IMG/VR virus record: IMGVR_UViG_2757320370_000005
Length of the DNA stretch: 64,000 nucleotides
Reading direction: 5' to 3' (one strand)
Origin: a virus
Taxonomy: Duplodnaviria > Caudoviricetes
Shown here: positions 1 to 64,000 of the stretch, piece after piece
Position numbering within the stretch: the first letter of the stretch is position 1
How the letters are laid out: every line of letters starts with the position of its first letter
The notes under the pieces: generated by a model
Databases searched by the model: none
The model's input: only the letters and a program-made list of their open reading frames with translations
Told to the model about the DNA's origin: nothing
Program-made: the position numbers and the translations under genes

Positions 1-110
1 ACGGCAGCCTGCGTACGCTCTCTATCTATTTCAGGCAGGAAGCTTTGTTGCACCTGCTATCACCTCGCTGTAAAAGATTCCCCCGGCCGAAGCCGGGGAG
101 CATAGCCATT

Positions 111-806
111 TTAAAACGGCAGATCGTCGTCACCTTCAGGCATTGACGGTCCGTTCTCGCCTTCCTCCTGCTCGGCAGCTGCGGCCTCTGCTGCTGCAAT
201 CTCCTCAATAGTGAGCTGGTTCTCGTCTTCAACATCTACTGTGCCGTCAGGGTGCTGCTTGACCTGCACGCCGTTCCCTGGCGGCTTCGGCTGTTCACCG
301 CCTTGCTGCTTGCCGCCGACAACATCCTCAATCGTCATTTGATCGGGGTTGACCTCTTTGATTGCGAGAGCCAAGCGCTTGACGTCCTGTGTGGTGGTGC
401 CATGCCGTTTGATTACCTCCACAAAGGCTTCGATGTCTGGCGGCACTGTCTTCAGCAGCGGGCGGCCATCAGTATCCTCCAGGGTGTTGCCGTCCTTGTC
501 TGCCTTGGTATCGAGAGCAAAGAGCGCGTGATCCAGCACGTAGCGCTGCTGCGGCTCGCTCATCTTGCCCCACATTTCGGCGTTGAGGTATAGGATAGCG
601 TCCTTGTCCCATGTGCTTCGGAGATCATCGCCCAGCACCTTAATTTTGCCGAACAGCACCTTGCCCTTGGACTTCCAGCCGCCGTGCTTCATCAGAATCA
701 GAAAATTGGTGTCCTCAAAATAATGGTGATGCTTTTGGATCATGTCCTCCAGCAGGTCATAGGTCTCCTTGGTACCTTCTCTGTGAAACTTTTCTGCTTT
801 AGCCAT
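111..806 (-). CDS. Phage metallopeptidase-like domain protein with acidic low-complexity tail
   Basis: N-half resembles the phage putative metallopeptidase family, but the HExxH position reads DHALF; C-terminus ends DDDLPF. Confidence 0.6.
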   Translation of the reverse strand: MAKAEKFHREGTKETYDLLEDMIQKHHHYFEDTNFLILMKHGGWKSKGKVLFGKIKVLGDDLRSTWDKDAILYLNAEMWGKMSEPQQRYVLDHALFALDTKADKDGNTLEDTDGRPLLKTVPPDIEAFVEVIKRHGTTTQDVKRLALAIKEVNPDQMTIEDVVGGKQQGGEQPKPPGNGVQVKQHPDGTVDVEDENQLTIEEIAAAEAAAAEQEEGENGPSMPEGDDDLPF

Positions 807-834
807 TTATAATTGCTCCTCTCGAATTTGGGTT

Positions 835-987
835 TTATGAGAAAATGACGATTGCAGCCAGCGCGAGAATCCCTGCGATGCAGATGCCGGCCATGTGCAT
901 GCTGCCTTCCTTGTCCCTGTCCATTTCAGCGACAGATCCAATAAACGAAATGATGATGACAACTGCGAGGATGATCTTAATCCACAT
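835..987 (-). CDS. Small two-TM membrane protein (MWIKIILAVV...)
   Basis: Two hydrophobic segments; start moved to ATG 987. Confidence 0.6.
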   Translation of the reverse strand: MWIKIILAVVIIISFIGSVAEMDRDKEGSMHMAGICIAGILALAAIVIFS

Positions 988-1369
988 GGGCTCTTGCCCC
1001 CAGTAGCGTGATATATGCCGCCTCTGCCCTCTCTCTGGGGCTGGCGGTGAGTAAATCGCTAATTGCAGATAGCAGAACCCATTCATCATCATTCAGGTTG
1101 TAATAGTCTAAGTAGTCGCCTCTCCAGCACACGTACATTAGGTTCTTTATATAAGCAGTTTTGTCTTTGGCTATCGCTGCCTTTTCTACCTCCAGAGAGG
1201 CAGCAGGGTCGGTACAGGGGTCCCATTTCTCCGGCATACGGAAGCGATTTTCATCAATCCACCAAACAAAGTCACGTTTCTTGTTTGGATCTCCCCCAGC
1301 CTTCCAGCCCATCAATACCGCCAGCGCCCGGTTCAGCTCCGGGTTGGTCATTGTCTGTACCTGTGTCAT
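977..1369 (-). CDS. Phage ABA-sandwich-like protein
   Basis: LNRALAVLMGW...WDPCTDPAASLEV pattern. Confidence 0.6.
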   Translation of the reverse strand: MTQVQTMTNPELNRALAVLMGWKAGGDPNKKRDFVWWIDENRFRMPEKWDPCTDPAASLEVEKAAIAKDKTAYIKNLMYVCWRGDYLDYYNLNDDEWVLLSAISDLLTASPRERAEAAYITLLGARAHVD

Positions 1370-1554
1370 GACTTACCCTCACCAATCCAGTCCGTGACAG
1401 CCTCATACACTTCGTCAGGCAAGTTATTTCCCATTTGAGCACTGACCATCTGCACCCGAGTACAGTTCAGTTTGGCTGCCAATTCTACAAAGTTCAGCCG
1501 TTCTATCTGTCTCTTCCGGTAGAATGATTCTTGTTGTTCTGCAGTCAATTTCAT
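1366..1554 (-). CDS. Small HTH-like hypothetical protein
   Basis: Coupled ORF in operon; LNFVELAAKLNCTRVQMVS is HTH-like. Confidence 0.55.
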   Translation of the reverse strand: MKLTAEQQESFYRKRQIERLNFVELAAKLNCTRVQMVSAQMGNNLPDEVYEAVTDWIGEGKS

Positions 1555-2060
1555 GCCTTGTCGCTCCCTTCCTCTGCCTGCCGAGCAAGCAGTGCATTTA
1601 ATACAGCCGTGGTATCCAGTAAGGTGGGATAAGGAGACTTCTTTTCTTCGATGTCCTTATTTGCCAGGGCCGAACTGATTTGGGTAATTGAAGTGTCGAT
1701 CATGCGTTTAACACACCGGGTATCCTCGTTAGATTCAGAAAACGGGAAGTTCAGGGCATCAGCAAGGTTGGTTAGAGCTCTCCCCATTGCCTCCCGTTGC
1801 CGGGCTATGGTCTGTTGTGCCTCTGCGAGATCCCGTTCAATCTTTGATCTTTTTGCCCACTCTGCGATATATTGCTCTTTCCATCCGCTTGCGTTAATCG
1901 TCATTTCCTTAAGTTGTTGTTGTTCCTCTGCCAACTCTTCGGTTTTTCCGGTAAGTTGTTGTTGTGCCTCTTCTAACGCCTTTTTGGTGTGGAGCAAGTC
2001 AGCCTCCAGCAGCGCCATCGTCATGCCTATCTCTTCTATCTGTTCTGGTGTCATGCTCAT
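1551..2060 (-). CDS. Coiled-coil hypothetical protein
   Basis: Heptad-rich; 4-nt overlaps with neighbours. Confidence 0.7.
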   Translation of the reverse strand: MSMTPEQIEEIGMTMALLEADLLHTKKALEEAQQQLTGKTEELAEEQQQLKEMTINASGWKEQYIAEWAKRSKIERDLAEAQQTIARQREAMGRALTNLADALNFPFSESNEDTRCVKRMIDTSITQISSALANKDIEEKKSPYPTLLDTTAVLNALLARQAEEGSDKA

Positions 2061-2331
2061 AAATTATTCGTCTCCTCTCCCGGGAGTAGCGACAACATTG
2101 CATATCCCTCAGCAAGCCACGGACCACCACTCAACACATGGGTGATCAATCGGATATCTATATTTCCTGTTCCCTGTTTTTTTCAGGGTCATATTCCGTG
2201 ATTACCAGCCAGTCTCCAACTTGATAATCACGATCGTTCAGCCTCAGTTCAGCCATCTTGCGATGATTGGGGTCAGGGTGAGTCAACGCTGCGAAATGCT
2301 CCGGCCAACATTTTATAATGTGTTGTTTCAT
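2057..2331 (-). pseudogene. ASCH/DUF3850-like protein split at an A7 tract (GAA AAA AAC); needs a -1 shift; absent from the ORF track
   Basis: Frame 0: MKQHIIKCWPEHF...ELRLNDRDYQVGDWLVITEYDPEK; -1 frame continues QGTGNIDIRLITHVLSGGPWLAEGYAMLSL to a stop overlapping the next ATG. Confidence 0.75.
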
Positions 2332-2777
2332 ACCTTCTCCGCCTCTCCCCCGAGCAGTTCCGGGTTGTCATAGATGTTGCCGAGTCTCTGTGAAAATGGA
2401 ATCCAAGAATGCTCACGATCAAATTCCGCAACCTCGCCCAATCTCATAAATCCATCTGGGAAGCTATTTGAAATTAAGAGAAACTCACATATTTGAAATT
2501 TGACTTCGCATGTAACAGGTCCAATATCTTCACATTCAAAGCGAATAATATCCCCGTCAGAAATTTCAACCTCGTCTTCGTTGAACGGTTCATCATAGAC
2601 GCCGGTATACAGAATCAACTCAAAATCAGACATACGCAGCACATGGTAACCTTTGCCATCCATCTCCATGTAAACGCCCAGTACCTTGGTGTCAAAATTG
2701 ATCATTACCAGATTCTCCGGCTCGATCATCACGCCCAGCGGCTTATACCAAGCGCGGTATTTTGGTTGCCTGCCCAT
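2328..2777 (-). CDS. yopX: YopX family protein
   Basis: KYRAW...LILYTG...EISDGDII...RLGNIYDNPELL signature. Confidence 0.9.
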   Translation of the reverse strand: MGRQPKYRAWYKPLGVMIEPENLVMINFDTKVLGVYMEMDGKGYHVLRMSDFELILYTGVYDEPFNEDEVEISDGDIIRFECEDIGPVTCEVKFQICEFLLISNSFPDGFMRLGEVAEFDREHSWIPFSQRLGNIYDNPELLGGEAEKV

Positions 2778-2782
2778 ACTGG

Positions 2783-3241
2783 TTATGCCTCCCCTTTGAT
2801 AAGACCGCGGATCTTTTCAATATGCTGATGTGCCATTTTAGAGGTCTTCTGATCCTCTGTAAATTCAGCGATGTCCCTGAGCGCCCTCACGGCCTCGTTT
2901 AACAATGCATCCATGTTGTAATGCGAAACCATCATACGGGTTACTGATTCCGCAGCCTTTTCATCCAATTTGCTGATTGTGGTCTGGACATCGTTCCAAT
3001 CGTCCTCGCCGTTGAAAATAACGTACTCCCCGTTTGGCATATCCTCACGGTTCAACCAGCCGCCTTCTTCGTTCATAGCAACATAATCCTCGTTAAACAT
3101 GCTCCATATGATTAAGCTGCAGTATCCTTCGCAGTAAAGGGCTTCGTTAAGATGTAAGGGGCGCCCGTTAATGTCCTTTGCATCAATCGGCACCATACCC
3201 TGCTTCATTTTCTCAACCATTCGTTTTGTGGACTCATCCAT
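2783..3241 (-). CDS. Hypothetical protein
   Basis: AAGGAG RBS before ATG 3241; in operon. Confidence 0.7.
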   Translation of the reverse strand: MDESTKRMVEKMKQGMVPIDAKDINGRPLHLNEALYCEGYCSLIIWSMFNEDYVAMNEEGGWLNREDMPNGEYVIFNGEDDWNDVQTTISKLDEKAAESVTRMMVSHYNMDALLNEAVRALRDIAEFTEDQKTSKMAHQHIEKIRGLIKGEA

Positions 3242-3273
3242 GCTTATCAGCTCCTTTATAGGGGAGAGGGTGG

Positions 3274-3669
3274 TTAACCCTCTGAATCCCAAGTTCTATC
3301 GCATTGCTCCCAGGTCGAATTTTCGTTGTTCCATTCCACAGCCTGTTTACGGAAGGATTCTTTCTCAGCTGCAAGGTCATAAAAGTTGATCGGCTTGCGC
3401 TTCTTCGAGGCGTAACGCATTTCATAACTGGTGCTTTCCCCGATATAACCGCCCACGTTTATGACAAAGATTTCGTCCGCCATATCAATTTTTTGAAGAT
3501 GAATATTGTCTAATCGAATCTTCTGCTGTTCCGTCAAAGGTACGCCATCTGCATGCCCGAACACCCCGACACTGATAACGATATTCCCTTCCAGCGTAAG
3601 CCGGGCGTTTACTTCCTCGAATTCCTTCTTAAATTTAGTGGAGCCGCAAAGCGTGATTATCTTCCGCAT
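3274..3669 (-). CDS. DUF4406-like / nucleoside deoxyribosyltransferase-like fold protein
   Basis: ITLCGSTKF...HLQKIDMADEIFVINVGGYIGEST pattern. Confidence 0.7.
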   Translation of the reverse strand: MRKIITLCGSTKFKKEFEEVNARLTLEGNIVISVGVFGHADGVPLTEQQKIRLDNIHLQKIDMADEIFVINVGGYIGESTSYEMRYASKKRKPINFYDLAAEKESFRKQAVEWNNENSTWEQCDRTWDSEG

Positions 3670-3690
3670 CGTTTATCTCTCCTTATGGGC

Positions 3691-3903
3691 CTATTTTTTG
3701 TACTTATCCTTCAACTCGGTGTATATCGATTTCAACTCTTCGTTTATAGGCCGCAAATATTTAAACTCGAAGAAAAATATTATCAACATTAAACCGCAAA
3801 ATAACGTCCGCCTTAAGTCGCCTGTCAGAATAGCCAATACAAGAAGATAAATATTCGTCCCAGTGAATGCGATTAGCAATATAGTGACCGTCTTAACGTT
3901 CAT
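3691..3903 (-). CDS. Small membrane protein
   Basis: Two TM helices; GGAG RBS. Confidence 0.7.
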   Translation of the reverse strand: MNVKTVTILLIAFTGTNIYLLVLAILTGDLRRTLFCGLMLIIFFFEFKYLRPINEELKSIYTELKDKYKK

Positions 3904-3936
3904 CTTCGCTCTCCTCCCTGGGGCTATTACAGCCCC

Positions 3937-5121
3937 TTAAAATAACTGCTGCTGTATGATGGCTGTCCGCCGCTGCGCTATCTCTACATACTGCGGACCT
4001 ATTTCTATAATGGTGCATTCCCGGTTGTTCTCCAGGGCTACCTTGCGTGTAGTTCCCGATCCTCCGAAGGGATCAAGCACATGTCCGCCCGGCGGTGCTC
4101 CTGCCAGGATACAAGGTTCGATCAGCTTTTCTGGGAATGTGGCAAAGTGGGCCTCTTTGAATTGCGCCGTGGCCATTGTCCATACCGAACGCTTATTACG
4201 GGATCCGGAATACTCAATGTCCTCTCGATCCTCGCGGTGCTGCTTTGGCTGACCTGGAACATCTCCTTCGTTCACCTTTCGCTTGAAACTGTACGCCCCG
4301 CCCAAAGCTTTCATTGGTCTCTCTGTTCTGGTGCCGCCGTTCGCGCGTTTGCTCCCGCTTTGAACCTCAATATTTTGCGATAATCTTGTAACGCTCGTTT
4401 CAGTCTGTTTCTCCTTGATCGCTTCGTGATCAAAATAGTATCGTTCTGATTTGGCGAGCAGGAAGAAGTATTCATGGGCCTTTGTTGGTCTATCCGTCAC
4501 GCTCTCAGGCATGGGATTGGACTTACTCCAAATATTGTCCATCCGGAGATACCAGCCATCTGCTTGCAGCGCAAAGGCTACACGCCATGGAATGCCGATG
4601 AGGTCTTTGGTTTTCAAACCCTTCGGTGTACCTATTCTAGGAACGCTATTTTGTGCTTCTGGACGATTCGCTCCTACTCCCGGGTTAGATGATTGTTTCC
4701 TATCCGCTTTTGTTCCAGTTGCGTAACTATCCCCGTAATTCAACCAGAGCGTTCCATCCTTCCGGAGTAACCGCCAAACTTCCCGAAACACCACTACACT
4801 ATGAGCAACAAACATTTCAGGTGTTGGCTCCAACCCTAGACATCCGGTCCATGCTGGCACAGTCACCGGCGGTAGACCGGGCATCGGCGTATAAGTGACT
4901 TCCGGCCAGGCTGTCGGCGGAATGCCGTAATCTCTCAACCCCCAGTAAGGAGGACTGGTAACGCAAGTGTGGGAGCTCTCGGCGTCCAGTGTCGGCATGA
5001 TCTGCATGTTGTCTCCTTGTAGGATCAATGGGTTTCCCCTTTCCCAATTCCCCTTCTCGCAATCACTATTGACAGTGAAGGGGCATTCGATTTGGATGTG
5101 AGTATTTTGAATGTCTGCCAA
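3937..5121 (-). CDS. Orphan amino-DNA methyltransferase (beta class, probably m4C)
   Basis: TSPPY catalytic motif precedes the DPFGGSGTT SAM-binding motif; start uncertain. Confidence 0.9.
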   Translation of the reverse strand: MADIQNTHIQIECPFTVNSDCEKGNWERGNPLILQGDNMQIMPTLDAESSHTCVTSPPYWGLRDYGIPPTAWPEVTYTPMPGLPPVTVPAWTGCLGLEPTPEMFVAHSVVVFREVWRLLRKDGTLWLNYGDSYATGTKADRKQSSNPGVGANRPEAQNSVPRIGTPKGLKTKDLIGIPWRVAFALQADGWYLRMDNIWSKSNPMPESVTDRPTKAHEYFFLLAKSERYYFDHEAIKEKQTETSVTRLSQNIEVQSGSKRANGGTRTERPMKALGGAYSFKRKVNEGDVPGQPKQHREDREDIEYSGSRNKRSVWTMATAQFKEAHFATFPEKLIEPCILAGAPPGGHVLDPFGGSGTTRKVALENNRECTIIEIGPQYVEIAQRRTAIIQQQLF

Positions 5122-5187
5122 GATTGGAAATTAATCTCGCCTAATTGACTTTCTATTGTGAAAGAGAATATTAGGAGTGATTGAATA

Positions 5188-5361
5188 ATGAAAAAAGTAA
5201 AAATGATTTTTAGTTGGTCTGTTTTAAAAGTGAGAGATTGGAACAATGAACACCCTAAGTTAATGAAGGCTTTACATTTCTTATTGAGGAAAATTACCGA
5301 TACATCCATTGAAGAATTAGTTACTTGGTTAATAGAATTTATTTTAAATTCGATAGGTTAA
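5188..5361 (+). CDS. AT-rich antisense 57-aa ORF (MKKVKMIFSWSVLKVRDW...LIEFILNSIG); not in the ORF track
   Basis: AGGAG RBS; upstream TTGACT candidate -35; stop abuts the C5-MTase stop. Confidence 0.6.
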   Translation: MKKVKMIFSWSVLKVRDWNNEHPKLMKALHFLLRKITDTSIEELVTWLIEFILNSIG

Positions 5362-7275
5362 TTAAAGACTAAATTCCATCTGCCCAGCAGCAGGCTTGTA
5401 TCTCTCCAGTGACAGCGCCCGGCCGGAGCCCACGCACATTTCCGGCAGGTTGGACCGGACCAGAGCAGCCGCGAACGGTGGCGGTACGGCGTTGCCGCAG
5501 CGGGCAACCTGAGCACTCTTGGAATACTTCTGGCCGTCCGCATCCACATCAATGATGTAGTTGCTCGGAAAACCCTGCGCCGCGAACAACTCATGAGGCT
5601 CCAGCATCCTCATACCGATATCGACTATTTGGTAGTCAACGCCCTCCGCCGTGACCAGCCCGAACCGGTCCTTGGTGGTAACGGTGTGCAGCGGTCCTTC
5701 AAGCGTCTGGCCGTTATCGGCGTTGCCGTAGTATTTGAGCAGGAACGCTCTGACCTCTCCGACATGCAGCCCGCCGGCAGTAATCGTCGGCATCGGCTCT
5801 GTGACGGGCTGACCGTCCTTGCAGGTTCCCCGCAGCTTAACCAGATGAGAGGTGACCAGTGCGCTATGCCCGCCACCCCCGGCGGTTACCGTGCCGACTG
5901 GATCATCCATGGAGCTGCCGACCGACTCCCCAAAATGTCGGGCGATGTGCGCCGTCACCACTGCGTTATGATCAACCGTGGTCACAGTGGATAGCGGATC
6001 ATTGAGGTCATTGCCGCTGCCTGTGTATCCGCCGCCGTAGTGCTTAGCGAGGAATGCCGCAACCAGTGCATGCTTGCGTCCACCAGAGACTACGGTACCC
6101 AGAGGCTTTTGTAGTCCGGGAGCACGCGGGCTTTGTCCCGGCCCCTCTCCGTACCCAATCTCAATCAGCGTAGGGCTGACCAGACAATGCTCTGCTTTGG
6201 TTGTGATGGTGGTCAGTGGATCTACCAACTCATACTGCAGCCGGTCACCGCCAAAGCCAGTCTGTCCGATACGGGCGATGTACGGGGTAACCACTCCCCA
6301 GCCGTTTTTTGCTGTCACAGTCTGCAATGGCTCGTCAATCGCCTGACCCCGGAACTGTTCGCCGTGATGATTGACCTTGATCACGTATGGAGCAATAAAG
6401 GGAGCCGGGTTATTAAGGATGAACTTCTGTAAGCCACGGGCAATCCGGCGCTCTGTGTTCTCGGCAAGTGCCTTCTTTCGCTCGAAGATGCTCAGGCACG
6501 GAATGGACCAGTCAATAATCTCCGCTGCCGTACGCCATGGCTTACGCTTGCTCGCCAGCACTTCCGGGCTGTCCGGTGCGCCGTGTGTCGGTTCAGGCCA
6601 AACTATCGGACGACCATCACAACGCGCCACCAGAAACAGCCGTTTGCGGATCGTAGGGGCTCCGTAGTCACAGGCCCGCAGCTCCCGCCATTCGACCTCA
6701 TACCCATGACCGCGCAGGGATTCCACGAAATGATTGAACGTGTGCCCTTTTCGCTTCGGGTCAGGCATGTATATCCGCCGATCCATTGGGACAATCTCGC
6801 CAACTGCTGCCGGTCCTACCTGTTCGTCTTCCCCTTCTACTTTTGCAGGAATCTTCTTCAGCAGCCGTCCAGTTGCACGGTCACGCATTGGAATGATTGG
6901 CCCCCAGGTCTTAAACTCCTCCACGTTTTCAAGCATGATTACGCGAGGCCGGACCGTTGCCGCCCAACGGACTGCGACCCAGGCAAGCCCGCGTATGCCC
7001 TTTTCAACGGGCTTGCCACCCTTGGCCTTGGAAAAATGCTTGCAGTCCGGGCTGAGCCAGACCAGTCCCACCGGACGCCCCGCTGTTATCTCCCGTGGGT
7101 CAACGTCCCATACGCTCTCGCAGTGGTGGTCCGTCTCCGGGTGATTGGCGCGGTGCATGGCAATAGCTGCCGGATCGTGGTTAATGGCTACATCCACGCT
7201 GCGGCCGGTTGCCAACTCTATACCGGTGCTGGCCCCACCGCCCCCGGCGAAGTTATCGACTATGATCTCTCTCAT
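5362..7275 (-). CDS. Orphan C5-cytosine DNA methyltransferase with long variable region
   Basis: FAGGGG, SPDCKHFS, ENVEEF, RKRLF and GNAVPP motifs; start set at ATG 7275. Confidence 0.95.
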   Translation of the reverse strand: MREIIVDNFAGGGGASTGIELATGRSVDVAINHDPAAIAMHRANHPETDHHCESVWDVDPREITAGRPVGLVWLSPDCKHFSKAKGGKPVEKGIRGLAWVAVRWAATVRPRVIMLENVEEFKTWGPIIPMRDRATGRLLKKIPAKVEGEDEQVGPAAVGEIVPMDRRIYMPDPKRKGHTFNHFVESLRGHGYEVEWRELRACDYGAPTIRKRLFLVARCDGRPIVWPEPTHGAPDSPEVLASKRKPWRTAAEIIDWSIPCLSIFERKKALAENTERRIARGLQKFILNNPAPFIAPYVIKVNHHGEQFRGQAIDEPLQTVTAKNGWGVVTPYIARIGQTGFGGDRLQYELVDPLTTITTKAEHCLVSPTLIEIGYGEGPGQSPRAPGLQKPLGTVVSGGRKHALVAAFLAKHYGGGYTGSGNDLNDPLSTVTTVDHNAVVTAHIARHFGESVGSSMDDPVGTVTAGGGGHSALVTSHLVKLRGTCKDGQPVTEPMPTITAGGLHVGEVRAFLLKYYGNADNGQTLEGPLHTVTTKDRFGLVTAEGVDYQIVDIGMRMLEPHELFAAQGFPSNYIIDVDADGQKYSKSAQVARCGNAVPPPFAAALVRSNLPEMCVGSGRALSLERYKPAAGQMEFSL

Positions 7276-7652
7276 GTGCTTCCACCTTCCCCTGTTAAGA
7301 CAAACCTCTTGAATCCAGCGATCACCCTGCGACACTGGTCCTCGTCAAACATCGCAATATGAGTGTCTTCCCGCGCAGTGCCCATAAACTCTTTCAGCCG
7401 CCGATACGCGCTCTTGCGCTGCATGTGCTTATCCTTCCAGCAGGGGTCAAACACCTCATGCGCCTTCTTGCGCAGCTCGCGCAGCTCCTTGTTAGCCAGG
7501 GTGCCAAGCGGGTTTTTAGTGCCCTTGTGAGTACCGACATACGCATCACAGCCGGTGCATTTATAAACATGCGCGCCGTAATCCCGGCCATAAAATGCTT
7601 TCGTGCTGATGCAAATGACCTTCCCGCCGCAGTACCTGCATATCTTGATCAT
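7272..7652 (-). CDS. DUF3268-like zinc-finger protein
   Basis: CxxC...CxxCDAYVGTH...PLGTLA, HEVFD, HIAMFD. Confidence 0.8.
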   Translation of the reverse strand: MIKICRYCGGKVICISTKAFYGRDYGAHVYKCTGCDAYVGTHKGTKNPLGTLANKELRELRKKAHEVFDPCWKDKHMQRKSAYRRLKEFMGTAREDTHIAMFDEDQCRRVIAGFKRFVLTGEGGST

Positions 7653-7924
7653 TAAAAATCAATCTGCTTTCTGATCATTTCCCTGATAGATTCAACATCC
7701 GCAATCAACTGCAACAGGTTTTTAGCTTCGCTGGAACCGATCTTCAGCTTCAAAAATTTATGCGCAGCCCCCTGAACATCTGAGAAGTAACCGTGAGTTT
7801 TGAACAACGGAACACCTTCCGTTTTGCCCTCTGCAGGTTTGCTGATCTTGCCTGTGTACTCTTTCAGGGTGAATTCCCGATCATCCGATTCGATATAAAA
7901 ATTGCCTTCAATTTGCACTTTCAT
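7652..7924 (-). CDS. Hypothetical phage protein
   Basis: Strong GAGGAGG RBS. Confidence 0.8.
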   Translation of the reverse strand: MKVQIEGNFYIESDDREFTLKEYTGKISKPAEGKTEGVPLFKTHGYFSDVQGAAHKFLKLKIGSSEAKNLLQLIADVESIREMIRKQIDF

Positions 7925-7936
7925 GTCTGTTCCTCC

Positions 7937-8626
7937 TCAAAATAAGAACGATTGTTCTGTCGAATGGGTGTGACTGCCCGCCGCCGCAGGCTTCCCTGGG
8001 CGTTTGTTCGTTTTAGTTTTTGATTTGTCGTTCTTCTTCCTAGGCTTCTTTACTTTAGGGGGTGGACTGATAATGTCTCGTATGACTTCCTGTTGATAAG
8101 ATGTGTATAATTCCAAACTGCCACCATTACGGACCTTGTACACGGCCAGCGATATCCGAGCGATGATATAAGCGTCGATCACGTCATGGACCGGATGGGT
8201 ATATCCGAAATGCTCTAGGGCAGCTGCCTTAACAGCCTCTTTTTGTTCCTCGGAATCCAGCCTCCGCATGCTCCCCTTTTGACCTGTCCAGCTTTCTACA
8301 GCGACATATTTTTTTGTCCGTGCTGGGTTCACGTCAATATATTCAAGCAACCCTTTGCGATAAATCATGGTTCTGAGTCCACCGTGAATCATCCCCGCAG
8401 TTACAGCTGTCTGAGTTCCATATGCCGGCTGCTCTATCGCTATTTTGTCTTCTGGCTTCAGAAGGGTATAAAACTTGTTTTCCAGGGACACCAGCTTTCC
8501 GGTGGTGATCCCACCTTTCGGAGCCTTACCTTCGCCAGTCACTGCGATCTCAACAAGGACATTCCCTTCTTCGTCCAGTGCGACAAAGCCGGTTGTTGTG
8601 GCGGGGTCGATACCTACGAATCTCAT
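7937..8626 (-). CDS. RuvC-like Holliday junction resolvase
   Basis: FVGIDP, IAIEQP and HDVIDA acidic catalytic motifs. Confidence 0.85.
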   Translation of the reverse strand: MRFVGIDPATTTGFVALDEEGNVLVEIAVTGEGKAPKGGITTGKLVSLENKFYTLLKPEDKIAIEQPAYGTQTAVTAGMIHGGLRTMIYRKGLLEYIDVNPARTKKYVAVESWTGQKGSMRRLDSEEQKEAVKAAALEHFGYTHPVHDVIDAYIIARISLAVYKVRNGGSLELYTSYQQEVIRDIISPPPKVKKPRKKNDKSKTKTNKRPGKPAAAGSHTHSTEQSFLF

Positions 8627-8991
8627 TGCAGCACCACGCCCCTATCAATCACCAGTAGCGCAACTTCTGCATAATTCCGTTCAAGGTCTTTGGCGATCTC
8701 TCCAATACTGACCCCTTGTTTCCAAAGAAATTCGAAATAATCCAACTCTCCTTTGGACCAGAAGAAGTTAAGTTCCTCGCAAGCAATGTACAGCCCCGTT
8801 TGCTTGGCTCTCCGCTTAATCTCCCTTTTCCACTCGTCCCGAGGAGTAATGCTGCTTTCTTGGGGCGACGTGCGGTACATCGTCCACCGGAGAATTTCTT
8901 TTTCGGCGTTGATTCGTATATCAAAATCCAACTCGCAATCATTTACAATTGCTTTTAATTCTGATTCGGTTTTGTATTCGAGCATTTCCAC
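8623..8991 (-). CDS. Hypothetical protein with C-terminal HTH-like segment
   Basis: AAGGAGG RBS before GTG 8991; GVSIGEIAKDLER. Confidence 0.7.
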   Translation of the reverse strand: MEMLEYKTESELKAIVNDCELDFDIRINAEKEILRWTMYRTSPQESSITPRDEWKREIKRRAKQTGLYIACEELNFFWSKGELDYFEFLWKQGVSIGEIAKDLERNYAEVALLVIDRGVVLQ

Positions 8992-9015
8992 GTCTAGGAA
9001 ACCTCCTTTCACTCT

Positions 9016-9270
9016 TCAGGACTTTTTAAATTCCTGAACCTCAACGCCTGCGGCTTCGTATGTTTTGCGGCGTCCCGGATCACTCAACACCATCTGCCCA
9101 CGCTTGTACTCATGGATGCGCTGCTCTGTCACAGCGTATATTCTCTTAATTTTCTCAATGTCGTGCTTCGGATCTGGCAGCGGATCATCCAGGATAGGAC
9201 CATGTTCAGTCAAATAATCGAGTGCAGTCTGATAGCCTGCTTCATCTTCGATGCGTTTTTTGCTGCTCAT
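9016..9270 (-). CDS. Hypothetical protein
   Basis: In operon after the helicase. Confidence 0.75.
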   Translation of the reverse strand: MSSKKRIEDEAGYQTALDYLTEHGPILDDPLPDPKHDIEKIKRIYAVTEQRIHEYKRGQMVLSDPGRRKTYEAAGVEVQEFKKS

Positions 9271-10594
9271 GTTCCTTCACCTTCTCAGCGAGTTTATATT
9301 TATCATCATCTGTTAGATTTGTGAACCGACTGATCCCCGGCAGGAAAGCCATATCAAATGTACCTGTTCCAATCTTCCGGCCTTTGGCGACAATGATCTC
9401 TGCGAATCCTTTTTTAGGGCTTTCTGGGTAGTAGTAATCGTCACGGTAGATAAAAGTCACGATATCCGCGTCAGACTCAATATCTCCGGAGTCCCGCAGG
9501 TCCGACATCAGCGGGCGTTTATCAGGCCGTTGCTCACAGTTACGCCCTACCGCCGACAGGCAAACCACACAGACCTGCAACTCCCTACCCATACGCTTCA
9601 GGTACTTCGTGATGTACCCAATTCGTTCTTTTGTGCTGTCGAAATTCTTTTCCGTTTGGATAAACTGCAAGAAATCGATATGGATCACCCAACGTAAGCC
9701 GGGATTTTTCTTTTTCAGTAACTTCACCTGACGACGGATATACTCCACAGTCGCCCCTGGTAGATCGTCGATATATAAGTGCCTCCCTGCAATAATCTCC
9801 AAGGAATCGCCATACCGGAGCCAATCGTTATCGGACATTTGCCCCGAAGCAATACGGTCTTTCTTAATCCCGCCAATACACGATGCCAGTTGTTCTACAA
9901 TCTCCAGCCCGTTCATTTCCAACGAAAAGACAGCATCTCCCCATCCGGATTCTGTTACGGCTTTCACGTCGTTTACCATGTAAAGTGTTTTGCCCATTGA
10001 AGGGCGGCCTGCCAGTATCTCCAAATCACCAATTTGATGCCCTTTACTCAATTTGGTGAACTCTTCGCTTGCCGCCTTAGCCCCGGTGATCCCCCCGCTG
10101 TTGGCTCGCTTGGCAATAACCTTCTCATGCCCTTCCAGTAGCGTAGCCATGTGGACAGGGCCACTATTACCGTCTCCCTGTTGTAGTTCCTCTAACTGCT
10201 CCATCTTGGCCTTTAACTCGCCCAGATCACCGCCGCCCACCTTGGCGATCTGCACCCCTAACTCCGCTAGTTCCTGTTGCACGCGCTCCGTGCGCACCGC
10301 CCGCTGGTAGAAGTTGAAGCTATCTGTGCTCGGTACGGCATCCCGCAGCGTCATAAGCCTATTTAGCCCGCCGATCTGCTGCAGTCTGCCTCCCCATCTG
10401 GATGCAAGCACTACAGGGTCAAATGGGTTCGGGGCACCGTCTGAGTGCTCCTTGGCGAATTGCAGGACCTTAAACAGCAGCCGGTTGTTTTCTTCCTCCT
10501 CAGTGAAATCAACGGGAGCGAGAAAACAATCATCTATTAAAGAGTGATCTTTAAGTAGGGAGCCGAGCACCGCCCGTTCAGCATCAAGATTCAT
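9242..10594 (-). CDS. dnaB: Replicative DnaB-like helicase
   Basis: AGRPSMGKT Walker A, HIDFLQ, DLRDSGDIESDAD. Confidence 0.97.
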   Translation of the reverse strand: MNLDAERAVLGSLLKDHSLIDDCFLAPVDFTEEEENNRLLFKVLQFAKEHSDGAPNPFDPVVLASRWGGRLQQIGGLNRLMTLRDAVPSTDSFNFYQRAVRTERVQQELAELGVQIAKVGGGDLGELKAKMEQLEELQQGDGNSGPVHMATLLEGHEKVIAKRANSGGITGAKAASEEFTKLSKGHQIGDLEILAGRPSMGKTLYMVNDVKAVTESGWGDAVFSLEMNGLEIVEQLASCIGGIKKDRIASGQMSDNDWLRYGDSLEIIAGRHLYIDDLPGATVEYIRRQVKLLKKKNPGLRWVIHIDFLQFIQTEKNFDSTKERIGYITKYLKRMGRELQVCVVCLSAVGRNCEQRPDKRPLMSDLRDSGDIESDADIVTFIYRDDYYYPESPKKGFAEIIVAKGRKIGTGTFDMAFLPGISRFTNLTDDDKYKLAEKVKEHEQQKTHRR

Positions 10595-10970
10595 CCGGCT
10601 TCACCTTCGATCTGAAAATGGCGTCAATTCTTTTCTGTACGAAGTCCGGTGCAGGTCCGACTTCCTCCGTCTCGTGGTACTCCTGAAGCTCCAGCACTCT
10701 CGCCTGCTGCTCTTGCTTCTGGATTTGGTAGACGGTCAACTCAGTACCGCTATCTGTACAAGCTTGGTAAATTTCGCCGGGTGAAGGAGCAAAGTCTGTC
10801 TTCGTCCGGCAGAGCCTCCTTGTGGCTGCCATGGCCGTCTCTGTTGGAATGTCCTGAAGGATATCAGCCCAAACCCTTATAACGCCCTCCACCTCGTCCT
10901 CATCAATCCTGAAGCTCCGGTAAGCTGCCGACAGGTACTTGAGGAGTAACGTCACGCCGACTCGATCCAA
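10584..10970 (-). CDS. Helicase loader/inhibitor (G39P-like)
   Basis: Between initiator and helicase; WADILQDIP...FAPSPGEI motif. Confidence 0.75.
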   Translation of the reverse strand: MDRVGVTLLLKYLSAAYRSFRIDEDEVEGVIRVWADILQDIPTETAMAATRRLCRTKTDFAPSPGEIYQACTDSGTELTVYQIQKQEQQARVLELQEYHETEEVGPAPDFVQKRIDAIFRSKVKPDES

Positions 10971-11817
10971 TGCCCTCCACCTCCCTCTGTAATGCACGGT
11001 CCAACACGCTGCCTGTTTTCTTGGATTCTGGAACGGCAACCTGCAGCATGCCTTCCGGATCTACCACTCCATAGTCCACATAACGTTTTTGGTTTAAATA
11101 AGTGGCTGGGTATGGGATAAGCTTTTTATCCGTCTTTAGCAGCTTGCAGGTCTCAGCGAAGTTCTCTGTATTCTTGATGACTAAAGCGGGGTCGAACCCC
11201 TTCTCCTTACACAACTTTTCCCATGATGTCTTTGCCTTCACTGTCGCTATTCTTCTAGGGTAGATTTCATAGAATTTATCAAACAACGCTATGTTTTCTT
11301 TAAAGATTTTCTTTAAAAGATCTTTTTCTTTATATGGGGGAAGTATTGCTCCCCTCCTAGATGGTGTTTGAGGGGAAGTATTGCTCCCCTCAGAGGGGAA
11401 GTGTTGCTCCCCTCCCCCTTCATCATCATGAGGGGAAGTATCGCTCCCCTCATCACTAGTAAACAGGTCGATTTGTTCTTCCATGAGATCACCGCTTTTC
11501 GCTATAGTCCATTCGTCATAATTTTTATTAAAGGAAAGTCGCCGGGCAGTAGTTTTTGTCTCTCGCTTTGTAACAATTAGCACCCGGGACTTTACCAGGT
11601 GGGCGATCTCTTTTCTGACCGTCCTCCCTGATATGCCCGTTGTCTGTTGCAGAAAGGTGATCGAAAATTCATGATCCTTTCGGCTGTATCCGTAGGTGAG
11701 ACGCCATATCTTCAGTACAATTCGTAGTTGCGCGCCATTGAAGGTGTACTGACATATCTCATCTAAAATTTCATTTGCAATAGGCGCAAACCCGTTCTCC
11801 TTTTGGGGCTTTGCCAT
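10903..11817 (-). CDS. Phage replication initiator (lambda O-like N-terminus)
   Basis: ENGFAPIANEIL...LRIVLKIWRLTYG; C-domain FYEIYPR...IPYPATYLNQ; internal iterons. Confidence 0.9.
   Translation of the reverse strand: MAKPQKENGFAPIANEILDEICQYTFNGAQLRIVLKIWRLTYGYSRKDHEFSITFLQQTTGISGRTVRKEIAHLVKSRVLIVTKRETKTTARRLSFNKNYDEWTIAKSGDLMEEQIDLFTSDEGSDTSPHDDEGGGEQHFPSEGSNTSPQTPSRRGAILPPYKEKDLLKKIFKENIALFDKFYEIYPRRIATVKAKTSWEKLCKEKGFDPALVIKNTENFAETCKLLKTDKKLIPYPATYLNQKRYVDYGVVDPEGMLQVAVPESKKTGSVLDRALQREVEGIGSSRRDVTPQVPVGSLPELQD
11335..11451. repeat. Four ~22-bp quasi-palindromic iterons (GAGGGGAAGTATTGCTCCCCTC); probable phage ori
   Basis: Copies at ~11335, 11370, 11393 and 11430 inside the initiator gene, next to an AT-rich tract. 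Confidence 0.85.
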
Positions 11818-11835
11818 TACTTCACCTGCTTTGCT

Positions 11836-12648
11836 TTAAAAGGGAAGGTTGTCATCTCCGTGCTGCTGGAAGTGTTCAAAAATCTGATCGGTCAAACGCT
11901 CGGAATCACTTTTACCATCTGATGGAGGAGATGTGCCCATCCACTTCTTAATAATTCCTGTTATCTCAGACCGAAGTTCTGATGAAGCATCCTTTTCTGG
12001 CTCAGGGGTTACGGTGTATCCGTTGATCAGAGAAAGGAGCAAGGTGTCAGCATGGCTTCTGTCTTTGACTACCCAATCAACGTATTTCTTAATGACGCGA
12101 AGTTCCTCGTGGCAATCCTCAGCCTCTTCTGGCCTTTGTTGATGAACAAATATTCCCGCTGGAGAATAACCAGCTCCCTTCAACCATTCGAGTGCACTCG
12201 CCACTTCCCTCGGCAATTCGACTTTTTTGCCAGTGCGCTCAGATTTAATCTCTGTCTCCAGTTGCCATATGCGTCCCTTGTAAGCGTTGATCAGCGGTGC
12301 ATAGTCGACAGCATATTCGGGGTTCCGCAGTTTTTCATTTTCTTCTTGCAGACCCCCAATCTTGCGGGCATGCTCTTTTATCTGCCGTCCAGCTTCAGCG
12401 AGGGCTTCGATAATCTTGGTGTTCTGCCGCAGCACTTCTGCCTGCGGGGGCAACTCCCCCACAATCACATAACTGTCATAAGGAACAACTTGGCCCGAGT
12501 GGACGCCTTCAATGATCTGTGCACTACGGCAAGGGTTAGAAGCCTGCATAATCCCTAATCCTTTTTCATTCAGATAACGAGCTTTATAATTTCCTGCCGG
12601 AGCCTCTCCCGAACTTCTTCTGTTCAAAACCTTGATTTCGATTGGCAT
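11836..12648 (-). CDS. Hypothetical protein with coiled coil and DUF1642-like segment
   Basis: KVELPREVASALE...INGYTV pattern. Confidence 0.65.
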   Translation of the reverse strand: MPIEIKVLNRRSSGEAPAGNYKARYLNEKGLGIMQASNPCRSAQIIEGVHSGQVVPYDSYVIVGELPPQAEVLRQNTKIIEALAEAGRQIKEHARKIGGLQEENEKLRNPEYAVDYAPLINAYKGRIWQLETEIKSERTGKKVELPREVASALEWLKGAGYSPAGIFVHQQRPEEAEDCHEELRVIKKYVDWVVKDRSHADTLLLSLINGYTVTPEPEKDASSELRSEITGIIKKWMGTSPPSDGKSDSERLTDQIFEHFQQHGDDNLPF

Positions 12649-12658
12649 TTTATTCGCC

Positions 12659-12838
12659 TCATTTCTTGTATTTTCGTTTCCGCGCCTTCCGATCCACACC
12701 CTCTGTCAGCCCGTCATAGCAGCGAGGACATACCCGCGTGCGGCCAATATACTCCTCACGATCTGGGTTGATCTCGCTTCCGCAGACCTGACAGTCCAGC
12801 AATCGTAGGTGTATTTCAATTTGTGCCGTCTCACCCAT
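12659..12838 (-). CDS. Small zinc-ribbon protein
   Basis: CQVC...CPRC. Confidence 0.65.
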   Translation of the reverse strand: MGETAQIEIHLRLLDCQVCGSEINPDREEYIGRTRVCPRCYDGLTEGVDRKARKRKYKK

Positions 12839-13169
12839 GGGGCTCAGCTCCATTTAATTTTCCGTACAGGCGGATGATGAACTGCTCAAACCAGATCCGG
12901 CCTGCCACACAATTGTGTGCCCACTTGTGACAGGTCCGGCAGACTGTAGCGCCGTTATCCACTGTACCGGGGCCGCCTTGTGACTTGAACACTACATGAT
13001 GTGGGATTTCCTCCAAGTCTTTGTCAGCCCCGCAGTGGACGCACCGGTAACCATCCCGCTGGAATATGTCAACGATGGTCTCCTTGCTGAATTTTCCTCG
13101 AACGCCGCGCTTCTCTTTCCCACGGCTGAAGCTTGGCTTCGGCGCGGGGTGGAAGCCGAAGGCGCTCAT
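12831..13169 (-). CDS. HNH endonuclease
   Basis: CVHC...PHHVVFKSQGG...NGATVCRTCHKWAH. Confidence 0.9.
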   Translation of the reverse strand: MSAFGFHPAPKPSFSRGKEKRGVRGKFSKETIVDIFQRDGYRCVHCGADKDLEEIPHHVVFKSQGGPGTVDNGATVCRTCHKWAHNCVAGRIWFEQFIIRLYGKLNGAEPHG

Positions 13170-13987
13170 TAGTACAACGCCAGTTCTTTGTGATGTTTGA
13201 TCCGGGTTATTTTCTTTGTCTGCCTGCAGTAATCGCACTTTTCGCAACGGTTTGGCTCCACCGTCCCGGACTTGACTGCTTTGACCCGCTCAATATGATT
13301 GCCTACGATACGCAAATGTGCAGCGATATCATCGAAGTCAAAATATATGATTTCATGATCTGGCGGGTCCTGCTTGGTCACTACAACCATATGGGGCAGC
13401 AGCCAGTCTTCCTCTTTGCGGCCGGATACCCGGCGCTCCACCTCGGCATACACCGCCATCTGAATGATGTATCCGTAGTGGTCCAGGAAGTTCTCGTAAG
13501 CCTGAGCCTCGCGGTTCCAAAACTTGCCGTCCATCTCTTTCAAAGCCTTCAGATCGGCGAATATCTTGGCCTCTGGCTGGTAACTATCCAGCATGACCTT
13601 CCAAGGGATGCCGAACATTTCCACCGTCATGATGACTTCCTTCTGTCCAGACAATGCCTTCATGACCAGCGGATCGCCTTCCAGCACCTCAATCATTTTG
13701 TTGCAGTGCTGGAAATTGGATTTCAGTTGCCCAGAGGTTGGCCCCCTGCTGCTGTAAAGCTCAGGATTGTCTGCCTTGAATTCAGGCAGAGTACCCTCGT
13801 TCCATGCGTGGACATAGTGGCCTTCCATAAAAGCTGTGATTGAAGGCTGTACATATTCACCGCTGATTTTTGCCATGGCCTGAGCCTCACACCCCCCGTA
13901 GGAGGGCAGGAAGCCCTTGAACTGGCTGACGCTCATATAGTGGCGATTGGCTTCGAGGCTGAAGTAATTTGATTTATTCAGTTCCAT
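13169..13987 (-). CDS. PD-(D/E)XK exonuclease-like protein (DUF3799/RecE-like), RecT partner
   Basis: YMSVSQFK, KVMLD, ADLK, YIIQMAVY. Confidence 0.85.
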   Translation of the reverse strand: MELNKSNYFSLEANRHYMSVSQFKGFLPSYGGCEAQAMAKISGEYVQPSITAFMEGHYVHAWNEGTLPEFKADNPELYSSRGPTSGQLKSNFQHCNKMIEVLEGDPLVMKALSGQKEVIMTVEMFGIPWKVMLDSYQPEAKIFADLKALKEMDGKFWNREAQAYENFLDHYGYIIQMAVYAEVERRVSGRKEEDWLLPHMVVVTKQDPPDHEIIYFDFDDIAAHLRIVGNHIERVKAVKSGTVEPNRCEKCDYCRQTKKITRIKHHKELALY

Positions 13988-14762
13988 CGGCTGCGCCCTC
14001 CCCGACCGCTGTAAACTCCCCGTCGATCACAGTTGATTTAGGATTCAGCGGGCTTTCCTGAGCTGGCTTTTTATCTTTATTGAATTCAAAATCCCCACCG
14101 TCTTCGAAAGCTTGTTTAGCTTCAATGGTGTCGAAGTCCAGTTCAATATTTTTGCAGAGCCGGCGCAAAACTGTTTTCCTGTACATTTCGCTGGTTGTCA
14201 CGACCCAGGCTTTAGAAAACTGCCCCGTATCTTTAGATTTTTTAGAGAAGTTTTCCTTAATACTCTCGATTTCCTTGACGCTCATGGTGTCGTAGTTCAT
14301 TGAGCCATCTTCATACACCACTACGGCAAATGCCCCTAATACCTCGCCATCGTTGAAGGGCAAGGGTTTAAAGTTGATGCTCTGATTGCCGCCCTCAATG
14401 GTTTCTTCAAACTCATCACCTGCCCGCACTACCTTGGCATATATGTCTTTAATTCGTTTTATGCTGTATTTCTTAGCAAGCTTGACCTCGCCCTTATAGT
14501 CCGTCATGAATTCGACTTTGCCGCCATAAATGATTGCGTAGCATTCTTTATTAAAGAAGTCCAAACCGAGGAATGCACCTTTCAGCATGGTCCGTGCAAT
14601 GCTGACCGGATCAGCCTTTTCAATTCCATAAGTGTCTTGCAACACGGTCATGCAGTTTTGCAAGAACCGGGTTTTATTAAAACTGGAAGGCATAGCGTCT
14701 CTTTTAGAATCGATCAGTCTTTCCAGGTTGTTGTGAATCGTCGCTAATTGAGTGTTTGACAT
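13974..14762 (-). CDS. recT: RecT-family single-strand annealing protein
   Basis: GLDFFNKECYAIIY, YKGEVKLA, MYRKTVLRRLCK. Confidence 0.92.
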   Translation of the reverse strand: MSNTQLATIHNNLERLIDSKRDAMPSSFNKTRFLQNCMTVLQDTYGIEKADPVSIARTMLKGAFLGLDFFNKECYAIIYGGKVEFMTDYKGEVKLAKKYSIKRIKDIYAKVVRAGDEFEETIEGGNQSINFKPLPFNDGEVLGAFAVVVYEDGSMNYDTMSVKEIESIKENFSKKSKDTGQFSKAWVVTTSEMYRKTVLRRLCKNIELDFDTIEAKQAFEDGGDFEFNKDKKPAQESPLNPKSTVIDGEFTAVGEGAADGTE

Positions 14763-14765
14763 TCC

Positions 14766-16397
14766 TTATCCCTCCACGGTTTCGATATTCAGGTCTTTGC
14801 CCTCTACGGTAGAGAGCAGGAAGTATTGGTAATCATCGTGCTGTGCGGCCTCCAGGATAGCCTGCTGCTTGCTGCCAAGGTTCTGCCATCCGTCCAAGCA
14901 GATTACTTTCAACTCTCCGGCTTGAGCCTTGGCAAGCTTAAAGGCGAATTCGAAGGACTCCCCTTCACTCAATCCGTCCAGCAGTGTTCCGTCAATACGA
15001 ATACGCCCCTTGTCGTCTACCGTTAACCCATCCACCGGCAGAGCGGCGGTCTTAAGCAGTTCTTTCGGCAGCTCGCGGGCCTTCTCGATCTTGGCTGTCA
15101 GATCAGCAGCCCGCGCTTCTTTCGGAGACAACTTCTCCCGGATGATGTCGTTCATCCGTTCCCATTCCCGAAGGTACTCTTTCATCTCAGCTGCTTTGTG
15201 AGCAGCAGCCTGCAACGGCTCAGGTTCTATCCATTCAACGTCTGCGATCACCTGCTCTGCATCGCCGGACTTCGCTTTCTCAGCCGCGATCAGATTGGCC
15301 TCATGATCTGCGATCTTCTCCATATCCTTGCGCTCATGCTCGGCGATATTATTCAGCGATAAGGTCTTTTCCGCAATCAGTTGACGGTGCTCACTGACAT
15401 ATCCCTTGTTCAGTTCTACCTCGCGCTGGACATCTTCCCGGACATTAATCTTCTTCTGTTGGTACTGCAGCTTCAGCCGTTCGATAGCTTGCTCCAGTTC
15501 GTTGTCCAGTTGCAGGGAAGACTCAGTTATCCGGCGGTCGCCATCGTCAATAATCTTCTGATCCTGCTCCACACGATCCTCCAGCCGCTTGATTCCGTCT
15601 GTCAGCGCGTCGCGCTGTCTCCGGTAATCTAGGTTCTTTTCTTCTGTCTTATTGGCAGAGCGCCGCTTGATGTCGTCGATACGCAGTGTCAGCCCATCGA
15701 TCAAAGACTTGGCCTCTTCCAGCTTCTTGTTGGACTCCTGAGCCTCGGACAGCCTGCGGTACAGCTGCTGCAGATCAACCCCGCGCCACTCTTCTCCGTC
15801 ATAGTTCGGTGGCAGGTCGCGCTTGATCCCTTCAATGTTTGCCCGCAGCAGGTTGACTTCGCGGTTAATGCTTGAGCGCTCCTCGAAATAGGCCGATTCG
15901 ATCTGCTTCAAAATCTGCAGGATATGCAACTGGTAATCTGCCTCTGGCATCTCTCCGAACCAAGCCTTAATGCTCTCGATCGTCCAATCAATCTGCAGCA
16001 TGTTCAGGATGATTTCCGTCTGCTCCTTGGCATCCTTTTGCATAAATTCGATAGGGCGGAAGATCTCTCCATTGATCAGTTTGCGAATGAAGCCTTCCGT
16101 GCTGTTCACAGCCTTGCTGTCGTGCTTAACTCTGAAATAGTCAGCCTTTTCAGATCGCACTTTACGGGTGATCTGCAGACCGTCCGTCAGCTCGACGAAC
16201 AACTCTGCCTCTTTCCGCCCATGGCTAATGACCTCGGTTCGCCGGCTGTTATTGGTCAGCGCCTTTTCCAGTGCCTCAATCAGACTTGTCTTTCCTGCAC
16301 CGGAGTCGCCGTCTACTTTATTAATCTTGCCGGGGGAAACAACCAGCTCTTTGATCCCCAACCAATCCTTGATTTCAATCCGCTTGATATGAAGCAT
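14766..16397 (-). CDS. SMC/SbcC-like AAA ATPase with long coiled coil
   Basis: GDSGAGKTS Walker A, LSEGE signature, ICLDG Walker B. Confidence 0.88.
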   Translation of the reverse strand: MLHIKRIEIKDWLGIKELVVSPGKINKVDGDSGAGKTSLIEALEKALTNNSRRTEVISHGRKEAELFVELTDGLQITRKVRSEKADYFRVKHDSKAVNSTEGFIRKLINGEIFRPIEFMQKDAKEQTEIILNMLQIDWTIESIKAWFGEMPEADYQLHILQILKQIESAYFEERSSINREVNLLRANIEGIKRDLPPNYDGEEWRGVDLQQLYRRLSEAQESNKKLEEAKSLIDGLTLRIDDIKRRSANKTEEKNLDYRRQRDALTDGIKRLEDRVEQDQKIIDDGDRRITESSLQLDNELEQAIERLKLQYQQKKINVREDVQREVELNKGYVSEHRQLIAEKTLSLNNIAEHERKDMEKIADHEANLIAAEKAKSGDAEQVIADVEWIEPEPLQAAAHKAAEMKEYLREWERMNDIIREKLSPKEARAADLTAKIEKARELPKELLKTAALPVDGLTVDDKGRIRIDGTLLDGLSEGESFEFAFKLAKAQAGELKVICLDGWQNLGSKQQAILEAAQHDDYQYFLLSTVEGKDLNIETVEG

Positions 16398-16453
16398 CTT
16401 TACAGCCTCCTAATATTTGTGTTAAAGTGAACGTGAATTTTTGAAAAAGCGAT

Positions 16454-16645
16454 TTATGAACGTCCCTGGTTGCACCCGGGGGCGTTTTTCGTGTCCGGCA
16501 GTTCCTTTTCCCAAGGGTCCAGCGTGCGGACCTTAACTCCTAGCGGCACCTCTACAGCCTTAAGCATGCAGAGCAGGCATAAGGGTCGAGCATCGTCATA
16601 CACCGCATAATCAGCGATGTTGCCGCAACTGCAGGTCTGGATCAT
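16454..16645 (-). CDS. Small Cys-rich hypothetical protein
   Basis: CxC...CxxC; RBS present. Confidence 0.6.
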   Translation of the reverse strand: MIQTCSCGNIADYAVYDDARPLCLLCMLKAVEVPLGVKVRTLDPWEKELPDTKNAPGCNQGRS

Positions 16646-16659
16646 GCTAGGCCTCCCTT

Positions 16660-16932
16660 CTATTGATAGTTGTAGAATCTCGGCCGCGCCTTCCGTGTAG
16701 CCTTCGCCAGCAGCTTGCGGCCAGTACGGTTAAGGATGCCGCCGTATTCCTTTTGGATGGCTGTGGCGACCACCGAGAGGCCGAGTTGGCCGGGAACATA
16801 AGGCGTCTTGTCTGATGCTTCGTGTTTGAATTGGCGGCGGGATTTGGCGATAGCGAAGTCTTGAGCGCGTTGGGACTGTACTGCTGCAATAAAGGCATTG
16901 CGTTTGTTGGTGATACGGAATTTTGTTATCAT
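16660..16932 (-). CDS. Basic hypothetical protein
   Basis: GGAGG RBS. Confidence 0.65.
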   Translation of the reverse strand: MITKFRITNKRNAFIAAVQSQRAQDFAIAKSRRQFKHEASDKTPYVPGQLGLSVVATAIQKEYGGILNRTGRKLLAKATRKARPRFYNYQ

Positions 16933-16953
16933 GAATGATTCCTCCGATATGGT

Positions 16954-17166
16954 TTATTTGTAGTTGCCGCCATTGAGGCCGCCTGTAACGCCTTGAATAG
17001 AAACGATGTGGAGCGCCTGTGGCTCTGAGAATCCCGCTTTAACCAGTTCATCGAAGTAAGCTTTGTGCGCCTTCGCCACCGTTACATAAGCACCGAGCAG
17101 TGCCGGTAAAGCCTTCATCAACGAATCATTAGCCAATTCAAATTCCATTCTTTCATGTGGTTCCAA
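16954..17166 (-). CDS. Hypothetical protein
   Basis: RBS; operon context. Confidence 0.65.
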   Translation of the reverse strand: MEPHERMEFELANDSLMKALPALLGAYVTVAKAHKAYFDELVKAGFSEPQALHIVSIQGVTGGLNGGNYK

Positions 17167-17180
17167 GATGAGTACCCCCT

Positions 17181-17465
17181 TTATAGAGCAGCTAGTTCTT
17201 CCTCAAGCAGTTGGATTTCTTGCTCGATTAATTTCTGTGCTGCTTGGATAATCCCGTTTACAATTGCAGGAAATGTTTCATCCGTTTTCCCGTTACTGCG
17301 ATTTTTCGCAATCAGAGATTGGAGATTTCCGTACATGTCTTGAAACTTGATTGAATCAGCGAACTGTATGTTTTTAAGGTCCTTTTTCAAAAGATCAATT
17401 TTCGCAACAATAGCAAGACCTTTATTAGCCCGATCTACATAATGTTGCAGCGTAATTTTATCCAT
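17181..17465 (-). CDS. Hypothetical protein
   Basis: GAGG RBS. Confidence 0.7.
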   Translation of the reverse strand: MDKITLQHYVDRANKGLAIVAKIDLLKKDLKNIQFADSIKFQDMYGNLQSLIAKNRSNGKTDETFPAIVNGIIQAAQKLIEQEIQLLEEELAAL

Positions 17466-17539
17466 CGTTTTGCCTCGCTTTCTGCTGTTTTAGGGCTCAA
17501 AACCCCGATTTTGGCAAAAAAATAATAGGCTATGCGATT

Positions 17540-17731
17540 TTACACGCGCGGAGGCCAGTTCCATTGGCCGGGCTGATTGCCCTGTTCCACGTTCTGCAGA
17601 AATATAATTTGACCGTCTGCGTAGAATACTTGCAGGTCGGTTTCCTGCGCACCTCTCACACCCACTACCAACGCTGCCGCCGGTCCGTGGTAACTATTCA
17701 AGTGGACGATACGTCCGATACTTGGATTCAT
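17540..17731 (-). CDS. Small beta-barrel-like hypothetical protein (MNPSIGRIVH...WNWPPRV)
   Basis: GGAGGTG RBS before ATG 17731. Confidence 0.75.
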   Translation of the reverse strand: MNPSIGRIVHLNSYHGPAAALVVGVRGAQETDLQVFYADGQIIFLQNVEQGNQPGQWNWPPRV

Positions 17732-17738
17732 TTTTTGT

Positions 17739-18017
17739 TCACCTCCCTTCACGCTTTCTGGTGGCTCTCCTATCCTTTGCGTTCGCGGAATCGCTAGGAT
17801 ATCCAATGTTCAAACGCTGGCCTGTCACATGGCCCTCCAGGTTCTTTTTGGCGGCCGTGGTATCATATCCGACACCAGTAGGCTTACCGTATCGCCCGAA
17901 CAGTTCCTTGCGCTCCATGTCGTGAGCTGTGCGACAATGCAGATTAGTTATGACATCGCCTGTATGCCCGCAATTAGGGTAAGGGCATTTGACTGTGCTA
18001 CGGATAATGATTGTCAT
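17739..18017 (-). CDS. Zinc-finger-like protein
   Basis: CPYPNC...HCRTAH. Confidence 0.65.
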   Translation of the reverse strand: MTIIIRSTVKCPYPNCGHTGDVITNLHCRTAHDMERKELFGRYGKPTGVGYDTTAAKKNLEGHVTGQRLNIGYPSDSANAKDRRATRKREGR

Positions 18018-18292
18018 GACTCGCCACCGTCATTAATGCCATGTTCGCGCCGGAAGGTTAGGACTTCATCTTCTGTAACGTGTCCGGCTTTGATCATGAG
18101 TCCGAGGTGGGTAACGCCGAATGCCGCCGCAAGCTTTCGAACCACATCAGGGGAAACAACACACTTTTTGCCGTTTTCAAGTTGCGAGAGGTATGGGTGC
18201 GAAACACCCGAAGCATCTTTCACGTCTTGGAGAGTCATACCCTTTGCATTCCTGAGCTGCCGCAGATATTCACCGAATGGCTGAGTGCTCAT
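18014..18292 (-). CDS. XRE-family HTH regulator
   Basis: LRNAKGMTLQDV...VSHPYLSQLENG. Confidence 0.9.
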   Translation of the reverse strand: MSTQPFGEYLRQLRNAKGMTLQDVKDASGVSHPYLSQLENGKKCVVSPDVVRKLAAAFGVTHLGLMIKAGHVTEDEVLTFRREHGINDGGES

Positions 18293-18890
18293 GTTCGTCT
18301 CCCTCCATTTCAGCAATTTCCTTATCCAGCCACCCGACAGCAGCTTCCGGTTCATCCACTACCACCCTGCCGTTAATGATGGCCTGACGGTCAAGCATTA
18401 GCCGAAGTTTATGGGCATAGGGTTCAAACTCCAGATCTTGTGGTTCAACCTGTTGGTTTATCCGCAAACCGCCAACTGCTTCACCGCCATATCCCAATCC
18501 CGGGTAAGTTGCTCCCGGCTGCTGTTGTACATGTGCTCCCACTTGATAGCCATCTTGATATGACCAGACTTGCGAGCGCTGTTCGCCAATTGCTTGTAAA
18601 GCAACATGTACTCCTTCAATTGCTGCTCCGATATCTTCCGTACAACACGTTTCATAAAGTGCTGCCTCCATTTCGTCTATTAATTCGCAGAAGTGCTGAA
18701 CCAGGTCCATGTTCCCGGCGCACTGTGCTGCATACGCTGCTTCCTTCAAACCGTCTATGTCCCGGACCAAATCGGCGTTCAGCTTCAGAAAGTGAAGCAA
18801 CTCTGCGGCCTGTATATCCTTAAGCGTTCCGGCCATGTACTGCAGGTACAGTTCTGCTAACCGGCGGTGTGTTGGGTGAATGGTGATCAT
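18270..18890 (-). CDS. Hypothetical protein, possibly a read-through fusion of two small genes
   Basis: 206-codon ORF fully containing a second same-strand ORF. Confidence 0.5.
   Translation of the reverse strand: MITIHPTHRRLAELYLQYMAGTLKDIQAAELLHFLKLNADLVRDIDGLKEAAYAAQCAGNMDLVQHFCELIDEMEAALYETCCTEDIGAAIEGVHVALQAIGEQRSQVWSYQDGYQVGAHVQQQPGATYPGLGYGGEAVGGLRINQQVEPQDLEFEPYAHKLRLMLDRQAIINGRVVVDEPEAAVGWLDKEIAEMEGDEHEHSAIR
18458..18655 (-). CDS. 65-aa helical protein nested in another frame
   Basis: GGAGG RBS 8 nt upstream; amphipathic helical sequence. Confidence 0.6.
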   Translation of the reverse strand: MKRVVRKISEQQLKEYMLLYKQLANSARKSGHIKMAIKWEHMYNSSREQLTRDWDMAVKQLAVCG

Positions 18891-19330
18891 TCGGCTTCTT
18901 CCTCCCTACTGCCGTCAAAGTCGAAGTCAGAGAAGTTGAACAAGTCTGCCTGATCCGCCACCTGATTCAATCGCTCCTGAACTTTCTGTATGAGTTTATC
19001 CGAGCCGTCACGCCGTTTAACCATTCCCTGCATTTGCTTGTTAAGGATTAAAGGATCCATGCAGCTATTGATGACTTGATACACCATTCGGCGAGTCTCG
19101 TTATCCGCTGAAGCGTCGTATGAGGCAATCTGCCGTAGACCTTCTCCATCTCGGAAACTGCCAATTATTTGCCGCGCTTTATCTTTCCATGCTTGCTCAG
19201 TGATTTTCGCAATATCAAGTTCAATCAGCTTCTTTATGAAGTCCACCATTTCATCCAATGTGAACGGTCCGCTCATAAACCGTTTGATTAGTTCAAGCCG
19301 TTCATCTTTATTCAGATTAAATTTACTCAC
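18887..19330 (-). CDS. Hypothetical partner of the ParB-like protein
   Basis: Overlaps the ParB-like stop. Confidence 0.75.
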   Translation of the reverse strand: MSKFNLNKDERLELIKRFMSGPFTLDEMVDFIKKLIELDIAKITEQAWKDKARQIIGSFRDGEGLRQIASYDASADNETRRMVYQVINSCMDPLILNKQMQGMVKRRDGSDKLIQKVQERLNQVADQADLFNFSDFDFDGSREEEAE

Positions 19331-20276
19331 GACCACTCACCACCCTTCGCGGTCCCTTAAGAGTCTCTTGCATTTTGGATTTGAGCTTTTCCAGTTCATT
19401 AATTCCACCTTGCAGTTGACCGATGCTTAACTCAATCTCTGCCCGATCCCGGCGTGTATCAATCCAGTTCTGAATGCGCTCGTCAGTCGCTACGCCGCGC
19501 ATCTTAACTGCCGAAGTTAGCAAACCGTGGATGATACTTACATCGCGATACTGTGCATCAATCAACCGCTGTTTTTCTTCGTATTTCCGATCATCGTCAA
19601 CTAGCTTATCCAAAGTGGATTTTGCAACCTCTGGCGGTACGCTCCTCAACTTTTCAGCTCCACTGATAGCCAAGTCAACCGGAACTTTAGCCTCTTTCAG
19701 TGCGGGGAACTCTTCGACTGCTTTCTGATACTGCTCGGCTTTATCCGGCTCCTTCGCTGTTCTGATAGCCTCCTTCTTGCCAAGCGCCGCCAGCGCTGGA
19801 AACTTCTCGACGGCTGCAACATGGCTTCGCGCTTGACTGAGGGTTGGTTGTGGAACTCCTATGAGTTCTGCCACCTTTTCCTCCGAATCAGGCTTGTGCG
19901 GTCTTCCCATTGACTTTTCATTACCGGGCAATGAAATGTCTTCCTTAAGAACTTCCTTCGCGGCATCAGCCAATTCAACTAGGTTCTTTGAAGCCTCAAA
20001 CTCAGTCAGCGCTTTGCGCTTTGTGTTCTCCTCCAGCTCTATCAGCCGCTTCTCCTTTTCGGTAAGGTCGCCCATGGTGCGGGTCTCGACTTCATCCCGC
20101 TTCAGCAGCTTGTGGGCCTCCAGGCGCCGGTGTCCGGCGATCAGGTTACCCGCCTCATCTATAATGATGGGATGCAGCAAGCCACGAGCGTTGATACTCT
20201 CTGCCAGCCCTGCGATGTCGCCCATGTCTTCACGGATGCGGGTGCCGATGTTGATGCTTTTAATTGGTGTCAGCAA
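19323..20276 (-). CDS. ParB/Spo0J N-terminal domain protein
   Basis: GLLHPIII...LIAGHRRLEA...ELEENTKR; HTH segment VAELIGVPQPTLS. Confidence 0.9.
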   Translation of the reverse strand: MLTPIKSINIGTRIREDMGDIAGLAESINARGLLHPIIIDEAGNLIAGHRRLEAHKLLKRDEVETRTMGDLTEKEKRLIELEENTKRKALTEFEASKNLVELADAAKEVLKEDISLPGNEKSMGRPHKPDSEEKVAELIGVPQPTLSQARSHVAAVEKFPALAALGKKEAIRTAKEPDKAEQYQKAVEEFPALKEAKVPVDLAISGAEKLRSVPPEVAKSTLDKLVDDDRKYEEKQRLIDAQYRDVSIIHGLLTSAVKMRGVATDERIQNWIDTRRDRAEIELSIGQLQGGINELEKLKSKMQETLKGPRRVVSGRE

Positions 20277-20362
20277 GTGTGTTCACCATCCTTTCTGGTA
20301 CTAATCGTAAAGTGATTAAGCTATACATGCGTTGCGATGTTACTACGGATTTCGAGGCATAT

Positions 20363-20602
20363 TTATTTTTCTAGCGGAGTGCCTTGTTCAATTCGTGTCT
20401 CTGGGAGACACCCCGCCTCATGAAAATTTTCAATTGGAACTTGAAAGAGTTGACTCAGCTTCACAACCTCATCCACATAGAACCGAACATGACCGTTTTC
20501 TTTTCTAGAATAAGTTGTAATAGAAAGACCCAGTTCCTTAGCGGCTTCTTTTGCTTGCATCCCTGAATTAACTCTAGCTGCTTTAACACTAATCTTTAGC
20601 AT
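20363..20602 (-). CDS. Cro-like HTH regulator
   Basis: Divergent from the repressor; AAKELGLSITTYSRKENG. Confidence 0.9.
   Translation of the reverse strand: MLKISVKAARVNSGMQAKEAAKELGLSITTYSRKENGHVRFYVDEVVKLSQLFQVPIENFHEAGCLPETRIEQGTPLEK
20395..20411. promoter_or_regulatory. Auxiliary 17-bp operator-like site inside the cro 3' end
   Basis: GTGTCTCTGGGAGACAC, 2 mismatches to the palindrome at 20629. Confidence 0.6.
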
Positions 20603-20628
20603 TCGCTCACCTCCCTGTTCTCGGTGTC

Positions 20629-20733
20629 GTGTCTCCCGGAGACACCCATAGATTAGCACCTGGATTAGGCATCGTCAACCCCTAAAAGACACGTAATTAT
20701 ATTTTTCTTGTATAAAGTGTCTTTTTAAGGTTA
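20629..20733. promoter_or_regulatory. Cro/CI divergent control region with operators
   Basis: Perfect palindrome GTGTCTCC-C-GGAGACAC (20629-20645) plus two GTGTCT half-site copies at ~20684 and ~20717. Confidence 0.75.
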
Positions 20734-20769
20734 TACTATATTCAAACATTAGATGAAGGAGATTTTTAA

Positions 20770-21417
20770 ATGACTGGTTCTGAGGATAGAAAATTATTTT
20801 ATAGTGTAGTGGGAAGAAACATAAAAAAGTACCGTGACATTAGAAATTACAGTCTTCAGATATTGGCTGAAAAAGTTGGAATCACAAAGAAAACTGTTCA
20901 ACGGTATGAAAATGGAGAACATAAATTCGACATGGATAGACTTAAAGATCTTGCAACGGCACTCGATGTTACAGTAAACCAACTAACAGAAGGTGCTTAT
21001 ACATATACAGGAAATGAAATTCAAGACTCTGAATACATAAGCTTGCCTGTGGTAGGAAAGATTTCTTGCGGCAATGGTCAATTAGCATATGAATCCATTG
21101 AAGGATATGAGACAACTCCACGTTCGTGGATCAACGGTGGAGAATATTTCTATCTGAGAGCGAAGGGCGATAGCATGAATGGCGCACGTATTTTTGAAGG
21201 GGATCTGTTGCTGATCCGTAAGCAGGAAGAGGTCGAAGACGGTGAAATTGCGGCTGTACTAATTGATGATGAGGCGGTCTTGAAAAAAGTATACGTGCAG
21301 AATAACACTTTGATTCTGCAATCTACTAATCCTAACTACCCACCAATTATTTTTACGGGTGATAATTCGAACATTCGCATCATCGGAAAACTAAAGAAAG
21401 TTGTTATTAATTTCTGA
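20770..21417 (+). CDS. CI-like repressor (XRE HTH + S24 autopeptidase), SOS-inducible
   Basis: HTH; SCG cleavage-site region; GDSM serine and VLKK lysine. Confidence 0.95.
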   Translation: MTGSEDRKLFYSVVGRNIKKYRDIRNYSLQILAEKVGITKKTVQRYENGEHKFDMDRLKDLATALDVTVNQLTEGAYTYTGNEIQDSEYISLPVVGKISCGNGQLAYESIEGYETTPRSWINGGEYFYLRAKGDSMNGARIFEGDLLLIRKQEEVEDGEIAAVLIDDEAVLKKVYVQNNTLILQSTNPNYPPIIFTGDNSNIRIIGKLKKVVINF

Positions 21418-21433
21418 GCATCAATAATAAAGC

Positions 21434-21461
21434 TGCCCGCCTCAACTTCTGGGCGGGCAGA
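21434..21461. terminator. Hairpin between convergent genes
   Basis: CTGCCCGC...GCGGGCAG inverted repeat. Confidence 0.65.
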
Positions 21462-21463
21462 TT

Positions 21464-21739
21464 CTACATGTTTATGTAGGTGTGTGCAACTCTACCGACG
21501 ATAAAAACAGCCTCTCTATCTTCTTCGGAAAAGGCCGGATTAGAAGGTACTAATTTGTATACCCCACCCTTCCGCTCAACTCTTCTGAAATCGAGTTGAG
21601 AGATATCAGAGACTCTTGCGATAGCACAAATATCACGAATCTGGTAAGTGTCCGCTTCTTGCACAAGGACATAGTCCCCAGGGTAAAGGCGATCACCAGT
21701 CATACTATCATCGCCAACTCGGTAATAGAATTCATTCAT
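21464..21739 (-). CDS. Stand-alone S24/LexA C-terminal-like domain, probably inactive
   Basis: VGDDSMTGDRLYPGDYVLV...LVPSNPAF...IVGRV; catalytic Lys position reads Arg (FRRV). Confidence 0.75.
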   Translation of the reverse strand: MNEFYYRVGDDSMTGDRLYPGDYVLVQEADTYQIRDICAIARVSDISQLDFRRVERKGGVYKLVPSNPAFSEEDREAVFIVGRVAHTYINM

Positions 21740-21798
21740 ACCATAACGCACCCCCATGATGATATAATTCATTATAAAAGCTTAAGGAAGGAGAAAAT

Positions 21799-22035
21799 AT
21801 GGCGTTCCTGCTCGGGGAATGCCTACTACTGGAATTGTTAGAACAAGTCGATATGTCCCAAGCTGAATTTGCAAAACGCTTGAAATGTTCGAGACAATAT
21901 GTAGGCCAACTTATTACTAAAAAAGACAACGCCACAATGTCTCTTGAATTTGCAATTAATGCTGCAGACGTTTTAGGTTGTTCTGTAAATGAACTTTATA
22001 CACTTCGTGAGACCAGTAGTAGGAAAGGGCATTAA
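21799..22035 (+). CDS. XRE-family HTH protein
   Basis: MSQAEFAKRLKCSRQYVGQL; AAGGAGG RBS. Confidence 0.85.
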   Translation: MAFLLGECLLLELLEQVDMSQAEFAKRLKCSRQYVGQLITKKDNATMSLEFAINAADVLGCSVNELYTLRETSSRKGH

Positions 22036-22164
22036 GCCCTCCCCCGAGCAGAGTGTCAAGCTATAACTTGACTACCTAGTAGAATTATATCTCTTTTTGC
22101 CAAATAATACTGTCGCTCTCTGTCGCATATTATTTTACCGTTCAAACTGTATGAACGGTAATGA

Positions 22165-22479
22165 TCAATCCATTTTACTTCGATTTCTCCTCGAAACCCT
22201 CACACTCTTTCCTTCTTTGGTTTTGTCGAAATATGCTTCGTTCGAAATTTTGTCATAATACTGTACCAGATTGATATTGGTCAAGTTAGATTTCTCTAAA
22301 GATTCGAATCCTTCTGACAGCAGAACTTCAGCAAAATCCTTAAGTGTAACAGCAGGCCTATAGACCTGATCCTTTGTATGGATCAGCGTCAATCTTTCTG
22401 CGGCGTGGATAAACAGCACCTCTTTAGAGTTAATTACATCGGCATTGCCGGTCTTTAAATGGATCACTGGGATGTCCAT
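22165..22479 (-). CDS. Stand-alone LytTR DNA-binding domain protein
   Basis: EVLFIHA...TLKDF...FESLEKSNLTNIN...VRVSRR. Confidence 0.85.
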   Translation of the reverse strand: MDIPVIHLKTGNADVINSKEVLFIHAAERLTLIHTKDQVYRPAVTLKDFAEVLLSEGFESLEKSNLTNINLVQYYDKISNEAYFDKTKEGKSVRVSRRNRSKMD

Positions 22480-22613
22480 ATGATTATCACCTCAGGTATA
22501 TCTTTCCGCATATTAAAGACAATCATACAAACATTGTAAAAATTCGTAGTAAAATTTTCCTATCTCTGGTAGACTTGCTTTGTAAATTATTATCATTTTT
22601 AGGGGGAAGAAGA

Positions 22614-23219
22614 TTGAAAAAGCCGATTTATAAGAAATGGTGGTTTTGGATTGTATTAATCATTGTTATCGCTGCTATTGGTAATATGGGTGATGACACA
22701 GAATCAACTGCTTCTGTCGAACCAGTTGCAACCAAGCAAGCTCAAGCTGCAATTGCTGAAAAGACCGACGCTCCCACTGCAACTCCAACTGCTGAGGAAC
22801 TAAAGGCAATTGAAGAAGAAACAAAGAAAAAAGCGGAAGCAGATAAAAAGGCTAAGGAAGAAGCAGAAGCTAAAGATAAAGCTGCAGCTGAAGCTAAGGC
22901 AAAAGAGGATAGTGTCCCTAGAGAACATAAATCAGCATTAAAAAAAGCGGAAATGTATGCAGAAGCTATGAATATGTCAAAGACAGGCATTTACGATCAG
23001 TTGACTTCTGAATATGGAGAGAATTTTCCACCAGAAGCCGCTCAATATGCCATCGATAACATTGTATTTGATTGGAAAGAAAATGCATTAAAAAAGGCAC
23101 AATCATATGCAGAAGATATGAGTATGTCAGATTCGGCTGTTTACGATCAATTGATTTCAGAATACGGGGAAAAATTCACTGCGGAAGAAGCGCAATATGC
23201 GATAGATAATTTAGAATAA
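22614..23219 (+). CDS. ltp: Ltp-family surface protein, putative superinfection exclusion
   Basis: N-terminal KKWWFW TM anchor, A/K/E linker, two ALKKAxxY...YDQL.SEYGE.F..E.AQYAIDN repeats; no lipobox Cys seen. Confidence 0.88.
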   Translation: MKKPIYKKWWFWIVLIIVIAAIGNMGDDTESTASVEPVATKQAQAAIAEKTDAPTATPTAEELKAIEEETKKKAEADKKAKEEAEAKDKAAAEAKAKEDSVPREHKSALKKAEMYAEAMNMSKTGIYDQLTSEYGENFPPEAAQYAIDNIVFDWKENALKKAQSYAEDMSMSDSAVYDQLISEYGEKFTAEEAQYAIDNLE

Positions 23220-23230
23220 GATAAGTAACA

Positions 23231-23272
23231 AAAAAATCCCTACCAGCCACAAAGGCCAGAAGGGATTTTTTT
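23231..23272. terminator. Bidirectional intrinsic terminator
   Basis: A7-TCCC...GGGA-T7. Confidence 0.7.
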
Positions 23273-23624
23273 AATATGAAACCGCAAGAATATCCTCTAT
23301 CTTAATCCAATCCCAGTCGTCCTCGGACCAGCGCAGCTTGATCTGTCTCAGCTGCCGGTCTACGGACAACACAATGCCTTTGTACTGCGGCTCCTCAAAC
23401 GGGTCATACATCGTAATTGTAACCGGCACCCTCTCGTTAAGCGACAGCCTCAGCCCCCTCTCAATCTCAGCCAGTCTAAACTCGTCCAGCTCCGGCTTTA
23501 CGCGGCGGACCTGATTCCGCTCCTCGCTGATTATGCGCAGCTTGTGCTCTGGTATAATCATCCGGCTGCTCTCCCACAGTCCATTTCCTTCAAGCTTCCT
23601 GCGCTGTGGTGGTTTCAATATCAT
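23271..23624 (-). CDS. yolD: YolD-like protein
   Basis: LWESSRMIIPEH...KPELDE...WIKIEDIL. Confidence 0.88.
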   Translation of the reverse strand: MILKPPQRRKLEGNGLWESSRMIIPEHKLRIISEERNQVRRVKPELDEFRLAEIERGLRLSLNERVPVTITMYDPFEEPQYKGIVLSVDRQLRQIKLRWSEDDWDWIKIEDILAVSY

Positions 23625-23844
23625 CTACAACTCCCTTAATCACTCGTAAGGCCCTTGGCTTGTTGTGACCCCGCTGTATATATCCTTTGTACTCCAGTCG
23701 TTCCAATAGCCCATGTATGACTGCAGTCGAGCTTAGTCCTACCTCTTTCGCGAGTTCACGCAAGGTCGGCGGGTAATGGTCCCTGGCAACGATCATGATC
23801 AACGCCTCCAGGACTTCTTTTTCTTTATCTGTAATTGGCTTCAC
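23590..23844 (-). CDS. Stand-alone LexA-type winged-HTH DNA-binding domain
   Basis: YPPTLRELAKEVGLSSTAVIHGLLERLEYKGYIQR...PRAL; no peptidase domain. Confidence 0.88.
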   Translation of the reverse strand: MKPITDKEKEVLEALIMIVARDHYPPTLRELAKEVGLSSTAVIHGLLERLEYKGYIQRGHNKPRALRVIKGVVDDIETTTAQEA

Positions 23845-24038
23845 GCGATTGCTCCCTTCTTAATTAACTGCCAAGCGAGTATATTCGCCGCCAGGAACAA
23901 GCGCGGTGCGCCTGTAGTTATACATGTGGCCCGGATGCGACCGTTACGGATACCGTTTACCTCGATCTTACGCTGGGTGATCTCTCCGCTCTTTGCTTGA
24001 TATACAATTTCAATGGTTTGACCAATCTGCATTTGCAT
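23841..24038 (-). CDS. Small WYL-like domain protein
   Basis: IEIVYQAKSGEITQRKI...ATC...PRLF. Confidence 0.7.
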   Translation of the reverse strand: MQMQIGQTIEIVYQAKSGEITQRKIEVNGIRNGRIRATCITTGAPRLFLAANILAWQLIKKGAIA

Positions 24039-24057
24039 GTTGATTCCCTCCAAAATA

Positions 24058-24102
24058 AGAACGTTTGTTTGTATTATATGCGTGAAAGGGATTTTTAAGC
24101 AA
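24058..24102 (-). promoter_or_regulatory. SigA promoter with SOS (LexA) box for the WYL-lexA-yolD operon
   Basis: TTGCTT-18-TATAAT followed by the GAAC-N4-GTTT site at 24059-24070. Confidence 0.7.
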
Positions 24103-24239
24103 TGGAAAATAATTCTTCATGCTCTTATTTTGTTCGCTTCTCAATGAGTATCTTTTGTGCCATTATTAAATTACAGCAAGGGACACACGGATCACCAATA
24201 AGCCGGATATACCGGATGAGGGCGAGAGGATGAATTCAT

Positions 24240-24602
24240 ATGATGAACGTAAAAATTAACGGCACTGACAAAACTGCAACTCTGAGCATGTTCAATGATA
24301 ATACTGGAGTAGATTCTGTTGTAGACTTCGTTGGAAACTATGATGCTTTGGCCGATGGGAAGTTCGTTTACGACGATGAAACCGGTACATACAGTACCGA
24401 TCAAGATACCTTCGACTGGTGGGACAAAGTCATTACCGATAACAAGTTGCTCGAAGAACGCATTGCTGATTTGAAGGTCAAACACGATCCAGAAGCCGTT
24501 GACGAGGTTGTGCACGCCTCTGCTGATGTTGACTTAGAAGACATGGCGGCAGCCGTGAACAAGGCTCTGGACGAAGGATTCGAGGGTTCAGAGGGAAAGT
24601 AA
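24240..24602 (+). CDS. Small highly acidic protein; anti-CRISPR/anti-defence candidate
   Basis: About 24% D/E; first gene of an operon; ends G GGA AAG TAA. Confidence 0.75.
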   Translation: MMNVKINGTDKTATLSMFNDNTGVDSVVDFVGNYDALADGKFVYDDETGTYSTDQDTFDWWDKVITDNKLLEERIADLKVKHDPEAVDEVVHASADVDLEDMAAAVNKALDEGFEGSEGK

Positions 24603-24778
24603 CACCGCTCCTCGAATACGTAGATGTTCCCTGGGTGGCTAACCACCTGGAGAAGTCGCGCCGCAATGTAGATATTGCGGCAAAGCGAGCGCTGAATCCG
24701 AAATATCGCGGGTCATTCCTGCGCCCGGATGCAGTGGTCGAGGGGCGGCCCCTTTGGTTAAAGGATCGCTGGCTGTGA
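24599..24778 (+). CDS. Start-less 59-codon HTH-like ORF in the -1 frame of the acidic gene; not in the ORF track
   Basis: VTPLLEYVDVPWVANHLEKSRRNVDIAAKR...FLRPDAVVEGRPLW resembles AlpA/excisionase-type HTH; its TGA overlaps the next GTG start. Confidence 0.6.
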   Translation, partial: VTPLLEYVDVPWVANHLEKSRRNVDIAAKRALNPKYRGSFLRPDAVVEGRPLWLKDRWL

Positions 24779-25449
24779 ATAAGACGAGGAAACCCAGGAA
24801 GCTTAAATATACCAATCAACAAATACTGGACGCGATTCGTCACCAGTATCGCTTGCACGAAGATTGTTTAACATCTGATCAGTATAAGGATTCACGCCAA
24901 TTGCCTAATCTATCAACCGCTATTAAGCGGTTCGGATCTGTTAAGGCCGTATGGAAGGCAGCTGGCCTTAAAGTCCCTAAGAAAAAAACAAACTATGCAA
25001 GTAAACGGTATGTGAATTTCAAAACGATTTCTATAGAGGAATTGTTGGAGTTTTTACGCCATTCTCTTCTAACCATCGGGTATATCCCGTTGGCATTGGA
25101 TTACTCCAAGATGAAACAAAAACCACCACTCGCGGCCTTATCTAACCGGGGTCTGACATGGAGACAATCAGTGGAAAAGGCTGGATTCAGTTTCGATAAA
25201 TCCCGAGAGGCGGGAAAGCTAATCCCCTTGGATGAAGGATTTGCTAATTCCAGAAAATATCGTGACCGGGCAAGAAAGCAAAAACTTCGTGCAGAGCTTG
25301 TGCGTTTAGGGCGTTGCCCTCAATGCCGGAAGCCATGGGAAGAACCAAAACCAAATGGAAGAGGAAAAAAACCGGATCATTGTCGCCAATGTCAGATTTA
25401 TTACAAAGAAAGATATGAGGACAGACGGAGGAATGTAGATGAAAGCTAA
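24775..25449 (+). CDS. Protein with two HNH-associated repeats and a C-terminal zinc ribbon; no nuclease domain
   Basis: YTNQQILDAIR...PNLSTAIKRFGS...AAGL, second copy, CPQC...CRQC. Confidence 0.75.
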   Translation: MNKTRKPRKLKYTNQQILDAIRHQYRLHEDCLTSDQYKDSRQLPNLSTAIKRFGSVKAVWKAAGLKVPKKKTNYASKRYVNFKTISIEELLEFLRHSLLTIGYIPLALDYSKMKQKPPLAALSNRGLTWRQSVEKAGFSFDKSREAGKLIPLDEGFANSRKYRDRARKQKLRAELVRLGRCPQCRKPWEEPKPNGRGKKPDHCRQCQIYYKERYEDRRRNVDES

Positions 25450-25945
25450 TCATAGGTTATGCCCCATCTGCAACAACCCGTTGGGCCGTAACAAGAACTG
25501 TTGCTCCATGGCCTGCTATGCAGTGCATAAGTCTAATTTCAAACCCTGTGTAATTTGCCATAAGTCATTTCAAGCCCCGCCCAGCAGCTTAGCAGTCACC
25601 TGTAGCACGACGTGTTCCAAAGAGCACAGGCGGCGTTTGGCCGCAGACGGTGTTAACTCGGCTGCATTAGAAAAGGCTCACGCTGCCCAGCCCAGCAATC
25701 CGCTGACCGGACGGTTTGAGACGCATGTCAACGCTAAAGACTGGGTAATCCTCTCTCCAGATGGCACAGAGCACCGCTGCCGCAATCTAATGCTGTGGCT
25801 GCGGGAACACGCCGATCTGCTAGATGGGACCGTCATACAGGCATTTGACGGGTTTGCGAAGATGAAACAGACTGCGCTTGGAAAAAGGCCCAAAAACAAA
25901 AGCTATCAGTGGAGGGGTTGGAGGCTTAAAGATTGGGGCGATTAA
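25439..25945 (+). CDS. Cys-rich zinc-ribbon protein with homing-endonuclease-like DNA-binding C-terminus
   Basis: CPIC, CCSMAC, CVIC, CSTTC; ends YQWRGW; no HNH or GIY-YIG motif. Confidence 0.7.
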   Translation: MKANHRLCPICNNPLGRNKNCCSMACYAVHKSNFKPCVICHKSFQAPPSSLAVTCSTTCSKEHRRRLAADGVNSAALEKAHAAQPSNPLTGRFETHVNAKDWVILSPDGTEHRCRNLMLWLREHADLLDGTVIQAFDGFAKMKQTALGKRPKNKSYQWRGWRLKDWGD

Positions 25946-25977
25946 CCGTCGCAGCATTAACAGTCCGGATAACACAA

Positions 25978-26015
25978 ACACCCCGTTAACCTTGATTGGT
26001 TGGCGGGGTGTTATT
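25978..26015. terminator. Bidirectional terminator
   Basis: ACACCCCG...CGGGGTGT followed by TATTTT. Confidence 0.7.
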
Positions 26016-26020
26016 TTATG

Positions 26021-27376
26021 CTAAATGATCCGCGCTGCCTCGGACACAATCCTATTTACATTTGTCTCCTGAGGATAAAATATATACTTCCCTTGATCAA
26101 TCGCGTATGCCTTAGCCTCCCACATAGCCGCGTGAGAGATAAATCTAGTAAGCACGGCGATAACGTCAGCTTGGTCAAGGCTGGCATAAAAGTCAGGGTC
26201 TAGCTTGTCAGCGTTATGGGTGAGTATGCGGCAAGGGTAATCGCCTGAACTCCTCCGCCGGTTACCGCCAATGATGGCTAGAGTCTTGCCTGCCAGCTTG
26301 GAGAGATCATCTACAGTGTCACCTAGCTCAATTGCTTCTCTCAGCTCCGGCGGCTCTCCGGCATCCGCCGGCTTCTCATCTGGCCGGAGTTGTCGCAGCT
26401 CGCCCATCAACTCTCCGATAAAGCTTTTCAATTCCCGGATGCGCCGCTGGTCTTCTTGGCTCCTTGCTTCGGACGGCTGGTTCTGCTGCTCTAACCCCCT
26501 GATCCTCTCATTGGCTGCCCCTAGCTTATCCCGCAACCCGGCTAACTCATGCTTTTGCTTCTCGGACTCTCGCATAAGGGCTGTGGACTGTACGGATTTT
26601 TTTTGAATATCCTCTGTGAGTTGACCGATCCACCGTAGTAAGAAGGCATTATCCCCCTTCTCACGCCGGAACAACTGGCCGATATATTTTGTCCGTTGAT
26701 CCTCCAGTGCTGGAGCGATGGGGAAATACATAATGGCAAAGCGCGTCCGCGCAGCTCCATACATTTTGGCGTAGAGGTCCGGTGTCCACCCCATAGCCCC
26801 AATATATAAGATTTCTTCCTGGATAAAATACACGTTCGCCGCACGCCAAAAGGACGAACGCTCGGCTTCAGTTACAACCTTTGCAGCCACCTCCCGCCGA
26901 GCTTGCTGCTCTGTTTTCCAGCTTGCTGTAAGTCCGATGGCTGCTGCGCCAGTCTCAATTTCAGAACGAAGCAGCTCCCCGACAGCAGCGCGCCAGTCTT
27001 CCAGCGCATACTCCACATAGGCTCCCCAAAAGGCACGCTCCTGGTCCTGATAAATCTCATAGCGGCGCTTATGGCCCTCCTGCATTAACTCCCCTATCTC
27101 TGGATCAATCGCCCCGCCGTAGTCGATGTTAACCTGCAATATATCCTTGCGAGAGTCTTGATCGCGGTAAATAAAACGCTCTGGAGGATACGCCGTGCTG
27201 CATTTAGTGCATTGGATAGGTCTTACTTGGTGGTTAGTATCATCCATTGCATCCTCCAGCTTACGATACAGCATACGCCCGTAATCATGGATCATGACCT
27301 CGGCATAATGGTTGCATTTGGTGCAGCGACCTACTGAGTAGACCTTAACGTGTACAGGTTTGTCCATAAAGTCCAT
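26021..27376 (-). CDS. Zinc-ribbon + coiled-coil + DUF2325-like domain protein
   Basis: CTKC...CTKC; C-terminal LAGKTLAIIGG...ADVIAVLTRFISH. Confidence 0.75.
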   Translation of the reverse strand: MDFMDKPVHVKVYSVGRCTKCNHYAEVMIHDYGRMLYRKLEDAMDDTNHQVRPIQCTKCSTAYPPERFIYRDQDSRKDILQVNIDYGGAIDPEIGELMQEGHKRRYEIYQDQERAFWGAYVEYALEDWRAAVGELLRSEIETGAAAIGLTASWKTEQQARREVAAKVVTEAERSSFWRAANVYFIQEEILYIGAMGWTPDLYAKMYGAARTRFAIMYFPIAPALEDQRTKYIGQLFRREKGDNAFLLRWIGQLTEDIQKKSVQSTALMRESEKQKHELAGLRDKLGAANERIRGLEQQNQPSEARSQEDQRRIRELKSFIGELMGELRQLRPDEKPADAGEPPELREAIELGDTVDDLSKLAGKTLAIIGGNRRRSSGDYPCRILTHNADKLDPDFYASLDQADVIAVLTRFISHAAMWEAKAYAIDQGKYIFYPQETNVNRIVSEAARII

Positions 27377-27379
27377 GAG

Positions 27380-27589
27380 TTACTGATCCTCCTGTTTTTT
27401 GCGTCGTACTACCTCAGACAACTCTAAATCGTATACCTCGCATATTCGGTCCAGCACCTCCAAGGACACATAACCGTCTTTCCACAGCTTTGACGCCGTG
27501 GTTGGGGATATGCCGACCTTTGCTATAAAATCCATCTTTTTAATTGTGCGCTTTACTAGCATTATACGCAGCGGTTCATACGTTATCAT
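27380..27589 (-). CDS. Cro/C1-type HTH regulator (HTH_26-like)
   Basis: ITYEPL...VGISPTTASKL...VSLEVLDRIC. Confidence 0.88.
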   Translation of the reverse strand: MITYEPLRIMLVKRTIKKMDFIAKVGISPTTASKLWKDGYVSLEVLDRICEVYDLELSEVVRRKKQEDQ

Positions 27590-27611
27590 TTACTTTCCAC
27601 CTCCACAGCTA

Positions 27612-27728
27612 AAACTATACACGTAACTAGATATAGTTTCAACATCACGGAATTATTTTCGCAAACCTATTGACTTAACTTCCGTGAAGGTGTAATATAA
27701 TAAACAAGAAGACGGAATAATATCCGTC
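27612..27728. promoter_or_regulatory. Divergent promoter region with three inverted repeats
   Basis: TTGACT(27670)-17-TAATAT; TCACGGAA/TTCCGTGA (27645, 27680); GACGGA-N6-TCCGTC (27711-27728); AAACTATA/TATAGTTT. Confidence 0.7.
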
Positions 27729-27751
27729 AAAACGAAAATGGAGGAATTAAA

Positions 27752-28156
27752 ATGAACATCACTCAAATGTACGAAATGGTTAAAGGTATCTACGCTGCAA
27801 ACGAAGACAAGTATGTTGCGATTGGCCTTCGCTTCGAAGACAAGGAACGCGAGATCGGCGAGGTTTGCGAGTACAGCAAACACAATGCCGACCGCGACGA
27901 TGAGCGTGATTTTCCTGAGTTCGGCTCCGAGGATTACGAGGACATGTTCGAACTGGACGGCACATCCGCGTGGGACATGAGCGTTGACTCCACGTACCGG
28001 ATCGAGCGGTGGCAAGACCCCGAAAAGGATTGCTCATTACATTTCGAGCCTCTCTACTGTTACGTAATCGCTGGCAACACCACTCGCACCCATTCAGACG
28101 CCGACCCAGGCGAGGTTGTAATCAAGGATGCTATTGTTATTGCACAAATCTTCTAA
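27752..28156 (+). CDS. Small highly acidic protein; anti-defence candidate
   Basis: About a quarter D/E; GGAGG RBS; strong promoter. Confidence 0.8.
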   Translation: MNITQMYEMVKGIYAANEDKYVAIGLRFEDKEREIGEVCEYSKHNADRDDERDFPEFGSEDYEDMFELDGTSAWDMSVDSTYRIERWQDPEKDCSLHFEPLYCYVIAGNTTRTHSDADPGEVVIKDAIVIAQIF

Positions 28157-28233
28157 TCGACAAGGGCCGCTACAGCCCCTCTATATACACGCCGCAGACA
28201 CACTAAGGTGTCGGGTATGAAGGAGAACTACTC

Positions 28234-29061
28234 ATGACAACTGAAACAATTATTCGAGTACCATTAGGATATAGCGCAAACGACTTGGCCATCGATCATC
28301 CTTGCGGAACAGAAATTCCATCTAATGGAGTTTCTGGACTGCAAAGCAAACCAGCAACTGTAGACGGAATTGATGGCCGTGATATGAGCGTTGTGACTAT
28401 AAGTGGCGTTTTGGTGTATTACGCCGAAATGTCAGGATACTCAAGGAATCACGGTTTAAGCACCATATATTACGGGTGCAGACCAAGTCAGCCATACATC
28501 GAATTGGATAGTTTTCACAATTCAAATAACTCAAGATATACATTCTTTGTTCCGGATAGTTTTCGAGTCGAAAGCCTAAGAGTTGTTCAAGATGATTATA
28601 GTAGGAGCAAAATCGCTAAAAATTTAATACTTTACCCTAAAAGAGTTGAGGGGTTGAGGGATTTTTTTAAACAAGGTAGTAATTATCCAACTATTGACAA
28701 GTACAATGCAATGTTGAGCTTGTATAAGGAGGCAGGTTTAACACAACATCACTCTTATCGGGTGATGTTAGAGGGTAGAAACGAATTAATCGATAAATAT
28801 GTTTATGGTCACGGTTTCTGCGTGACTGTCGGATATACTAAATGGCACCATATTGTTCAGCCGGACGGATCTGTCCTCTATGGTAAGGACGAGTTTCACA
28901 GGGAAACAGATAAAAAAATATCTGCTTCAGTAAAGGATTTTCACGAGATGATCTTAAAAGAGTCTTCCTATCCTTCGAGTTCTAGCGCTGAGTCAGAGCG
29001 CGGGCGTAGTCTCAAGCGAATACAGTATTTAATTGAGACGTATGCTTCAGACAGATTTTAG
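28234..29061 (+). CDS. Hypothetical protein (275 aa)
   Basis: AAGGAG RBS; no recognisable motif. Confidence 0.75.
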   Translation: MTTETIIRVPLGYSANDLAIDHPCGTEIPSNGVSGLQSKPATVDGIDGRDMSVVTISGVLVYYAEMSGYSRNHGLSTIYYGCRPSQPYIELDSFHNSNNSRYTFFVPDSFRVESLRVVQDDYSRSKIAKNLILYPKRVEGLRDFFKQGSNYPTIDKYNAMLSLYKEAGLTQHHSYRVMLEGRNELIDKYVYGHGFCVTVGYTKWHHIVQPDGSVLYGKDEFHRETDKKISASVKDFHEMILKESSYPSSSSAESERGRSLKRIQYLIETYASDRF

Positions 29062-29064
29062 GCA

Positions 29065-29180
29065 ATAAAAAGCCCACCGCCAGCATAATGCTAAGCGGTG
29101 GGCTTTGGTGTGTGTATCTGTTGCAATCCACACTCCTGCAAGAGGAGCGAATGCGCGTCCAGTGCTTCCGATCCGCGCAA
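29065..29180 (-). ncRNA. Small RNA with a solitary type I-C CRISPR-repeat-like unit (candidate Racr/crRNA-like RNA)
   Basis: Own promoter, 5' hairpin, repeat-like 32-mer, 13-nt linker and intrinsic terminator (29068-29106). Confidence 0.75.
29120..29151 (-). CRISPR. Solitary repeat unit TTCGCTCCTCTTGCAGGAGTGTGGATTGCAAC (not an array)
   Basis: 32 nt; 7-bp stem and 5-nt loop ending at nt 21, then an 11-nt TGGATTGCAAC tail; matches the recalled I-C pattern GTCGC...GCGTGGATTGAAAY. Confidence 0.8.
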
Positions 29181-29184
29181 GACC

Positions 29185-29213
29185 ATACTATCATCTTTGG
29201 GATGATATGTAAA
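29185..29213 (-). promoter_or_regulatory. SigA promoter of the sRNA with an operator-like palindrome in the spacer
   Basis: TTTACA-17-TAGTAT with extended TG; TATCATC-N5-GATGATA at 29189-29207. Confidence 0.75.
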
Positions 29214-29321
29214 TAAAAAGGATCATTCGCAATTAATTAAGATTGACGGTTCTTTTTATACCCAGGACTTACCTATCACACGTCACCACTCAAAAGATTA
29301 TAATTATTGAGAGGTGAAATT

Positions 29322-30185
29322 ATGTTTATATCCCCTATGCTGCTGCAAACGGCCCCCAGGCCATTTAGTCACAGTGATTATATATATGAGCCCAAGGTTG
29401 ATGGCCACCGACTAATCTATTCCCAACAATCCGGCGGAGTCCGACTCTATACCCGCCACAATAACGAGTGCACCCTGCAGTACCCGGAACTGCAGCTTCC
29501 CTTTGCCGACGACATTATCCTGGACGGCGAAGTCGCCTGTGTCGACCCGTCCACCGGTGTATCAGATTTTGAATCTGTAATGAGCCGGTTCCAGACGCGC
29601 CGGGATGATAAGATTCAGCAGCTCACAGCCTCCTTGCCAGCCTATTACGCCATATTTGATATCTTGATGTATAAAGGCCAGGACATGCGCGGGTTGCCAC
29701 TCCTGCGCCGCAAGGAGATCCTAGCAGGCTTGTCGCTGCCATCCAGTAGTTTTGGAGTGGTGCCGCACGTGGACGGCGCTGGGGAGGCGCTATTTAAACA
29801 AATCGAGGATCGTGGAATGGAGGGTGTTGTCGGCAAACGTAAGAACAGCATTTATGAAACTGGCCGCCGCTCCGTTGCCTGGCAGAAGGTAATCAACTGG
29901 ACCTATGCTGATGTGTTTATCACAGGCTATCGTAAGCAGGAATTTGGATGGTTGGCTGCTGTACCATCCGGTACGTCCGGCAGGCTTCGCCCTGCTGGGA
30001 TCATTGAGTTTGGAGCTTCACCACACCATAAGAAGGCATTTCACGGTGTGGTCCAGCAGCTTGTGAAAGGCGAGGATAAGGAGTTTGTGCACCTGGAGCC
30101 CAGGCTGCGGGCAAAGGTGCGAATGAGGAACTGGACCAAATCCGGCATGCTGCGGAGCCCAGTGTTTACGGAGTTTATCATATAA
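29322..30185 (+). CDS. ATP-dependent DNA ligase (LigD-like ligase core)
   Basis: EPKVDG adenylation motif, ILDGEV, FDIL, EGVVGKR. Confidence 0.92.
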   Translation: MFISPMLLQTAPRPFSHSDYIYEPKVDGHRLIYSQQSGGVRLYTRHNNECTLQYPELQLPFADDIILDGEVACVDPSTGVSDFESVMSRFQTRRDDKIQQLTASLPAYYAIFDILMYKGQDMRGLPLLRRKEILAGLSLPSSSFGVVPHVDGAGEALFKQIEDRGMEGVVGKRKNSIYETGRRSVAWQKVINWTYADVFITGYRKQEFGWLAAVPSGTSGRLRPAGIIEFGASPHHKKAFHGVVQQLVKGEDKEFVHLEPRLRAKVRMRNWTKSGMLRSPVFTEFII

Positions 30186-30188
30186 TCA

Positions 30189-30228
30189 AAAAAAGCCCCG
30201 CCGACCCATTTAAGGTTGACGGGGCTTA
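30189..30228. terminator. Bidirectional terminator
   Basis: AAGCCCCG...CGGGGCTT with flanking A/T tracts. Confidence 0.7.
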
Positions 30229-30265
30229 TTCGTTGAGGATCGACACATATGTTCTCCGTACATCA

Positions 30266-30703
30266 TCAATCACTTGTATCACCTGATAATTTCCGCACAA
30301 GTATTCCGAATTCTTTGCTCTTATTATAATCAAACCCAGCCAATTCTACAGCTTCGCTCCAGGATATTCCGAGTTTGTAGATAGTAGTTACGTGAGGTGA
30401 TAACTCTGCCTTTTTATACTCGGTCGTTGTTAGCAATTTCCCGGCAGATAAGAAGTGTTTACGCAGGGCATTTGCGATTTGATCGATGTCCATTTCTCTC
30501 CCGTTAGGCCGTCTATACTCAACGCCCGCCGCGAGACATGCTGCTTGAAATGAATGGTATCTTTTTAAAATGGTCATGTATGATGGTTTAAGTTTACTCT
30601 CTTTGTACTGTTCAACAGAAAGTGAGCCATCATACATTTCGGACGCTGCAAGCAATGCTTCAGAAATATTCCCATCTGTATACTCCCTTCCTTTCTTCTT
30701 CAT
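30266..30703 (-). CDS. Protein of two HNH-associated repeats only
   Basis: YTDGNISEAL...PSYMTILKRYHSFQAACLAAGV plus a second copy. Confidence 0.75.
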   Translation of the reverse strand: MKKKGREYTDGNISEALLAASEMYDGSLSVEQYKESKLKPSYMTILKRYHSFQAACLAAGVEYRRPNGREMDIDQIANALRKHFLSAGKLLTTTEYKKAELSPHVTTIYKLGISWSEAVELAGFDYNKSKEFGILVRKLSGDTSD

Positions 30704-30711
30704 TTCCTTTC

Positions 30712-31035
30712 CTATTTTCGGGGGTTAGGAATAAATTTCACCTTTGCTATATTACAAGCATTCTCAAATGTGCCGAATCTCGAAACAATCGCATAACTAG
30801 TTGGTTTTGATTTCGACATATTGTATATAGCCTGATTTACAAAGCCATTTTCCAATTCTACTTTTCTCAGTTGTTCATAGATTTGCTCATTTGAATAAAC
30901 TTGATTCGGACTTTTTGCTAAGTCAGCGATCACCATCGCTTTCTGCAGACTTCCGTAACGTAATATCGATTCTTCATATACCGTTTTTAACAATGAGATA
31001 AAATCCTGTTCGCTCATTTCCCGTATATTGCTCAT
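30712..31035 (-). CDS. Protein with one HNH-associated repeat
   Basis: YSNEQIYEQL...PTSYAIVSRFGTFENACNIAKV. Confidence 0.7.
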   Translation of the reverse strand: MSNIREMSEQDFISLLKTVYEESILRYGSLQKAMVIADLAKSPNQVYSNEQIYEQLRKVELENGFVNQAIYNMSKSKPTSYAIVSRFGTFENACNIAKVKFIPNPRK

Positions 31036-31250
31036 AATTCAAATTTAAACTCCCATTTTTTCACGTTTTTCTCAATTTCAATTGGAATCATGAACATTGT
31101 AATCCCCCCGTTCGGGAACCAATCTATTAGGTCACTTTGGCATCCTTTATCTTGCCGGATGTCCTCTAAGGTGTATGGATTCATCTTGATTTTTGTCGGC
31201 TTCTCTTCCGCCGCCGCAATCTCCGATTTCAAGTCTGCTCCTAATCTCAT
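31032..31250 (-). CDS. Hypothetical protein
   Basis: GGAGG RBS. Confidence 0.6.
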   Translation of the reverse strand: MRLGADLKSEIAAAEEKPTKIKMNPYTLEDIRQDKGCQSDLIDWFPNGGITMFMIPIEIEKNVKKWEFKFEL

Positions 31251-31263
31251 ATCCGTCCTCCAG

Positions 31264-31482
31264 TTATTTTATGTATGCTCTAAATTCAAACCGTTCCCGT
31301 ACAAAATGGGGACCGGCTATCTTGATGGAGTCTGGAGTATATCCCTCCACGATCCCTCCGTCATCCATCAGGTGACCTTCAGGGTCTGGTTCTTCCCGGT
31401 ACCATACCGACACCTTAGATTGAGTCAGGGCTGCCATCAGGAAGTCTGTATCACTCTCTAGGACTTTGTATGTAGTGCTCAT
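31264..31482 (-). CDS. Hypothetical protein
   Basis: ATGA overlap with the RES gene. Confidence 0.65.
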   Translation of the reverse strand: MSTTYKVLESDTDFLMAALTQSKVSVWYREEPDPEGHLMDDGGIVEGYTPDSIKIAGPHFVRERFEFRAYIK

Positions 31483-32222
31483 CTGTTTTTCATTCCAATA
31501 GATCGACCTTTTTTTTGATCTTCAAGGCGATGTATTGATTTATCAAGCTTATAGTTGAGCAAGTCCCCATTAAAAATAACGATATTAAACTGATTCGAAT
31601 TTTTTGAACAGGTATACTTTACCCCATCTAATTTCATATAATCACGTATGTATTGAGCGATAGCTTGAGTCGGCATATATTCAACCAAAGATCGTTCTGA
31701 AGAAACGGGCCTTGAAAAGTTCAAATCAATTATTTTTCTAAAGCTATTAATTTTTGCGTCCTCATTTTCCCCATGAACTAAGTTCAATAACTTAAGCATT
31801 CTTTTTGGTCTGCACTCAACTATTGTAACTGGAGCAAAAATGGAAGCGTTCAGTTCCAAAAGAGCTGTAGAAATTGAATCTGCCGCATAAAGAAAAGAGA
31901 CCCCTTTTGGATTTAACCTCCCTACTCCAGCCTTTCTATGAGGTGGCGCCTTAACCTCTGCTAGCTTCCTAAAAAGCCTTCCTTTTCTACCTCTATAAAA
32001 AATTTCATCAGGATAAATCTTCTCGACCCCAATACTTCTTATAAAATTAAAGATGTTCTCTTGAGAGTTAATCTCCAACTTATTAGTCAGTTTAAACCCA
32101 TCCGCAAATTTGTCATACTCATCTTGTGCATATTTGTTATTGGAAATGAGAATTGATGCCCCTAAAGATTCTTCGCCAATTTGACCTCCATACTGCTTAC
32201 CCTTATAAAGAATCATACTCAT
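31479..32222 (-). CDS. RES-domain protein (putative NAD+-consuming toxin/defence effector)
   Basis: FYRGR, APP...GRLNPKGVSFLY.A...ALLE, YMPTQAIAQYI...DGVKY; AT-rich. Confidence 0.85.
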   Translation of the reverse strand: MSMILYKGKQYGGQIGEESLGASILISNNKYAQDEYDKFADGFKLTNKLEINSQENIFNFIRSIGVEKIYPDEIFYRGRKGRLFRKLAEVKAPPHRKAGVGRLNPKGVSFLYAADSISTALLELNASIFAPVTIVECRPKRMLKLLNLVHGENEDAKINSFRKIIDLNFSRPVSSERSLVEYMPTQAIAQYIRDYMKLDGVKYTCSKNSNQFNIVIFNGDLLNYKLDKSIHRLEDQKKGRSIGMKNR

Positions 32223-32341
32223 TTAACTCCACCTTTCAAAATTGGAAGCCTATTAAAAATAAATATGAAGTAAGTATAGTGGGAGTGGAACATTATGTAT
32301 ATGTACTCTATATCACTGGTAAGGAAAATTTGCCTGAACGT

Positions 32342-32390
32342 AAAGAAATACCCCGCCAGTGCTGGCAGGGTACGGTGCTTCCGTTGCGTC
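32342..32390 (-). ncRNA. ~50-nt RNA/leader: GGAAGCAC hairpin + intrinsic terminator upstream of the RES gene
   Basis: TTTACA(32416-21)-18-TAGAAT(32392-97); ACGG-AAGCA-CCGT; TACCCTGCCAG/CTGGCGGGGTA-TTTCTTT. Confidence 0.5.
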
Positions 32391-32506
32391 TATTCTACCT
32401 CACTCTGGGGCAAACTGTAAATTACTATATTGTGGTGACGAAGATATAAAACCTCTCCCATCATTTACCGTAATATAGTAATATGACATTAAAGGAGCTG
32501 AGGTTT

Positions 32507-33046
32507 TTGAAAAAAGCAATCATAGGGCTAGTCGCTGGCATGCTGATCGGATCAGCGGGAATGGCAGCAGCTGCGACAACTCAAACCGTCCAGGCTGTAT
32601 TCGCTAAATTCACACTTTCTGTGGATGGCCAGAAGCAAACGCTGAAGAATGACCCGCTTGTCTATAGAGGCACGACATACTTGCCAGTCCGTGAGGTGGC
32701 CGAAATGACCGGCTACGGACTGGAGTATGACAACACGAAAAAATCCATTGATTTGAAGACGAAAGGAGATGAAGTTTCTGTGGGAATTACTGACGAAATC
32801 AATTTAAATGAATTTATTTCAACCAAGGTTTTGGTGGCAGACTATGATGTAGACGTTTCGGCTGAATCCGGAAAAATTAGAGATGTGACTTACAAAAAAA
32901 ATGACAACATCATTGTTTACTCGATGCCAGGCACTTTAGTAGATGGTATTTATAACAGTGTTGATGGATTGCATAAAGCTGCGGTTAAAGATGGGGCAAT
33001 ATACCTGTCGAAAGAAGCAGTATCTTTTTTGGGTATATCTATTTAA
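32507..33046 (+). CDS. Exported protein with copper-amine-oxidase N-terminal-like (stalk) domain
   Basis: Signal peptide; PLVYRGTTYLPVREVAEMTGYGLEYD. Confidence 0.8.
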   Translation: MKKAIIGLVAGMLIGSAGMAAAATTQTVQAVFAKFTLSVDGQKQTLKNDPLVYRGTTYLPVREVAEMTGYGLEYDNTKKSIDLKTKGDEVSVGITDEINLNEFISTKVLVADYDVDVSAESGKIRDVTYKKNDNIIVYSMPGTLVDGIYNSVDGLHKAAVKDGAIYLSKEAVSFLGISI

Positions 33047-35115
33047 TAATTACCGCCTCCACGGCTCATCACGAATAATTGGCTGACTACAGTCGCAACC
33101 ACACGCCCGAGATTATTGGGCGTTATTTTTATGGAGTGATACATTCCCCGATTTACCTTGCCACTATCATCCTTACTCAAATATGGAATGATATCAATGT
33201 CCTCAGCACTTGTTCCGGTAAATGGGACGACATTCCCATCCACTTCAATCGTTAGAGCCGTGGGCGTAGGGCCCGCATAAATACCATACTCTATCCCATG
33301 CGTATGAGCAGGGATTTGGTGTGTGTGTTCCATGTTGTGGCTGTGCTCCATATTGTGCGTGTGTTCCATATTGTGGGTATGGTCCATGTCGTGTGTGTGC
33401 TCCATATTGTGGGTATGGTCCATATCATGAGTATGATCCATATCGTGTACGTGGTCTGGTAAATCTATTAGATGATCATGCATAGCAGGGGAATGAGTAT
33501 GGCCTGGATGCGATACATAGGTTACGTATCCTCCTCCAGTTATTAATAACTGAGTTCCGTTTGCAACCCCGTGGTTATGACCACCATCATACGTCGATGG
33601 GTCTGGTGCAAAACCAGGTGCCAGTTTATACGCACCAGTTCTTGTGTTGATTACCCCCCCGCCATCTGCCGTTGTATCTCTCGTACTCGGTCCCGCTGTG
33701 TCCCGCGTACTTGGTCCTGCTGTATCACGCGTACTCGGTCCCGCTGTCTGCCTGCTACTTGGGCCAGCTGTATCCCTTGTGCTCGGGCCTGCTGTCTCCC
33801 TGCTGCTGGGTCCGCTGGTGTTTTTTGAACTGGAACCTGAAGTCGCTGCTGGCGCCGACTCTATAGCCTTGCTATAAGCCCTGAACGCCTCCGCCTGAAA
33901 CGATAGCATGACCTTATTAATCCGAGCCGTCTCCTCGGGTACATAGAATTTGAGTATGGCCGGATGCGTGGGGTCAGCATTATCCGCGAAGTCCCGAGTA
34001 TCCAGATTGGTTGCCCCCTGTGCGTATGAATCATTGATATGCTGCCGGTTCTGCAAATCGGCTATGCTACCCGCGATGTCCTCCGTCCGGTTGGCAATCT
34101 CCAGCTGTGCGTCTCCCGGCGAACCTATCATATCGCCCTTGCCTTTGTTGACCACCCGCGCGATAAAGTCCTCACCCATTTCGTCGTCTCTCACACGGAT
34201 TCGAGCGCCCGTCTTGAACTTATATATCTGCTGGCCCGTCAGACGGTGGATTTCAGAGGCTCCGACGCTATAGGAGACTCGTGGCACCTTTAGCTCGCTA
34301 TATAGTGTCTGGCAACGCGCCAGCAATGTATCTGCATGCTCAAAGCGGCGGTCAACAAAGATGGATGACAGGATACCGTACTGAGCTTGTGCTGCTGCAT
34401 CCTCGATGTACGGAAGTCCGCCGTTGATGTCCGCGAATGTGAGTTGGTTGACGCCTTCCCCGAAGCCGAGCCCATATAACCGGGTGCAGAGGTTTGTCGG
34501 GTCTACTACCTTCTCGATCTCGGTCATGTTGACACCGTACCGGATGTAGGCGGTCACCTCTTCATCTGGCGGCACAAGGTTCAGCGTCCACGGATAGGAT
34601 GTTGTGTCCCAGGTCCATTGATAATCAGCGTCGAACGGCTTCGGCACCGAGAACAGCGCCCCCAGTAGCGTATCGTTCTCCCAATTGTATTCAAACTGCC
34701 GCCCGAAGCCGACCGTTCCCAGCTCCCAGCGCGGAACAACCTGTTTGGATAGGATATATTGCAGCACCTGGGCGGTGTATACTCCCAGATTGCCGACCGT
34801 ATGCGACTGAAACAGAACGTCATTCAGCAGCGTGGCAAGTACGTGCTCGCATTCGTATTTGATGATAGGGCCGCTCTGATTCCGGTTCGTGGTGTTAGGT
34901 ACAATGCGGAATAGTTCTATCCGTTCATACCCGTCATACAACTCCACAAAGTAAAACTCCCTACACTCGGCATTCTTTGGATCATTGCCCGGGAGGCTGA
35001 AGGATGCCGTCCACAGCGAATTGAGCGGCATGCTGTATTCGATATTATAAGCATTCTCCAGCAGCGCTACGCGCCGCATTTGAGCATCATATATTGTGAT
35101 TGGTGGTTTAGCCAT
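33043..35115 (-). CDS. Minor tail / tail spike protein (Tal-like) with repeat-rich C-terminus
   Basis: TRLYGLGFGEG; GPSTRDTA and HTHDMD/HTHNME repeats. Confidence 0.85.
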   Translation of the reverse strand: MAKPPITIYDAQMRRVALLENAYNIEYSMPLNSLWTASFSLPGNDPKNAECREFYFVELYDGYERIELFRIVPNTTNRNQSGPIIKYECEHVLATLLNDVLFQSHTVGNLGVYTAQVLQYILSKQVVPRWELGTVGFGRQFEYNWENDTLLGALFSVPKPFDADYQWTWDTTSYPWTLNLVPPDEEVTAYIRYGVNMTEIEKVVDPTNLCTRLYGLGFGEGVNQLTFADINGGLPYIEDAAAQAQYGILSSIFVDRRFEHADTLLARCQTLYSELKVPRVSYSVGASEIHRLTGQQIYKFKTGARIRVRDDEMGEDFIARVVNKGKGDMIGSPGDAQLEIANRTEDIAGSIADLQNRQHINDSYAQGATNLDTRDFADNADPTHPAILKFYVPEETARINKVMLSFQAEAFRAYSKAIESAPAATSGSSSKNTSGPSSRETAGPSTRDTAGPSSRQTAGPSTRDTAGPSTRDTAGPSTRDTTADGGGVINTRTGAYKLAPGFAPDPSTYDGGHNHGVANGTQLLITGGGYVTYVSHPGHTHSPAMHDHLIDLPDHVHDMDHTHDMDHTHNMEHTHDMDHTHNMEHTHNMEHSHNMEHTHQIPAHTHGIEYGIYAGPTPTALTIEVDGNVVPFTGTSAEDIDIIPYLSKDDSGKVNRGMYHSIKITPNNLGRVVATVVSQLFVMSRGGGNY
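33318..33455 (-). repeat. 18-bp tandem repeats encoding H-x-H-x-M-x units
   Basis: HDMDHTHDMDHTHNMEHTH...; about 7-8 units. Confidence 0.9.
33675..33830 (-). repeat. 24-bp tandem repeats encoding GPS(S/T)R(D/E/Q)TA
   Basis: About 6 units with synonymous divergence. Confidence 0.9.
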
Positions 35116-35124
35116 AAGAACCTC

Positions 35125-35643
35125 CTATATAAATTTATCCCGGTGCGTAATTCGAACCAAAACGTTGCGGCCAGTAGCCGGATCTGTGTAGACGATGTTG
35201 TTGCTGCCGAGATTCAGATCAAAAAAATCGCCCTGCATCATGTGCAGCGCGTTGGCTCCGTTTTTGGTAAAGGTCAGATTCTTGCTGTCGATCACGATGC
35301 GGTCTCCTGGAGCAAAGGACCCGGTGAACACTATCTCATCCAGATGGTACCGGCTACCGTTGGCCTTGAGTGTTCCGATGCCGTGCAAGATGGCTTGCTG
35401 CAGACGCTCACGGACAAACGTAGCCGTTAAGCCGCCCTCACCATCCATCTTGGCGGTGAATCTGATCTCACGTACAAATGTTGCTTTCAGTCCACCATCG
35501 CCCTGTAGCAGCGCTGATCCGGTTGCTATGATGTTGGAACCTGCGGTCAAAGTGCCTTCCCCGCGCAGGACGGCACTACCAAAGACAAACAGTGAAAACT
35601 CCCGGTTGAACGCTATCCGGTTAAATGATCCTCGATTAAACAT
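35125..35643 (-). CDS. Tail component resembling a distal-tail C-terminal domain (MFNRGSFNR...)
   Basis: AGGAG RBS; IVIDSKNLT...GDFFDLNLGSNNIVY. Confidence 0.75.
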   Translation of the reverse strand: MFNRGSFNRIAFNREFSLFVFGSAVLRGEGTLTAGSNIIATGSALLQGDGGLKATFVREIRFTAKMDGEGGLTATFVRERLQQAILHGIGTLKANGSRYHLDEIVFTGSFAPGDRIVIDSKNLTFTKNGANALHMMQGDFFDLNLGSNNIVYTDPATGRNVLVRITHRDKFI

Positions 35644-35661
35644 GGACAGGTCTCCTATCCT

Positions 35662-35695
35662 AAAAAATGAAATAAGCCCCTGCGAGTACAGGGGC
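35662..35695 (-). terminator. Intrinsic terminator between the holin and downstream tail genes
   Basis: GCCCCTG-TACTCG-CAGGGGC followed by TTATTTCATTTTTT. Confidence 0.65.
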
Positions 35696-35730
35696 AGCAA
35701 GAGCAAAATGAACAGATATTATTCCGAAAA

Positions 35731-36009
35731 TTATTCCTTGGTGCTGCCGTCCCGCTTATTAAAAGCCAATTCAAACAGCCCGGTCGCAGATAACCCCGCC
35801 AGACCCCCGGCCCATAGCCGCAGCACCAGGCCCAGCTCCGTAAACGGTGATGCCGCAGCGCCTACTAAGAGGCCAATTACCAGACCGATAAGAGGCAGGA
35901 TGTTTTTAGGCACATTAACTGCGCTCTTAACAAGTTGCACTCCTGCCAACACAAAAACGGCCAGCACCGAAGCGAAGGCCAACACATCCGTTAAGTTTTG
36001 ATTATCCAT
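35731..36009 (-). CDS. Holin
   Basis: Three TM segments; LWAGGLAGLSATGLFE. Confidence 0.9.
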   Translation of the reverse strand: MDNQNLTDVLAFASVLAVFVLAGVQLVKSAVNVPKNILPLIGLVIGLLVGAAASPFTELGLVLRLWAGGLAGLSATGLFELAFNKRDGSTKE

Positions 36010-36022
36010 TTAGTTATCTCTC

Positions 36023-36940
36023 CTATTCAGTCGGCATGCCCGCAGCTCGCCGCAGGTGATTTGCCGTGTTATTGTAATAAGCCATAGCCGTCTTGTCGCC
36101 CTTAACCTTGGCGGCCATCCAGCCCGGAGAGAGCCACCGGAACACAAGCTCCTGGACGTTACTCTTATGCAGCTGCGTGAACGGCGCTGTTGATCCCGGC
36201 TGCAACGGTATCCGGGCAGCCAGCCGCAGGTTATTTGCAAGGTTGTGCAGATGCAGCGTGCCTACCGAGTCACCAGCCTGCCGGGCTGCGAACCATGCTG
36301 GAGATACATAATCATCAATGAGTGCCTGTGCGACATTGGCTGGCAGTTGCACGGCGGTGGGTGGCGAGATAACTACCGGTTGCTCTGCAATCTCCGCCAC
36401 GACATCATATAGCAGATCCTTCAGCGTCTTGCCAGCAGTCTTCAGCGCCTGATCAATATCCCGCTTTCGCGCCGGGTCCAGCTGTTTATGGCTCGGGATG
36501 TGAGTCAGCGGGTTAAGTCTCCACTTGTCGCAGCAATAGGCCAGATACCACACAAAGCGCTTATATGCCTCGGCAAAAGCGATCTTGCCGCCATAACACA
36601 ACTCCACACCCAGCGCGATGTCGTTGGCATCGTCGCCGTAGAGCTTGTTATCCGTGGTCACGTTGTATAGTACATGCCAAGCTTTCTCGGCTAGGTCGCT
36701 GCCGGTTCCGGTCGGGATGATCTCCAGAATCTTCTTGTCATCAACAAATGTCTGCGCGGAGGCAGATCGGTTAACGAGAGTCTGAAAATAATTGAAGTGA
36801 TTATCCGCTGTTGCTCCAGGGTTGCCGGTATCGTGGGCAACTAAAAAGCCCGGAGTCCCCGATACTAACCGGGTGCCGGGTCGAACGTTTTGGCGCTTGT
36901 CGATATAACGCCGCTCGATCTTATACTTATCCTTGATCAT
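36023..36940 (-). CDS. Endolysin, N-acetylmuramoyl-L-alanine amidase (Amidase_2) with duplicated C-terminal binding repeat
   Basis: VAHDTGN, SAQTFVDD, KAWH, GVELC, IPSH. Confidence 0.93.
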   Translation of the reverse strand: MIKDKYKIERRYIDKRQNVRPGTRLVSGTPGFLVAHDTGNPGATADNHFNYFQTLVNRSASAQTFVDDKKILEIIPTGTGSDLAEKAWHVLYNVTTDNKLYGDDANDIALGVELCYGGKIAFAEAYKRFVWYLAYCCDKWRLNPLTHIPSHKQLDPARKRDIDQALKTAGKTLKDLLYDVVAEIAEQPVVISPPTAVQLPANVAQALIDDYVSPAWFAARQAGDSVGTLHLHNLANNLRLAARIPLQPGSTAPFTQLHKSNVQELVFRWLSPGWMAAKVKGDKTAMAYYNNTANHLRRAAGMPTE

Positions 36941-37224
36941 TACTTACCTCCTAATCTAATAGCCACTACAATGGCACCCACTATAACGGTAATGATAGCT
37001 CCCCCGATTGTGCGCCAAAGCCAACGTTGCCCGTCCTCAATCCGATCCAGCCGGTGGTGCGCTGATTTAGTGGACTGCATAGCCTCTCGGGCCAAATCCC
37101 GAGTTGTTTCAATCGCAGTCGTCAAAGCAGGCACAGCTTCGAGCGTCTTTTCGATACGCGCCAGTTGTATCTGTATTTCAACCAATTTATCCTCTGTTGC
37201 CACGGTACCGCCTCCTCCTGGCAT
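36940..37224 (-). CDS. XhlA-like lysis membrane protein
   Basis: Coiled coil + AHHRLD + C-terminal TM. Confidence 0.85.
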   Translation of the reverse strand: MPGGGGTVATEDKLVEIQIQLARIEKTLEAVPALTTAIETTRDLAREAMQSTKSAHHRLDRIEDGQRWLWRTIGGAIITVIVGAIVVAIRLGGK

Positions 37225-37331
37225 CGTCACTCCCCCTCTCTGCAATCTCCCTATAAAAACAGCCCCTGGGGATCTCCCCCAAGGGCAAAATAAAAACGCC
37301 TCAATGGGCGCTGCGGTTATCTCTATTCTTC

Positions 37332-37463
37332 TTATACAGCCAGAAATTCCAGTCCGCTGTCCGTCAGGATCACTTTAACCTGAGTCTTAAGAGCCTCTGT
37401 AGGCACTGCACTAAAAGCGAGTTTACCCAATATGACTCTCTGTGCCAAAAACAATGCAATCAT
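37332..37463 (-). CDS. Small tail-associated protein (XkdX/CD1375-like), 43 aa; not in the ORF track
   Basis: GGAGGTG RBS; MIALFLAQRVILGK...VKVILTDSGLEFLAV. Confidence 0.75.
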   Translation of the reverse strand: MIALFLAQRVILGKLAFSAVPTEALKTQVKVILTDSGLEFLAV

Positions 37464-37512
37464 GTTATCACCTCCTCCCAGATGTAACAGCCACCATACC
37501 AACAACCGAGCA

Positions 37513-37881
37513 TCATTGAGCCTTGATGATCATTTCCTGTAGAACGTCCTCGATAAAATCAGATCGCTCAGATTGTGCAGCCAGTTGCGCCTTCAGCAAT
37601 TCATTTTCCTTCTGCAGTTGTTGAACCTCTGTCAGCTGAGGCGGGTGGGCCGTTTGGTACTGCTCCCACATTGTTGCCAACTCCACATCTGTGCGCTCGA
37701 CCATATCGTCACCCTCAACGTACCAGCGCGGGATAACGCCGTTATACCAGAGGTCCAGGTTAAAGTGTCTGCCGCCGTTCTCTGTGACTAGCAGATCGCC
37801 GGGTTGCGGCTGCTCGAAGGCATCAGAAAAAGCGCGGATCACGTTGTCGTCTGTGTCCACGCGGATATAGTGTTTATACAT
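37513..37881 (-). CDS. Tail fibre assembly/chaperone-like protein
   Basis: Follows the fibre gene; ends with coiled coil LQKENELLKAQL. Confidence 0.75.
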   Translation of the reverse strand: MYKHYIRVDTDDNVIRAFSDAFEQPQPGDLLVTENGGRHFNLDLWYNGVIPRWYVEGDDMVERTDVELATMWEQYQTAHPPQLTEVQQLQKENELLKAQLAAQSERSDFIEDVLQEMIIKAQ

Positions 37882-37892
37882 GTCGTCCCCCC

Positions 37893-39086
37893 TTATAGTT
37901 CAGCATCTGCGGCAAAGTGGAAAAATCGTCGATTAGTTGTAGATCCATTCAGAGTGTAATTATGCCGGATTCCCGCTTCGTCTCCGATGCATGCGACACC
38001 AGATGATATAGTACGGTCAGCAGTACCATCACTCACCATACCAACGCCGCCCCCTTTACCATAAGCCGTCACTGTCGGTGTTACACGCTTGCGTGTCTTA
38101 AACGATGTATACCCAAAGTGAGGGCCACCTACCGTACCGTCTTCGGATACACCATATAGCGATCCGTTTTCAGTCGCCGTACCCGGTGCATCCTCAAGAT
38201 AATAACTTTTTTCATAGTATCGTTGACATAAAGCCAACTCATCGGCCAGGCTTCGCGCCTGAAAAGGCAGAGCAACTTCACCCACATTTACTTGCGCCTG
38301 AGCAATGTCTACATAACCAGTTGCCCAACTACCTACCGCTCCGCTCGGCGCTGATACGATCGTATTCCCAGCCTTGTATATAATAAGCGAAACGGCGAGA
38401 TAACTTCCAACGCCGACCGTTTTGCCGGATATGCTAGGTACGTTGATACTGACCGTGACTTTTTGCCAGGATGTCGTCAGATTAACGGTCGGTACATTAG
38501 CAGCAGTATTGACTTCTGCCGATCCCCCCGATCCGAAATTTTGAATAGCCACAACTCCCACGGAACGGGCAGCATTGGCTTTCATCCAAATAGTAAAGGT
38601 GACTTTCTGCCCGGCAAAGTTACGTACATCTTCAATTGCCTGGTGGAATCGGATTAGCGATTGTGTCTGTAGAGCAGATAAAGTCAGGATATTGAAGCGT
38701 GCGAAATGCTTGGGGTTGCCCGGTACAACCGTCTGTCCGGCGGCGAAATCCTGGCGTACCCAGCTGCTTGTATTCCCCGTAACAGATCCTGCATATATCT
38801 GGCTCCACCACCGATCAGGACCGTATCCATATGCATTTGATCCGTCCCCTCCAGGCAGCACCGAAGTTCCCCGCTGCCATATGTCAACCCCACCGTTTAT
38901 TAACGCCTGCTGGTTTTTGTTATACGGAACATTCTCAGCCGCCAAAAACAGCGTATCCCCGCCTGAAACATTACCGATATACAGGTCTTTGGAATCCGTG
39001 CAATACCCCGGCTCCGCAACGCTCAGACCGCCCAATGCGGCCAATTGCGCCTTAGTCCCGCGCCGTACTTGTATCTTATTAGCCAT
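37893..39086 (-). CDS. Tail fibre / receptor-binding protein
   Basis: Mtd_N-like start (IQVRRG...YCTDSKDLYIG); LINGGVDIWQRG...ELALCQRYYEK carbohydrate-binding-like body. Confidence 0.85.
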   Translation of the reverse strand: MANKIQVRRGTKAQLAALGGLSVAEPGYCTDSKDLYIGNVSGGDTLFLAAENVPYNKNQQALINGGVDIWQRGTSVLPGGDGSNAYGYGPDRWWSQIYAGSVTGNTSSWVRQDFAAGQTVVPGNPKHFARFNILTLSALQTQSLIRFHQAIEDVRNFAGQKVTFTIWMKANAARSVGVVAIQNFGSGGSAEVNTAANVPTVNLTTSWQKVTVSINVPSISGKTVGVGSYLAVSLIIYKAGNTIVSAPSGAVGSWATGYVDIAQAQVNVGEVALPFQARSLADELALCQRYYEKSYYLEDAPGTATENGSLYGVSEDGTVGGPHFGYTSFKTRKRVTPTVTAYGKGGGVGMVSDGTADRTISSGVACIGDEAGIRHNYTLNGSTTNRRFFHFAADAEL

Positions 39087-39101
39087 AATGTACAGCCCTC
39101 C

Positions 39102-39953
39102 TTAAAATGTACCGCCGTCAATGACTGCTATCTGAGCGTCTATAGCCTGAGCCGTCCGTTGCGGCGTCATATACTTAACCGCGCTCGTTCCGGCCTCTGC
39201 CTCGGCTTGCGTAGCAACTCCATAGTTGCCCACGCTACCCAGGCCCACATCTGTTGCGGTCAGCGTCACGGCTCCAGTCCGGCCAGCCACGGAGGATACA
39301 GCCCCAGTAGGTGCGAGGATCTCCTGCCAGTTAGCCAGTGTCGAGGCACCTGCCACCCGTAGGATATAGGTCTTGTTTAGGTCCGTCCTGATTGCAATGT
39401 CTCCGACCTCAGCTGTCAACGCCAGCATGGCCGCTTGGGTGGCAACTACAAAGGTGTCTGAAATAGCCAGTGCGGGCAGGACGCTATCCGGTAGTTTGCC
39501 TCCAACACCAAGGATAGGCACATTTCCCGCAGCCGTGCCTGTATCCTTGCTTGCCACTGTCCCTGCGTCCGTAATTTTGGCGAGTGTCAGGTTAGGAACA
39601 TCTGCTGCGGTCATCTGAGAGGCGGCGGTTACGCGGCCTTTAGCATCTACCGTTGCCTTTGTATATGTTCCTGCCGCAACGCCTGTGTTAGCAAGCACAA
39701 CGGCAATTGGCGCATTAGCCGATCCATCGAAGGATACAGACCCGGAGGCGTCTCCGGTAAGCGATATGGTGCGTGCTGTAGCAAGTTTTGCTGCTGTTTC
39801 CGCTGCTGCAGCGTCTGGATTTACCATGACTTTCCCGCTGCCTGTGCCTACCCAAACCTTTCCCGTATCTGTCGCGAGCGCTAACTCTCCAGCCTCTAAT
39901 GTTAGGCCCGGAATATTGGCGGATAACCCGCGCTTGATCTTAATAATCGGCAT
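39102..39953 (-). CDS. Tail fibre protein with Mtd_N-like N-terminus
   Basis: IKIKRG...GELALATDTGKVWVG; VDAKGRVT; ends IDGGTF. Confidence 0.8.
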   Translation of the reverse strand: MPIIKIKRGLSANIPGLTLEAGELALATDTGKVWVGTGSGKVMVNPDAAAAETAAKLATARTISLTGDASGSVSFDGSANAPIAVVLANTGVAAGTYTKATVDAKGRVTAASQMTAADVPNLTLAKITDAGTVASKDTGTAAGNVPILGVGGKLPDSVLPALAISDTFVVATQAAMLALTAEVGDIAIRTDLNKTYILRVAGASTLANWQEILAPTGAVSSVAGRTGAVTLTATDVGLGSVGNYGVATQAEAEAGTSAVKYMTPQRTAQAIDAQIAVIDGGTF

Positions 39954-40137
39954 CGTTCATACCACCTCTACTATTTTTCAAGGCCTCTATCTCCACAACT
40001 ACATCAGCACTTAATGTATTTGGATTGATTTCTTTCGGACCTTCCGCTGTCCCGATATACACTTTGTCTCTCTCAATATCAAGACACACCTCGCCAACTG
40101 CCAATCCTTTAGATTCCTTTGGAATACTAATTTTCAA
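39940..40137 (-). CDS. Small protein with a degenerate Mtd_N-like motif
   Basis: GEVCLDIERDKVYIG. Confidence 0.6.
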   Translation of the reverse strand: MKISIPKESKGLAVGEVCLDIERDKVYIGTAEGPKEINPNTLSADVVVEIEALKNSRGGMNDADY

Positions 40138-40151
40138 TAGTATCTCCTCCT

Positions 40152-40556
40152 TTAATATGTGCCGCCGTCAATAACGGGCCCTGTCGGATCATTACCGTCA
40201 AATGTGCCGCCGTTAATCGGCATGTATGCCAAAAAATCAATCAGATCAAGGATGTTGGCTCTGACGGTATTGTGATCGTAGGCGGTAAAGTACCGGGCAA
40301 CCTTAGACCCACTAACCCAAACTTTTGCGCCCGTCCCGTCAAACCCGCGTGTACAGCCCGTTAGGTTGTTGCCCGTCTTACCTGTATAGAGTACGGTCTC
40401 CGAACTCTCGTCTGTGCCGATTGTCAACACGTTAGGAGCAGGCGGCAACTTGCTTGCATCTGTCACGGCTACCGTAGTCGTCGCTGCTGTGAGTGCCGCT
40501 GACAACTCCGTGCCGGGCGAGTTGGCAATTGCCGGATACATCGGTTGTTGTGCCAT
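40152..40556 (-). CDS. Minor tail protein
   Basis: LTGCTRGFDGT; ends INGGTF...IDGGTY. Confidence 0.75.
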   Translation of the reverse strand: MAQQPMYPAIANSPGTELSAALTAATTTVAVTDASKLPPAPNVLTIGTDESSETVLYTGKTGNNLTGCTRGFDGTGAKVWVSGSKVARYFTAYDHNTVRANILDLIDFLAYMPINGGTFDGNDPTGPVIDGGTY

Positions 40557-40569
40557 TAGGCTCGCCTCC

Positions 40570-40965
40570 TTATCTTTGTGTCAGCTGGAGTTCACCGACC
40601 ACAAATTTAAAAATATCACCCGTCAGGATTGACCGAGAATCTGTTAATTCCCCAAAGTAAAGGAGATTCCCCCCTGTGGCTGCATCCCTTATGCCAATGT
40701 GAGTGATCTGGCCCCAGTTTGCTGTAGCCAGTGGGTATGCAATCTCTGCCGTGTTTTTAATAGTCTGAATACCGCTTACTGCCGCAGGAGCCGCAAACGT
40801 GACTGCCCGCCGAACATAAGCGCCACCCGACACTTCCAGCCCCGTGTCTACCTTTGTGGGGTTACTGGTGTAGAGAGCGACAAAAAGTGCCGCGGGCGGT
40901 GTAAACGGAGTATTGCGAAAAGCCAAGTTAAGGTATACCTTTGCTAAATAATCGGATACATTCAA
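40570..40965 (-). CDS. Minor tail protein
   Basis: VALYTSNP...YVRRAV...WGQITHIGIRDAATGGNLL. Confidence 0.8.
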   Translation of the reverse strand: MNVSDYLAKVYLNLAFRNTPFTPPAALFVALYTSNPTKVDTGLEVSGGAYVRRAVTFAAPAAVSGIQTIKNTAEIAYPLATANWGQITHIGIRDAATGGNLLYFGELTDSRSILTGDIFKFVVGELQLTQR

Positions 40966-40977
40966 TGCGTTCGCCTC

Positions 40978-41571
40978 CTATTCGAGTTTGTACTCGTTCG
41001 AAATCCTGAAATTCGACAATGTGTTTGGGCCCGTGTTTGTCAGTATGATCACGGCCTCTGAACGAATATTCCCTGCTGATTGAATTAACAACGTTGTCGG
41101 TGAAACAGTAATGACTTGCTCCGTGATATGTTCCTTCACCGAATAAGCGAACGGGTCAAAAGCCACCAGCTCCAGTTCAAACATACCAATGCTGTTATAG
41201 ATCAACCGTTCCAGCGAAGCAGATCCCGCATATCTAACCAGGTAGAATTTATCCGGCTCGTAATAGCGAACTAACTGTACTGTTCGGGGCCTGCCGTAAG
41301 AGTCCGTTAGGTGTCTGGCCAGAGAGCGCACCCGCTGCTGTAAGCCTGCTGCGCTAGGAGTATCATAATTTGTACCGTCCGCAACAAAGGCACAAGAAAA
41401 AGAAAAGACGCGTTCCGTTAGGTCCGCGCCAAAATCGTATTGCCCGTGCTTGCCGGGTATTGTAACGCCGATATCACGGGTGCCGGGGAGTAATGGTTCT
41501 TTACTCTCTTCCAACACCCGAAAGCCTAAATCAACATCCCGGATGCCTCCGAGCGAAATACTGCTTGTCAT
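40978..41571 (-). CDS. Distal tail protein (Dit)-like, N-terminal part
   Basis: Directly after TMP; IPGKHGQYDFG...EPDKFY.VRY...LVAFDPFAY. Confidence 0.85.
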   Translation of the reverse strand: MTSSISLGGIRDVDLGFRVLEESKEPLLPGTRDIGVTIPGKHGQYDFGADLTERVFSFSCAFVADGTNYDTPSAAGLQQRVRSLARHLTDSYGRPRTVQLVRYYEPDKFYLVRYAGSASLERLIYNSIGMFELELVAFDPFAYSVKEHITEQVITVSPTTLLIQSAGNIRSEAVIILTNTGPNTLSNFRISNEYKLE

Positions 41572-44500
41572 GTTAAACCCAACCCCCTTGCTGCCCGAGT
41601 GACTGAGCTCATTTGCCGACGGGATACATTGGTCTCAATCTGCTTGCCATCGAGATAGATGTTATTGTGCAAGACCAGTTCCCCGTCACCCAGCAGCCCA
41701 GCAGCCGATCCGGTAGAAGTCCTGCTGTCATTCTCCAGCGGCTGAATCCGGCTGTCGATTGCGCTCAGGCTTGGCGAGCTGAGGTCTATCGCAGCGGCGT
41801 CTGCCATATCCTGCGCAGCGCCTTCCACGGCCGACATCTGCCGTTCCATTCCCAAGGCCAGACCTTTGCCAATAAACTCGCCCAGAGCGATCATGACGCG
41901 GCTTGGTGACTTGATCTTCAGGGTGTCTTTGATTCCATTGGTGGCCGCTTGCGCTGTGGCAGCAGCCGCATTCGTGATGGCGCTTGTTCCCGACTTCATT
42001 CCCTGGATAACGCCGTTGACAATGTTCAGCCCGTAACTTTTCGCCTGAGCCTCAGCCCATTTCTTTTGCGCGGCTGTCCCGGAAGCCAACAGGCTGTTGA
42101 GATAGGCAATCTCGTTTGACATATTAGGAGTTGTCGTTGCCGCCTTGGCCGTTTTGCCGACCATTGAGAGGATATCATCTACCGCTGACTTGATGCTGTT
42201 CTTGGTGCTGTTAAGTCCGCTCAGCAAGCTCTCACCGAAGGACTGTCCAGCGTCTTGCCATTTGGGGTTGTACTCTGCCAGCAGGTCAATCAACTCTTTG
42301 TTGTTGCCATCGAGCATCAGACGCCGCGCCTCAGCTTGCAGAGCCTCTTCTGTGTTGAGGCTTGCATAGTGGGTCTTGGTAGATTCCATCTGAGTAGTGA
42401 GGCTGTCTGCAGTTGCCTGAGCGCTTTTTTCCTCTATTGATTTTTTGTTTTCATAGTCTAAACGGAGCACTTCGGCCTTTTGCTCTGATTGGCTTTTGAT
42501 GTTGTTCATTTCAGTCTTCAGCGTGTCGATTTGCGTTTGTCTTTGCTCCAGCAAATACTTTCGCTGCCGCTCTGCAAGCATGTCGTCCAGCTCGGCCTGA
42601 ATCTTTTCGCGGGCTTCGGCGGTATCGGCATCTGTCAGTTCTTTTTGCTTGTCAGCCAACTTCTTTTGGTAAGCCGCCTCTTCTGCCGCGATATCCTCCG
42701 CCTTGGTCAGTCCCTCAATACTGTCTATCTGTCCTTGCAACCCCAGAAGTTGTGCCTGAGTCTGAGCATCAAGTGTTTTGACCATTGCTTGGTACTCAGC
42801 GTCATACCCTGCAATGATGGCCTCTGACGCTACTTTGTGCTGGTCAATACGCTTTTGCAAGGCATCTGTAGCGATCTTCTCTTCTGCCGTGTAACGGGCC
42901 TTCAGGGCGTTCACAGCAGCCGTGCTGAGCGTTTCAATAGATTTGACCTGTTCGTCGTACAGCGCCTTTGCTTGGGCCGCTGCTTCTTTTGCAAGCTCAG
43001 CCCGAATTTTATTGACCTGCTTATCGATAGCGATACGCTCGGTAGTGCCGACCTTATATTTGGTCTGCAATTTCTCCCAGGCTCCCAGCTCCTGCTGCTG
43101 GGATATTTCATTCGCCTGCTTCCGTGCTTCGATAAATGTCTTTGAATCCTCGAATTGCTTTTTGGCAGCTGCCGCCGCATCCTTCGCCACCTGATCATTG
43201 GCCTTCTTGATGGCTAGGTTTATCTTCTGGACTTGCTCCCCGGTGCGGGCATAGGCCTGCTTCACCTTTTCCAAGGAGGCTATATATCCCACTTCATCGA
43301 CAGCGCCCATTTTGTATTTGTACTGCGCAGTCCCGAGCGCATCATTGAATGCTTTATTCGCAGCTGTTGCAGCTTTTTTTGCAGCAGATGCGGCTTCTCT
43401 TTGCGCTTTTTCTGCTGCAGATGCGGCAGCCTTCTGCACTTTTTCAGTAGCCTTCCGAGTCTTTTCGGCAGCCTTGCCAGCAGATTTTTCCGCAGCAGCT
43501 CCTGCCTCGCCGGTTAACTGCTCGATAGCCGCTTTAGCCTTGCTTTTGGAGTTATTAATCCCAACAACAAGACCCTGCCCAATATTTTCTCCATATCCAG
43601 TTGTGAGCCGGGAAGGGGAGTGAATCCCAAAGAAATTTTTAATTGTATTCCCGATGCTCTCCGCTACATCCTTAGCCTTTTCGACGGCTGCAGATGCCAT
43701 ACTACCGATACCATTGACCAGACCTTCCATGATGTTCTTGCCGATCTTCTTCAGGTCTATCCCCTTGAAGAATGCCATCACCTTGCCCCAAATGCCTTCG
43801 ATCACACCTTGAATAGTGCTAAAAATGTTTTTTATGCTAGTGAGCATGCTTTGGAAGTTATTCTTTACTCCCGTCCAAATTCCCTTAGCAACTGTTACAA
43901 CCGACTGAGAAAGAGACTGCCAAATCGAAGCCCCGAGAGTACGGAGTCGCGTGAATATCCCGATCCCCTCGGTGAACATGTTTTTGAAGAAATTAACCAC
44001 GCCACTGACCATCTTGGATATCAGAGAGGTTGCAGAACCTTGCAGACTTTTGAATGCATTGACGATTCCAGTGCCCATGTTTTTCATAATGGACACTCCA
44101 GATTTCAGAAGGTTAGTAAAGAGTGTCTTCAGGCCACCCAAGAAGTTCAAGGTCATGAGGCCCATCACAAAATCAATAGCCCCGCCAAGTAGTTGCTTAA
44201 TGCCTTCCCACATTTTGGACCAGTCGCCCGTGAACAGGCCGGTAAATATCTTGATTAGACCCATGATCATATCCAAAGCGCCACTTATCACATTTTTGAT
44301 GGCCGTCCAAGCCATGTCGATGATGAACTTGATGGCAGGCATGATGAATTCAATCACTTTCTTGATGCCGTTAAAAGCGTTAGTTACGGCCTGCAGGATC
44401 TGGGTTCCGTTGGTATCCCAAAACTTTTTGATCTTATCGATCTGGCCCATAACAAATGCCGAGATTGCCCCCCACGCCGAGAGCGCTACGGACTTAATAG

Positions 44501-46052
44501 ACTCCCAAGCGCTGTTCATCGTGTCCCGCACGGTGTCGCTGGTTTTGTAAAGATAGACCAGCCCCGCCACCAATGCGGCTACCCCTACTATAATCAGTCC
44601 GACTGGGCCTGTGAGGGCTGAAAACAAGGGGATGAGTCCAGATATAGAGCTGACAACTTGACCTAATATCACAAGCAAAGGCCCAACCGCTGCCGCAATA
44701 GCCGCTACAGTCACAATCATCTGCTGTGATGCAGGACTAAGCGTCGAAAACTTCTCTGCCAGTTCTGTTATCTTGTCGATAAAAGGCTCTATCGAATCTA
44801 CGGCTTGGAGCACAATAGGCATGAGCACGTCGCCCAGAGTGATTGCGATATCCGCCAGTTTGTTTTTGAGTATCTGCATTTGGCTTTCGAACGTCTTGTA
44901 TCGTTCTTCTGCTTCTTTTGTAAGAGCAGAATTTTCTTCCCATGCCTGATTTGATAAGTCTACCGCTCCAGCAAATAACTCACTCGCATTACCAGCCCGC
45001 AGCAAACTGTCTCTCAAACGGATTTCCGAAATGCCCATTTCCTCGAGCATATTAATCGCTGATGTTCCAGCGCTCTCAGCTCCACCCAAACCATTAATGA
45101 AAGCGCCGAGCGCTCCCACAGCATCATCCTTGAATGCTTTTCCGAACTGCTCTGAAGTCATTCCTGCGATCTTTCCAAAGTTCTGAAGATCCACACCGCC
45201 ATCTACGATGTTTCCCATTTGAGTTTGTGTCAGCCCTAACGCATCAGCTAGTGCCTTAAAATCCTTGCTGTTGTTATCTGCAAGCAGTTGCAGCTCCCTT
45301 AAAGACATCCCTGTCGCTTGGGTCAGAGCGTCCATCTTATCCATGCTTGTGGCTGCAACCTGCATGCGAACCATAACGCGCGATATTGCTGACCCACCCA
45401 TTTCCGCCTCGATGCCAACGGAAGAAAGCGCCGCGGCCAAGCCTAAGATATCTGCCTCAGACATCCCCACCTGTGAGCCAGCCCCGGCAAGTCTCAGCGC
45501 CATGTCCGTAATCTCAGATTCAGTCGTGGCGAAATTGTTACCGAGAGCGACAATGGATGATCCAAGCCTATCAAACTGGTCTTGCGGCATTTGAGTGATA
45601 TTTGCCAGCCGCGCTAGAGCACTCGCTGCTTCGTCGCTACTCATATTTGTTGCTATGCCTAAATCGACCATAGTTTTTGTAAAGCCGAGGATCGCGCTAG
45701 TCTTGATGCCCAACTGACCAGCCGCTTCCCCTACTCTTGCAATCTCCGATGCTGATTGAGGCATATCTTTAGCCATATCACGAATGCCTTGCCTTAACTC
45801 GGAGAATTCGGCTTCTGTGGCGTCCACTGTTTTTCGTACACCAGCAAAAGCAGATTCAAAATCAGAGGCGACTTTGAGCGATGCCGCACCAACCGCAACG
45901 AGGGGGACTGTAACCAGCGCGGTCATTGACTTACCTACATCAGCCATGCCTTTTCCGAATTTATCGACTGACTTCTGCGCCTGCTTCATGGCGTCATCAA
46001 GGCCAGTATTATTGCCCAAGATGTTTATGACAAGGTTACCGAGTAAACTCAT
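41568..46052 (-). CDS. Tail tape measure protein
   Basis: 1494 aa; TP901-type TMP N-domain (FESAFAGVRKTVD); helical repeats. Confidence 0.95.
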   Translation of the reverse strand: MSLLGNLVINILGNNTGLDDAMKQAQKSVDKFGKGMADVGKSMTALVTVPLVAVGAASLKVASDFESAFAGVRKTVDATEAEFSELRQGIRDMAKDMPQSASEIARVGEAAGQLGIKTSAILGFTKTMVDLGIATNMSSDEAASALARLANITQMPQDQFDRLGSSIVALGNNFATTESEITDMALRLAGAGSQVGMSEADILGLAAALSSVGIEAEMGGSAISRVMVRMQVAATSMDKMDALTQATGMSLRELQLLADNNSKDFKALADALGLTQTQMGNIVDGGVDLQNFGKIAGMTSEQFGKAFKDDAVGALGAFINGLGGAESAGTSAINMLEEMGISEIRLRDSLLRAGNASELFAGAVDLSNQAWEENSALTKEAEERYKTFESQMQILKNKLADIAITLGDVLMPIVLQAVDSIEPFIDKITELAEKFSTLSPASQQMIVTVAAIAAAVGPLLVILGQVVSSISGLIPLFSALTGPVGLIIVGVAALVAGLVYLYKTSDTVRDTMNSAWESIKSVALSAWGAISAFVMGQIDKIKKFWDTNGTQILQAVTNAFNGIKKVIEFIMPAIKFIIDMAWTAIKNVISGALDMIMGLIKIFTGLFTGDWSKMWEGIKQLLGGAIDFVMGLMTLNFLGGLKTLFTNLLKSGVSIMKNMGTGIVNAFKSLQGSATSLISKMVSGVVNFFKNMFTEGIGIFTRLRTLGASIWQSLSQSVVTVAKGIWTGVKNNFQSMLTSIKNIFSTIQGVIEGIWGKVMAFFKGIDLKKIGKNIMEGLVNGIGSMASAAVEKAKDVAESIGNTIKNFFGIHSPSRLTTGYGENIGQGLVVGINNSKSKAKAAIEQLTGEAGAAAEKSAGKAAEKTRKATEKVQKAAASAAEKAQREAASAAKKAATAANKAFNDALGTAQYKYKMGAVDEVGYIASLEKVKQAYARTGEQVQKINLAIKKANDQVAKDAAAAAKKQFEDSKTFIEARKQANEISQQQELGAWEKLQTKYKVGTTERIAIDKQVNKIRAELAKEAAAQAKALYDEQVKSIETLSTAAVNALKARYTAEEKIATDALQKRIDQHKVASEAIIAGYDAEYQAMVKTLDAQTQAQLLGLQGQIDSIEGLTKAEDIAAEEAAYQKKLADKQKELTDADTAEAREKIQAELDDMLAERQRKYLLEQRQTQIDTLKTEMNNIKSQSEQKAEVLRLDYENKKSIEEKSAQATADSLTTQMESTKTHYASLNTEEALQAEARRLMLDGNNKELIDLLAEYNPKWQDAGQSFGESLLSGLNSTKNSIKSAVDDILSMVGKTAKAATTTPNMSNEIAYLNSLLASGTAAQKKWAEAQAKSYGLNIVNGVIQGMKSGTSAITNAAAATAQAATNGIKDTLKIKSPSRVMIALGEFIGKGLALGMERQMSAVEGAAQDMADAAAIDLSSPSLSAIDSRIQPLENDSRTSTGSAAGLLGDGELVLHNNIYLDGKQIETNVSRRQMSSVTRAARGLGLT

Positions 46053-46342
46053 GATCCCCCTCCTTCCGGCCGCTTGATGCGGTCACCGTATTGCTTCCGA
46101 AATGCCGCCTTATCCGGGGTTTGATTACCATCGCCTCGGACTCGCCGTTCCTTCTTGGGCTGTTCTTTCGCACCAAAAAGGCCGACCCCAATGCGGCCGA
46201 CCAAGATGTTCGATTTATTCTCTTCATGTTCCATCCCGTAGTCGTAATACATCATGATCTGCGGGAAGGACATGTGATCCAGCATGTAATCAGGCGTTGC
46301 CCAGGAGTACATTGCGCCCATTCGCGCAAAAATACGCCCCAA
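46049..46342 (-). CDS. Tail assembly chaperone extension (gpT-like), reached by -1 frameshift
   Basis: In the -1 frame after A AAA AAC at 46372-46366, with no intervening stop. Confidence 0.8.
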   Translation of the reverse strand: MGRIFARMGAMYSWATPDYMLDHMSFPQIMMYYDYGMEHEENKSNILVGRIGVGLFGAKEQPKKERRVRGDGNQTPDKAAFRKQYGDRIKRPEGGGS

Positions 46343-46344
46343 CT

Positions 46345-46692
46345 CTATAGGCTGGGGCTTACCTCGTTTTTTTCGGAATCGGCACCAGCTCTATCCTTGA
46401 CCGGCTCCAGTACAAATTCAATGAGTTTCAGCAGTTGATTAAGGTCGGTGTTATCAACAATCCAGTCCGCTGTAACCTCTGGGAAGGATGGCCGCAGGAT
46501 GCTCGCCACCTGATCAAGCAGCAACGGGAAGGTGTCTTGACTTCCTGACTGCAGCTTGTCGGAGTTTTTGGCGATATCCAGAGTTACCCGGGACGGGATG
46601 CGGGATACATCAATTCGTTTCCCAGCAAGGATGACAACCCGCTCCTCTGGGATGATTTGATCCAGGTCAAGAATCACTTGTTTTTTTGACAT
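46345..46692 (-). CDS. Tail assembly chaperone (gpG-like)
   Basis: Between MTP and TMP; slippery heptamer near the 3' end. Confidence 0.85.
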   Translation of the reverse strand: MSKKQVILDLDQIIPEERVVILAGKRIDVSRIPSRVTLDIAKNSDKLQSGSQDTFPLLLDQVASILRPSFPEVTADWIVDNTDLNQLLKLIEFVLEPVKDRAGADSEKNEVSPSL

Positions 46693-46698
46693 TTTTAA

Positions 46699-47493
46699 TT
46701 AAACCCCCTGTTCATCATAAATTTCGAAAAGTTGTTCTCCGACGGCCCGGCTGGAATCCATGGTGCCGTTCATGCGGATTGGTGTGATTGCTGGGTCCTC
46801 GGCGTCCGCTTCCGGGAACGTGATGTTCAGGCCGCTCTCTGGAGTCGCCTTGTAGATTGTGATACGGAATTCCTTGCCCGCGTCATCATAGTTTGTGATA
46901 CGTGCAACACGGGGCTGGAAGGTCCCCAAACCGCCAGAAAGGAAACGTTGAGCCGACAGAGGGGTATAAGTGTAGTTGACCATTACGGCGTCTCCAGAAG
47001 TGATTCCGCCGCCCTCCACCCTGGAAATGACTGTGAACCCTGCGCTGTCAACGGCGAGGGTGTAATCCGTACCCGCTGCCAATGTTGTTGCGCCTTTTTT
47101 AACTGTCACTGCAGTAACAACCGTTCCGGCTCCATTTTTATGCAGGAGACGTTTTTGAACTTGATTGGATAGTGTCACTGGCTCATTGGTTACAGTTTTC
47201 GGTGTTCCGGCAATGGTTTCGATCTTGTCAATTCCACCGCGAATCGTTGCCAGAGTAGCGAGGTTGATTTCCATCAGGTCGCCCTCAATACCAGCCGCGT
47301 GATTGTTAATCCCTGTCTTGATTACCCCGGCGTTGTCACTGGTTACAGTCATCTCGTCCCAAGTTTCCTCGAAAACAATGCTGTTCATCGCCCCGAGGTC
47401 AATAAAGCTATTAATGTCTGGACCAACCTCGAATTTCGCGGAGCCAAACCGGATAGTATTTCCCGCTTGGACTGTTGTCATATTGCGTCCCAT
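46699..47493 (-). CDS. Major tail protein
   Basis: Position after the tail terminator; typical size and beta-rich sequence. Confidence 0.85.
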   Translation of the reverse strand: MGRNMTTVQAGNTIRFGSAKFEVGPDINSFIDLGAMNSIVFEETWDEMTVTSDNAGVIKTGINNHAAGIEGDLMEINLATLATIRGGIDKIETIAGTPKTVTNEPVTLSNQVQKRLLHKNGAGTVVTAVTVKKGATTLAAGTDYTLAVDSAGFTVISRVEGGGITSGDAVMVNYTYTPLSAQRFLSGGLGTFQPRVARITNYDDAGKEFRITIYKATPESGLNITFPEADAEDPAITPIRMNGTMDSSRAVGEQLFEIYDEQGV

Positions 47494-47498
47494 AATTG

Positions 47499-47645
47499 TT
47501 ATTCCTCCTCAGATTTTTCGATTTTAGAAACAGAAATCGCTACATCTTGGCCTGCGTATTTCTCGATCAACTCAATAACCGACACTCCGTCAATTACCAG
47601 CTCGCCGTGTTCGTTTCTTTCGAGCACACCATAAATACTCAGCAC
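47499..47645 (-). CDS. 48-aa hypothetical protein; not in the ORF track
   Basis: GTG start; MLSIYGVLERNEHGELVIDG... Confidence 0.55.
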   Translation of the reverse strand: MLSIYGVLERNEHGELVIDGVSVIELIEKYAGQDVAISVSKIEKSEEE

Positions 47646-47647
47646 GT

Positions 47648-48028
47648 TTATTCCTCCCGATAGATAATTTTGAAATCCGTTGCTATGTGATAGAGCTTTG
47701 TGTCGCTCTCGTACATGTCCCTGCTGCCCTCCCAGACGCCTTGCAGCACCCTAACGCCGCCCATATTACCCTTGTAGCGTTGGAGAGCGTCACGCACCGC
47801 CTCGGCTACCGTCTTGGCCTCGCCGTAACGAGTAGAAAACACCGAGAACTGAAATCTCGGATAGGCAACGGGAAGGTTATGGTGAGCTACCCCTGAAATC
47901 TCCAGATACGCAATGGCTGGGTATGTTGGCTTCTCCGGCAGCCAGCCTGGATGAATCCGATTGCCTACAACGCCCTGAATCTCTGGAATGGTCAGCAGGT
48001 AATCACGTAGTTTTGTTTCGATTGCCAT
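47648..48028 (-). CDS. Tail terminator (DUF3168-like)
   Basis: RIHPGWLPEKPTYPAIAY...FQFSVFS. Confidence 0.85.
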   Translation of the reverse strand: MAIETKLRDYLLTIPEIQGVVGNRIHPGWLPEKPTYPAIAYLEISGVAHHNLPVAYPRFQFSVFSTRYGEAKTVAEAVRDALQRYKGNMGGVRVLQGVWEGSRDMYESDTKLYHIATDFKIIYREE

Positions 48029-48453
48029 CAGGCACCCACTCTCTCAACCACTGCCTTTACGCCCTCTATGAGCAGCTTTCGGACCTTGGCCCGGCTCTTA
48101 TCCATAGATGGCCGCATGAACGGTCTCGGCGGCTGGTGGCTACTGCCGTATTCGTAGAAGGTAACGTAAAAAGGGGCAGACGCAGATAAATCTCCTTTGC
48201 GTGCCCCTACCGTTACATTTGCATAAAACGCACCTTTTTTTGATGTGCCAATGTTGATTTCCAAAGAAAAACGAGTGTTCCCCGTAGCCCCGATAGGTGC
48301 CCGGGAATCAGCTTCGCGGAATACAATTTCAGCAGCCTGAGAGATCAGGTCCCGAATCTCCTTGGTGATCTCAGCGTTTGCTCGCTTCAGCTGCCGGATA
48401 ACTTCCTCTGCACCATCCACACGGATGTTTGACCTTGATGTGCGCCGGACCAT
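48028..48453 (-). CDS. HK97 gp10-like tail completion protein
   Basis: FYEYGSSHQPPRPFMRP. Confidence 0.9.
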   Translation of the reverse strand: MVRRTSRSNIRVDGAEEVIRQLKRANAEITKEIRDLISQAAEIVFREADSRAPIGATGNTRFSLEINIGTSKKGAFYANVTVGARKGDLSASAPFYVTFYEYGSSHQPPRPFMRPSMDKSRAKVRKLLIEGVKAVVERVGA

Positions 48454-48782
48454 TATTGACGCTCCTTGCACATCAGCTGCAGTTCTTTATTCTCATACTT
48501 CGGATTGATGATATATAGAATCTCGAATTCAACGCCTTTGTAACGTACAACCATTGTCCTATCAATCCCTTCGCGGTACCGTATACGGATGCGCGTAGTC
48601 ACATCGGCGGTGACTTGTGCGGCTGCAGCTCGGTCTTGTCCTCGAAGTGGCTCTATTGCAGCCCACAGCTTTACCACTTCCACCCAATCGTCCGTAGGCT
48701 GTCCCCATTCATCCAGATCATCAGGACCAGGAGGTCGAAAGACTACGGACCGCTTATTGAGACGGTTAACAAGCACGGTCAT
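48453..48782 (-). CDS. Head closure / head-tail adaptor
   Basis: LWAAIEPLRG...RIRIRYR. Confidence 0.9.
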   Translation of the reverse strand: MTVLVNRLNKRSVVFRPPGPDDLDEWGQPTDDWVEVVKLWAAIEPLRGQDRAAAAQVTADVTTRIRIRYREGIDRTMVVRYKGVEFEILYIINPKYENKELQLMCKERQ

Positions 48783-49045
48783 GATTCTTCACTGATCCCC
48801 ATCAATTCGATAGCTTTCGCCTTCCCTCGGACCTTTTCTCCGTTGGGAAGCTCAAAGATCCCGCCGCCAGCATGCTTCGGCCATTCCTCCGGAGTCTCTG
48901 CTGGCACATCTTGGCCGATGTATCCGAGTTTCTGGAGGTATCCAGCACGTTCCTCTCCAGCCTCATACGCCGAACCAATTTCGTGAACCTTTCCAGATCC
49001 CTTATCCCGGAATTTCTTTAACACGGGATATTCCATATCAATCAC
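48779..49045 (-). CDS. Small head-associated protein
   Basis: KFRDK...LQKLGYI; ELPNGEKVRGK. Confidence 0.75.
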   Translation of the reverse strand: MIDMEYPVLKKFRDKGSGKVHEIGSAYEAGEERAGYLQKLGYIGQDVPAETPEEWPKHAGGGIFELPNGEKVRGKAKAIELMGISEES

Positions 49046-49308
49046 CCCGTTTTCAGTTGTAAAATCAGGCTTTCCAGTGAAAAATTGAATTTCTCAAGCT
49101 TCTCGGCAGGATCTCGGTGCTCATAGTTAATAGCACAGTAAAGCATCACGGCCAGTTTGTACCTGGCCGATCCACTTTGATCCTCTGGCACTCCCGCTAC
49201 AAGCAAGTATTCCTCGGCTGCGGCAACAAAAAGAGCGAGGGTTGTATCCTCCTCGCTCCCGTCTATTCTCAGATATCCTTTTAGTTCATCCAGCGGTAAA
49301 TCGAGCAT
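49042..49308 (-). CDS. Head-tail connector (gp6-like)
   Basis: LKGYLRIDGSEEDTTL. Confidence 0.9.
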   Translation of the reverse strand: MLDLPLDELKGYLRIDGSEEDTTLALFVAAAEEYLLVAGVPEDQSGSARYKLAVMLYCAINYEHRDPAEKLEKFNFSLESLILQLKTG

Positions 49309-49326
49309 GTCCGGCTCCTCTCCGCC

Positions 49327-49611
49327 CTATATCGTCGGCACCCAATCCAGTACGGCGGAGTACACCGTGCCGTCAATGGTCTTGACCTCAATAGTGTACT
49401 GTCCTGCTGGGTTGTTATCGCTAAACCACAGCGTTTCTTGATCGTCTGGGGTCAGTTCTGCACCGTTTTTCTTGATGTAGGTGACCGCCCCCAGCGCGAG
49501 GGAAATTCTCGCTCCCGCACCATCCAACAGCTCGAACTCGGTATGATTCACACCGTTATGTTCACCCTCCTGGCCTGTTGGATTCAATGTTGCCGGCGAA
49601 GGAGTTAGAGC
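49327..49611 (-). CDS. Beta-rich (Ig-like?) capsid C-terminal extension added by -1 frameshift
   Basis: MCP ends GCA AAA AAG CTC TAA; the -1 frame is open into ORF 49327-49587, which has no RBS. Confidence 0.75.
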   Translation of the reverse strand, partial: ALTPSPATLNPTGQEGEHNGVNHTEFELLDGAGARISLALGAVTYIKKNGAELTPDDQETLWFSDNNPAGQYTIEVKTIDGTVYSAVLDWVPTI

Positions 49612-50744
49612 TTTTTTGCGATACGGAAGGCGGACTTCAGCTTGATCTTATGGTCGAGCCAAGCCGTCAGGACGAACAGTTCAACACCTGTCTTAACGTC
49701 CTTGTCGCGGTCATACAGCACTTGTGGGTCATAATTGAAGTGTGAATACCGGAAGTCTCCGACAATTGGGTTCACGGCCGAGTCGCTGAATACAACTGGT
49801 TTTCCAAGCACCTGCTCAGGTTGTGCGCTGTACAGCGTTGCATTGCCATTCGCCAGAACCTCAATGATGTCGAGATAATCTGCATAACGCATAACAATCT
49901 TTGCATTATCTCGATAATCCTCGTGCAAGGCAGCAATAGCATTTTTAATTGCTTTATACAAGTCCGCTCCGGTGACTACCGTGATGTTGTTCTGCGTCGA
50001 ATAGAAAGACATGTGCTCTTCTCCTACCTTCGGAGTTGCAGCAAACGCAACCTTCTTTTCTTTAGCAGCCAAACCACTCTCAAGTGCTTGGTCTACCGTT
50101 TGGACCAGATTGGTATCCGTTGCAGCGAGGATGGTCTCGGACACGGGCACATAAATTTTGAACTTGAAACGACCAAACGTCACCACATCTCCCTCGGCCT
50201 TCAACTCTTTAGCAGTTTCAGTGTCGAGAATGAAATCATCATCATCCAGAGTGAAAGTGATTTTAGGAATCTCAAGATTCGTTACGCTTGTCACTGTCGA
50301 AACATCGCGCAGTGGGTTCTTGACAAACGGCTCGTGCAGCAACTCTGTGGTCATTGTGGTAGGCAAGATTTTTTCTCCGCCAGTCGAGTTGTTGTCACCG
50401 AGAGCAGCTTTAATTTCTGGAGAAACAGTCTTTCCACCTACAACCGCACGGATCAAACCAGCTTTAGCAGCTGTAATTTTGGCCTTAGGGTCAGAAAGGT
50501 TTGCTCCAAGTGCCGGAGCCTTAGCTGCTAAGGACGCTGTTTGAGCCGCTTGCATTTCATCATGTTCTCTTTGCAGGATGTCAAAGCGTTCTTTCAGGTT
50601 ATTCTCCTTAGTTTCCAGCGCCTTGATATCTTCGATGCTCGCTTCTGGCTTAGATGCCTCCACCAACTTCGCTTGCTTTGCAGCAGCGTATGCCGTGCCG
50701 ATAGTCAACAAATCATTTTTTACATCGAACAGTGTTTTAGCCAT
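49605..50744 (-). CDS. HK97-type major capsid protein
   Basis: N-terminal coiled-coil delta domain, GGEKILP, VLGKPVVF. Confidence 0.95.
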   Translation of the reverse strand: MAKTLFDVKNDLLTIGTAYAAAKQAKLVEASKPEASIEDIKALETKENNLKERFDILQREHDEMQAAQTASLAAKAPALGANLSDPKAKITAAKAGLIRAVVGGKTVSPEIKAALGDNNSTGGEKILPTTMTTELLHEPFVKNPLRDVSTVTSVTNLEIPKITFTLDDDDFILDTETAKELKAEGDVVTFGRFKFKIYVPVSETILAATDTNLVQTVDQALESGLAAKEKKVAFAATPKVGEEHMSFYSTQNNITVVTGADLYKAIKNAIAALHEDYRDNAKIVMRYADYLDIIEVLANGNATLYSAQPEQVLGKPVVFSDSAVNPIVGDFRYSHFNYDPQVLYDRDKDVKTGVELFVLTAWLDHKIKLKSAFRIAKKL

Positions 50745-51516
50745 TAATGATACCTCCCAGGTATGATTGCAAATTTTGTAATTCTAATTGAGCATTTCGG
50801 GCCATTTCAATACGTTCAGCTTCGGTATAACCTTTGTTCGAGGGAGCGACCGTCCGCTTGGAGATAGCTGCAGGAACGTTGCGATACTTTGCGAATAACT
50901 CTTCGCTAATTGACGCAGCCATTTGATTAGCTTCTTCAACGACATCACACAATCCGTATGCAAAGGCCTCGTCTGCAGAAAGCCAAGTCTCGGCATCAAG
51001 TAGATCATTCAAAGTCGCTTCATCAAGTTTATCCCCCCCTTTTTGTAAAAAACTTTGAGCAGCGGATTGCCCGATGCGTTCCAAATCGTCAGCGGCCTTT
51101 CGTAACTCTGTAGCATTGCCAACGGCTAACATCCAAGGGTGGTGAACCATCAGCATGCTGTTTTTAGGCATCCAAATTTCGTCTCCAGCCATCGCAATAA
51201 CCGCGGCTATTGAAGCCGCTAATGCATCCACGTGAGATATCACTCTCGCTTTATGGCGCTGCAACATATTGAGAATGGCTAGCCCTTCAAACACTGACCC
51301 GCCAGGACTGTTGATGTAGAGATGAATGACCTCAACCCCATCAGCCAATTCGTTCAATTCGTTTTTAAATGATGTGGATGAGACTTCTCCATATTCCTCC
51401 CACGCATACTTCGTAATTTCTCCATAAATGAAGATGTCTGCTGAACTTGGATCGCTCGCAGACATCTTCATCTCCCAAAACTTATTTGGGGCTTTATTTT
51501 GTTGGGCTTTACTCAT
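50737..51516 (-). CDS. ClpP-like prohead protease
   Basis: INSPGGSVFEG, AASIAAVI, MVHHP, ETWLSA. Confidence 0.95.
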   Translation of the reverse strand: MSKAQQNKAPNKFWEMKMSASDPSSADIFIYGEITKYAWEEYGEVSSTSFKNELNELADGVEVIHLYINSPGGSVFEGLAILNMLQRHKARVISHVDALAASIAAVIAMAGDEIWMPKNSMLMVHHPWMLAVGNATELRKAADDLERIGQSAAQSFLQKGGDKLDEATLNDLLDAETWLSADEAFAYGLCDVVEEANQMAASISEELFAKYRNVPAAISKRTVAPSNKGYTEAERIEMARNAQLELQNLQSYLGGIING

Positions 51517-52726
51517 TTTTTGTACTCACCCCCTTCCGTTGTTCGACTGGTGTATCTATTGGGTACAGGTCACCACTGATGTGCAGCTTGTCTCCGCCAG
51601 ATTCGGGCGGCAGCTCTTCCCAAGCTCGAACCTCATTGGGTTTGAACACCCCTGACCGGATCATTTTGAAGTAGAAATCACCTCTGGTTGCCATATCCCC
51701 ACGCAAAAGAGCGCCGACAGTGAACTTGAAGTACAGTCCCTGCTGGCGCTGCTGTGGTGTGAGCAGCTTCCGGTTAAATTCCTGTTCGTACTGCCGGATA
51801 ATTGGTAGCAGCGTATAAGTCACAAATTCAAGGCTCATTTGCTCCATACTGCTGTAACTTGCGCCGTCTGTCTCCCCGACCATAGTCACCGGCATGTTGA
51901 ATACTGTGGCGACCCGGGACCGCGTAATCTTTTCAACCTCAAACACCTTGGAGTCGATGAAGTTACGATTGATCTCCTTGATTTCCACCCCTGGCTCTTG
52001 AATGATGACCCCGCCATTTTCTTGGTAGAATTTCGCAAAGTTCTCCCAAATCTCTTTTTTCTTATCTGCCCCAACATGCGCGGCCAGCTTCAAAATAAAA
52101 GAGGCTTTTATCGACGAATCCAATTGATCTAACGTGAACTTTCTCACAGCAGCGTCGAAGTCGATTGTTCCCCGCAGGACATCAATAGGGCTGATCCCTT
52201 TATAGCCATTCTGAGAGGTCTGCACATGGTTGATATGCACCATATCCATGTTATGGACGTAATAGGTCCCTTTGTCTCCTCGGACCATGTACCACAGCTC
52301 GTCAGTGTCTTGCTCAACAACAGGCTCAACCTTTGTCGGATCAAGCACAATCAGCGCTTCGACTTCATAGAATCGGTTATACTCTTTCATCGCATAACCA
52401 TTTCCATATACATTCCGATGGGTCTCCAGCAGCCTAATAAATCCGAATGAGGTCATATTCCGGTTCGGAGCGTTCGCTATTAAGTCATTCAATCCTTCAT
52501 AAACAGGGCTGTATTCCTTATAGAGTTTGATCGGAAGCACAGCCAATGAGTTTGAAAGCCGAGAGACAGCCGCGAATATCGTTTCGTTCGAAGCGAGCTC
52601 TCCCCCAGCCATACCTCTGAAGATGGAAAGTCCGTTCCTGAACCAGCTGGTGAAATTTTCTGTGCCCGCAGGAGCTTTGTTGCGGACCACATTCCAAGCC
52701 ACTTTTGTTCGTTGCCATAATTTCAT
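51509..52726 (-). CDS. HK97-family portal protein
   Basis: GNGY, GYKGISPI, VATVFNMP, PNEVR. Confidence 0.95.
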   Translation of the reverse strand: MKLWQRTKVAWNVVRNKAPAGTENFTSWFRNGLSIFRGMAGGELASNETIFAAVSRLSNSLAVLPIKLYKEYSPVYEGLNDLIANAPNRNMTSFGFIRLLETHRNVYGNGYAMKEYNRFYEVEALIVLDPTKVEPVVEQDTDELWYMVRGDKGTYYVHNMDMVHINHVQTSQNGYKGISPIDVLRGTIDFDAAVRKFTLDQLDSSIKASFILKLAAHVGADKKKEIWENFAKFYQENGGVIIQEPGVEIKEINRNFIDSKVFEVEKITRSRVATVFNMPVTMVGETDGASYSSMEQMSLEFVTYTLLPIIRQYEQEFNRKLLTPQQRQQGLYFKFTVGALLRGDMATRGDFYFKMIRSGVFKPNEVRAWEELPPESGGDKLHISGDLYPIDTPVEQRKGVSTKNE

Positions 52727-52735
52727 TTCTTGTCA

Positions 52736-54442
52736 TCACCCCCTTAGCAGTTCCTTGATTGAAACGAATGACACATCTCCGGTTGGCGGAGCCACTGCGA
52801 GTTGCTTCATGACCTCTACATGGGCATTCAAAAAGGCCGCAAACCCGTCAATTTTACGGTAGCGACCTTGTTTTGTTGGTATTTTGTTCCGGTTTCTGTC
52901 TTCGACAAGTTTGACGTTGTTGATATACCAGCGAAACAGCCGGTTATTGTTGTAGATGACCTTACCGTCGATGAAGAGTTCCTTCAGATCGTCCATGGCC
53001 GGGCCTAGCGTCATATGACCTTGCCGGACAACCTCGCAGTTAAATCCATAGCCCTTCAAAGACTCGACAAGCCCGAACGCTTTGGCCGGGTCATACATGA
53101 TCTTTTCAATCCCATATTTCTCGGATTGTTCCACAAACCAGTCGAATATGTACTCTTTTTTGACGTATTCGCCCGGAATTATGGTCAAAAGACCCATTTC
53201 TTCGTACTCTTTGTACGGCAAATCTTCGTTTCCTTGTTTCACTTTCTCGGCGGGAATCCATGTGTGGGATATCGCGAATACCTCTCCCGTCTCCAGAATC
53301 GGAAACTCTAAACAGGCACTGGTAAAGTCTTCACTGTCGGAAAGGTCAAAGCCACCAATGCAGCCTTTGCCCTCGAACTGCTTCGCATCCAGATTCTTGT
53401 TGTTGCGCTTCAGCACCTCAAAGGAGAGGAAGGACTCAGCATCAGCCTTAACGAAAATATTCAACCGCTTGGTGATAAAGTCATTCCGTTCAGCTGGAAT
53501 GTGCTTGCGGTCCTCCCACTCCTTGAGCATATCCTCCATTTTAATTGTGACGCCGAGGTTTGGATTAGCCTTGATCCAATTGTCCGGGTTTTCAATGTCG
53601 TCTCCCGGGTCCAACTCAGCCATAAAGTAAAAAGCATGCTCTGCCTGTATGACACCTTCCAGCACATCCGCTGCTTTGTCGTAGTAATCCATCAACGGAC
53701 CGTCCAACTGATAACCAGCTGTTGTGATGTATAGAATCATTGGCTGTGACCGAGCGCCGGTTGAGTTCTTGATGACGTTAATCAGCTTGTATGTCTTGTA
53801 CTCGTGGATCTCGTCGAAAACCCCCATGCTGCAGTTCTTGCCGTCGAGTTTCTTGCTGTCGGTTGCCAACGGCAATATCTTCGACATCGTACGCCGGAAA
53901 CGGATCTCATGCAGCGTTTCGTCAAAGTGCTTCCGCAGCAATGGGGACGCCTTGATCATCGCCTTACACTCATCAAACATATCCCGGGCTTGCTCTTTGG
54001 AGTTGGCTAGTTGGTAGACCCTCGCCCCATTTTCTCCATCCTTTGAAGCTCCATAGAGCGACAATCCAGACACCTTTGCTGTTTTACCATTTTTACGGGC
54101 AACAAAAATAAGCCCCTCCCGAAAGCGGCGGAACCCAGTGTCTTTATGCACCCACCCATAGAGTGAGCCGATTATGAAGTGCTGCCAGGGTTGCAACTCA
54201 AGCCGATCAAAGTCACCCATGGAAGGCTTACAGAATTTTTCGATATAACCAACAGGCCGATAGCCTTTTTCCTCGTCAAAAATAAACGGGAAGCCCGGTG
54301 TGCCTTGCCTCTTTAGATCGTTTAAATGCCGCTGACAGGCCTGATAGACCTTTTTCGATGTGATGATAAGATGTGCGACGACTGCGGTTGCATATTGTGT
54401 GGTCTGCAGCTTGGGTAGATCAGTAGCTAGAGAAGTCGTCAC
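52736..54442 (-). CDS. terL: Terminase large subunit
   Basis: VARKNGKT Walker A, FDEIHE Walker B, GFDLS nuclease motif, KIDG. Confidence 0.97.
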   Translation of the reverse strand: MTTSLATDLPKLQTTQYATAVVAHLIITSKKVYQACQRHLNDLKRQGTPGFPFIFDEEKGYRPVGYIEKFCKPSMGDFDRLELQPWQHFIIGSLYGWVHKDTGFRRFREGLIFVARKNGKTAKVSGLSLYGASKDGENGARVYQLANSKEQARDMFDECKAMIKASPLLRKHFDETLHEIRFRRTMSKILPLATDSKKLDGKNCSMGVFDEIHEYKTYKLINVIKNSTGARSQPMILYITTAGYQLDGPLMDYYDKAADVLEGVIQAEHAFYFMAELDPGDDIENPDNWIKANPNLGVTIKMEDMLKEWEDRKHIPAERNDFITKRLNIFVKADAESFLSFEVLKRNNKNLDAKQFEGKGCIGGFDLSDSEDFTSACLEFPILETGEVFAISHTWIPAEKVKQGNEDLPYKEYEEMGLLTIIPGEYVKKEYIFDWFVEQSEKYGIEKIMYDPAKAFGLVESLKGYGFNCEVVRQGHMTLGPAMDDLKELFIDGKVIYNNNRLFRWYINNVKLVEDRNRNKIPTKQGRYRKIDGFAAFLNAHVEVMKQLAVAPPTGDVSFVSIKELLRG

Positions 54443-54794
54443 CTTTATCCCCACCTTCCGGAGCAACTACACCGGAGACCTTTCTGTCCGAGGCGGGGGT
54501 CAGCTTAAGCTCAGCCTGCAGTTTCCTCTGATGCTCAATAATTTTGATTACCGAGTCCACTGATTTGTTCTGCCGGTAGAGTTGTTGCGATCCGTTTATA
54601 AAGAGCTCGACCACACCGCGATCCTTTATATCCACCAAATGTTGCTGCTTCAGCTGCTCCAGCAAGGCTAAATTATCCGTAATCATGATAGTGCGATCAG
54701 ATAGATTGTCGTCAATCTCCAATTCTCGTATCACGATATCGAATAACTTCTTGGCTGATCGGTCCTTGATTTCCTTTTTTGGCTTGTGTTCCAT
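54420..54794 (-). CDS. terS: Terminase small subunit (P27-like)
   Basis: Upstream of terL; ELKLTPASDRK. Confidence 0.85.
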   Translation of the reverse strand: MEHKPKKEIKDRSAKKLFDIVIRELEIDDNLSDRTIMITDNLALLEQLKQQHLVDIKDRGVVELFINGSQQLYRQNKSVDSVIKIIEHQRKLQAELKLTPASDRKVSGVVAPEGGDKGDDFSSY

Positions 54795-54819
54795 GACACC
54801 CCCCCCTCTTATATGAAAT

Positions 54820-54895
54820 GGTCATGCGCCGAAAACGAAACTGGCAGCTCGGTCCCCTTTGGTATAGAACCCAACCTTGAGGGCAGGGGGCATCC
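54820..54895. other. Probable cos/packaging region
   Basis: GC-rich island in the HNH-terS intergenic region, the usual cos position in HK97-like phages; exact overhang not determinable. Confidence 0.4.
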
Positions 54896-55135
54896 ATATA
54901 GTTCCAGTTTTTTAATTACCACTAATTTACATTATAAATCCAATAAATAACATTTAATTAACACATTTTAACAAAATTACGAGAACTCTCATAACCACCT
55001 ACAAGCCGATTACAGGCGTTACAACGTATATACAGGTGTTTAAGCGAGCAGCCAGCGAAACGTCTTTAAAACGGCCTACAATGAGCTGTGTGAGCACGTA
55101 TCCGTTTATATCTCCCTTTGAAGTAGACTACACCA

Positions 55136-55504
55136 TCAGAAGACCTCGCTGTTACCCTTAGATACTATAAACCTCGCCCTCCGGGCTACTGGTGTCGCCT
55201 CTCCCCTCTCTCCAGGCCCTCCGTGCTCTTTGTTGTGACAGCCGTTACAGAGGCTTAATAGATTCTCTAGTACTAAAGCAAGATCAGGGTAATCACTCAG
55301 GGGTTTAATGTGATGGACCATATCAGCAGGAGTTAATTTCTTACGCTTTATGCAGTGCTGACATAGATAGTTGTCTCTGATGAGTGCTTGTACTCTTGCT
55401 GTCTCCCATGCTGTAGACCTGTAGAACGCTCTTGATCCCTTGTCTCGCTTATAGCGGTCATAGTAACGGTTCTGGTCACGCCTGCTCGTCACTGCCTTCA
55501 CCAA
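55136..55504 (-). CDS. Packaging-associated HNH endonuclease (gp74-like)
   Basis: CQHC...VHHIKP...NLLSLCNGCHNKEH upstream of terS. Confidence 0.92.
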   Translation of the reverse strand: MVKAVTSRRDQNRYYDRYKRDKGSRAFYRSTAWETARVQALIRDNYLCQHCIKRKKLTPADMVHHIKPLSDYPDLALVLENLLSLCNGCHNKEHGGPGERGEATPVARRARFIVSKGNSEVF

Positions 55505-56168
55505 CCTCTATAGTTACGAAGTCAGAGAGCCGACGTGTTAGCAGCTGGCGTACTTCTTCAAGAGCTGCCTCTACACCTAATGTGTTCATATATGCCTTGG
55601 CCTTGATGCCACCTATAGTACTTGACGCTCCACTCTGAGGCTCTACCTCAGTCACATACCAAACGACAGCTCGACTACCATCAGGGGTTGCTGTGGTGTA
55701 CCTTCCGGGTGGCCTGCCCTCGTCTCGCTTGTGAACTGTATAGAACTTGCCTAAATTGTCTAATGCCTCAGTAACCCTGTTCAACTCTTCCCTGCTATGG
55801 ACAGCCTTTTTGAAGCTCCCACTTCCTGCCTCTTCATGCCGGGCATTATCGAAGCAACGGCCGTGTGACAGTCCTTGTGTAGGAAAGGTATGAACATGGG
55901 TTATTCCATTCTCCCGTTCTCCGTGCGGCATAATTGGTCCTCTATCATAGAGGACTATTCCGCCATCAAAGATTTTATCTTTAGGGTTATAGATGAATGG
56001 GCCGAACCTTGCCATTAACTCCCATAACCTAAAGGTGGTGTATCCATCCTCATCTTTGCTGTAATCGCAGACCCATGGTGCCCCACCACGCTGTTCTCGC
56101 ATCAGCTGCTCCCCATATGGAGTAAGCTTTACCTTAACGTATTGGTCACTGCTCACCTCAAAATCCAT
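55476..56168 (-). CDS. Mosaic multi-domain hypothetical protein
   Basis: Domains paralogous to 57367-57783 and 56191-56391. Confidence 0.75.
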   Translation of the reverse strand: MDFEVSSDQYVKVKLTPYGEQLMREQRGGAPWVCDYSKDEDGYTTFRLWELMARFGPFIYNPKDKIFDGGIVLYDRGPIMPHGERENGITHVHTFPTQGLSHGRCFDNARHEEAGSGSFKKAVHSREELNRVTEALDNLGKFYTVHKRDEGRPPGRYTTATPDGSRAVVWYVTEVEPQSGASSTIGGIKAKAYMNTLGVEAALEEVRQLLTRRLSDFVTIEVGEGSDEQA

Positions 56169-56190
56169 GTGTTTCACCCCTTCTTGTCTA

Positions 56191-56391
56191 TCACTGTCCA
56201 ACATTTTGTGGTGCTACCTCTGTCACATGCCATACATCGTGTTTCGGCTCAAACAGTATGCCGCACTCGTCACGTTTAATCGCCTTATCCGAACCCGTTT
56301 CTTTCACCACTGTATAATCTTTCCTCAACATATCCAGCGCATCTGTAACCCTAAGCAGTTCCTCTTTGCTGTGAACCGTCTTCTTATACAT
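56191..56391 (-). CDS. Hypothetical protein
   Basis: GGAGG RBS. Confidence 0.75.
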   Translation of the reverse strand: MYKKTVHSKEELLRVTDALDMLRKDYTVVKETGSDKAIKRDECGILFEPKHDVWHVTEVAPQNVGQ

Positions 56392-56722
56392 GTTGGTTTC
56401 CTCCTTCAACTGCTACCCTCACCCGGTCCATGCCCGCTTTGATGCTGGCCTGCGTCTTCTTGATCTTCTTAAGCGTGGCAGCTTGGTCAGCCCGCGGGTT
56501 CTGGAGTTGGCTCTGTATGCGCCGGATCTTGTCTTGGAGTTGCCTCACTTCTGTATCCGTATAGAATGCTACATACTCGCGCTGGCAATGCGGGCAAGTG
56601 AAGAACGTCTTCTCAACGGCTCCTGGTAGCCTTTCTTTCTGGAAACCCTTGACCTCGAACTGTTCGCCGCATCCTTCGTTACATATGGCTGGTATGGCCT
56701 TACTGGCCTGTGCCGTGCTCAA
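56384..56722 (-). CDS. Zinc-ribbon + coiled-coil protein
   Basis: CNEGC...FFTCPHC. Confidence 0.8.
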   Translation of the reverse strand: MSTAQASKAIPAICNEGCGEQFEVKGFQKERLPGAVEKTFFTCPHCQREYVAFYTDTEVRQLQDKIRRIQSQLQNPRADQAATLKKIKKTQASIKAGMDRVRVAVEGGNQHV

Positions 56723-56949
56723 TGTGATCCCCCCTCTAATCGATTAAGGTCTGATTCAATGCTGTCGCACACTCTATGCACTCTATGAATCACAGTTGCT
56801 CTGCTGTCTGAGGGTAACCCGCCTGAATCAAGAAGCGCACTCAACCTATCCAGATAATCCATCTTCATGCTAGTGAACATCGTGTTCCTTCTGACTCTTT
56901 GCTGCTCCGCTCGTTCTTCATAATCAAAACCATCAATAGGTCTACGCAT
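56719..56949 (-). CDS. Hypothetical protein (MRRPIDGF...)
   Basis: AAGGGTGAG RBS; track start is too far upstream. Confidence 0.7.
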   Translation of the reverse strand: MRRPIDGFDYEERAEQQRVRRNTMFTSMKMDYLDRLSALLDSGGLPSDSRATVIHRVHRVCDSIESDLNRLEGGSH

Positions 56950-56950
56950 A

Positions 56951-57283
56951 TTACTCACCCTTTCTGAATACCGTCTGATCAGGCTTGGTCGCCAGGTCAA
57001 TGCCGATGATAAGAGCCCCATTATTCTTGATCCATTCCCTGTACAACTCTTCATACTTGCACTCATTGGCTTTGACAGTCTTGAGTATTTCTGCTGGCAC
57101 ACCGAAATAAGCGTAAATGTCTTGCTTCGTCCATCTATACTCAATTGAAGTTTCTTCATCACTTTGCTGGATTGGCGGTACCTGAATGAAGTAGCCTCCT
57201 TGCTCCAGGCTCCGCGCCGGAACCATATACCCCGGTCTTGGGTGGTCGTGATATTCGTCAATGATTCGCAATGGCTTTTCCAT
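56951..57283 (-). CDS. Hypothetical protein with portal-like and terminase-like short motifs
   Basis: IYAYFGVPAEIL; IIGIDLATKPDQT. Confidence 0.7.
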   Translation of the reverse strand: MEKPLRIIDEYHDHPRPGYMVPARSLEQGGYFIQVPPIQQSDEETSIEYRWTKQDIYAYFGVPAEILKTVKANECKYEELYREWIKNNGALIIGIDLATKPDQTVFRKGE

Positions 57284-57366
57284 TGATTTCACCCTTTCAC
57301 TGCAATTTCCCATGTACCTTACTTCGCCGTCACCTCATGGGCTTTTGGGGTTTAGATTATGGGCTG

Positions 57367-57783
57367 TTATTTGCGAACCACCTGCGACTCCTTGAGCCAC
57401 ATTTCTTTAGTGCCGACCTTGACCTTAACGTCGCCTATGCCTTCATCAACTTCGATGATCTCGGCTTCAGTAAGCACGCGATCTCCTACTTGATAATTAG
57501 GATTTTCTTCTCTCTCAGGTTCTCCATCCCGGAAGATCATTTCTCCTTTAAACGGCTCCGGCTTTCCCAATGCGATGTGAGGTCCGAACTTGTTCATTAG
57601 CCCCCATATTTGAAAACTAGTGTATCCTTTAGTATCCGCCCTCGATACATAAGGTCCGATATCCTTAACCCCTCGTTCGAGATAATGCAGGTTCAACTTT
57701 TCATGTCGATTCCTCAATATCTGCTCGCCGAATTCAGTCAGTTTGACTTTGACGCTCTGATTGAAGTTCATTCGGAAATCCAT
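57367..57783 (-). CDS. Hypothetical protein
   Basis: NQSVKVKLTEFG...GYTSFQIWGLMNKFG. Confidence 0.8.
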   Translation of the reverse strand: MDFRMNFNQSVKVKLTEFGEQILRNRHEKLNLHYLERGVKDIGPYVSRADTKGYTSFQIWGLMNKFGPHIALGKPEPFKGEMIFRDGEPEREENPNYQVGDRVLTEAEIIEVDEGIGDVKVKVGTKEMWLKESQVVRK

Positions 57784-57816
57784 CGATTTCATCCTTTCGA
57801 TGATTTATTAACTTAT

Positions 57817-58164
57817 TTACGATATAACCCTCGTATTTTCGGAGACTGCTAAATCAAACCTTGCCGCAAATGCGTTTCGTTCATCGGTATTTGGATCGCC
57901 ATTGTAGGCATATACCACCTGCTTTGGATCGTATGGACGCTTTGTTCTGTCCAGTGTGTACGGCCCGTGGTCACTTCCTGGGTATTTCCCCGCGTCCACG
58001 CCTGTTGTACTGATGATTGTATTCGGCGGCCTGTAAGGCTGCCCTGTGAACGGTAGGATAGGCTCGACAACTTTGAATGGCTGCAGAGCTTGAAGCTTGG
58101 CATAGGCTACCAGTTCCTCCGGCGTGCCTTCGAGTGTTCCGTCTTTATGGATTTTCATATTCAC
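57817..58164 (-). CDS. Hypothetical protein
   Basis: RBS; LEGTPEEL. Confidence 0.7.
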   Translation of the reverse strand: MNMKIHKDGTLEGTPEELVAYAKLQALQPFKVVEPILPFTGQPYRPPNTIISTTGVDAGKYPGSDHGPYTLDRTKRPYDPKQVVYAYNGDPNTDERNAFAARFDLAVSENTRVIS

Positions 58165-58391
58165 TCCCCCTCATCTACTTCACTTACAAACGGAACCGAA
58201 GCATCAGACAAGAAATTCACTTCAAGGTCGGTCCAGTAATCTTCTGGATACTGGTACGAACCTCTATAGAAGGCATGTTTCTTGAACGCCTCTGATGCGG
58301 CTGCTTCGGCAGCTGCTTCATCTTTGGCAATAACCGTTACGAAGTGCGGACCGTTACCCATGTAACCATTTACGACTTGGTAGAGATTCAA
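58161..58391 (-). CDS. Small acidic hypothetical protein
   Basis: TTG start after AAGGGTGA. Confidence 0.65.
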   Translation of the reverse strand: MNLYQVVNGYMGNGPHFVTVIAKDEAAAEAAASEAFKKHAFYRGSYQYPEDYWTDLEVNFLSDASVPFVSEVDEGE

Positions 58392-58450
58392 ATGAATCAC
58401 CCTTTCTGGGCATAGAAAAAGCCACCCTGCGATTAGAGTGGCTTGCTCAA

Positions 58451-58738
58451 TCATATTAAGTTGTGCCGGATCTCCCCAGCAAACCCGGTAATAACTATAT
58501 CAACCTCTTGCTTTGGCTCTATACCGAACCCAAGTCCTATAAATGTCTTGCTAGAGTCGGCCTTGATCTCAAAAACAGAAGGCGCCGCCTCAGATGAAGC
58601 TAGTCGGTGATATGTCTTACCGTTGACCATTATGTGATAAGGCTCATCTCCGTTGTATGCTTTTTTATAATCTTCAATGAAACTTAATGCTTGGTCTACA
58701 ACTTCTATTGGAATCACCTCCGGCGGATAGAAAGCCAC
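58451..58738 (-). CDS. Hypothetical protein
   Basis: ORF in operon; start uncertain. Confidence 0.6.
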   Translation of the reverse strand: MAFYPPEVIPIEVVDQALSFIEDYKKAYNGDEPYHIMVNGKTYHRLASSEAAPSVFEIKADSSKTFIGLGFGIEPKQEVDIVITGFAGEIRHNLI

Positions 58739-58795
58739 CCGGATTGTGGATGGCCTTATGTAACAGTTATTTATTTGGTATCTTTGGAACTTGGT

Positions 58796-59077
58796 CTACC
58801 AGTAGAATGCCGATGCCGTTTTTGCAGAAGATTCTTCTAATTCCTCTACAGCAATGTTCAGATAAGGCTTAGAATCAAACACATCCAACTGACTGCCGAC
58901 TACTTTCACCAGCCTTGATGATCTCGAACCATTTCCGGTTTCAACTGAAATTCTGACGCTTCCCGCCGCAAAAAGCGCGGTTACTTCCGATTGGTCAAGA
59001 TCTCTCTCTGACCCAAGTCCCGTCACAGTTTCGCCGTTTTCATTTTTCAAAACAAAGATAACTCTCATCGCGTTCAC
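58796..59077 (-). CDS. Hypothetical protein
   Basis: GGAGG RBS. Confidence 0.7.
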   Translation of the reverse strand: MNAMRVIFVLKNENGETVTGLGSERDLDQSEVTALFAAGSVRISVETGNGSRSSRLVKVVGSQLDVFDSKPYLNIAVEELEESSAKTASAFYW

Positions 59078-59122
59078 CTCCCACCACCATAATTCGGTGT
59101 ATGGAAGATAAATCCTGCAAGG

Positions 59123-59365
59123 TCATTCCACCAGATCAGCCAGGAGCTGCTGTTTCCAAAACTCCAGAAGGCCGACAAGCTGCAGCTTATTCATCGCACT
59201 GTAGCATGTCATAGCCTCGCCTTGGGTGCTGGTGAAGATGTAGGCGACATGCTCGATCTCTCCTGCTTGCAGCGATTCGTTCAGTTCCTCTATGATCATC
59301 CTAGGAGTGTCTTCGCCAGCCTTGCGGGCTTGCAGATCGCGTATGTCGATAGTATTTTGATTCAT
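59123..59365 (-). CDS. Hypothetical protein
   Basis: GGAGG RBS. Confidence 0.75.
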   Translation of the reverse strand: MNQNTIDIRDLQARKAGEDTPRMIIEELNESLQAGEIEHVAYIFTSTQGEAMTCYSAMNKLQLVGLLEFWKQQLLADLVE

Positions 59366-59378
59366 CGTTCCCGCCTCC

Positions 59379-59558
59379 CTAATCCCAAACAGTCCGTTTG
59401 CTCAATTCATCCTCGTTACCGGCAATCATCAAATCCCAGCACGTTTGGCAGAATGAAGCTTTGAGTATCGTGTGCTTGGTAGGCTCTGGAGCATTGCAGA
59501 TGGTGCACTGTCCTTTGACTGGACGCTTACTCTTGCCCTTATCCTGTTTGACCCACAT
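59379..59558 (-). CDS. Small zinc-finger protein
   Basis: CTIC...CQTC; AAGGAG RBS. Confidence 0.7.
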   Translation of the reverse strand: MWVKQDKGKSKRPVKGQCTICNAPEPTKHTILKASFCQTCWDLMIAGNEDELSKRTVWD

Positions 59559-59574
59559 GAACAACACTCCTTTA

Positions 59575-59907
59575 TTATGGAAATTCGTATCCGTCATACA
59601 ATTGAAATTTGAAGAAAAGCGCAAGGAGTACAGGTATAGTTCTCACGCCTATTTTCTCGCGAATAGTTTCTGATCCCTCGTTGAATAAGTTAACAACAGC
59701 TTGCGGGAAGTTATCCCGATCAGTGTCCATTCTTACTATCAGTTGTTTTAGTCCGATCTCATACATACTCCTTGATCCTAAAGAGTCTACACAGATTTGA
59801 TCTTCTTCTATGGCTTGGATCATGACCTTCACATCTTCATATTTAAATCCTAGCGCTTCAGCAGATGCAGCCACTCTGGGGTATTCTTCATAAAGTTTCA
59901 TGTCCAT
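59575..59907 (-). CDS. Hypothetical protein, first ORF after the tRNA-like RNA
   Basis: GAGG RBS. Confidence 0.75.
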   Translation of the reverse strand: MDMKLYEEYPRVAASAEALGFKYEDVKVMIQAIEEDQICVDSLGSRSMYEIGLKQLIVRMDTDRDNFPQAVVNLFNEGSETIREKIGVRTIPVLLALFFKFQLYDGYEFP

Positions 59908-59929
59908 ATATGACCATCCTCACTATAGT

Positions 59930-60073
59930 TAATGTGGGCAAGGATTTGCACCTTGCATGGTAAATTTCGCGGTATCTCGTTTATGCCCGATGTTGCTGGA
60001 GCTTCAGCACCCTTTTACCGAGAGCTATTAGCTACACCACTACGTTGCGTCTACCTATTCCGCCACCACATCC
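59930..60073 (-). ncRNA. tRNA-shaped RNA with acceptor, D and T arms and a ~90-nt structured insert replacing the anticodon arm
   Basis: GATGTGG/CCACATT; GCG-GAATAGGTAGA-CGC; GCAAGG-TGCAAAT-CCTTGC; no anticodon loop or CCA. Confidence 0.7.
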
Positions 60074-60075
60074 AG

Positions 60076-60168
60076 GAAAACAAAAAGAACAGCCTGCCCG
60101 CATGTGCTGCCCTTGCTCTGGCGTGACCAGGCAAACAGGCAATGATGTGTGTCGGGTGCTGTTCTCTT
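60076..60168 (-). terminator. Long branched hairpin ending in a U tract (attenuator-like leader)
   Basis: AGAACAGC...GCTGTTCT-TTTTGTTTT enclosing GCCTGG-TCACG-CCAGAGC. Confidence 0.55.
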
Positions 60169-60280
60169 GATTTCCTATGCTACTAATATATCACGTAAAA
60201 TAGGTAATGGTTCACAACTCTTTCGCATTTTTCGAACAATAATTTCTCATTTTATTTTCACTGTTTTGTTATGGAATAAT

Positions 60281-60823
60281 TTAGTCAGTGTCGTATAAGT
60301 AGACACCTGGTGGTTCTGGACGCAATCCTTTTGATATAGTTTCATACCTCCGAACAACATCGTCACCGAGAATATCATAGTTCCACTTGCCTGATCCTTT
60401 GCTGAAGTAGAAAGTTAATAACGCATGACTAAACTTTGCGTCCACTATAATCGTCCATTCGTTCCTATCATCCTCAGCGTCCGCGTCGTCCACTGTAATG
60501 AAGAACTGTTCTAAGGTGTACCACCGAAGGCTGCCCTCAATTTTTTCTTTCACGAATTCCGCAAAGGCATCGTTTGTGAGATCTTCAATTTCCCAGTAGT
60601 CAGGAACTCCTACCAACTCGAAAAACACACTATTAAACCCGCGATCTCCGAAGCCTTTCAAGTAAACAACTGTCGATGACTGGTAAATATCGACCTGATT
60701 AATAATATAAATCTCTTTCTCTTTTAAAACCGCTGCAGCTCGCTCCCATTCGCCATCCCATCCCCCGCGATTAGCAAAACGGACTTTGTGACCTTTTTTC
60801 GCCAAATGTACATTCATACTCAT
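60281..60823 (-). CDS. Hypothetical protein
   Basis: In operon. Confidence 0.8.
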   Translation of the reverse strand: MSMNVHLAKKGHKVRFANRGGWDGEWERAAAVLKEKEIYIINQVDIYQSSTVVYLKGFGDRGFNSVFFELVGVPDYWEIEDLTNDAFAEFVKEKIEGSLRWYTLEQFFITVDDADAEDDRNEWTIIVDAKFSHALLTFYFSKGSGKWNYDILGDDVVRRYETISKGLRPEPPGVYLYDTD

Positions 60824-61143
60824 TTATCCCATTCCCCCTTCACTCTCGCATCCAGCCCGGCATACCCCGGCCAGCCTTCCAGCGTTCGTGCATCCAAGAG
60901 TTGCTGAAATCGTTTGGGCACATAATTTCCCCATTGCATTACTTCGATTTGATGCTGCTCATTTAGAAGCGCGATACTGTTGTTTTCTCTCTGCAAGCCA
61001 ACAGTAAACTCATCCAGATTAATAACCAAGCGCCCCGATATGTAGCCATCAATTATGTTCGCTGTTTCTTTCATGTGCTGAGACAGGTCCACGTTCATGC
61101 CTCCTTTAGAGGGGCCGTAGCCCCTAACATTATTCATTAACAT
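60820..61143 (-). CDS. Hypothetical protein
   Basis: In operon; start may be 61098. Confidence 0.7.
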   Translation of the reverse strand: MLMNNVRGYGPSKGGMNVDLSQHMKETANIIDGYISGRLVINLDEFTVGLQRENNSIALLNEQHQIEVMQWGNYVPKRFQQLLDARTLEGWPGYAGLDARVKGEWDK

Positions 61144-61406
61144 TCGGAAACTTCAATCCATACGTTCCCTCGCGGGGTGTAATTTGCCAAAGCGAGAGCT
61201 TTCGCTCTGTCTCCCCGGAAAAAGGCTGTTAGTTCTGGAAGGCTCTCATCTACACGGCTCTCTGTATTTGCGATCCTTTCGTTTGCAATTGCAATTTGCC
61301 GATCCGCTAAAAACTCGCCGATTTCTTGCCGCAACTCGTCTGGCGTGACAAGCCTGTGCGGCTCGCCTTTGTTAGCTTGGAAATAGATTTCTGTCTTGTA
61401 ATTCAT
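61137..61406 (-). CDS. Hypothetical protein
   Basis: GAGGAGG RBS before ATG 61406. Confidence 0.7.
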   Translation of the reverse strand: MNYKTEIYFQANKGEPHRLVTPDELRQEIGEFLADRQIAIANERIANTESRVDESLPELTAFFRGDRAKALALANYTPRGNVWIEVSEC

Positions 61407-61446
61407 CTTCAAAACCTCCTCGTATAGTGGTGGGGCCGTAGCCCCG

Positions 61447-61704
61447 TTATCCGCCCCAACCTTTTTGAAGGTCATAACGTTCCTTAAATTGTTTTTTCAC
61501 CTCAGACACTCCACCTTCTTTCTCGATTTCGTCCCAAGTTAGGGTGACGTCTTCAATGACTTTTTGTTCTAATTTTGCGAACCCGTCTGCCTGTATCACA
61601 TCAAACATAGCCCTTACGATGTATCTATTTCTGTGTCTCAGTCCGTCTACCTCGACGTCTAAAGTATTTCTGATAAAATGCTCGCTTGCCTGTAATTGAT
61701 TCAT
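61447..61704 (-). CDS. Hypothetical protein, first gene of the leftward unit
   Basis: GGGAGGGATAAGG RBS. Confidence 0.75.
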   Translation of the reverse strand: MNQLQASEHFIRNTLDVEVDGLRHRNRYIVRAMFDVIQADGFAKLEQKVIEDVTLTWDEIEKEGGVSEVKKQFKERYDLQKGWGG

Positions 61705-61876
61705 CCTTATCCCTCCCGCGTATGCCCGCCAGCTAAATAATCACTATGTTGACGTTTTTGATCATCTTCATATCCATAATATATAGCATAATAATTACAT
61801 AGTCAACTATAATGATTATCTTCTTGATTATTTTAATCGGTATCATTATGATAATAAGCATTAGGAGAGTGATTTT

Positions 61877-62098
61877 ATGATTGAGAACAAATTAAGCGAG
61901 GTTATGGGACGAAAGCGTCTTAAAATCTCCGATGTCATTGAAATGACGGGATTGGCACGCAATACGATTGCTGATCTCTATCATGGTCGGGCCAAGCGCG
62001 TAGACCTGGAAACACTGGATAAGCTATGCAAGGCACTAGAATGCGAGAGTTTAAGCGAGATCGTGGAGTTCAGGCAGGAGGTCGATTACAAGTTATGA
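61877..62098 (+). CDS. Cro/C1-type HTH regulator coupled to the integrase
   Basis: TGLARNTIADLY...VDLETLDKLC; ATGA overlap with int. Confidence 0.88.
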   Translation: MIENKLSEVMGRKRLKISDVIEMTGLARNTIADLYHGRAKRVDLETLDKLCKALECESLSEIVEFRQEVDYKL

Positions 62099-63540
62099 GC
62101 AAGCGTATCGCGCTTTATATCCGTGTAAGTACCGATGAGCAGGCTATAAAGGGAAATTCTCTTAACGAGCAAGAAGAACGACTTCGTGCATATTGTCATG
62201 CCATGGAACTTGAAGGAGAGATCGAAACCTTTATAGACGATGGATATTCAGCTGGCAGTATGAAAAGACCGGCACTTACCAGAATGTTAAAGCTGGCCCG
62301 AAATAAGGAACTGAGCATGGTAGTCATTACAAAGATTGATCGCCTCTGCAGAAACCTCAAGGACCTTCTAACATTAGTGGATGAACTGGACGAGATACAG
62401 TGTGGATTTGCTTCTGCAGGGGAACGTTTTGATACATCAACTGCTGCAGGCCGAATGGTTTTGCAAATACTTGGAGCTTTCGCGGAATTCGAACGCGGAA
62501 GAAATCGGGAACGTGTACGAGAAAACATGATGTCCATTGTTACCAATACAGACAAAGCAGTCTCCCGTCCATGCTTCGGATATAATGTGAATGACTCAAA
62601 GTATATAATAAACGAGGAAGAAGCAGAGATCGTACGTAAAATGGTGGAATGGATGCTTCAAGGTGAAGGTGCTCACAAGGTTATGAGAAGGCTGAATGAT
62701 ATGGGCGTGAAGACCAAGGATGGTAAGTCCTTCACCCAACTCTCGGTGGGCAAGCTAATGAAAAGAGAAACCATAGCGGGTATGTTTGTCTACAATCGCG
62801 GATATACACTTCGCGGGAAGAGTCTTATACGCCCTAAAGAGGAATGGATTGTGATTGAAGAACATCATGAGCCCATTATTGATATTGATACTTTCAAACG
62901 CCTACAGATTGCAATCGAAGCTAGGAGAACAAGCGGAAAGCAAGCGGATAATGAACGATGGTTACTTACAGGCATAGTCAAATGCACACACTGTGGGCGT
63001 CCTATGTTCGGACGTTACAAAAAAAAGCCAAGCGGAAGAGAATACTTTCATTACGTCTGCTCAAGTTACATGAAACGAGCAGAGTGTTTCCATCACTTTA
63101 TTGATAGAGATCTCCTAGAAAACACTGTTCTTGACCACATAAACGAATCAGATAAATTCAGCGTAAAAAGCGAAGAAATAGTTTCGACTGAAGATTCGGA
63201 CGTGATTAGCATCTCGCATTTAAAGAATGCTCTTAAAAGACTGGACAATAAAATGCAAAGGCAAATTGAATTATTCGAAGACAGCGAAATTAATAAAGAT
63301 GATTTTAGAAGAGCACGGGATCGAATTCAAAGTGAGCGACTTGTAATTGAAGAACAACTTAAATATGCTGAAGCAGGGACAAGGGATGCATTGGAAAAGG
63401 ACTTTATTAGACGTGTTGGTTCACTAAAAAATGAACTATCATCACGTAATCGAGGTGAACAGAAAAACGCTATCCGCCAGCTTGTCAAAACAGTGGAAGT
63501 TACAAATGCGTCTTCGATTCACATAGAAGTTCGTCTGTAA
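62095..63540 (+). CDS. Large serine recombinase (phage integrase)
   Basis: YIRVSTDEQ, DDGYSAGSMKRP, KIDRLCR, recombinase domain, CTHC zinc ribbon, coiled coil. Confidence 0.97.
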   Translation: MSKRIALYIRVSTDEQAIKGNSLNEQEERLRAYCHAMELEGEIETFIDDGYSAGSMKRPALTRMLKLARNKELSMVVITKIDRLCRNLKDLLTLVDELDEIQCGFASAGERFDTSTAAGRMVLQILGAFAEFERGRNRERVRENMMSIVTNTDKAVSRPCFGYNVNDSKYIINEEEAEIVRKMVEWMLQGEGAHKVMRRLNDMGVKTKDGKSFTQLSVGKLMKRETIAGMFVYNRGYTLRGKSLIRPKEEWIVIEEHHEPIIDIDTFKRLQIAIEARRTSGKQADNERWLLTGIVKCTHCGRPMFGRYKKKPSGREYFHYVCSSYMKRAECFHHFIDRDLLENTVLDHINESDKFSVKSEEIVSTEDSDVISISHLKNALKRLDNKMQRQIELFEDSEINKDDFRRARDRIQSERLVIEEQLKYAEAGTRDALEKDFIRRVGSLKNELSSRNRGEQKNAIRQLVKTVEVTNASSIHIEVRL

Positions 63541-64000
63541 CCCGCATTATATAAGGTACTTCTAAAGTTACCTTTGGCTGGCCAAGGAAGGTTGATCCCT
63601 TCACCTCATCCCAGCTGAATGAATCCTTGGGCTCCCGTGCGAAGAGAAAAGTTCCGTCTCGCTGTGTCAGCTGGGCGAAATTAATGACCGGATCATCTGC
63701 GCCCTGCTGGTAGACATATATAGAGGTTTCAGAACCCACAAGTGCCACATCAATTGCCCCCGAGAGCAGTGCGGTCATTGTTTTGTCACCGCCGGGAATC
63801 GTCTGCAGCTCCACATCCAGGCCCTCATCCTTAAAGAAACCTTGCGAAAGCGCAACATACTCGGGCGCATAAAAGACAGAGCGGGTCACCTCGCCGATCT
63901 TCACCTTCACCCCCGCAGAATCCCCGCCGCAGCCGGCAAGCATAGAACAACATAAAGCAAAAACCATCAGCGGCAGCAACAGCTTTTTCCTGAATTTCAT
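63500..64000 (-). pseudogene. 5' part of a host ABC transporter substrate-binding lipoprotein (NMT1/SsuA-like, YtlA-like) truncated by the prophage
   Basis: Lipobox LAGC; EVTRSVFYAPEY, GGDKTMTALLSG, LTQRDGTFL; frame ends in non-homologous residues running antisense into int. Confidence 0.85.
63545..63590. other. Hybrid att site (prophage right junction)
   Basis: Host protein similarity ends at FLGQPK (~63572), directly beyond the integrase stop. Confidence 0.7.

Follow-up and report, generated by a model that had tools for sequence, protein, structure and literature searches.

AcrIIA1 is an example of an Acr-Aca fusion and is compared here with two gene cassettes of a temperate phage. RNA anti-CRISPRs (Racrs) cluster with acr genes and include a type I-C example (PMC10651486), and the 1 kb around Racr candidates holds an excess of acr genes (PMC10651486). 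The slippery site of lambda G/GT is GGGAAAG (PMC3296357). To see how a single phage locus compares with these systems, we have analysed positions 24240 to 29213 of a 64,000-nt stretch of viral DNA (IMGVR_UViG_2757320370_000005), hereafter called the window. This interval belongs to an accessory ("moron") island, a variable region of a temperate Paenibacillus phage, lying in the prophage with the lysogeny module on one side and tail genes on the other. Other lysogen-benefit genes lie in the same island, one for a RES-domain protein and one for an exclusion lipoprotein that is Ltp-like.

The explanation that we favour, with moderate confidence, is that of a moron island carrying a Racr-type RNA, a gene decoded in two ways (gene A) and an enzyme-like protein (F), with A and F as candidate anti-defence proteins.

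A solitary repeat RNA gene is a credible Racr

The minus strand at the end of the interval carries a solitary type I-C-like CRISPR repeat (29120..29151), a Racr candidate of the solitary repeat unit (SRU) type that consists of a 7-pair stem and a 5-nt loop followed by the handle GTGGATTGCAAC. Upstream of it lies a promoter-like site (29185..29213, minus strand) with TTTACA, a spacing of 17 nt and a TG-extended TAGTAT. Downstream, ~15 nt separate the repeat from an intrinsic terminator (29063..29108, minus strand), in which a 13-pair GC-rich stem precedes TTTTTATT and which ends gene G on the plus strand too. These elements would together form a minus-strand small-RNA gene of ~115 nt, with the promoter running from 29213 to 29185, the repeat from 29151 to 29120 and the terminator from 29108 to 29063. 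Folding of the minus strand between 29055 and 29180 gave a z of -4.5.

Outside the six arrays of the 8.54 Mb genome the repeat was found in one copy, and this copy is inside the prophage. It resembles the orphan I-C repeats of the host, and still more that of the intact I-C locus (cas3-cas5-cas8c-cas7-cas4-cas1-cas2 and 44 repeats) in another genome of the genus, G008; 27 of the 32 positions are identical between the two, including the entire stem. Across relatives of the solitary repeat, 86.8% of the cells of the stem were paired and compensatory changes occurred in 5 of the 7 pairs, a level reached by none of 500 shuffles, and the handle was conserved while the stem covaried. Nine solitary repeats were inspected, the window repeat and eight from further loci, and all have a flanking promoter-like site and terminator in very different sequence surroundings.

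The same RNA could be read as a CRISPR-like regulatory RNA (crlRNA) that steers Cas complexes to a host promoter, or as an inert array remnant. Phage crlRNAs have been described (bioRxiv 10.1101/2024.10.29.618823), and the ~15 nt between repeat and terminator could be a short guide. Against both readings, a second degenerate repeat was not found and the terminator comes directly after the repeat, and the covariation of the stem and the conserved handle speak against them as well. That a dedicated promoter and terminator have been kept across nine loci of such different flanks argues against a remnant. We consider this pair of explanations improbable.

As a repeat on a mobile element whose sequence and structure imitate an I-C repeat, the RNA would belong to the solitary repeat units. 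A strict repeat descriptor gave 5 matches in 0.87 Mb of loci with homologues of A or F, compared with 1 match, that of the window itself, in the 17.1 Mb of non-array host sequence, and with a looser reading at least 11 distinct islands showed a solitary I-C repeat beside A or F homologues. Because at least 11 such islands carry a solitary I-C repeat gene and none was found in the rest of the 8.5 Mb host genome, the RNA is a credible Racr, as judged from its sequence. The repeats lie ~0.1-3 kb from F, and in the window and three other islands (L021, L026 and L052) the distance is 74-1000 nt. Only about one quarter of the A/F islands sampled had a solitary repeat, and the association may reflect a shared insertion hot spot. 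Overall, RNA-based anti-CRISPR activity is the best supported function predicted for the repeat RNA, and this prediction is well supported. The RNA would mimic the I-C repeat used in the genus and, by analogy with RacrIC1, would load Cas5c and Cas7 into non-functional complexes.

Gene A carries the signals of a programmed -1 frameshift

Gene A (24240..24602, plus strand) encodes in the zero frame an acidic protein of 120 aa that belongs to a large uncharacterised family, with 348 clusters at 50% identity (E<=1e-3). Its AF2 model (pLDDT 94.7) consists of a small N-terminal beta domain and a 3-helix bundle, and a fold search with this model returned no informative match. Immediately 5′ of the TAA stop of A lies the slippery heptamer G_GGA_AAG (24593..24599, plus strand) in the X_XXY_YYZ register. 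The -1 frame is open between 24533 and 24778, so that a shift would append a 59-aa tail (24599-24775, stop codon 24776-24778) to the 120 aa of A, giving a predicted trans-frame product, A-wHTH, of 179 aa (24240..24778, plus strand).

The tail is winged-HTH-like and 46% identical to the C-terminus of an in-frame fusion in another island (L018:2144-2695). In-frame fusions of A and the tail are known in both domain orders (P0063 and L018, and, reversed, P0053), and their existence is what could favour another explanation, namely that A/wHTH is a former fusion broken by a frameshift mutation or a sequencing error. We regard this as extremely unlikely, since a heptamer in register at the stop and an intact -1 ORF were found in six independent, divergent loci including the window, with different flanking codons. 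The heptamer is identical in four of them (L053, L073, L074 and L075) and reads G_GGA_AAC in the fifth (L080); the A proteins of these five loci are 35-62% identical and their wHTH tails fall into two subtypes, with the L074 tail matching HTH_17 at E=6e-4, under the Pfam cut-off. Likewise against a broken gene, 13 of 115 short members of the A family end in ...GK, and in 12 of these 13 the preceding residue is E or A, residues with codons that may have the third-position G needed for the heptamer. When the DNA of three distant members ending in ...GK was inspected, the heptamer was present in two and absent in the third (L072).

Two kinds of possible stimulator accompany the shift site, both at most suggestive: hairpins ~30 nt downstream (z of -1.7 in the window and -2.9 in L053) and an SD-like GAGGG/GGAG 5-6 nt upstream. 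Taken together, the register of the heptamer, the open and conserved -1 frame, its conservation in divergent homologues and the fused versions identify A, at the sequence level, as a predicted programmed -1 frameshift gene. The signals and their conservation were found directly; the frameshift event and the 179-aa protein are predicted from them. Gene A would thus be decoded in two ways, termination yielding the 120-aa acidic protein and a -1 shift at G_GGA_AAG yielding the 179-aa form with its basic tail of the Xis/MerR type. About 80% of the A family is devoid of any DNA-binding tail. The tail also occurs alone, without A, directly upstream of Zn-ribbon genes of a recurrent neighbour family ("c1") in L026 and L028.

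The partners of A are DNA-binding-like proteins

Gene A is followed by two genes on the plus strand. Gene B (24754..25449) encodes a basic protein of 231 aa with an N-terminal HNH_repeat (PF18780, E=8e-6) and a C-terminal Zn-ribbon, and in its C-terminal part it shares 46% identity with a c1-family protein. Gene C (25439..25945) encodes a Cys-rich, treble-clef-like protein of 168 aa that matches phrog_1271 (E=4e-10), the non-catalytic part of an HNH endonuclease family, and that also has a weak VATC match. A terminator-like hairpin (25977..26012, plus strand), with a 15-pair stem and then a T-run, closes the A-B-C unit between the convergent genes C and D. A c1-like or Zn-ribbon gene comes after A in the window and in three other islands (L018, L053 and L073), and a gene of the Aca2_YdiL family lies immediately upstream of one A homologue.

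In this first cassette, A may be an inhibitor whose long isoform would autoregulate the operon, followed by the Zn-ribbon/HNH_repeat proteins B and C. The constant partners of A being DNA-binding-like proteins, the arrangement suits a regulatory role and counts against an Acr reading; A with a frameshift-appended DNA-binding tail fits a regulator at least as well as a classical stoichiometric Acr.

F is an enzyme-like protein divergent from an HTH gene

Gene F (27752..28156, plus strand) encodes an acidic protein of 134 aa from a deeply conserved family, with 47 clusters that are 39-64% identical and come from Paenibacillus and Brevibacillus prophages; homologues are present in the P. larvae phages Halcyone (gp29), Heath and Scottie. 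F is rare, being found in 3 of 116 genomes of the genus, and its gene neighbours are highly variable. The family has 20 invariant columns with enzyme-like residues, among them R27 (first strand), S72 (within a strand, in the sequence GTSAW) and E121 (where a strand begins). A fold search with its AF2 model (pLDDT 92.4) gave weak matches enriched in ADP-ribosyltransferases (ARTs), the best ART being Arr with Z 4.5 (rmsd 3.9 Å, 89 aligned residues) and the next reaching Z 4.0; in a wide search about one third of the top 50 rows were ART-fold proteins, all of them below Z 5. F looks enzyme-like by its invariant R/S/E and this weak ART-like fold, and its deep conservation fits an enzyme at least as well as a classical stoichiometric Acr. 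If it acts in anti-defence, F may do so as an enzymatic modifier.

Divergent from F, gene E (27380..27589, minus strand) encodes a Cro/C1-type HTH protein of 69 aa (HTH_26, E=2.8e-12) and opens an operon of two genes. The second gene, D (26021..27376, minus strand), encodes a 451-aa protein whose N-terminus has a CxxC pair, whose middle is a coiled coil and whose C-terminal DUF2325 region matches PF10087 at E=4.6e-6, under the cut-off; its atlas neighbours are DUF2325 clusters of phages and Bacillota. The 162-nt divergent control region between E and F (27590..27751) contains the promoter of F, with TTGACT (27670-27675), 17 nt and TAATAT (27693-27698), and that of E on the minus strand (from 27642 to 27614). 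It also contains two operator-like inverted repeats at the F promoter: CACGGAA (27647-27653) paired with TTCCGTG (27681-27687) brackets the -35 box, and the palindrome GACGGAATAATATCCGTC (27711-27728) is at the start site. The count of ACGGA/TCCGT words in this region is 4, where 0.35 are expected (P = 4.6e-4), in agreement with the several ACGGA inverted repeats that an earlier note on this DNA had described. In this second cassette F would be driven from a near-consensus promoter, E probably binds the palindromic operators of that promoter, and E would be co-transcribed with D.

The order D, HTH gene and divergent F is kept in L040 and L041, in which the control region is arranged in the same way but with inverted repeats particular to each locus, and D and an HTH gene lie near F in L018. 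This synteny, partial in L018, could indicate that E and D, with or without F, form a prophage defence or toxin-antitoxin-like module (HTH regulator, DUF2325 effector and small acidic partner) that shields the lysogen, the opposite of counter-defence. The combination of Zn-ribbon, coiled coil and Rossmann-like DUF in D and the lysogen-benefit genes of the same island are in line with such a module. However, PADLOC gave one match only, a spurious coiled-coil one, D is absent beside most F homologues, and F has a strong promoter of its own, divergent from the E-D operon. A defence module therefore seems to us to have a low probability.

Between F and the repeat RNA gene lies gene G (28234..29061, plus strand), whose 275-aa product is essentially an orphan. 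Among 5.8 billion proteins a search found G itself alone, and Pfam, PHROG, PADLOC, NCBIfam and PDB gave no family match; a partial relative (32% over 85 aa) occurs in another F island, L023. The earlier description of a gene without a family followed by the solitary repeat was thus accurate, the repeat being on the minus strand at 29120-29151.

An Acr role for A and F is plausible but unproven

The earlier note had proposed a combined protein and RNA anti-CRISPR locus built on two small acidic proteins, each tied to an HTH gene. The acidity is real: D/E residues make up 24.2% of A (pI 4.05) and 23.9% of F (pI 4.26), at about the 99th percentile of window ORFs of at least 80 aa. The HTH link holds for F, by virtue of the divergent HTH_26 gene, and not for A, whose next gene is of the HNH_repeat/Zn-ribbon kind and whose HTH-like domain lies in the -1 frame. 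An HTH assignment of gene B (24754-25449) was rejected, as no library gave an HTH and only PF18780 and the Zn-ribbon-like C-terminus were found. A canonical acr-aca operon was likewise discarded as a description of the locus: next to F, the HTH gene is transcribed the other way in one operon with D, an arrangement that departs from the acr-aca order and weighs against an Acr reading, and A is followed by B. Consistent with the note, which had recognised no named Acr, searches of Pfam, PHROGs, PADLOC, NCBIfam and PDB sequences linked A, F and G to no Acr or anti-defence family that has been characterised, and fold searches gave no match above Z 5.6. As for the proposal itself, the RNA half is well supported, while what speaks for the protein half is the company of the repeats.

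Homologues of A and F are found in accessory islands of Paenibacillaceae prophages, and the two occur together in L018/L058 and L028/L061. Since both recur as protein neighbours of solitary repeat RNAs, they are candidate anti-defence proteins; their Acr role is predicted from gene neighbourhood alone and is plausible but unproven. The guilt-by-association check that the note had suggested accordingly gave a mixed outcome, with solitary repeats ~0.1-3 kb from F and one A homologue behind an Aca2-family gene on one side, and A and F matching no known Acr family on the other. Conservation of F is higher than is usual for an Acr, which counts against that role. The host has orphan I-C arrays only: profile models that recover all interference genes in a relative found no Cas1, Cas3_HD, Cas5d, Cas7 or Csd1 in its genome, so that nothing in the present host needs inhibition. 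Within the genus, 42 of 115 species have Cas8c (type I-C).

The absence of these cas genes from the host is among the points that would suit a narrower explanation, in which the RNA is the only anti-CRISPR. A and A-wHTH would then be a two-isoform DNA-binding regulator or a recombination-directionality-type factor acting with B and C, short A titrating the long form as in IS3 OrfA/OrfAB; F would act as a small enzyme on a CRISPR-unrelated host target, perhaps as an ADP-ribosyltransferase; and their co-location would reflect a common accessory hot spot by the lysis and lysogeny modules. The Xis/MerR HTH_17 type of the tail, its occurrence without A ahead of c1 genes, the c1-like or Zn-ribbon genes after A, the 20 invariant columns of F and its widely varying neighbours all agree with this explanation. 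It accounts less well for the solitary repeats that several independent islands carry less than 1 kb from F, for the published enrichment of acr genes within 1 kb of Racr candidates (PMC10651486), for the Aca2-family gene ahead of an A homologue, and for the ~80% of the A family without a DNA-binding tail. On this evidence we judge it possible although rather doubtful.

Within the favoured reading of a Racr-type RNA with candidate anti-defence proteins, the A family can be cast as a self-regulating anti-defence protein, most likely an anti-CRISPR, with an Aca-like autorepressor domain supplied by frameshifting, and F as a new minimal ART-like enzymatic Acr against I-C Cascade/Cas3. This specific version is speculative and in our opinion unlikely. 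If true, frameshifting in A would let one gene fix how much inhibitor is made relative to repressor, and the island would have three layers, an RNA decoy, a stoichiometric protein (A) and an enzyme (F).

Comparison with known systems

Like AcrIF11 (PDB 6KYF; bioRxiv 10.1101/2024.08.26.609590), F is a phage protein in the range of ~130-150 aa with conserved catalytic-type residues, and its model weakly matches ART folds that include AcrIF11 (6KYF, Z 2.2) and Arr (Z 4.5). The two proteins share no sequence similarity, the invariant R/S/E of F suggests another ART clade than the H-F-H-D of AcrIF11, and the target type of F would be I-C instead of I-F, NAD binding by F being putative.

With Acr-Aca operons and Aca2-linked loci the A and F cassettes share small acidic first genes, strong promoters, HTH regulators and palindromic operators, and an A homologue comes after Aca2_YdiL. 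They differ in that the HTH gene next to F points away from it, in an operon with the gene for a DUF2325 protein, and none of the named Acr or Aca families was found to be homologous to these cassettes. In comparison with Acr-Aca fusions, A would acquire its HTH through a -1 frameshift or a fusion, with no separate downstream aca.

The slippery heptamer of A is identical to that of lambda G/GT (PMC3296357), and, as proposed here for A, lambda G/GT and IS3 OrfA/OrfAB make two products with a common N-terminus in a set ratio. A belongs to another gene family and context. Unlike in those systems, its shift site abuts the stop codon and would extend a small acidic protein by a DNA-binding domain, and its candidate stimulatory hairpins lie ~30 nt downstream, beyond the usual distance.

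RacrIC1 is bicistronic with acrIC5, whereas the window RNA, a candidate known from its sequence, would run from a promoter to a terminator of its own, convergently with the adjacent protein genes, and its present host no longer has cas genes. In both cases, a single repeat mimic of I-C sequence and structure is carried on a prophage, outside arrays and beside small uncharacterised genes (Camara-Wilpert et al. 2023, PMC10651486).

A solitary repeat gene, very probably of the Racr type

The solitary repeat of the prophage is 32 nt long, runs on the minus strand from 29151 to 29120 and is made up of a 7-pair stem, a 5-nt loop and a GTGGATTGCAAC tail. It is preceded by a promoter-like site (TTTACA-17-TAGTAT) and followed, about 15 nt downstream on the same strand, by a strong terminator with a T-run. 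No other solitary copy was detected in the host (17.1 Mb of two-strand sequence), which carries six arrays whose repeats are of type I-C style and closely related to the solitary one. Analysis of G008, a species of the same genus, revealed an array of 44 repeats, its repeat being 27/32 identical to that of the prophage with the same stem, and a full I-C operon (cas3, cas5, cas8c, cas7, cas4, cas1 and cas2, as judged by gene order and size; Cas3, Cas5d, Csd1 and Cas7 were confirmed by Pfam). Of 115 species in this genus, 42 have Cas8c. Solitary repeats act as RNA anti-CRISPRs (Racrs), one of them of type I-C, and the 1 kb around such repeats is enriched in predicted acr genes (PMC10651486). The earlier note had placed a repeat RNA beside the island and this was borne out: the gene is very probably of the Racr type. 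A GC-rich 5′ leader hairpin (GCGCGG...CGCGC) lies between promoter and repeat in the window (29154-29180, minus strand) and in the related locus L053 (upstream of 3687, minus strand), the other loci being devoid of it. None of our six contig names occurs among the entries listed in the published table of solitary repeat units.

The island lies in a modular accessory region

The window corresponds to G000:C1:3458854-3522853 of a complete 8.54 Mb host genome in one contig, and the genes studied have relatives in Paenibacillus and Brevibacillus. Between 19 and 35 kb it resembles the region of a prophage that holds lysogeny and accessory genes, with a ParB-like gene, an S24/cI-like repressor, several Xre-type HTH genes, a LytTR gene, a LexA_DNA_bind-YolD operon and an Ltp-type lipoprotein gene (PF07553, two repeats; 22575-23219, plus strand). 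The latter holds a 149-nt tandem duplication (22935-23083 and 23085-23233, 72% identical) and is likely a superinfection-exclusion gene encoding a surface lipoprotein. Right after the repeat RNA gene comes an ATP-dependent DNA ligase (NF005796, E=7e-109; 29307-30185, plus strand); a ligase homologue (L018:1-861) again adjoins the F homologue of locus L018 and is divergent from it. Further on, a RES-domain gene (PF08808, E=5e-14; 31479-32222, minus strand) and the next ORF, of 72 aa and with no family match (31264-31482, minus strand), may form a toxin-antitoxin-like pair with an atypical partner, and a tail protein gene starts at 33043. A 145-aa HNH_repeat protein (30266-30703, minus strand), 29% identical to the product of gene B and devoid of a nuclease domain, is the second of its kind; the island seems to be commonly supplied with proteins that consist of these repeats only. 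Phage_Gp111 genes (PF07410) are frequent in the islands of families A and F (L004, L028, L034, L038-L041, L045, L051 and Logan contig ez4V7MpF). The interval around the repeat RNA is a conserved, modular accessory island.

Solitary repeats recur beside homologues of the two acidic genes

The two small acidic ORFs described in the earlier note are real. Gene A (24240-24602, plus strand) encodes 120 aa with 24.2% D/E (pI 4.05) and gene F (27752-28156, plus strand) 134 aa with 23.9% D/E (pI 4.26), both at about the 99th percentile of the window's ORFs. Neither these two proteins nor that of gene G (28234-29061, plus strand) matched a family in Pfam, PHROGs, PADLOC or NCBIfam, and PDB sequence searches with the profiles of A and F and with the proteins of G and D returned nothing meaningful. 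G has no relatives apart from one partial match.

All retrieved loci of families A and F were scanned for type I-C-like repeats. Clear single repeats were found in F islands of the window, of P. larvae phage Halcyone with the related proviruses L019/L020, and of L005/L006, L021, L024, L026, L040 and L052, and in A islands of L053, L075 and L077; each is preceded at 5-35 nt by a promoter-like site and followed at 15-35 nt by an intrinsic terminator. The repeat is opposite in strand to A or F in all islands except L075. It comes closest to F in L026, at 74 nt, followed by L021 and L052 (about 0.5-0.6 kb) and the window (about 1 kb); elsewhere the spacing is 1.8-3 kb. A strict repeat descriptor gave five matches in 0.87 Mb of A/F loci versus one, the window's own, in 17.1 Mb of host sequence outside arrays. 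While stem sequences vary, pairing is kept in 86.8% of cells, with compensatory changes in 5 of 7 pairs, a level equalled in none of 500 shuffles; the 3′ handle is nearly invariant. These type I-C Racr-like RNA genes of Paenibacillaceae phages, among them the sequenced Halcyone, make up a coherent set in which each gene stands alone, with a promoter and a terminator of its own.

Two further contigs carry A and F together. The guilt-by-association search proposed in the earlier note yielded solitary repeats near homologues of both genes and one A homologue directly downstream of an Aca2_YdiL gene; within the flanks of 4-6 kb that were covered, the link to the repeat may reflect a shared hot spot. 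The repeat RNA genes point to two conserved families, A (348 clusters) and F (47 clusters), which by this association are reasonable anti-defence candidates and putative Acrs.

The host arrays are orphans

The host genome contains six CRISPR arrays with type I-C-like repeats and about 60 spacers, all outside the window (G000:C1 145254-158854 and 6544037-6544921; loci L007-L009). No match to Cas1, Cas3_HD, Cas5d, Cas7 or Csd1 was found in this complete genome, which contains no masked bases, and the cas3_core model gave generic helicase matches only. Since the same Pfam models detect the interference genes of G008, we conclude that the arrays are orphans. The genes beside them are unrelated; interspersed with the arrays are genes for an IS110-family transposase, for a Fic protein and for tet(M)-like ribosomal protection.

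One spacer, at array position 149717, matches 36/36 nt of the portal gene of a second prophage (G000:C1 7601055-7601090; L010:9056-9091), with a 5′-TTC motif directly upstream of the target. This perfect self-target is presumably tolerated because, with the cas genes gone, interference is absent, and it may hint at why those genes were lost. The window has no credible match to the 60 host spacers or to the 43 spacers of G008. Self-targeting as the mark of an active Acr was discarded: the only perfect case concerns the other prophage, and the missing cas genes account for it. For the same reason the island cannot act against CRISPR in the present lysogen, and would be of value to the phage when it enters other hosts.

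Family F is conserved and divergent from an HTH gene

The 47 clusters of family F are 39-64% identical, and all those with a source name come from Paenibacillus, Brevibacillus or the P. larvae phages Halcyone (gp29), Heath and Scottie. In prophages, F is always part of the accessory region close to the genes for lysis or lysogeny, with varying neighbours. It is present in 3 of 116 genomes of the genus, a number that leaves a test of co-occurrence with Cas8c without power. The alignment contains 20 invariant columns, including R27 in the first strand, S72 in the GTSAW strand and E121 at a strand start, as well as a conserved acidic loop (residues 30-70). Conservation this strong is seen more often in enzymes than in binding proteins that evolve fast.

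A confident AF2 model of F (pLDDT 92.4) had no match at E<=1e-3 in Foldseek searches of PDB and BFVD, and the VIA wide and second-look structure searches gave no significant fold match (best Z 4.7); ESM Atlas was uninformative for F, as for D. Among the weak matches, ADP-ribosyltransferase folds were over-represented, with Arr (Z 4.5 and 4.0), several PARPs, scabin, pertussis toxin, exotoxin A and CARDS toxin, and AcrIF11 (6KYF, identity confirmed) was also present (Z 2.2). F may be an enzyme, and a resemblance of its predicted structure to ADP-ribosyltransferases is a lead only.

As the earlier note had proposed, F is divergent from an HTH gene across a promoter with ACGGA inverted repeats. 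This gene, E (27380-27589, minus strand), encodes a 69-aa HTH_26 protein. The 162-nt spacer between E and F holds four ACGGA/TCCGT words versus 0.35 expected (P = 4.6e-4), arranged as an inverted repeat that flanks the -35 box of a TTGACT-17-TAATAT promoter and a palindrome that coincides with its start site. Directly after E, on the same strand and with a 4-nt gap, lies D (26021-27376), whose 451-aa product has CxxC at the N-terminus, then a coiled coil, and ends in a DUF2325 domain. The same order, D and the HTH gene divergent from F, occurs in L040 and in L041, where a GTGTTGAC promoter is surrounded by inverted repeats particular to the locus, and L018 has D and an HTH_26 gene near F.

Gene A carries a lambda-type slippery site at its stop codon

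An exhaustive HMMER search (E<=1e-3) grouped family A into 348 clusters. Most members have about 115 aa, and 32 of the 150 listed have at least 150 aa, with extensions in which Pfam scans detected no domain. The structural model of A (pLDDT 94.7) shows a small beta domain and three helices and found only generic helical matches, none informative (Foldseek against PDB, VIA wide). A distant member (31% identity, E=1e-7; OR148981.1 2422-2811, L003) lies beside Zot and secretin-like genes of a human-saliva inovirus, so that the family extends beyond tailed phages.

The outline of the earlier note, acidic ORFs with HTH partners next to a Racr, stood, while the assignment of the HTH gene on this side did not: the gene after A is B (24754-25449, plus strand), which encodes an HNH_repeat protein with a Zn-ribbon tail and is followed by the Cys-rich gene C (25439-25945, plus strand). 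DNA-binding potential was found instead in another frame. In the 183-aa homologue L018:2144-2695, the first 116 residues align with A and the tail is 46% identical to the window translated in another frame at 24608-24769. A ends in GAG GGA AAG TAA, so that positions 24593-24599 read G_GGA_AAG in X_XXY_YYZ register; an open -1 frame extends from 24533 to 24778. GGGAAAG is the slippery site of lambda G/GT (PMC3296357). The heptamer recurs at the A stop and in this register, along with an open -1 frame that codes for a related tail, in L053 (A identity 62%), L074 (44%), L073 (about 35%) and L075 (Paenibacillus sp. HGH0039), and L080 (Paenibacillus sp. 598K) has G_GGA_AAC in its place. Between the window and L053 the heptamer is kept while the surrounding codons differ. 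The tail is fused in frame to the C-terminus of A in protein P0063 and in L018, and to its N-terminus in P0053; that of L074 matches HTH_17 with E=6e-4, below the Pfam cut-off.

A ...GK ending occurs in 13 of 115 short representatives, preceded in 12 of the 13 by E or A, for which codons with a final G exist. Among three distant ...GK members whose DNA was read, two have the heptamer; as the third, L072, has neither heptamer nor -1 ORF, this ending alone is only suggestive. From the signals and their conservation we conclude that A is decoded as a 120-aa protein and, through an inferred -1 shift, as a 179-aa A-wHTH protein with a winged-HTH-like tail. The shift might be stimulated by hairpins that lie about 30 nt downstream and by SD-like motifs located 5-6 nt upstream. 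A non-coding RNA was also considered for the 150 nt separating A from B, which look structured, but this idea was rejected because they are coding in the -1 frame.

That A is a regulatory protein is a strong rival to the anti-defence role suggested by its association with solitary repeats. The tail stands without A in L026 (4826-5014) and L028 (3088-3261), just upstream of genes of the recurrent 'c1' neighbour family (Zn-ribbon/HTH_17/AP2) and in another frame than c1, and a c1-like or Zn-ribbon gene follows A in the window, L018, L053 and L073.

Racrs are a recent discovery, and the repeat RNA of the window adds to a known kind. The most unexpected result is that of two A isoforms differing by a frameshift-appended DNA-binding tail, added to a small acidic protein at a site of the type used by lambda G/GT; as far as our literature searches reached, nothing relevant was found and a frameshift in this family is undescribed. 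Should A prove to be an Acr, an inhibitor would here be coupled with its own repressor in a new way; if not, A would still be a clean new example of how phage regulatory genes are recoded, of a kind missed by routine annotation.

What the first reader, a model, noticed from the sequence alone, without database searches (positions are those of the whole stretch)
24591..24778. Acidic protein can gain a C-terminal HTH by -1 frameshift at G GGA AAG
Seen: the last codons read GAG GGA AAG TAA, and the heptamer G GGA AAG (24593-24599) is the lambda G/T slippery sequence. The -1 frame continues 59 codons of AlpA/excisionase-like HTH with no ATG/GTG/TTG since the previous in-frame stop. Its TGA overlaps the GTG of the next gene, implying it is translated. 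Hairpins lie downstream (GGTGG-CTAA-CCACC; GCCGCAAT-N6-ATTGCGGC). Inference: one gene may give a free effector plus a minor effector-HTH fusion autoregulator, as in Acr-Aca fusions. Alternative: an ancestral GTGA start/stop overlap mutated to GTAA and inactivated a separate HTH gene.
Basis: partly seen in the sequence, partly recalled or inferred. Interest (0 to 1): 0.7.

Follow-up and report, generated by a model that had tools for sequence, protein, structure and literature searches.

The report
Frameshift links effector genes to regulator
A small acidic prophage protein gene ends in a ribosome-slipping signal that most likely lets a fraction of ribosomes add a DNA-binding domain, and the same signal-plus-domain cassette follows at least 14 unrelated small genes in prophage regions of Bacilli, which I found described nowhere.

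Summary
ORF 24240-24602 (120 aa, pI about 4.1) ends GAG GGA AAG TAA. The -1 frame is open from 24533 to 24778 and has no ATG, GTG or TTG before 24635.

Comparative data strongly support a programmed -1 frameshift:
- **Same gene family.** Five further distinct loci of the acidic family (27-54% identity in the -1 peptide) keep G_GGA_AAG or G_GGA_AAC, an immediately adjacent stop, and a startless homologous -1 domain. Eight family members without the domain lack the heptamer.
- **Natural fusion.** One relative, P0017, encodes the two parts as a single in-frame protein.
- **Wider survey.** Searching with the domain found 32 loci of this layout in five families of Bacilli. They sit behind 14 unrelated small, mostly acidic ORF families.
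- **Sharp boundary.** Sequence conservation and -1-frame codon periodicity begin exactly at the heptamer.

The added domain is a MerR/excisionase-type winged helix (AF2 pLDDT 91.6; BldC Z 6.2, RdfS Z 5.2). The acidic domain models confidently (pLDDT 95) but matches no known fold or family.

I infer that termination yields the free effector, and a rare slip at a "shifty stop" yields an effector-HTH fusion acting as an Aca-like autoregulator. No protein-level evidence exists, and the effector's function is unknown.

The parts
24203..24215 (+). Leader hairpin CCGG-ATATA-CCGG inside a conserved 5' leader (consensus AAGCCGGAGAnACCGGATGAGGnCGAAAGG), just upstream of the ribosome-binding site
   Evidence: The same leader precedes ORFs of several different families in 16 loci. 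The 4-bp stem is paired in 100% of cells and two pairs show compensatory changes (CCGC/GCGG, CCAC/GTGG). No Rfam family matches.
24240..24602 (+). Zero-frame gene for the 120-aa acidic protein (pI about 4.1, 24% D+E), the presumed major product released at TAA 24600-24602
   Evidence: ORF and translation. Large unnamed family: 804 representatives at E<=1e-3. AF2 pLDDT 95.1. No Pfam, PHROG or PDB match.
24593..24599 (+). Slippery heptamer G_GGA_AAG in X_XXY_YYZ register
   Evidence: Sequence. The block GGGAAA[G/C]TA[A/G] is invariant in six diverged loci of the same gene family. Shift-prone heptamers sit at the same place in 32 loci.
24600..24602 (+). Zero-frame stop TAA immediately 3' of the heptamer ('shifty stop')
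   Evidence: The stop directly follows the heptamer in all 32 loci of this layout.
24599..24778 (+). -1-frame extension of 59 codons plus TGA, encoding a MerR/excisionase-type winged helix-turn-helix with no start codon of its own before GTG 24635
   Evidence: frame and starts. (homologous peptides align from the first residue after the slip). (AF2 pLDDT 91.6, beta-alpha-alpha-beta-beta). (BldC Z 6.2, RdfS Z 5.2, Xis proteins Z 4.2-4.6).
24240..24778 (+). Coding span of the predicted 179-aa trans-frame fusion (residues 1-120 from frame 0, then 59 from frame -1; junction ...SEGK|VTPLLEY...)
   Evidence: Inferred from the parts above. A colinear natural in-frame fusion is P0017: residues 1-116 match the acidic protein at 44% identity (E 2e-34) and residues 121-174 match the -1 peptide at 46% identity (E 7e-16).
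24634..24681 (+).
   Evidence: They start 35 and 61 nt after the heptamer. The 101-nt downstream fold has z = -3.2 here, but the structures are not conserved among relatives.
24775..25449 (+). Next gene (HNH-endonuclease-associated repeat protein); its likely GTG start overlaps the TGA of the -1 ORF, with AAAGGA 9 nt upstream
   Evidence: PF18780, 26.7 bits.

Best explanation
Gene 24240-24602 and the startless ORF behind it form one recoding unit.

Most ribosomes terminate at TAA 24600 and release the 120-aa acidic protein. A minority slip back one base on G_GGA_AAG while the stop codon is next in line (a 'shifty stop'). They then read GTA ACA CCG... and make a 179-aa protein in which the acidic domain carries a C-terminal MerR/excisionase-type winged-helix DNA-binding domain.

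This unit is one copy of a modular cassette found in prophage accessory regions of Bacilli:
- a conserved promoter, often palindromic;
- a conserved leader hairpin;
- a freely exchangeable small acidic gene;
- a shift site plus stop;
- the conserved HTH.

Inferred function: the HTH-bearing product is a transcription regulator of the cassette, made at a fixed low ratio to the effector, like Aca repressors of anti-CRISPR operons. The variable acidic proteins would then be anti-defence-type effectors.

What is shown: the sequence layout, its conservation, the fold of the HTH and the natural in-frame fusions. What is inferred: that slipping occurs, its efficiency, DNA binding, autoregulation and the effector function.

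The confidence given covers the frameshift-fusion claim. I put the regulatory and anti-defence part at about 0.45.
For: 1. Register and open frame in the window.

2. Within the acidic family, five further distinct loci (L003, L004, L005=L008, L009, L019; 27-54% identity in the -1 peptide) all read N_NNG GGA AA[G/C] TA[A/G]. A homologous HTH follows in -1, and no start codon precedes the domain. In L009 the last residue changes from K to N while the X_XXY_YYZ pattern is kept.

3. Eight family members with no downstream -1 HTH (L010-L018) lack any such heptamer.

4. P0017 is a natural in-frame fusion of both parts. Other in-frame fusions of the same HTH to other N-domains are P0156-P0173 and L026, L048-L051.

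5. The HTH-centred survey:
- 54 of 401 Paenibacillaceae genomes hit.
- 23 of 30 loci examined have this layout (a 24th, L034, is ambiguous).
- 5 more occur in four other Bacilli families.
- In all there are 32 loci behind 14 BLASTP-unrelated upstream ORF families.
- Every upstream ORF ends exactly at heptamer plus stop: GGGAAAC x10, GGGAAAG x9, GGTAAAG x5, GGGGGAG x4, AAAAAAG x2, TTTAAAG, GTCAAAG.
- The background rate of such ORF ends is 2% (11 of 562).

6. Per-base entropy is 1.4-2.0 bits upstream and falls at the heptamer. Downstream it is 3-periodic in the -1 frame (codon positions 0.64 / 0.71 / 1.46 bits).

7. Stand-alone HTH proteins with real ATG starts begin before the IPPL segment, so that segment belongs to the domain.

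8. G_GGA_AAG is highly shift-prone in E. coli. A_AAG is the minimal -1 site and is used in Bacillus cdd (PMC5009743).

9. HTH fold.

10. For function:
- The upstream ORFs are 58-240 aa, mostly pI 4.1-4.5, with no usable Pfam or PHROG match.
- Promoters of relatives lie in 18-21-nt inverted repeats.
- The same HTH is fused to Cas8c C-terminal (Cas11c-region) fragments.
Against: There is no protein, ribosome-profiling or RNA evidence; no sequencing run was listed.

No conserved stimulatory RNA structure lies 5-9 nt downstream.

This host has tRNA-Lys(CUU) x2 besides tRNA-Lys(UUU) x4, which should lower slippage at AAG compared with E. coli.

GGTAAAG, GTCAAAG and GGGGGAG are not canonical X_XXY_YYZ heptamers.

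The 'GK' end is also a protein-level motif:
- L007 ends G_GGA_AAA TAA with no HTH.
- In-frame fusions read GK[VL]IPPL.

Some relatives give the HTH its own start (L031, L039 and L061 by GTGA overlap; L045 and P0190-P0212 by ATG), so the fusion is not obligatory for HTH function.

The window's own promoter lacks the palindromes seen in relatives, and its HTH is among the more divergent copies. Autoregulation and an anti-defence role are untested.
Confidence: 0.78

Rival explanations
1. The HTH is translated independently, from the internal GTG 24635 (47 aa) or from a non-canonical start or reinitiation event after termination at TAA. No frameshift and no fusion occur.
For: GTG 24635 exists. Some relatives do have a GTGA stop/start overlap or an ATG (L031, L039, L045, L061). 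A few subtype-B loci have GTG, TTG or ATG 21-27 nt into the domain.
Against: A start at 24635 removes the conserved first 12 residues (GKVxPPLEYV...), which are under -1-frame purifying selection in 32 loci. Stand-alone homologues with real starts include that segment. The first in-frame start lies at a different place in every locus, 35-99 nt into the domain, or is missing. No conserved alternative start codon or suitably spaced SD is present. G-ending heptamers are followed by TGA, which would create a GTG start, in only 1 of 22 cases against 5 of 10 for C-ending ones.
Confidence: 0.1
2. The -1 ORF is a dead remnant. A separate HTH gene lost its start (GTGA to GTAA), or the acidic-HTH fusion was broken by an indel, and only the acidic protein is functional.
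For: L007 shows that the acidic gene can stand alone, with a G_GGA_AAA TAA end followed by a terminator. Many family members have no HTH.
Against: The same 'break' at the same nucleotide recurs in 32 loci behind 14 unrelated genes in five bacterial families. The ORFs are intact and full length, and substitutions concentrate at third codon positions of the -1 frame. AF2 folds the window's peptide confidently.
Confidence: 0.03
3. The frame break is a sequencing or assembly error, or the shift happens at the RNA level by polymerase slippage.
For: Homopolymer-adjacent indels are common errors.
Against: Independent assemblies, viral contigs and metagenomes all show the same arrangement. The runs are only 3 nt long (GGG, AAA), far below what transcriptional slippage needs. 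The in-frame fusion P0017 has a different junction sequence.
Confidence: 0.02
4. The frameshift is real, but the HTH product is an excisionase or recombination directionality factor, or another DNA-architectural protein of the prophage, and not a transcriptional autoregulator. The upstream genes are unrelated passengers.
For: The best structural matches include RdfS, Pukovnik Xis, Tn916 Xis and the GIsul2 excisionase. RdfS-type proteins both excise and regulate (PMC11963761).
Against: The cassette is not next to an integrase: the serine recombinase of the neighbouring prophage is about 38 kb away at 62026-63540. In L009 it lies between yolD/umuC-like and lysis genes. Promoter palindromes and the variable-gene-plus-conserved-HTH layout resemble regulator cassettes.
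Confidence: 0.12

Closest known systems
Phage lambda G / G-T tail assembly chaperones (programmed -1 frameshift at G_GGA_AAG) and their relatives in tailed phages
   Same: Identical slippery heptamer. The site lies near the end of the upstream ORF. A minor C-terminally extended product accompanies a major short one. [quoted passage not shown]
   Different: The proteins and genomic context differ: this is not between tail genes and a tape measure. The extension is a DNA-binding domain. The zero-frame stop directly abuts the heptamer. The same 3' module follows 14 unrelated 5' genes.
Anti-CRISPR operons with Aca repressors, and in-frame Acr-HTH fusions such as AcrIIA1 (the latter from my own knowledge; Aca repression: PMC9410906, abstract seen)
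   Same: Variable, small, acidic upstream genes of unknown family are coupled to a conserved HTH. Promoters lie in inverted repeats (relatives). The location is in prophage accessory regions. Fusions of the same HTH to Cas8c-derived fragments exist.
   Different: Here the HTH has no start codon and is reached by recoding, so the regulator is made only as a sub-stoichiometric fusion. The HTH is of MerR/Xis type. No inhibition of any defence system has been shown. Homology to numbered Aca families was not tested.
FseA of ICEMlSymR7A (msi172-msi171), a transcriptional activator made by programmed ribosomal frameshifting on a mobile element (PMC11963761)
   Same: A mobile-element regulator whose synthesis depends on a ribosomal frameshift joining two ORFs, which limits regulator dosage.
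   Different: According to Ramsay et al. 2015 (my own knowledge; not checked here) the FseA shift is +1. It is a single dedicated gene pair, with no free functional upstream product family and no modular reuse.
Bacillus subtilis cdd (A_CGA_AAG) and IS1222 (G_CGA_AAG) -1 frameshifting; 'shifty stop' sites of Weiss et al. 1987 (PMC5009743)
   Same: A single-tRNA A_AAG slip works in Bacilli. This accounts for the GGTAAAG and GTCAAAG variants, and a 3' stop can act as a stimulator.
   Different: The cdd shift is regarded as incidental. Here the site is conserved across 32 loci and joins two folded domains.
BldC and small MerR/excisionase winged-helix proteins (PDB 6amk, 8dgl, 4j2n, 1y6u)
   Same: Same fold: BldC Z 6.2, rmsd 1.4 A over 46 residues; RdfS Z 5.2.
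   Different: There is no significant sequence similarity. Pfam HTH_17 stays below its cut-off (17.8-26.7 bits against 27). The domain has a distinctive N-terminal G-K-x-I-P-P-L segment.

Membership tests
Programmed -1 ribosomal frameshift site | Shift-prone heptamer X_XXY_YYZ (or Z_ZZN tetramer) in the zero-frame register | tested here: met
   G_GGA_AAG at 24593-24599 in register. All 32 related loci carry GGGAAAG, GGGAAAC, AAAAAAG, TTTAAAG, NNNAAAG or GGGGGAG at that place.
Programmed -1 ribosomal frameshift site | A -1 ORF that overlaps the site, is long and open, and cannot be initiated on its own | tested here: met
   The frame is open from 24533 to 24778 and the first start codon is at 24635, inside the domain. 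The same holds for most relatives.
Programmed -1 ribosomal frameshift site | Conservation of the site, at the nucleotide level, among diverged homologues, and its loss where the -1 ORF is absent | tested here: met
   Background frequency is 2% against 23 of 30 observed. The one exception is L007 (G_GGA_AAA TAA, no HTH).
Programmed -1 ribosomal frameshift site | Stimulatory element: a downstream structure 5-9 nt away, an upstream SD-like sequence, or an adjacent stop | tested here: inconclusive
   The adjacent zero-frame stop is present in 32 of 32 loci. Four of six downstream regions fold better than shuffles (z -2.3 to -3.2), but no shared structure emerges. An upstream SD-like sequence is not consistent.
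Programmed -1 ribosomal frameshift site | Detection of the trans-frame protein | not testable with these tools
   No sequencing run was listed and there are no proteomic data. Natural in-frame fusions (P0017 and others) show only that the fused architecture is viable.
HTH_17 / MerR-excisionase winged helix (PF12728-like) | Match to the Pfam model at or above the gathering score | tested here: not met
   The window peptide gives no hit. Relatives score 17.8-26.7 bits against a cut-off of 27. Precomputed PF12728 marks are listed on a few relatives.
HTH_17 / MerR-excisionase winged helix (PF12728-like) | beta-alpha-alpha-beta-beta winged-helix fold superposable on solved members | tested here: met
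   AF2 pLDDT 91.6 with elements E9-10, H12-19, H23-33, E47-49, E52-56. BldC Z 6.2 at 1.4 A, RdfS Z 5.2, BmrR 4.7, Xis proteins 4.2-4.6. The Foldseek top hits are also MerR, RacA and BmrR, but with E above 0.1.
Acr-Aca type anti-defence operon | Variable small upstream gene(s) followed by a conserved HTH gene in mobile elements | tested here: met
   14 unrelated upstream families, 58-240 aa and mostly pI 4.1-4.5, all before one HTH family.
Acr-Aca type anti-defence operon | Promoter with inverted repeats bound by the HTH (autorepression) | tested here: inconclusive
   Inverted repeats of 18-21 nt span the promoters of L009, L025 and L033, and GGTTGT-N-ACAACC overlaps the -35 in subtype-A loci. 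The window itself has none beyond a 7-nt AT-rich pair. Binding was not testable.
Acr-Aca type anti-defence operon | Demonstrated inhibition of CRISPR-Cas or another defence system, or homology to a known Acr or Aca | not tested
   No Acr or Aca library was available. Pfam and PHROGs gave nothing usable. The only pointers are indirect: HTH fusions to Cas_Csd1 C-terminal fragments and an earlier scan note of a solitary type I-C repeat at 29065-29213.
Lambda-type tail assembly chaperone G/GT | Gene pair between the major tail protein and tape-measure genes; the extension binds the tape measure | tested here: not met
   The neighbours are LexA-DBD, YolD-like, Ltp and HNH-repeat genes. The extension is a winged helix.

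The most novel reading that the evidence does not exclude
The HTH module carries its own 5' recoding signal (shift-prone heptamer plus stop). Together with a conserved promoter and leader, it forms a plug-in expression cassette. Any small effector gene recombined between the two conserved flanks is then automatically made in two forms: a free effector, and a rare effector-repressor fusion that shuts the cassette down. This would be a new, widespread use of -1 frameshifting in prophages of Bacilli. It would also give a practical handle for finding unknown anti-defence proteins by guilt by association with a frameshift-linked HTH.
Probability: 0.45. Interest if true: 0.88.

Novelty: new variant of a known kind. 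Interest (0 to 1): 0.8.

Why it matters
Programmed -1 frameshifting in bacteria and phages is documented for a handful of gene classes: dnaX, IS transposases, tail chaperones and a few capsid decorations.

A conserved shifty-stop site that grafts one DNA-binding module onto at least 14 unrelated small proteins would be a new functional class. It would also be a clean natural system for studying stop-adjacent -1 slippage in Gram-positive bacteria.

Gene callers currently miss or mis-start these HTH ORFs. The databases hold versions with spurious N-termini read from the wrong frame of the upstream gene.

If the cassette is an anti-defence unit, the frameshift-linked HTH becomes a search handle for many uncharacterised effector families. 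It would also show how phages hard-wire an effector-to-repressor ratio at the level of translation.

Tried and rejected
Loci came from the search for related loci and the genome search instead.
- **First genome-contig scan** with the single protein found nothing.
- **No public sequencing run was listed**, so expression, RNA-level indels and reads across the junction could not be examined.
- **Family and fold searches for the acidic protein** gave nothing usable: Pfam, PHROGs, ESM Atlas, Foldseek against PDB and BFVD, VIA-align wide and a PDB sequence search. The best Z was 5.4, on generic helical matches.
- **Rfam** found nothing in 23900-24900.
- **A conserved frameshift-stimulating structure** was sought and not found.
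- **A mixed alignment to fold the P0017 fusion** misaligned the HTH rows and was abandoned. The window's own two parts were folded separately.
- **Literature searches** for a frameshift-linked Aca, HTH or anti-defence cassette returned nothing relevant. This is not proof of absence, since subscription journals are not covered.
- **Rejected readings:** tail-chaperone G/GT (wrong context), transcriptional slippage (runs of only 3 nt), sequencing error (recurs in independent data sets) and pseudogene (purifying selection).
Full report
**1. The observation.** The + strand ORF 24240-24602 encodes a 120-aa acidic protein and ends GAG GGA AAG TAA. The heptamer G_GGA_AAG occupies 24593-24599 in the X_XXY_YYZ register.

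The -1 frame is open from 24533 to TGA 24776-24778. It contains no ATG, GTG or TTG before GTG 24635, so 59 codons follow the slip point. The two hairpins and the TGA/GTG overlap with the next ORF are as described.

Alone, the 10-mer GGGAAAGTAR is unremarkable. It occurs once, against 0.31 expected, and 25 of 100 shuffles have at least one.

**2. Relatives of the acidic gene.** Word-based search found three close homologues, all ending ...GK. DNA loci came from genomes, IMG/VR and metagenomes.

- **Loci with a homologous -1 peptide.** In the window and in the five further distinct loci L003, L004, L005=L008, L009 and L019, the upstream gene ends N_NNG GGA AA[G/C] TA[A/G].
  - No start codon precedes the domain. 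The first in-frame start falls 35-99 nt inside it, at a different place each time.
  - The block GGGAAA[G/C]TA[A/G] is invariant while the flanks have diverged.
  - In L009 the last residue is N, not K (G_GGA_AAC), so the slippery pattern is kept and not merely a 'GK' terminus.
- **Loci without a -1 HTH.** Eight family members (L010-L018) end in unrelated sequences.
- **The exception.** L007 ends G_GGA_AAA TAA, followed by a terminator-like hairpin and no HTH.

**3. A natural in-frame fusion.** A profile search of 1.84 billion representatives shows that the acidic domain is a large unnamed family, with 804 hits at E<=1e-3 and many different C-terminal extensions.

One member, P0017 (183 aa), is colinear with the predicted fusion:
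- Residues 1-116 match the acidic protein at 44% identity (E 2e-34).
- Residues 121-174 match the window's -1 peptide at 46% identity (E 7e-16).
- The junction sequence is different and non-slippery.

Among the 154 proteins then in hand (150 listed hits plus earlier ones), 'GK' is the commonest C-terminal dipeptide: 12 cases, against 5 or fewer for any other.

**4. The survey centred on the HTH.** A profile of the -1 peptides hit 54 of 401 Paenibacillaceae genomes. Of the 30 loci returned, classed by script:
- 23 have the window's layout (a 24th, L034, is ambiguous).
- 4 are in-frame fusions.
- 2 have their own start: one a GTGA stop/start overlap, one an ATG.

A sample of 400 other genomes of the class added five more loci of the frameshift layout, in four other families. 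It also added further in-frame fusions and stand-alone forms.

Across the 32 loci of this layout:
- The upstream ORFs fall into 14 BLASTP-unrelated clusters.
- They are 58-240 aa, mostly pI 4.1-4.5. They have no Pfam match and one marginal PHROG match of unknown function.
- In every case the upstream ORF ends exactly at heptamer plus stop: GGGAAAC x10, GGGAAAG x9, GGTAAAG x5, GGGGGAG x4, AAAAAAG x2, TTTAAAG and GTCAAAG.
- Only 2% of ORF ends in the window fit such patterns (11 of 562).
- Per-base entropy is 1.4-2.0 bits upstream and collapses at the heptamer. Downstream it is 3-periodic in the -1 frame (0.64 / 0.71 / 1.46 bits for codon positions 1 / 2 / 3). Homology and purifying selection on the -1 frame therefore start at the shift site.
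- G-ending heptamers are followed by TGA, which would create a GTG start, in 1 of 22 cases. C-ending ones are in 5 of 10 (Fisher p = 0.006). The loci are related, and I filed GTGA loci separately, so this is suggestive only.

Database entries for these HTH ORFs often carry spurious N-termini read from the -1 frame of the upstream gene. Genuine stand-alone homologues start just before the IPPL segment.

**5. What the two parts are.**
- **The -1 peptide.** It folds with pLDDT 91.6 as beta-alpha-alpha-beta-beta. VIA-align ranks BldC first (Z 6.2, 1.4 A over 46 residues). Next come RdfS excisionase (5.2), BmrR (4.7), Pukovnik Xis (4.6), a P2 DNA-binding protein (4.5) and Tn916 Xis (4.2). The Foldseek top hits are likewise RacA, MerR and BmrR, though with E above 0.1. 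Pfam HTH_17 stays just below its cut-off in relatives and is absent for the window's copy. I read this as a MerR/excisionase-type winged helix at the fold level, not as a certified Pfam member.
- **The acidic protein.** It folds with pLDDT 95.1 as a small beta-sheet with a short helix, followed by three long helices. It has no convincing structural or sequence match.

**6. The likely mechanism (inference).** The universal feature is a stop codon directly after the shift-prone codons. This fits the 'shifty stop' idea: slow termination gives the peptidyl-tRNA on AAG, AAC or GAG time to re-pair one base back (AAA or GGA), with GGA to GGG re-pairing at the preceding site. GUA, CUA or CUG is then read as Val or Leu.

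- G_GGA_AAG is among the most shift-prone heptamers in E. coli. A_AAG is the minimal -1 site and works in Bacillus cdd (PMC5009743).
- The host has tRNA-Gly(UCC) and no tRNA-Gly(CCC). It has both tRNA-Lys(UUU) x4 and tRNA-Lys(CUU) x2, so efficiency is probably modest.
- No conserved downstream structure was found.

**7. Cassette anatomy and context.** Sixteen loci, with ORFs of several families, share a 5' leader. It has a 4-bp hairpin that is 100% paired and shows compensatory changes in two pairs; in the window it lies at 24203-24215.

Many also share promoter architecture. In relatives the promoter lies in 18-21-nt inverted repeats, or GGTTGT-N-ACAACC overlaps the -35. The window's own promoter lacks these.

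The window's cassette lies in a prophage accessory stretch:
- Upstream are a CI-like repressor, LytTR, Ltp superinfection exclusion, YolD-like and LexA-DBD genes.
- Downstream are HNH-repeat, zinc-ribbon, ligase and RES genes.

In L009 the cassette lies between yolD/umuC-like genes and the lysis genes.

The same HTH also occurs at the C-terminus of other small domains. These include fragments matching the last 100 or so positions of Cas8c/Csd1 (29.5-32.1 bits against a cut-off of 27).

**8. Function (inference).** The layout of variable small acidic genes, a conserved HTH and palindromic promoters in mobile elements mirrors acr-aca operons. There, Aca represses the acr promoter (PMC9410906).

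I propose that the fusion is the cassette's regulator, produced at a fixed low ratio to the effector. The facts that the HTH also works with its own start, or as a permanent fusion, in some relatives agree with a dosage-setting role for the frameshift. An excisionase-like role is the main functional rival.

**9. Comparison with what is known.** The heptamer is that of lambda G/GT, but the proteins and context differ. FseA of an ICE is a regulator made by frameshifting (PMC11963761), but it is a single dedicated gene pair. In-frame Acr-HTH fusions are known, as I recall.

I found no description of a frameshift-linked HTH cassette. Earlier notes of this scan hold none on other DNA.

**10. Verdict.** A programmed -1 frameshift is very likely, at about 0.8. 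The regulatory and anti-defence reading is plausible, at about 0.45. The case is a new variant of a known kind, with broad reach.

Noticed in passing
window 24160-24239 (hairpin 24203-24215); also L003, L005, L015, L019, L024, L025, L028-L030, L033, L036, L041, L043, L046, L050: A conserved 5' leader (...ACAGCAAGGGACA...AACAAG-CCGG-N5-CCGG-ATGAGGnCGAAAGG...) precedes small ORFs of several unrelated families. Its 4-bp stem is always paired and shows compensatory changes (CCGC/GCGG, CCAC/GTGG). No Rfam family matches. It could be an mRNA-stabilising or regulatory hairpin, or a recombination flank.
   Followed up: partly
proteins P0161, P0162, P0167, P0170, P0173: Proteins of about 160 aa combine an N-terminal part matching the last 100 or so positions of Cas8c/Csd1 (the Cas11c small-subunit region; PF09709, 29.5-32.1 bits) with the same C-terminal HTH. 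They are candidate Cas-mimic anti-CRISPRs of type I-C with a built-in regulator.
   Followed up: partly
L007:1200-1560 (- strand): An acidic-family gene ends G_GGA_AAA TAA and is followed directly by a terminator-like hairpin and no HTH. It may be a remnant of a cassette that lost its HTH.
   Followed up: partly
L010:462-1166 (protein P0155): Where the acidic gene lacks the frameshift site, the next gene (a multi-zinc-ribbon protein starting at a TAATG overlap) carries the same HTH in frame at its own C-terminus. The window's downstream genes 24775-25945 are also zinc-ribbon and HNH-repeat proteins.
   Followed up: no
L025:1237-1277, L033:1968-2014, L009:2886-2936: The cassette promoters of relatives sit inside 18-21-nt inverted repeats that include the -35 hexamer. 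Subtype-A loci instead have GGTTGT-N-ACAACC and 11-12-nt-spaced GTTC[GC] direct repeats. All look operator-like. The window's promoter lacks them.
   Followed up: partly
32 loci, 10-mers listed: Heptamers ending in G are almost never followed by TGA (1 of 22), whereas those ending in C often are (5 of 10). This is as if a GTG start in the -1 frame were avoided.
   Followed up: partly
window 24240-24602 and family (alignment A6, model m70b339bcf90d): The acidic family has 804 representatives. It models at pLDDT 95 yet matches no PDB or BFVD fold. Its members carry at least a dozen different C-terminal extensions (for example P0014, P0015, P0024), so the domain is a promiscuous N-terminal module.
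   Followed up: partly
window 23590-24053 (- strand): Divergent from the cassette lie a 70-aa ORF (phrog_6785), an 84-aa protein that is only a LexA DNA-binding domain (PF01726, 65.8 bits) without a protease domain, and a YolD-like gene. Together they look like an SOS-type module whose relation to the cassette promoter is unexplored.
   Followed up: no

Follow-up and report, generated by a model that had tools for sequence, protein, structure and literature searches.

RNA anti-CRISPRs (Racrs) are encoded by solitary repeat units (Camara-Wilpert et al. 2023, PMC10651486), among them RacrIC1 from a Bifidobacterium prophage. Cracrs are crRNA-like RNAs of viruses that mimic the regulators CreR or CreA and repress the promoters of cas or creT genes (Liu et al., bioRxiv 10.1101/2024.10.29.618823); the same preprint reports two-spacer Cracr arrays of type I-C and contends that a decoy alone is ineffective where a system is armed with CreR. 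The stretch of DNA analyzed here (the window) comprises 64,000 nucleotides of a Paenibacillus genome, recorded in IMG/VR as virus IMGVR_UViG_2757320370_000005 (Duplodnaviria; Caudoviricetes), and contains a locus that had been predicted to encode a small RNA built around a solitary type I-C CRISPR repeat, a candidate Racr that would either sequester Cas proteins or guide Cascade as a regulator. These two options correspond to the two published classes, Racr and Cracr. The best explanation of the locus, to which we assign a probability of about 0.45 from sequence comparisons, is that it is a small RNA gene of a mobile element, derived from a type I-C repeat, which would act as an RNA anti-CRISPR against the common type I-C systems of Paenibacillus and perhaps also silence a cas promoter.

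Like a Racr, the window unit is a mimic of a single type I-C repeat in a prophage-type element, with a promoter of its own (predicted here) and among accessory genes, and both the sequence and the hairpin of its repeat are similar to those of repeats in the host lineage. It differs from Racrs in that its repeat has only 84% identity to the closest real repeat, against 94-100% for the listed solitary repeats that were inspected; in that it stands alone, with a leader hairpin and with a terminator 13 nt past the repeat, whereas the Racr lies behind an acr gene and is co-transcribed with it; and in that its host has no cas genes. Like CracrVA1, it joins a repeat-like segment, a short spacer-like segment and a rho-independent terminator on a mobile element, and its closest family member, in the related island L084, is a two-unit array that copies the guides of two type I-C CreR-like RNAs of Paenibacillus, in agreement with the two-spacer type I-C arrays of the preprint. 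Unlike for a Cracr, no defining PAM-proximal match of at least 9 nt was found for the window guide in the sequences searched, and the form with a single repeat plus a terminator is described in the preprint for type V-A, whereas the window unit is of type I-C. With host CreR (bioRxiv 10.1101/2023.03.10.532045), as seen in 15 CreR-like units of Paenibacillus type I-C loci, it has in common a single repeat, a handle whose last bases are often changed, a short guide and a terminator; unlike host CreR, it is located outside any cas locus, its hairpin is of full length and no promoter target was found for it.

The architecture described for the RNA gene (promoter-like site, hairpin, repeat, linker and terminator) is confirmed on the minus strand at 29213-29065, with every predicted part present (Table 1), in a 260-bp gap between two plus-strand genes, a 275-aa ORF and an ATP-dependent DNA ligase. 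The predicted RNA is approximately 112-116 nt long, with a minimum free energy (MFE) of -51.3 kcal/mol (z = -5.1 for the whole transcript compared to shuffled sequences), and its transcription would start near 29178. In a consensus scan, the promoter-like site has 9 of 12 matches plus the TG, and the 33 nt from its predicted end to the repeat fall within the distance of at most 250 bp upstream that is used to recognize Racr promoters. The leader hairpin is present in both the MFE and the centroid folds. Folded alone, the 32-mer forms, as the original prediction had it and as the host repeat does, a 7-bp stem (nt 3-9 with nt 15-21) with a 5-nt loop and an 11-nt tail. The terminator has an interrupted stem of 17 bp and a U-tract that is strong on the minus strand only, and is shared back-to-back with the convergent 275-aa gene. 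Counted against the anti-CRISPR reading are the promoter-like site, which taken alone is at chance level (2 such sites in the scan versus 2.3 expected from shuffles) but is conserved in L084; the single-stranded stretch before the terminator, which is only 13 nt long; and a competing fold of the full-length RNA, in which GUGUG of the repeat can pair with CACAC of the linker, so that the repeat hairpin is less stable than the MFE structure by 0.6 kcal/mol; its pairs have probabilities of 0.28-0.48. Small ORFs that overlap the RNA, such as the one at 29012-29194 on the minus strand, were rejected as genes: they have no ribosome-binding site, translation would begin ahead of the predicted transcription start, and the reading frame crosses the terminator. 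A search of positions 28000-30500 against Rfam produced nothing meaningful, every match being far below the gathering score.

Table 1. Coordinates of the RNA gene, its surroundings and the arrays of the host genome (window positions, except for the last row).
Feature	Position	Strand	Details
Promoter-like site	29185-29213	-	-35 TTTACA 29213-29208; 17-nt spacer; TG 29193-29192; -10 TAGTAT 29190-29185
5' leader hairpin, 28 nt	29152-29179	-	UGCGCGGAUCGGAAGCACUGGACGCGCA
Solitary type I-C CRISPR repeat, 32 nt	29120-29151	-	TTCGCTCCTCTTGCAGGAGTGTGGATTGCAAC
Repeat stem	29149-29143 paired with 29137-29131	-	
11-nt handle	29130-29120	-	UGGAUUGCAAC; C at repeat position 29 versus A in arrays
13-nt linker / pseudo-spacer	29107-29119	-	AGAUACACACACC = AGATACACACACC, between handle and terminator
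Intrinsic terminator	29065-29106	-	AAAGCCCACCGC...GCGGUGGGCUUU plus U-tract; long GC-rich hairpin, then TTTTTATT
275-aa gene	28234-29061	+	convergent with the RNA gene; no Pfam or PHROG family
ATP-dependent DNA ligase	29322-30185	+	Pfam and PHROG matches
HTH protein	27380-27589	-	Pfam
DUF2325 protein	26021-27376	-	Pfam; with HTH, a two-gene cassette at 26021-27589
Phage early genes	1-21.4 kb		left of the locus; methyltransferases, DnaB-like helicase, replication initiator with iterons, exonuclease, RecT, ParB-like protein, LexA/CI-like repressor
Mixed accessory island	between early and late genes		Ltp-type lipoprotein, YolD, UmuD-like fragment, HNH-repeat proteins, HTH + DUF2325, 275-aa gene, ligase, RES toxin
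Phage late genes	36-63.5 kb		right of the locus; endolysin, tail, head, large terminase, serine integrase
Own-genome type I-C arrays	C1:145254-158854 and 6544037-6544921		3.3 Mb and 3.1 Mb distant from the unit, beyond the window

The assignment of the 32-mer to type I-C was borne out by alignment to 121 distinct type I-C array repeats (1001 copies) from the window's own genome and 20 congeners. The nearest array repeat, GTCGCTCCTCGTGCAGGAGCGTGGATTGAAAT of G064, has 5 mismatches (27 of 32 positions identical, approximately 84%), and the nearest repeat in the arrays of the own genome has 6 (26 of 32). The next-best of the approximately 128,000 32-mers in the window is at a distance of 11, which is also the closest that 20,000 shuffles of the 32-mer come; a distance of 5 against a background of 11 excludes chance. 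The stem is the same as that of the G064 repeat, and compared to the own arrays its C9-G15 pair is replaced by a compensated U9-A15 pair. Departures from near-invariant array bases are located at position 1 (T) and position 29 (C), with further departures at loop position 11 and at stem-closing position 20, where G-C becomes G-U as it also does in some arrays. The 32-mer is unique in the window; as predicted, there is no second repeat, degenerate ones included, nor a cas gene, and thus no mini-array of at least two repeats and a spacer within the window. One hairpin within the promoter is shaped like a repeat, but a manual count gives only 12 identities out of 32. Among 60 relatives and phage records there is no DNA match to the unit, and no viral contig contains a 17-mer of it. 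GTDB representatives contain 33 matches to the 17-mer, 31 of them chance-like; a Fuerstiella site has 26 of 32 identities at borderline significance. A genuine array was found in a Mediterranea sp. MAG (L022, CAMACX010000006.1), with repeats that end in GTGGATTGCAAC; the GCAAC handle therefore exists in natural I-C-like arrays outside Paenibacillus.

The RNA gene lies in the mixed island between the early and late genes of the phage. No att-like direct repeats mark prophage ends in the window; as the borders are not fixed, "prophage-associated accessory island" is the safe wording. An Ltp-type surface lipoprotein with two Ltp repeats (22575-23219, plus strand) is encoded near the CI/LexA-like repressor (20770-21417); Ltp lipoproteins are a family of prophage superinfection-exclusion proteins. 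A RES-domain toxin (31479-32222, minus strand) and the small ORFs upstream of it (31032-31482, minus strand) may form a RES-Xre toxin-antitoxin pair. Four copies of the 20-nt iteron GGGGAAGTATTGCTCCCCTC at 11337-11451, within the replication-initiator gene, are a probable phage origin of replication. Tandem repeats of 18 nt and 24 nt (33314-33457 and 33673-33816) occur in a 690-aa tail endopeptidase-like gene (33043-35115), which is downstream of the endolysin and looks out of place.

The host genome of the window is complete in one contig of 8.54 Mb, of which the window is positions 3,458,854-3,522,853. It contains six type I-C arrays with approximately 70 repeats of the form GTCGCTCCCCGTGCGGGAGCGTGGATTGAAAC/T. 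Models of Cas5d, Csd1/Cas8c, Csd2/Cas7 and Cas1 find nothing in this genome, and tblastn with Cas3, Cas5, Cas8c, Cas7, Cas4 and Cas1 of two congeners gives no match; the search works, as the same Cas5d model detects its target in 42 of 115 congeners. Genes that flank the type I-C operons of congeners have matches with 64-88% identity beside the own arrays, and the ORFs around and between these arrays encode IS110, Fic, a group II intron and resistance-type genes but no cas genes. With cas genes absent and the operon-flanking genes syntenic, the arrays are orphans left after loss of the cas operon, apparently by deletion. In the array region of the own genome (140-170 kb), neither a CreR-like unit nor a target is left. 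One spacer (C1:149717-149752) is a perfect 36-nt match with a TTC PAM to positions 7601055-7601090 of the same genome (L083:10056-10091), in the portal gene of a second prophage that has terminase, portal, protease and capsid genes. Such a spacer would be autoimmune in the presence of active Cas proteins, and it is likely the reason for, or a consequence of, the loss of cas. A spacer of the orphan array at 6.54 Mb matches 26 of 33 nt at window positions 14473-14505 (minus strand), in the RecT-like gene (13974-14762), where the flank is TTCA and the TTC PAM is one base out of register; this match suggests that the lineage was once immune to a relative of this phage region. The part of the original prediction in which the host's Cas5c processes the RNA does not hold: this complete genome has the arrays without cas5c or any other type I-C cas gene, so the RNA is without a partner in the present lysogen and could act only in other hosts or in the past. 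Racrs are expected where the host encodes the matching cas subtype, and its absence from the own genome counts against the anti-CRISPR reading. What stands of the candidate Racr is a homolog of a solitary type I-C repeat with its own promoter and terminator in an accessory island; what does not is a host with matching cas genes.

Conservation, which had been proposed as a check across related prophages, was found in related mobile-element islands. Nine homologous units were identified: one in the window, two in L084, one each in L085, L087, L082 and L069, and two in G024 (Paenibacillus campinasensis). Each has a promoter-like site, a linker of 13-25 nt, and then a terminator or the next repeat; in L069, a spacer-length stretch of 37 nt follows the repeat. 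Over eight units the hairpin is 96.3% paired, with compensatory double changes in four of seven pairs (matched by none of 500 shuffles), in loci that are all related islands and hence not independent. The handle is canonical in one of the nine units and mutated in the other eight, at positions that are 93-100% conserved in arrays; three of the nine have the same A29C change, yet C29 occurs in none of the 121 distinct array repeats (1001 in total). This pattern lends indirect support to the predicted idea that an altered handle may make the RNA non-targeting. A cassette of HTH and DUF2325 genes, which in Paenibacillus mobile elements is more widespread than the 275-aa gene, serves as a marker of the same island: in L084, L085 and L087, as in the window, the solitary-repeat unit is on the same strand as the cassette, 0.9-1.8 kb upstream. 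L084 has about eight island genes in common with the window. The -35 element, the TG-containing end of the spacer and the 5' leader are conserved between the two, the leader being approximately 90% identical, and despite this near-identical promoter and leader the L084 repeat differs from that of the window, the repeat having been swapped. The L084 units form a two-unit array (L084:1361-1448, plus strand, on a Logan contig of SRR3944646) in which the second unit follows 22 nt further on. In L085, TTTACG-17-TATTAT with TG is located just before the unit. The G024 unit, GTCGCACTCCTTGTGAGTGTGGATTGAAAT, is identical to the active type I-C repeat of G024 itself except for two substitutions and a 2-nt deletion in the tail. 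The L082 unit, at the edge of its contig, reads ...GGGGTGTGGATTGCAAT; after a further 19 nt there is a terminator with homology to that of the window. The L069 unit (IMGVR_UViG_3300031867_000107) is a perfect copy of the G064 repeat, adjoins a tyrosine integrase, and is already listed as a type I-C solitary repeat by SRUFinder in the Racr paper (PMC10651486). The possibility that the units are copied leader-repeat junctions was rejected, the sequence 5' of the solitary repeats being unlike the leader ends of Paenibacillus type I-C arrays (...aaaatcgct). A second, more degenerate solitary repeat of G024 (L068:328-358, minus strand) is located 2 kb away from the first, and the two units bracket three cargo genes. 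Beside the promoter side of the solitary repeat, L068:2435-3541 (plus strand; the same as G024:C74) encodes a 368-aa protein that matches the Pfam family Cas_VVA1548 (putative CRISPR-associated) with 27.2 bits, the cut-off being 25.

The 275-aa gene convergent with the RNA gene belongs to a very rare family. Among 1.84 billion cluster representatives of approximately 15 billion predicted proteins, three members were found with E < 1e-10, each a singleton cluster, plus one weak match (E 1e-4); the members are encoded in the window, in G024 and in L082, a Logan contig of 2.5 kb. They have diverged to 31-44% protein identity, and in all three cases a type I-C solitary repeat is located just downstream on the opposite strand. 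The window protein has no Pfam or PHROG family and no match in a sequence search of the PDB; a word-index search finds only the protein itself, and viral contigs contain no relatives of it. Its AlphaFold model has a middling pLDDT of 69.6, for which Foldseek finds nothing at E <= 0.001 and the best VIA-align Z is 5.4, to helical segments; leads in the Atlas score at most 0.84. A family of three in which each member is convergent with a type I-C solitary repeat, at least two of them sharing its terminator, raises the question of whether this protein is a dedicated partner of the RNA, perhaps a new type I-C anti-CRISPR or a protein that binds or processes the repeat hairpin in place of Cas5c; we consider this distinctly unlikely. 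If the protein did bind or process the hairpin, the RNA would work without Cas5c of the host, even where cas genes are absent, and the HTH-DUF2325 cassette would mark an anti-CRISPR island of Paenibacillus with exchangeable cargo.

Regulatory RNAs of similar build are encoded by the type I-C loci of congeners. In 15 such loci (L047, L049-L051, L058, L059, L064-L066, L088, L094, L096, L097, L099, L106), a single degenerate, shortened repeat, a guide of approximately 17 nt and a terminator are located next to cas3. For all 15 units, the 11 nt that directly follow the handle have a second copy, with one or two mismatches and preceded by a TTC PAM, at a distance of 50-170 nt in the adjacent cas promoter region of the same locus, and pairing extends to 14-17 nt; position 6 is mismatched in each of the 15 guide-target pairs. 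Position 6 is left unpaired by the Cascade-type guides of type I crRNAs. The target in L059 is 17-45 nt upstream of the cas3 start codon. These units are CreR-like autoregulators of the type in bioRxiv 10.1101/2023.03.10.532045. In the L084 array, the guide of unit 1 has 16 nt identical to the CreR-like guide of G064 (14 of 14 positions), and the guide of unit 2 agrees with that of G027/G123 at 12 of 14 positions and matches all 11 of 11 nt that follow the TTC PAM of the G123 promoter target, which precedes the cas3 start codon by 17-45 nt; thus, L084 is likely a type I-C Cracr array that copies the CreR-like guides of two Paenibacillus species.

The window guide, AGATACACACACC, has no TTC-flanked target and no matching CreR guide in 46 type I-C loci, and shares no run of at least 9 PAM-proximal nt with a CreR or CreA guide or promoter target, which is how a Cracr is recognized. 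This result is counted against the anti-CRISPR reading, as is the lack, at the start of the window guide, of the -10-like motif (TATAA or TTGTG) with which the guides of the host CreR-like units begin. Against its own genome, the window guide is at chance level (4 sites of TTC plus 8 nt, 4 expected), and its matches in 400 genomes of the family and in JGI metagenomes are chance or coding sequence. Among the other units compared, guide scores are at background (7 of 14 for the window, 7-10 of 14 for the rest), and the G024 guide matches the G024 genome at control level, with one unconvincing 2-mismatch site in the cas locus. A pattern of handle plus guide gave seven matches in another genus of the family, all of them one conserved coding sequence with no hairpin, and eight metagenome matches with no repeat features; both sets were rejected. 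The 37-nt stretch of L069 (L069:1942-1978, minus strand) matches the type I-C locus of G121 (L051:7112, plus strand) at 14 of its first 15 nt, with the mismatch at position 6 and with ATT rather than TTC as the flank.

If the RNA is an anti-CRISPR, the following mechanism may be proposed. In a host proficient in type I-C, Cas5c would bind the repeat hairpin and cut after nt 21 of the repeat to leave the 11-nt handle, the 13-nt guide-like stretch and the terminator hairpin, a product with the same build as the CreR-like regulators encoded beside cas3 in Paenibacillus type I-C loci. Loaded into Cas5c/Cas7 complexes, it would compete with immune crRNAs, and by partial pairing the complex may also be steered onto a cas promoter to shut down the operon in the manner of a Cracr, which is the version toward which we lean since CreR-like units appear nearly universal in these loci and the preprint makes a case against plain decoys. 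Because CreR guides vary by species, the right target may exist only in conspecific strains that retain the operon. The sequence comparisons show the homology of the repeat, a conserved architecture of the gene, covariation in the hairpin, the host CreR-like units with their targets and the mimicry of CreR by the closest homolog; transcription, processing by Cas5c, loading into Cas complexes and any target of the window guide are parts that we infer.

The anti-CRISPR reading derives from a lineage of units shaped like the regulatory crRNA-like RNAs of hosts, at least one member of which copies such regulators. A pure decoy, or Racr, which would only mimic the repeat, be bound and cut by Cas5c and tie up Cas5c and Cas7 in non-functional complexes, with a linker that has no target and with C29 blocking Cas8c or the completion of Cascade, is somewhat unlikely. 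The full-length, array-like hairpin, compared to the shortened repeats of the host CreR-like units, argues for it, as do the failure to find a target for the linker, the recurrence of handle changes in eight of nine units, the published rule by which a solitary repeat that lacks a 9-nt match is classed as a likely Racr, and the example of RacrIC1, which shows that type I-C decoys work (PMC10651486). However, CreR-like autoregulators are common in the type I-C loci of Paenibacillus, and according to the Cracr preprint (bioRxiv 10.1101/2024.10.29.618823) such autoregulators make simple sequestration self-defeating; the closest homolog, in L084, is a guide mimic; and as guides differ between species, a target missing among species representatives is weak evidence for a decoy.

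The main null hypothesis is that the unit, once active against type I-C or recombined from an array, is now a decaying remnant without function in a genome without cas genes. The failure to find the unit in 60 relatives, phage records and viral contigs is consistent with decay, as is the absence of cas itself; so are the four departures from the family consensus and a linker shorter than those of L085, L087 and L082. This explanation is nevertheless improbable: the hairpin has remained intact, one of its pairs being compensatory, L084 has much the same promoter and leader (approximately 90% conserved), the strong terminator has been kept, the module persists beside a gene family that has diverged at the protein level, and the sharing of C29 by three units is unlike random decay. 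Roles in conflict between elements have been proposed for solitary repeats and mini-arrays of mobile elements (PMC11656645), and the unit could be such a mini-array or guide, or one that controls a host or phage gene, its flanking sequence directing borrowed Cas proteins of the host against a competitor or a non-cas promoter. The match of the L069 stretch to the G121 locus over 15 PAM-proximal nt, apart from position 6 and the ATT flank, fits this idea, but in the window the free stretch is just 13 nt long and a second repeat is absent, and the seed matches of the guide across the genome are at chance; we regard this role as highly improbable. We retain, tentatively, the reading as an RNA anti-CRISPR that may also silence a cas promoter.

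RNAs of this kind have been described before, in work on Racrs (2023) and on Cracrs (2024-26); what is new is this lineage with its island marker, its strict association with a protein family that is very rare, a handle change that recurs, and the host without cas genes that has a self-targeting spacer. That host, with orphan arrays, a perfect self-targeting spacer and no cas operon, is a clean example of how the conflict may end. If the RNA is active, a lineage of spore-forming Firmicutes joins the bearers of RNA anti-CRISPRs. The related islands constitute a natural series in which one promoter and leader is combined with swapped repeats and guides and with recurrent handle mutations; from it one could learn which positions in the repeat and the handle determine whether the outcome in type I-C, a subtype that is used for genome editing, is a productive Cascade, a decoy complex or promoter silencing. 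The type I-C loci of Paenibacillus appear almost always to carry single-repeat CreR-like autoregulators, and this apparent near-universality, together with an element that copies two of them, supports the idea that phages must silence these systems and not merely titrate them.
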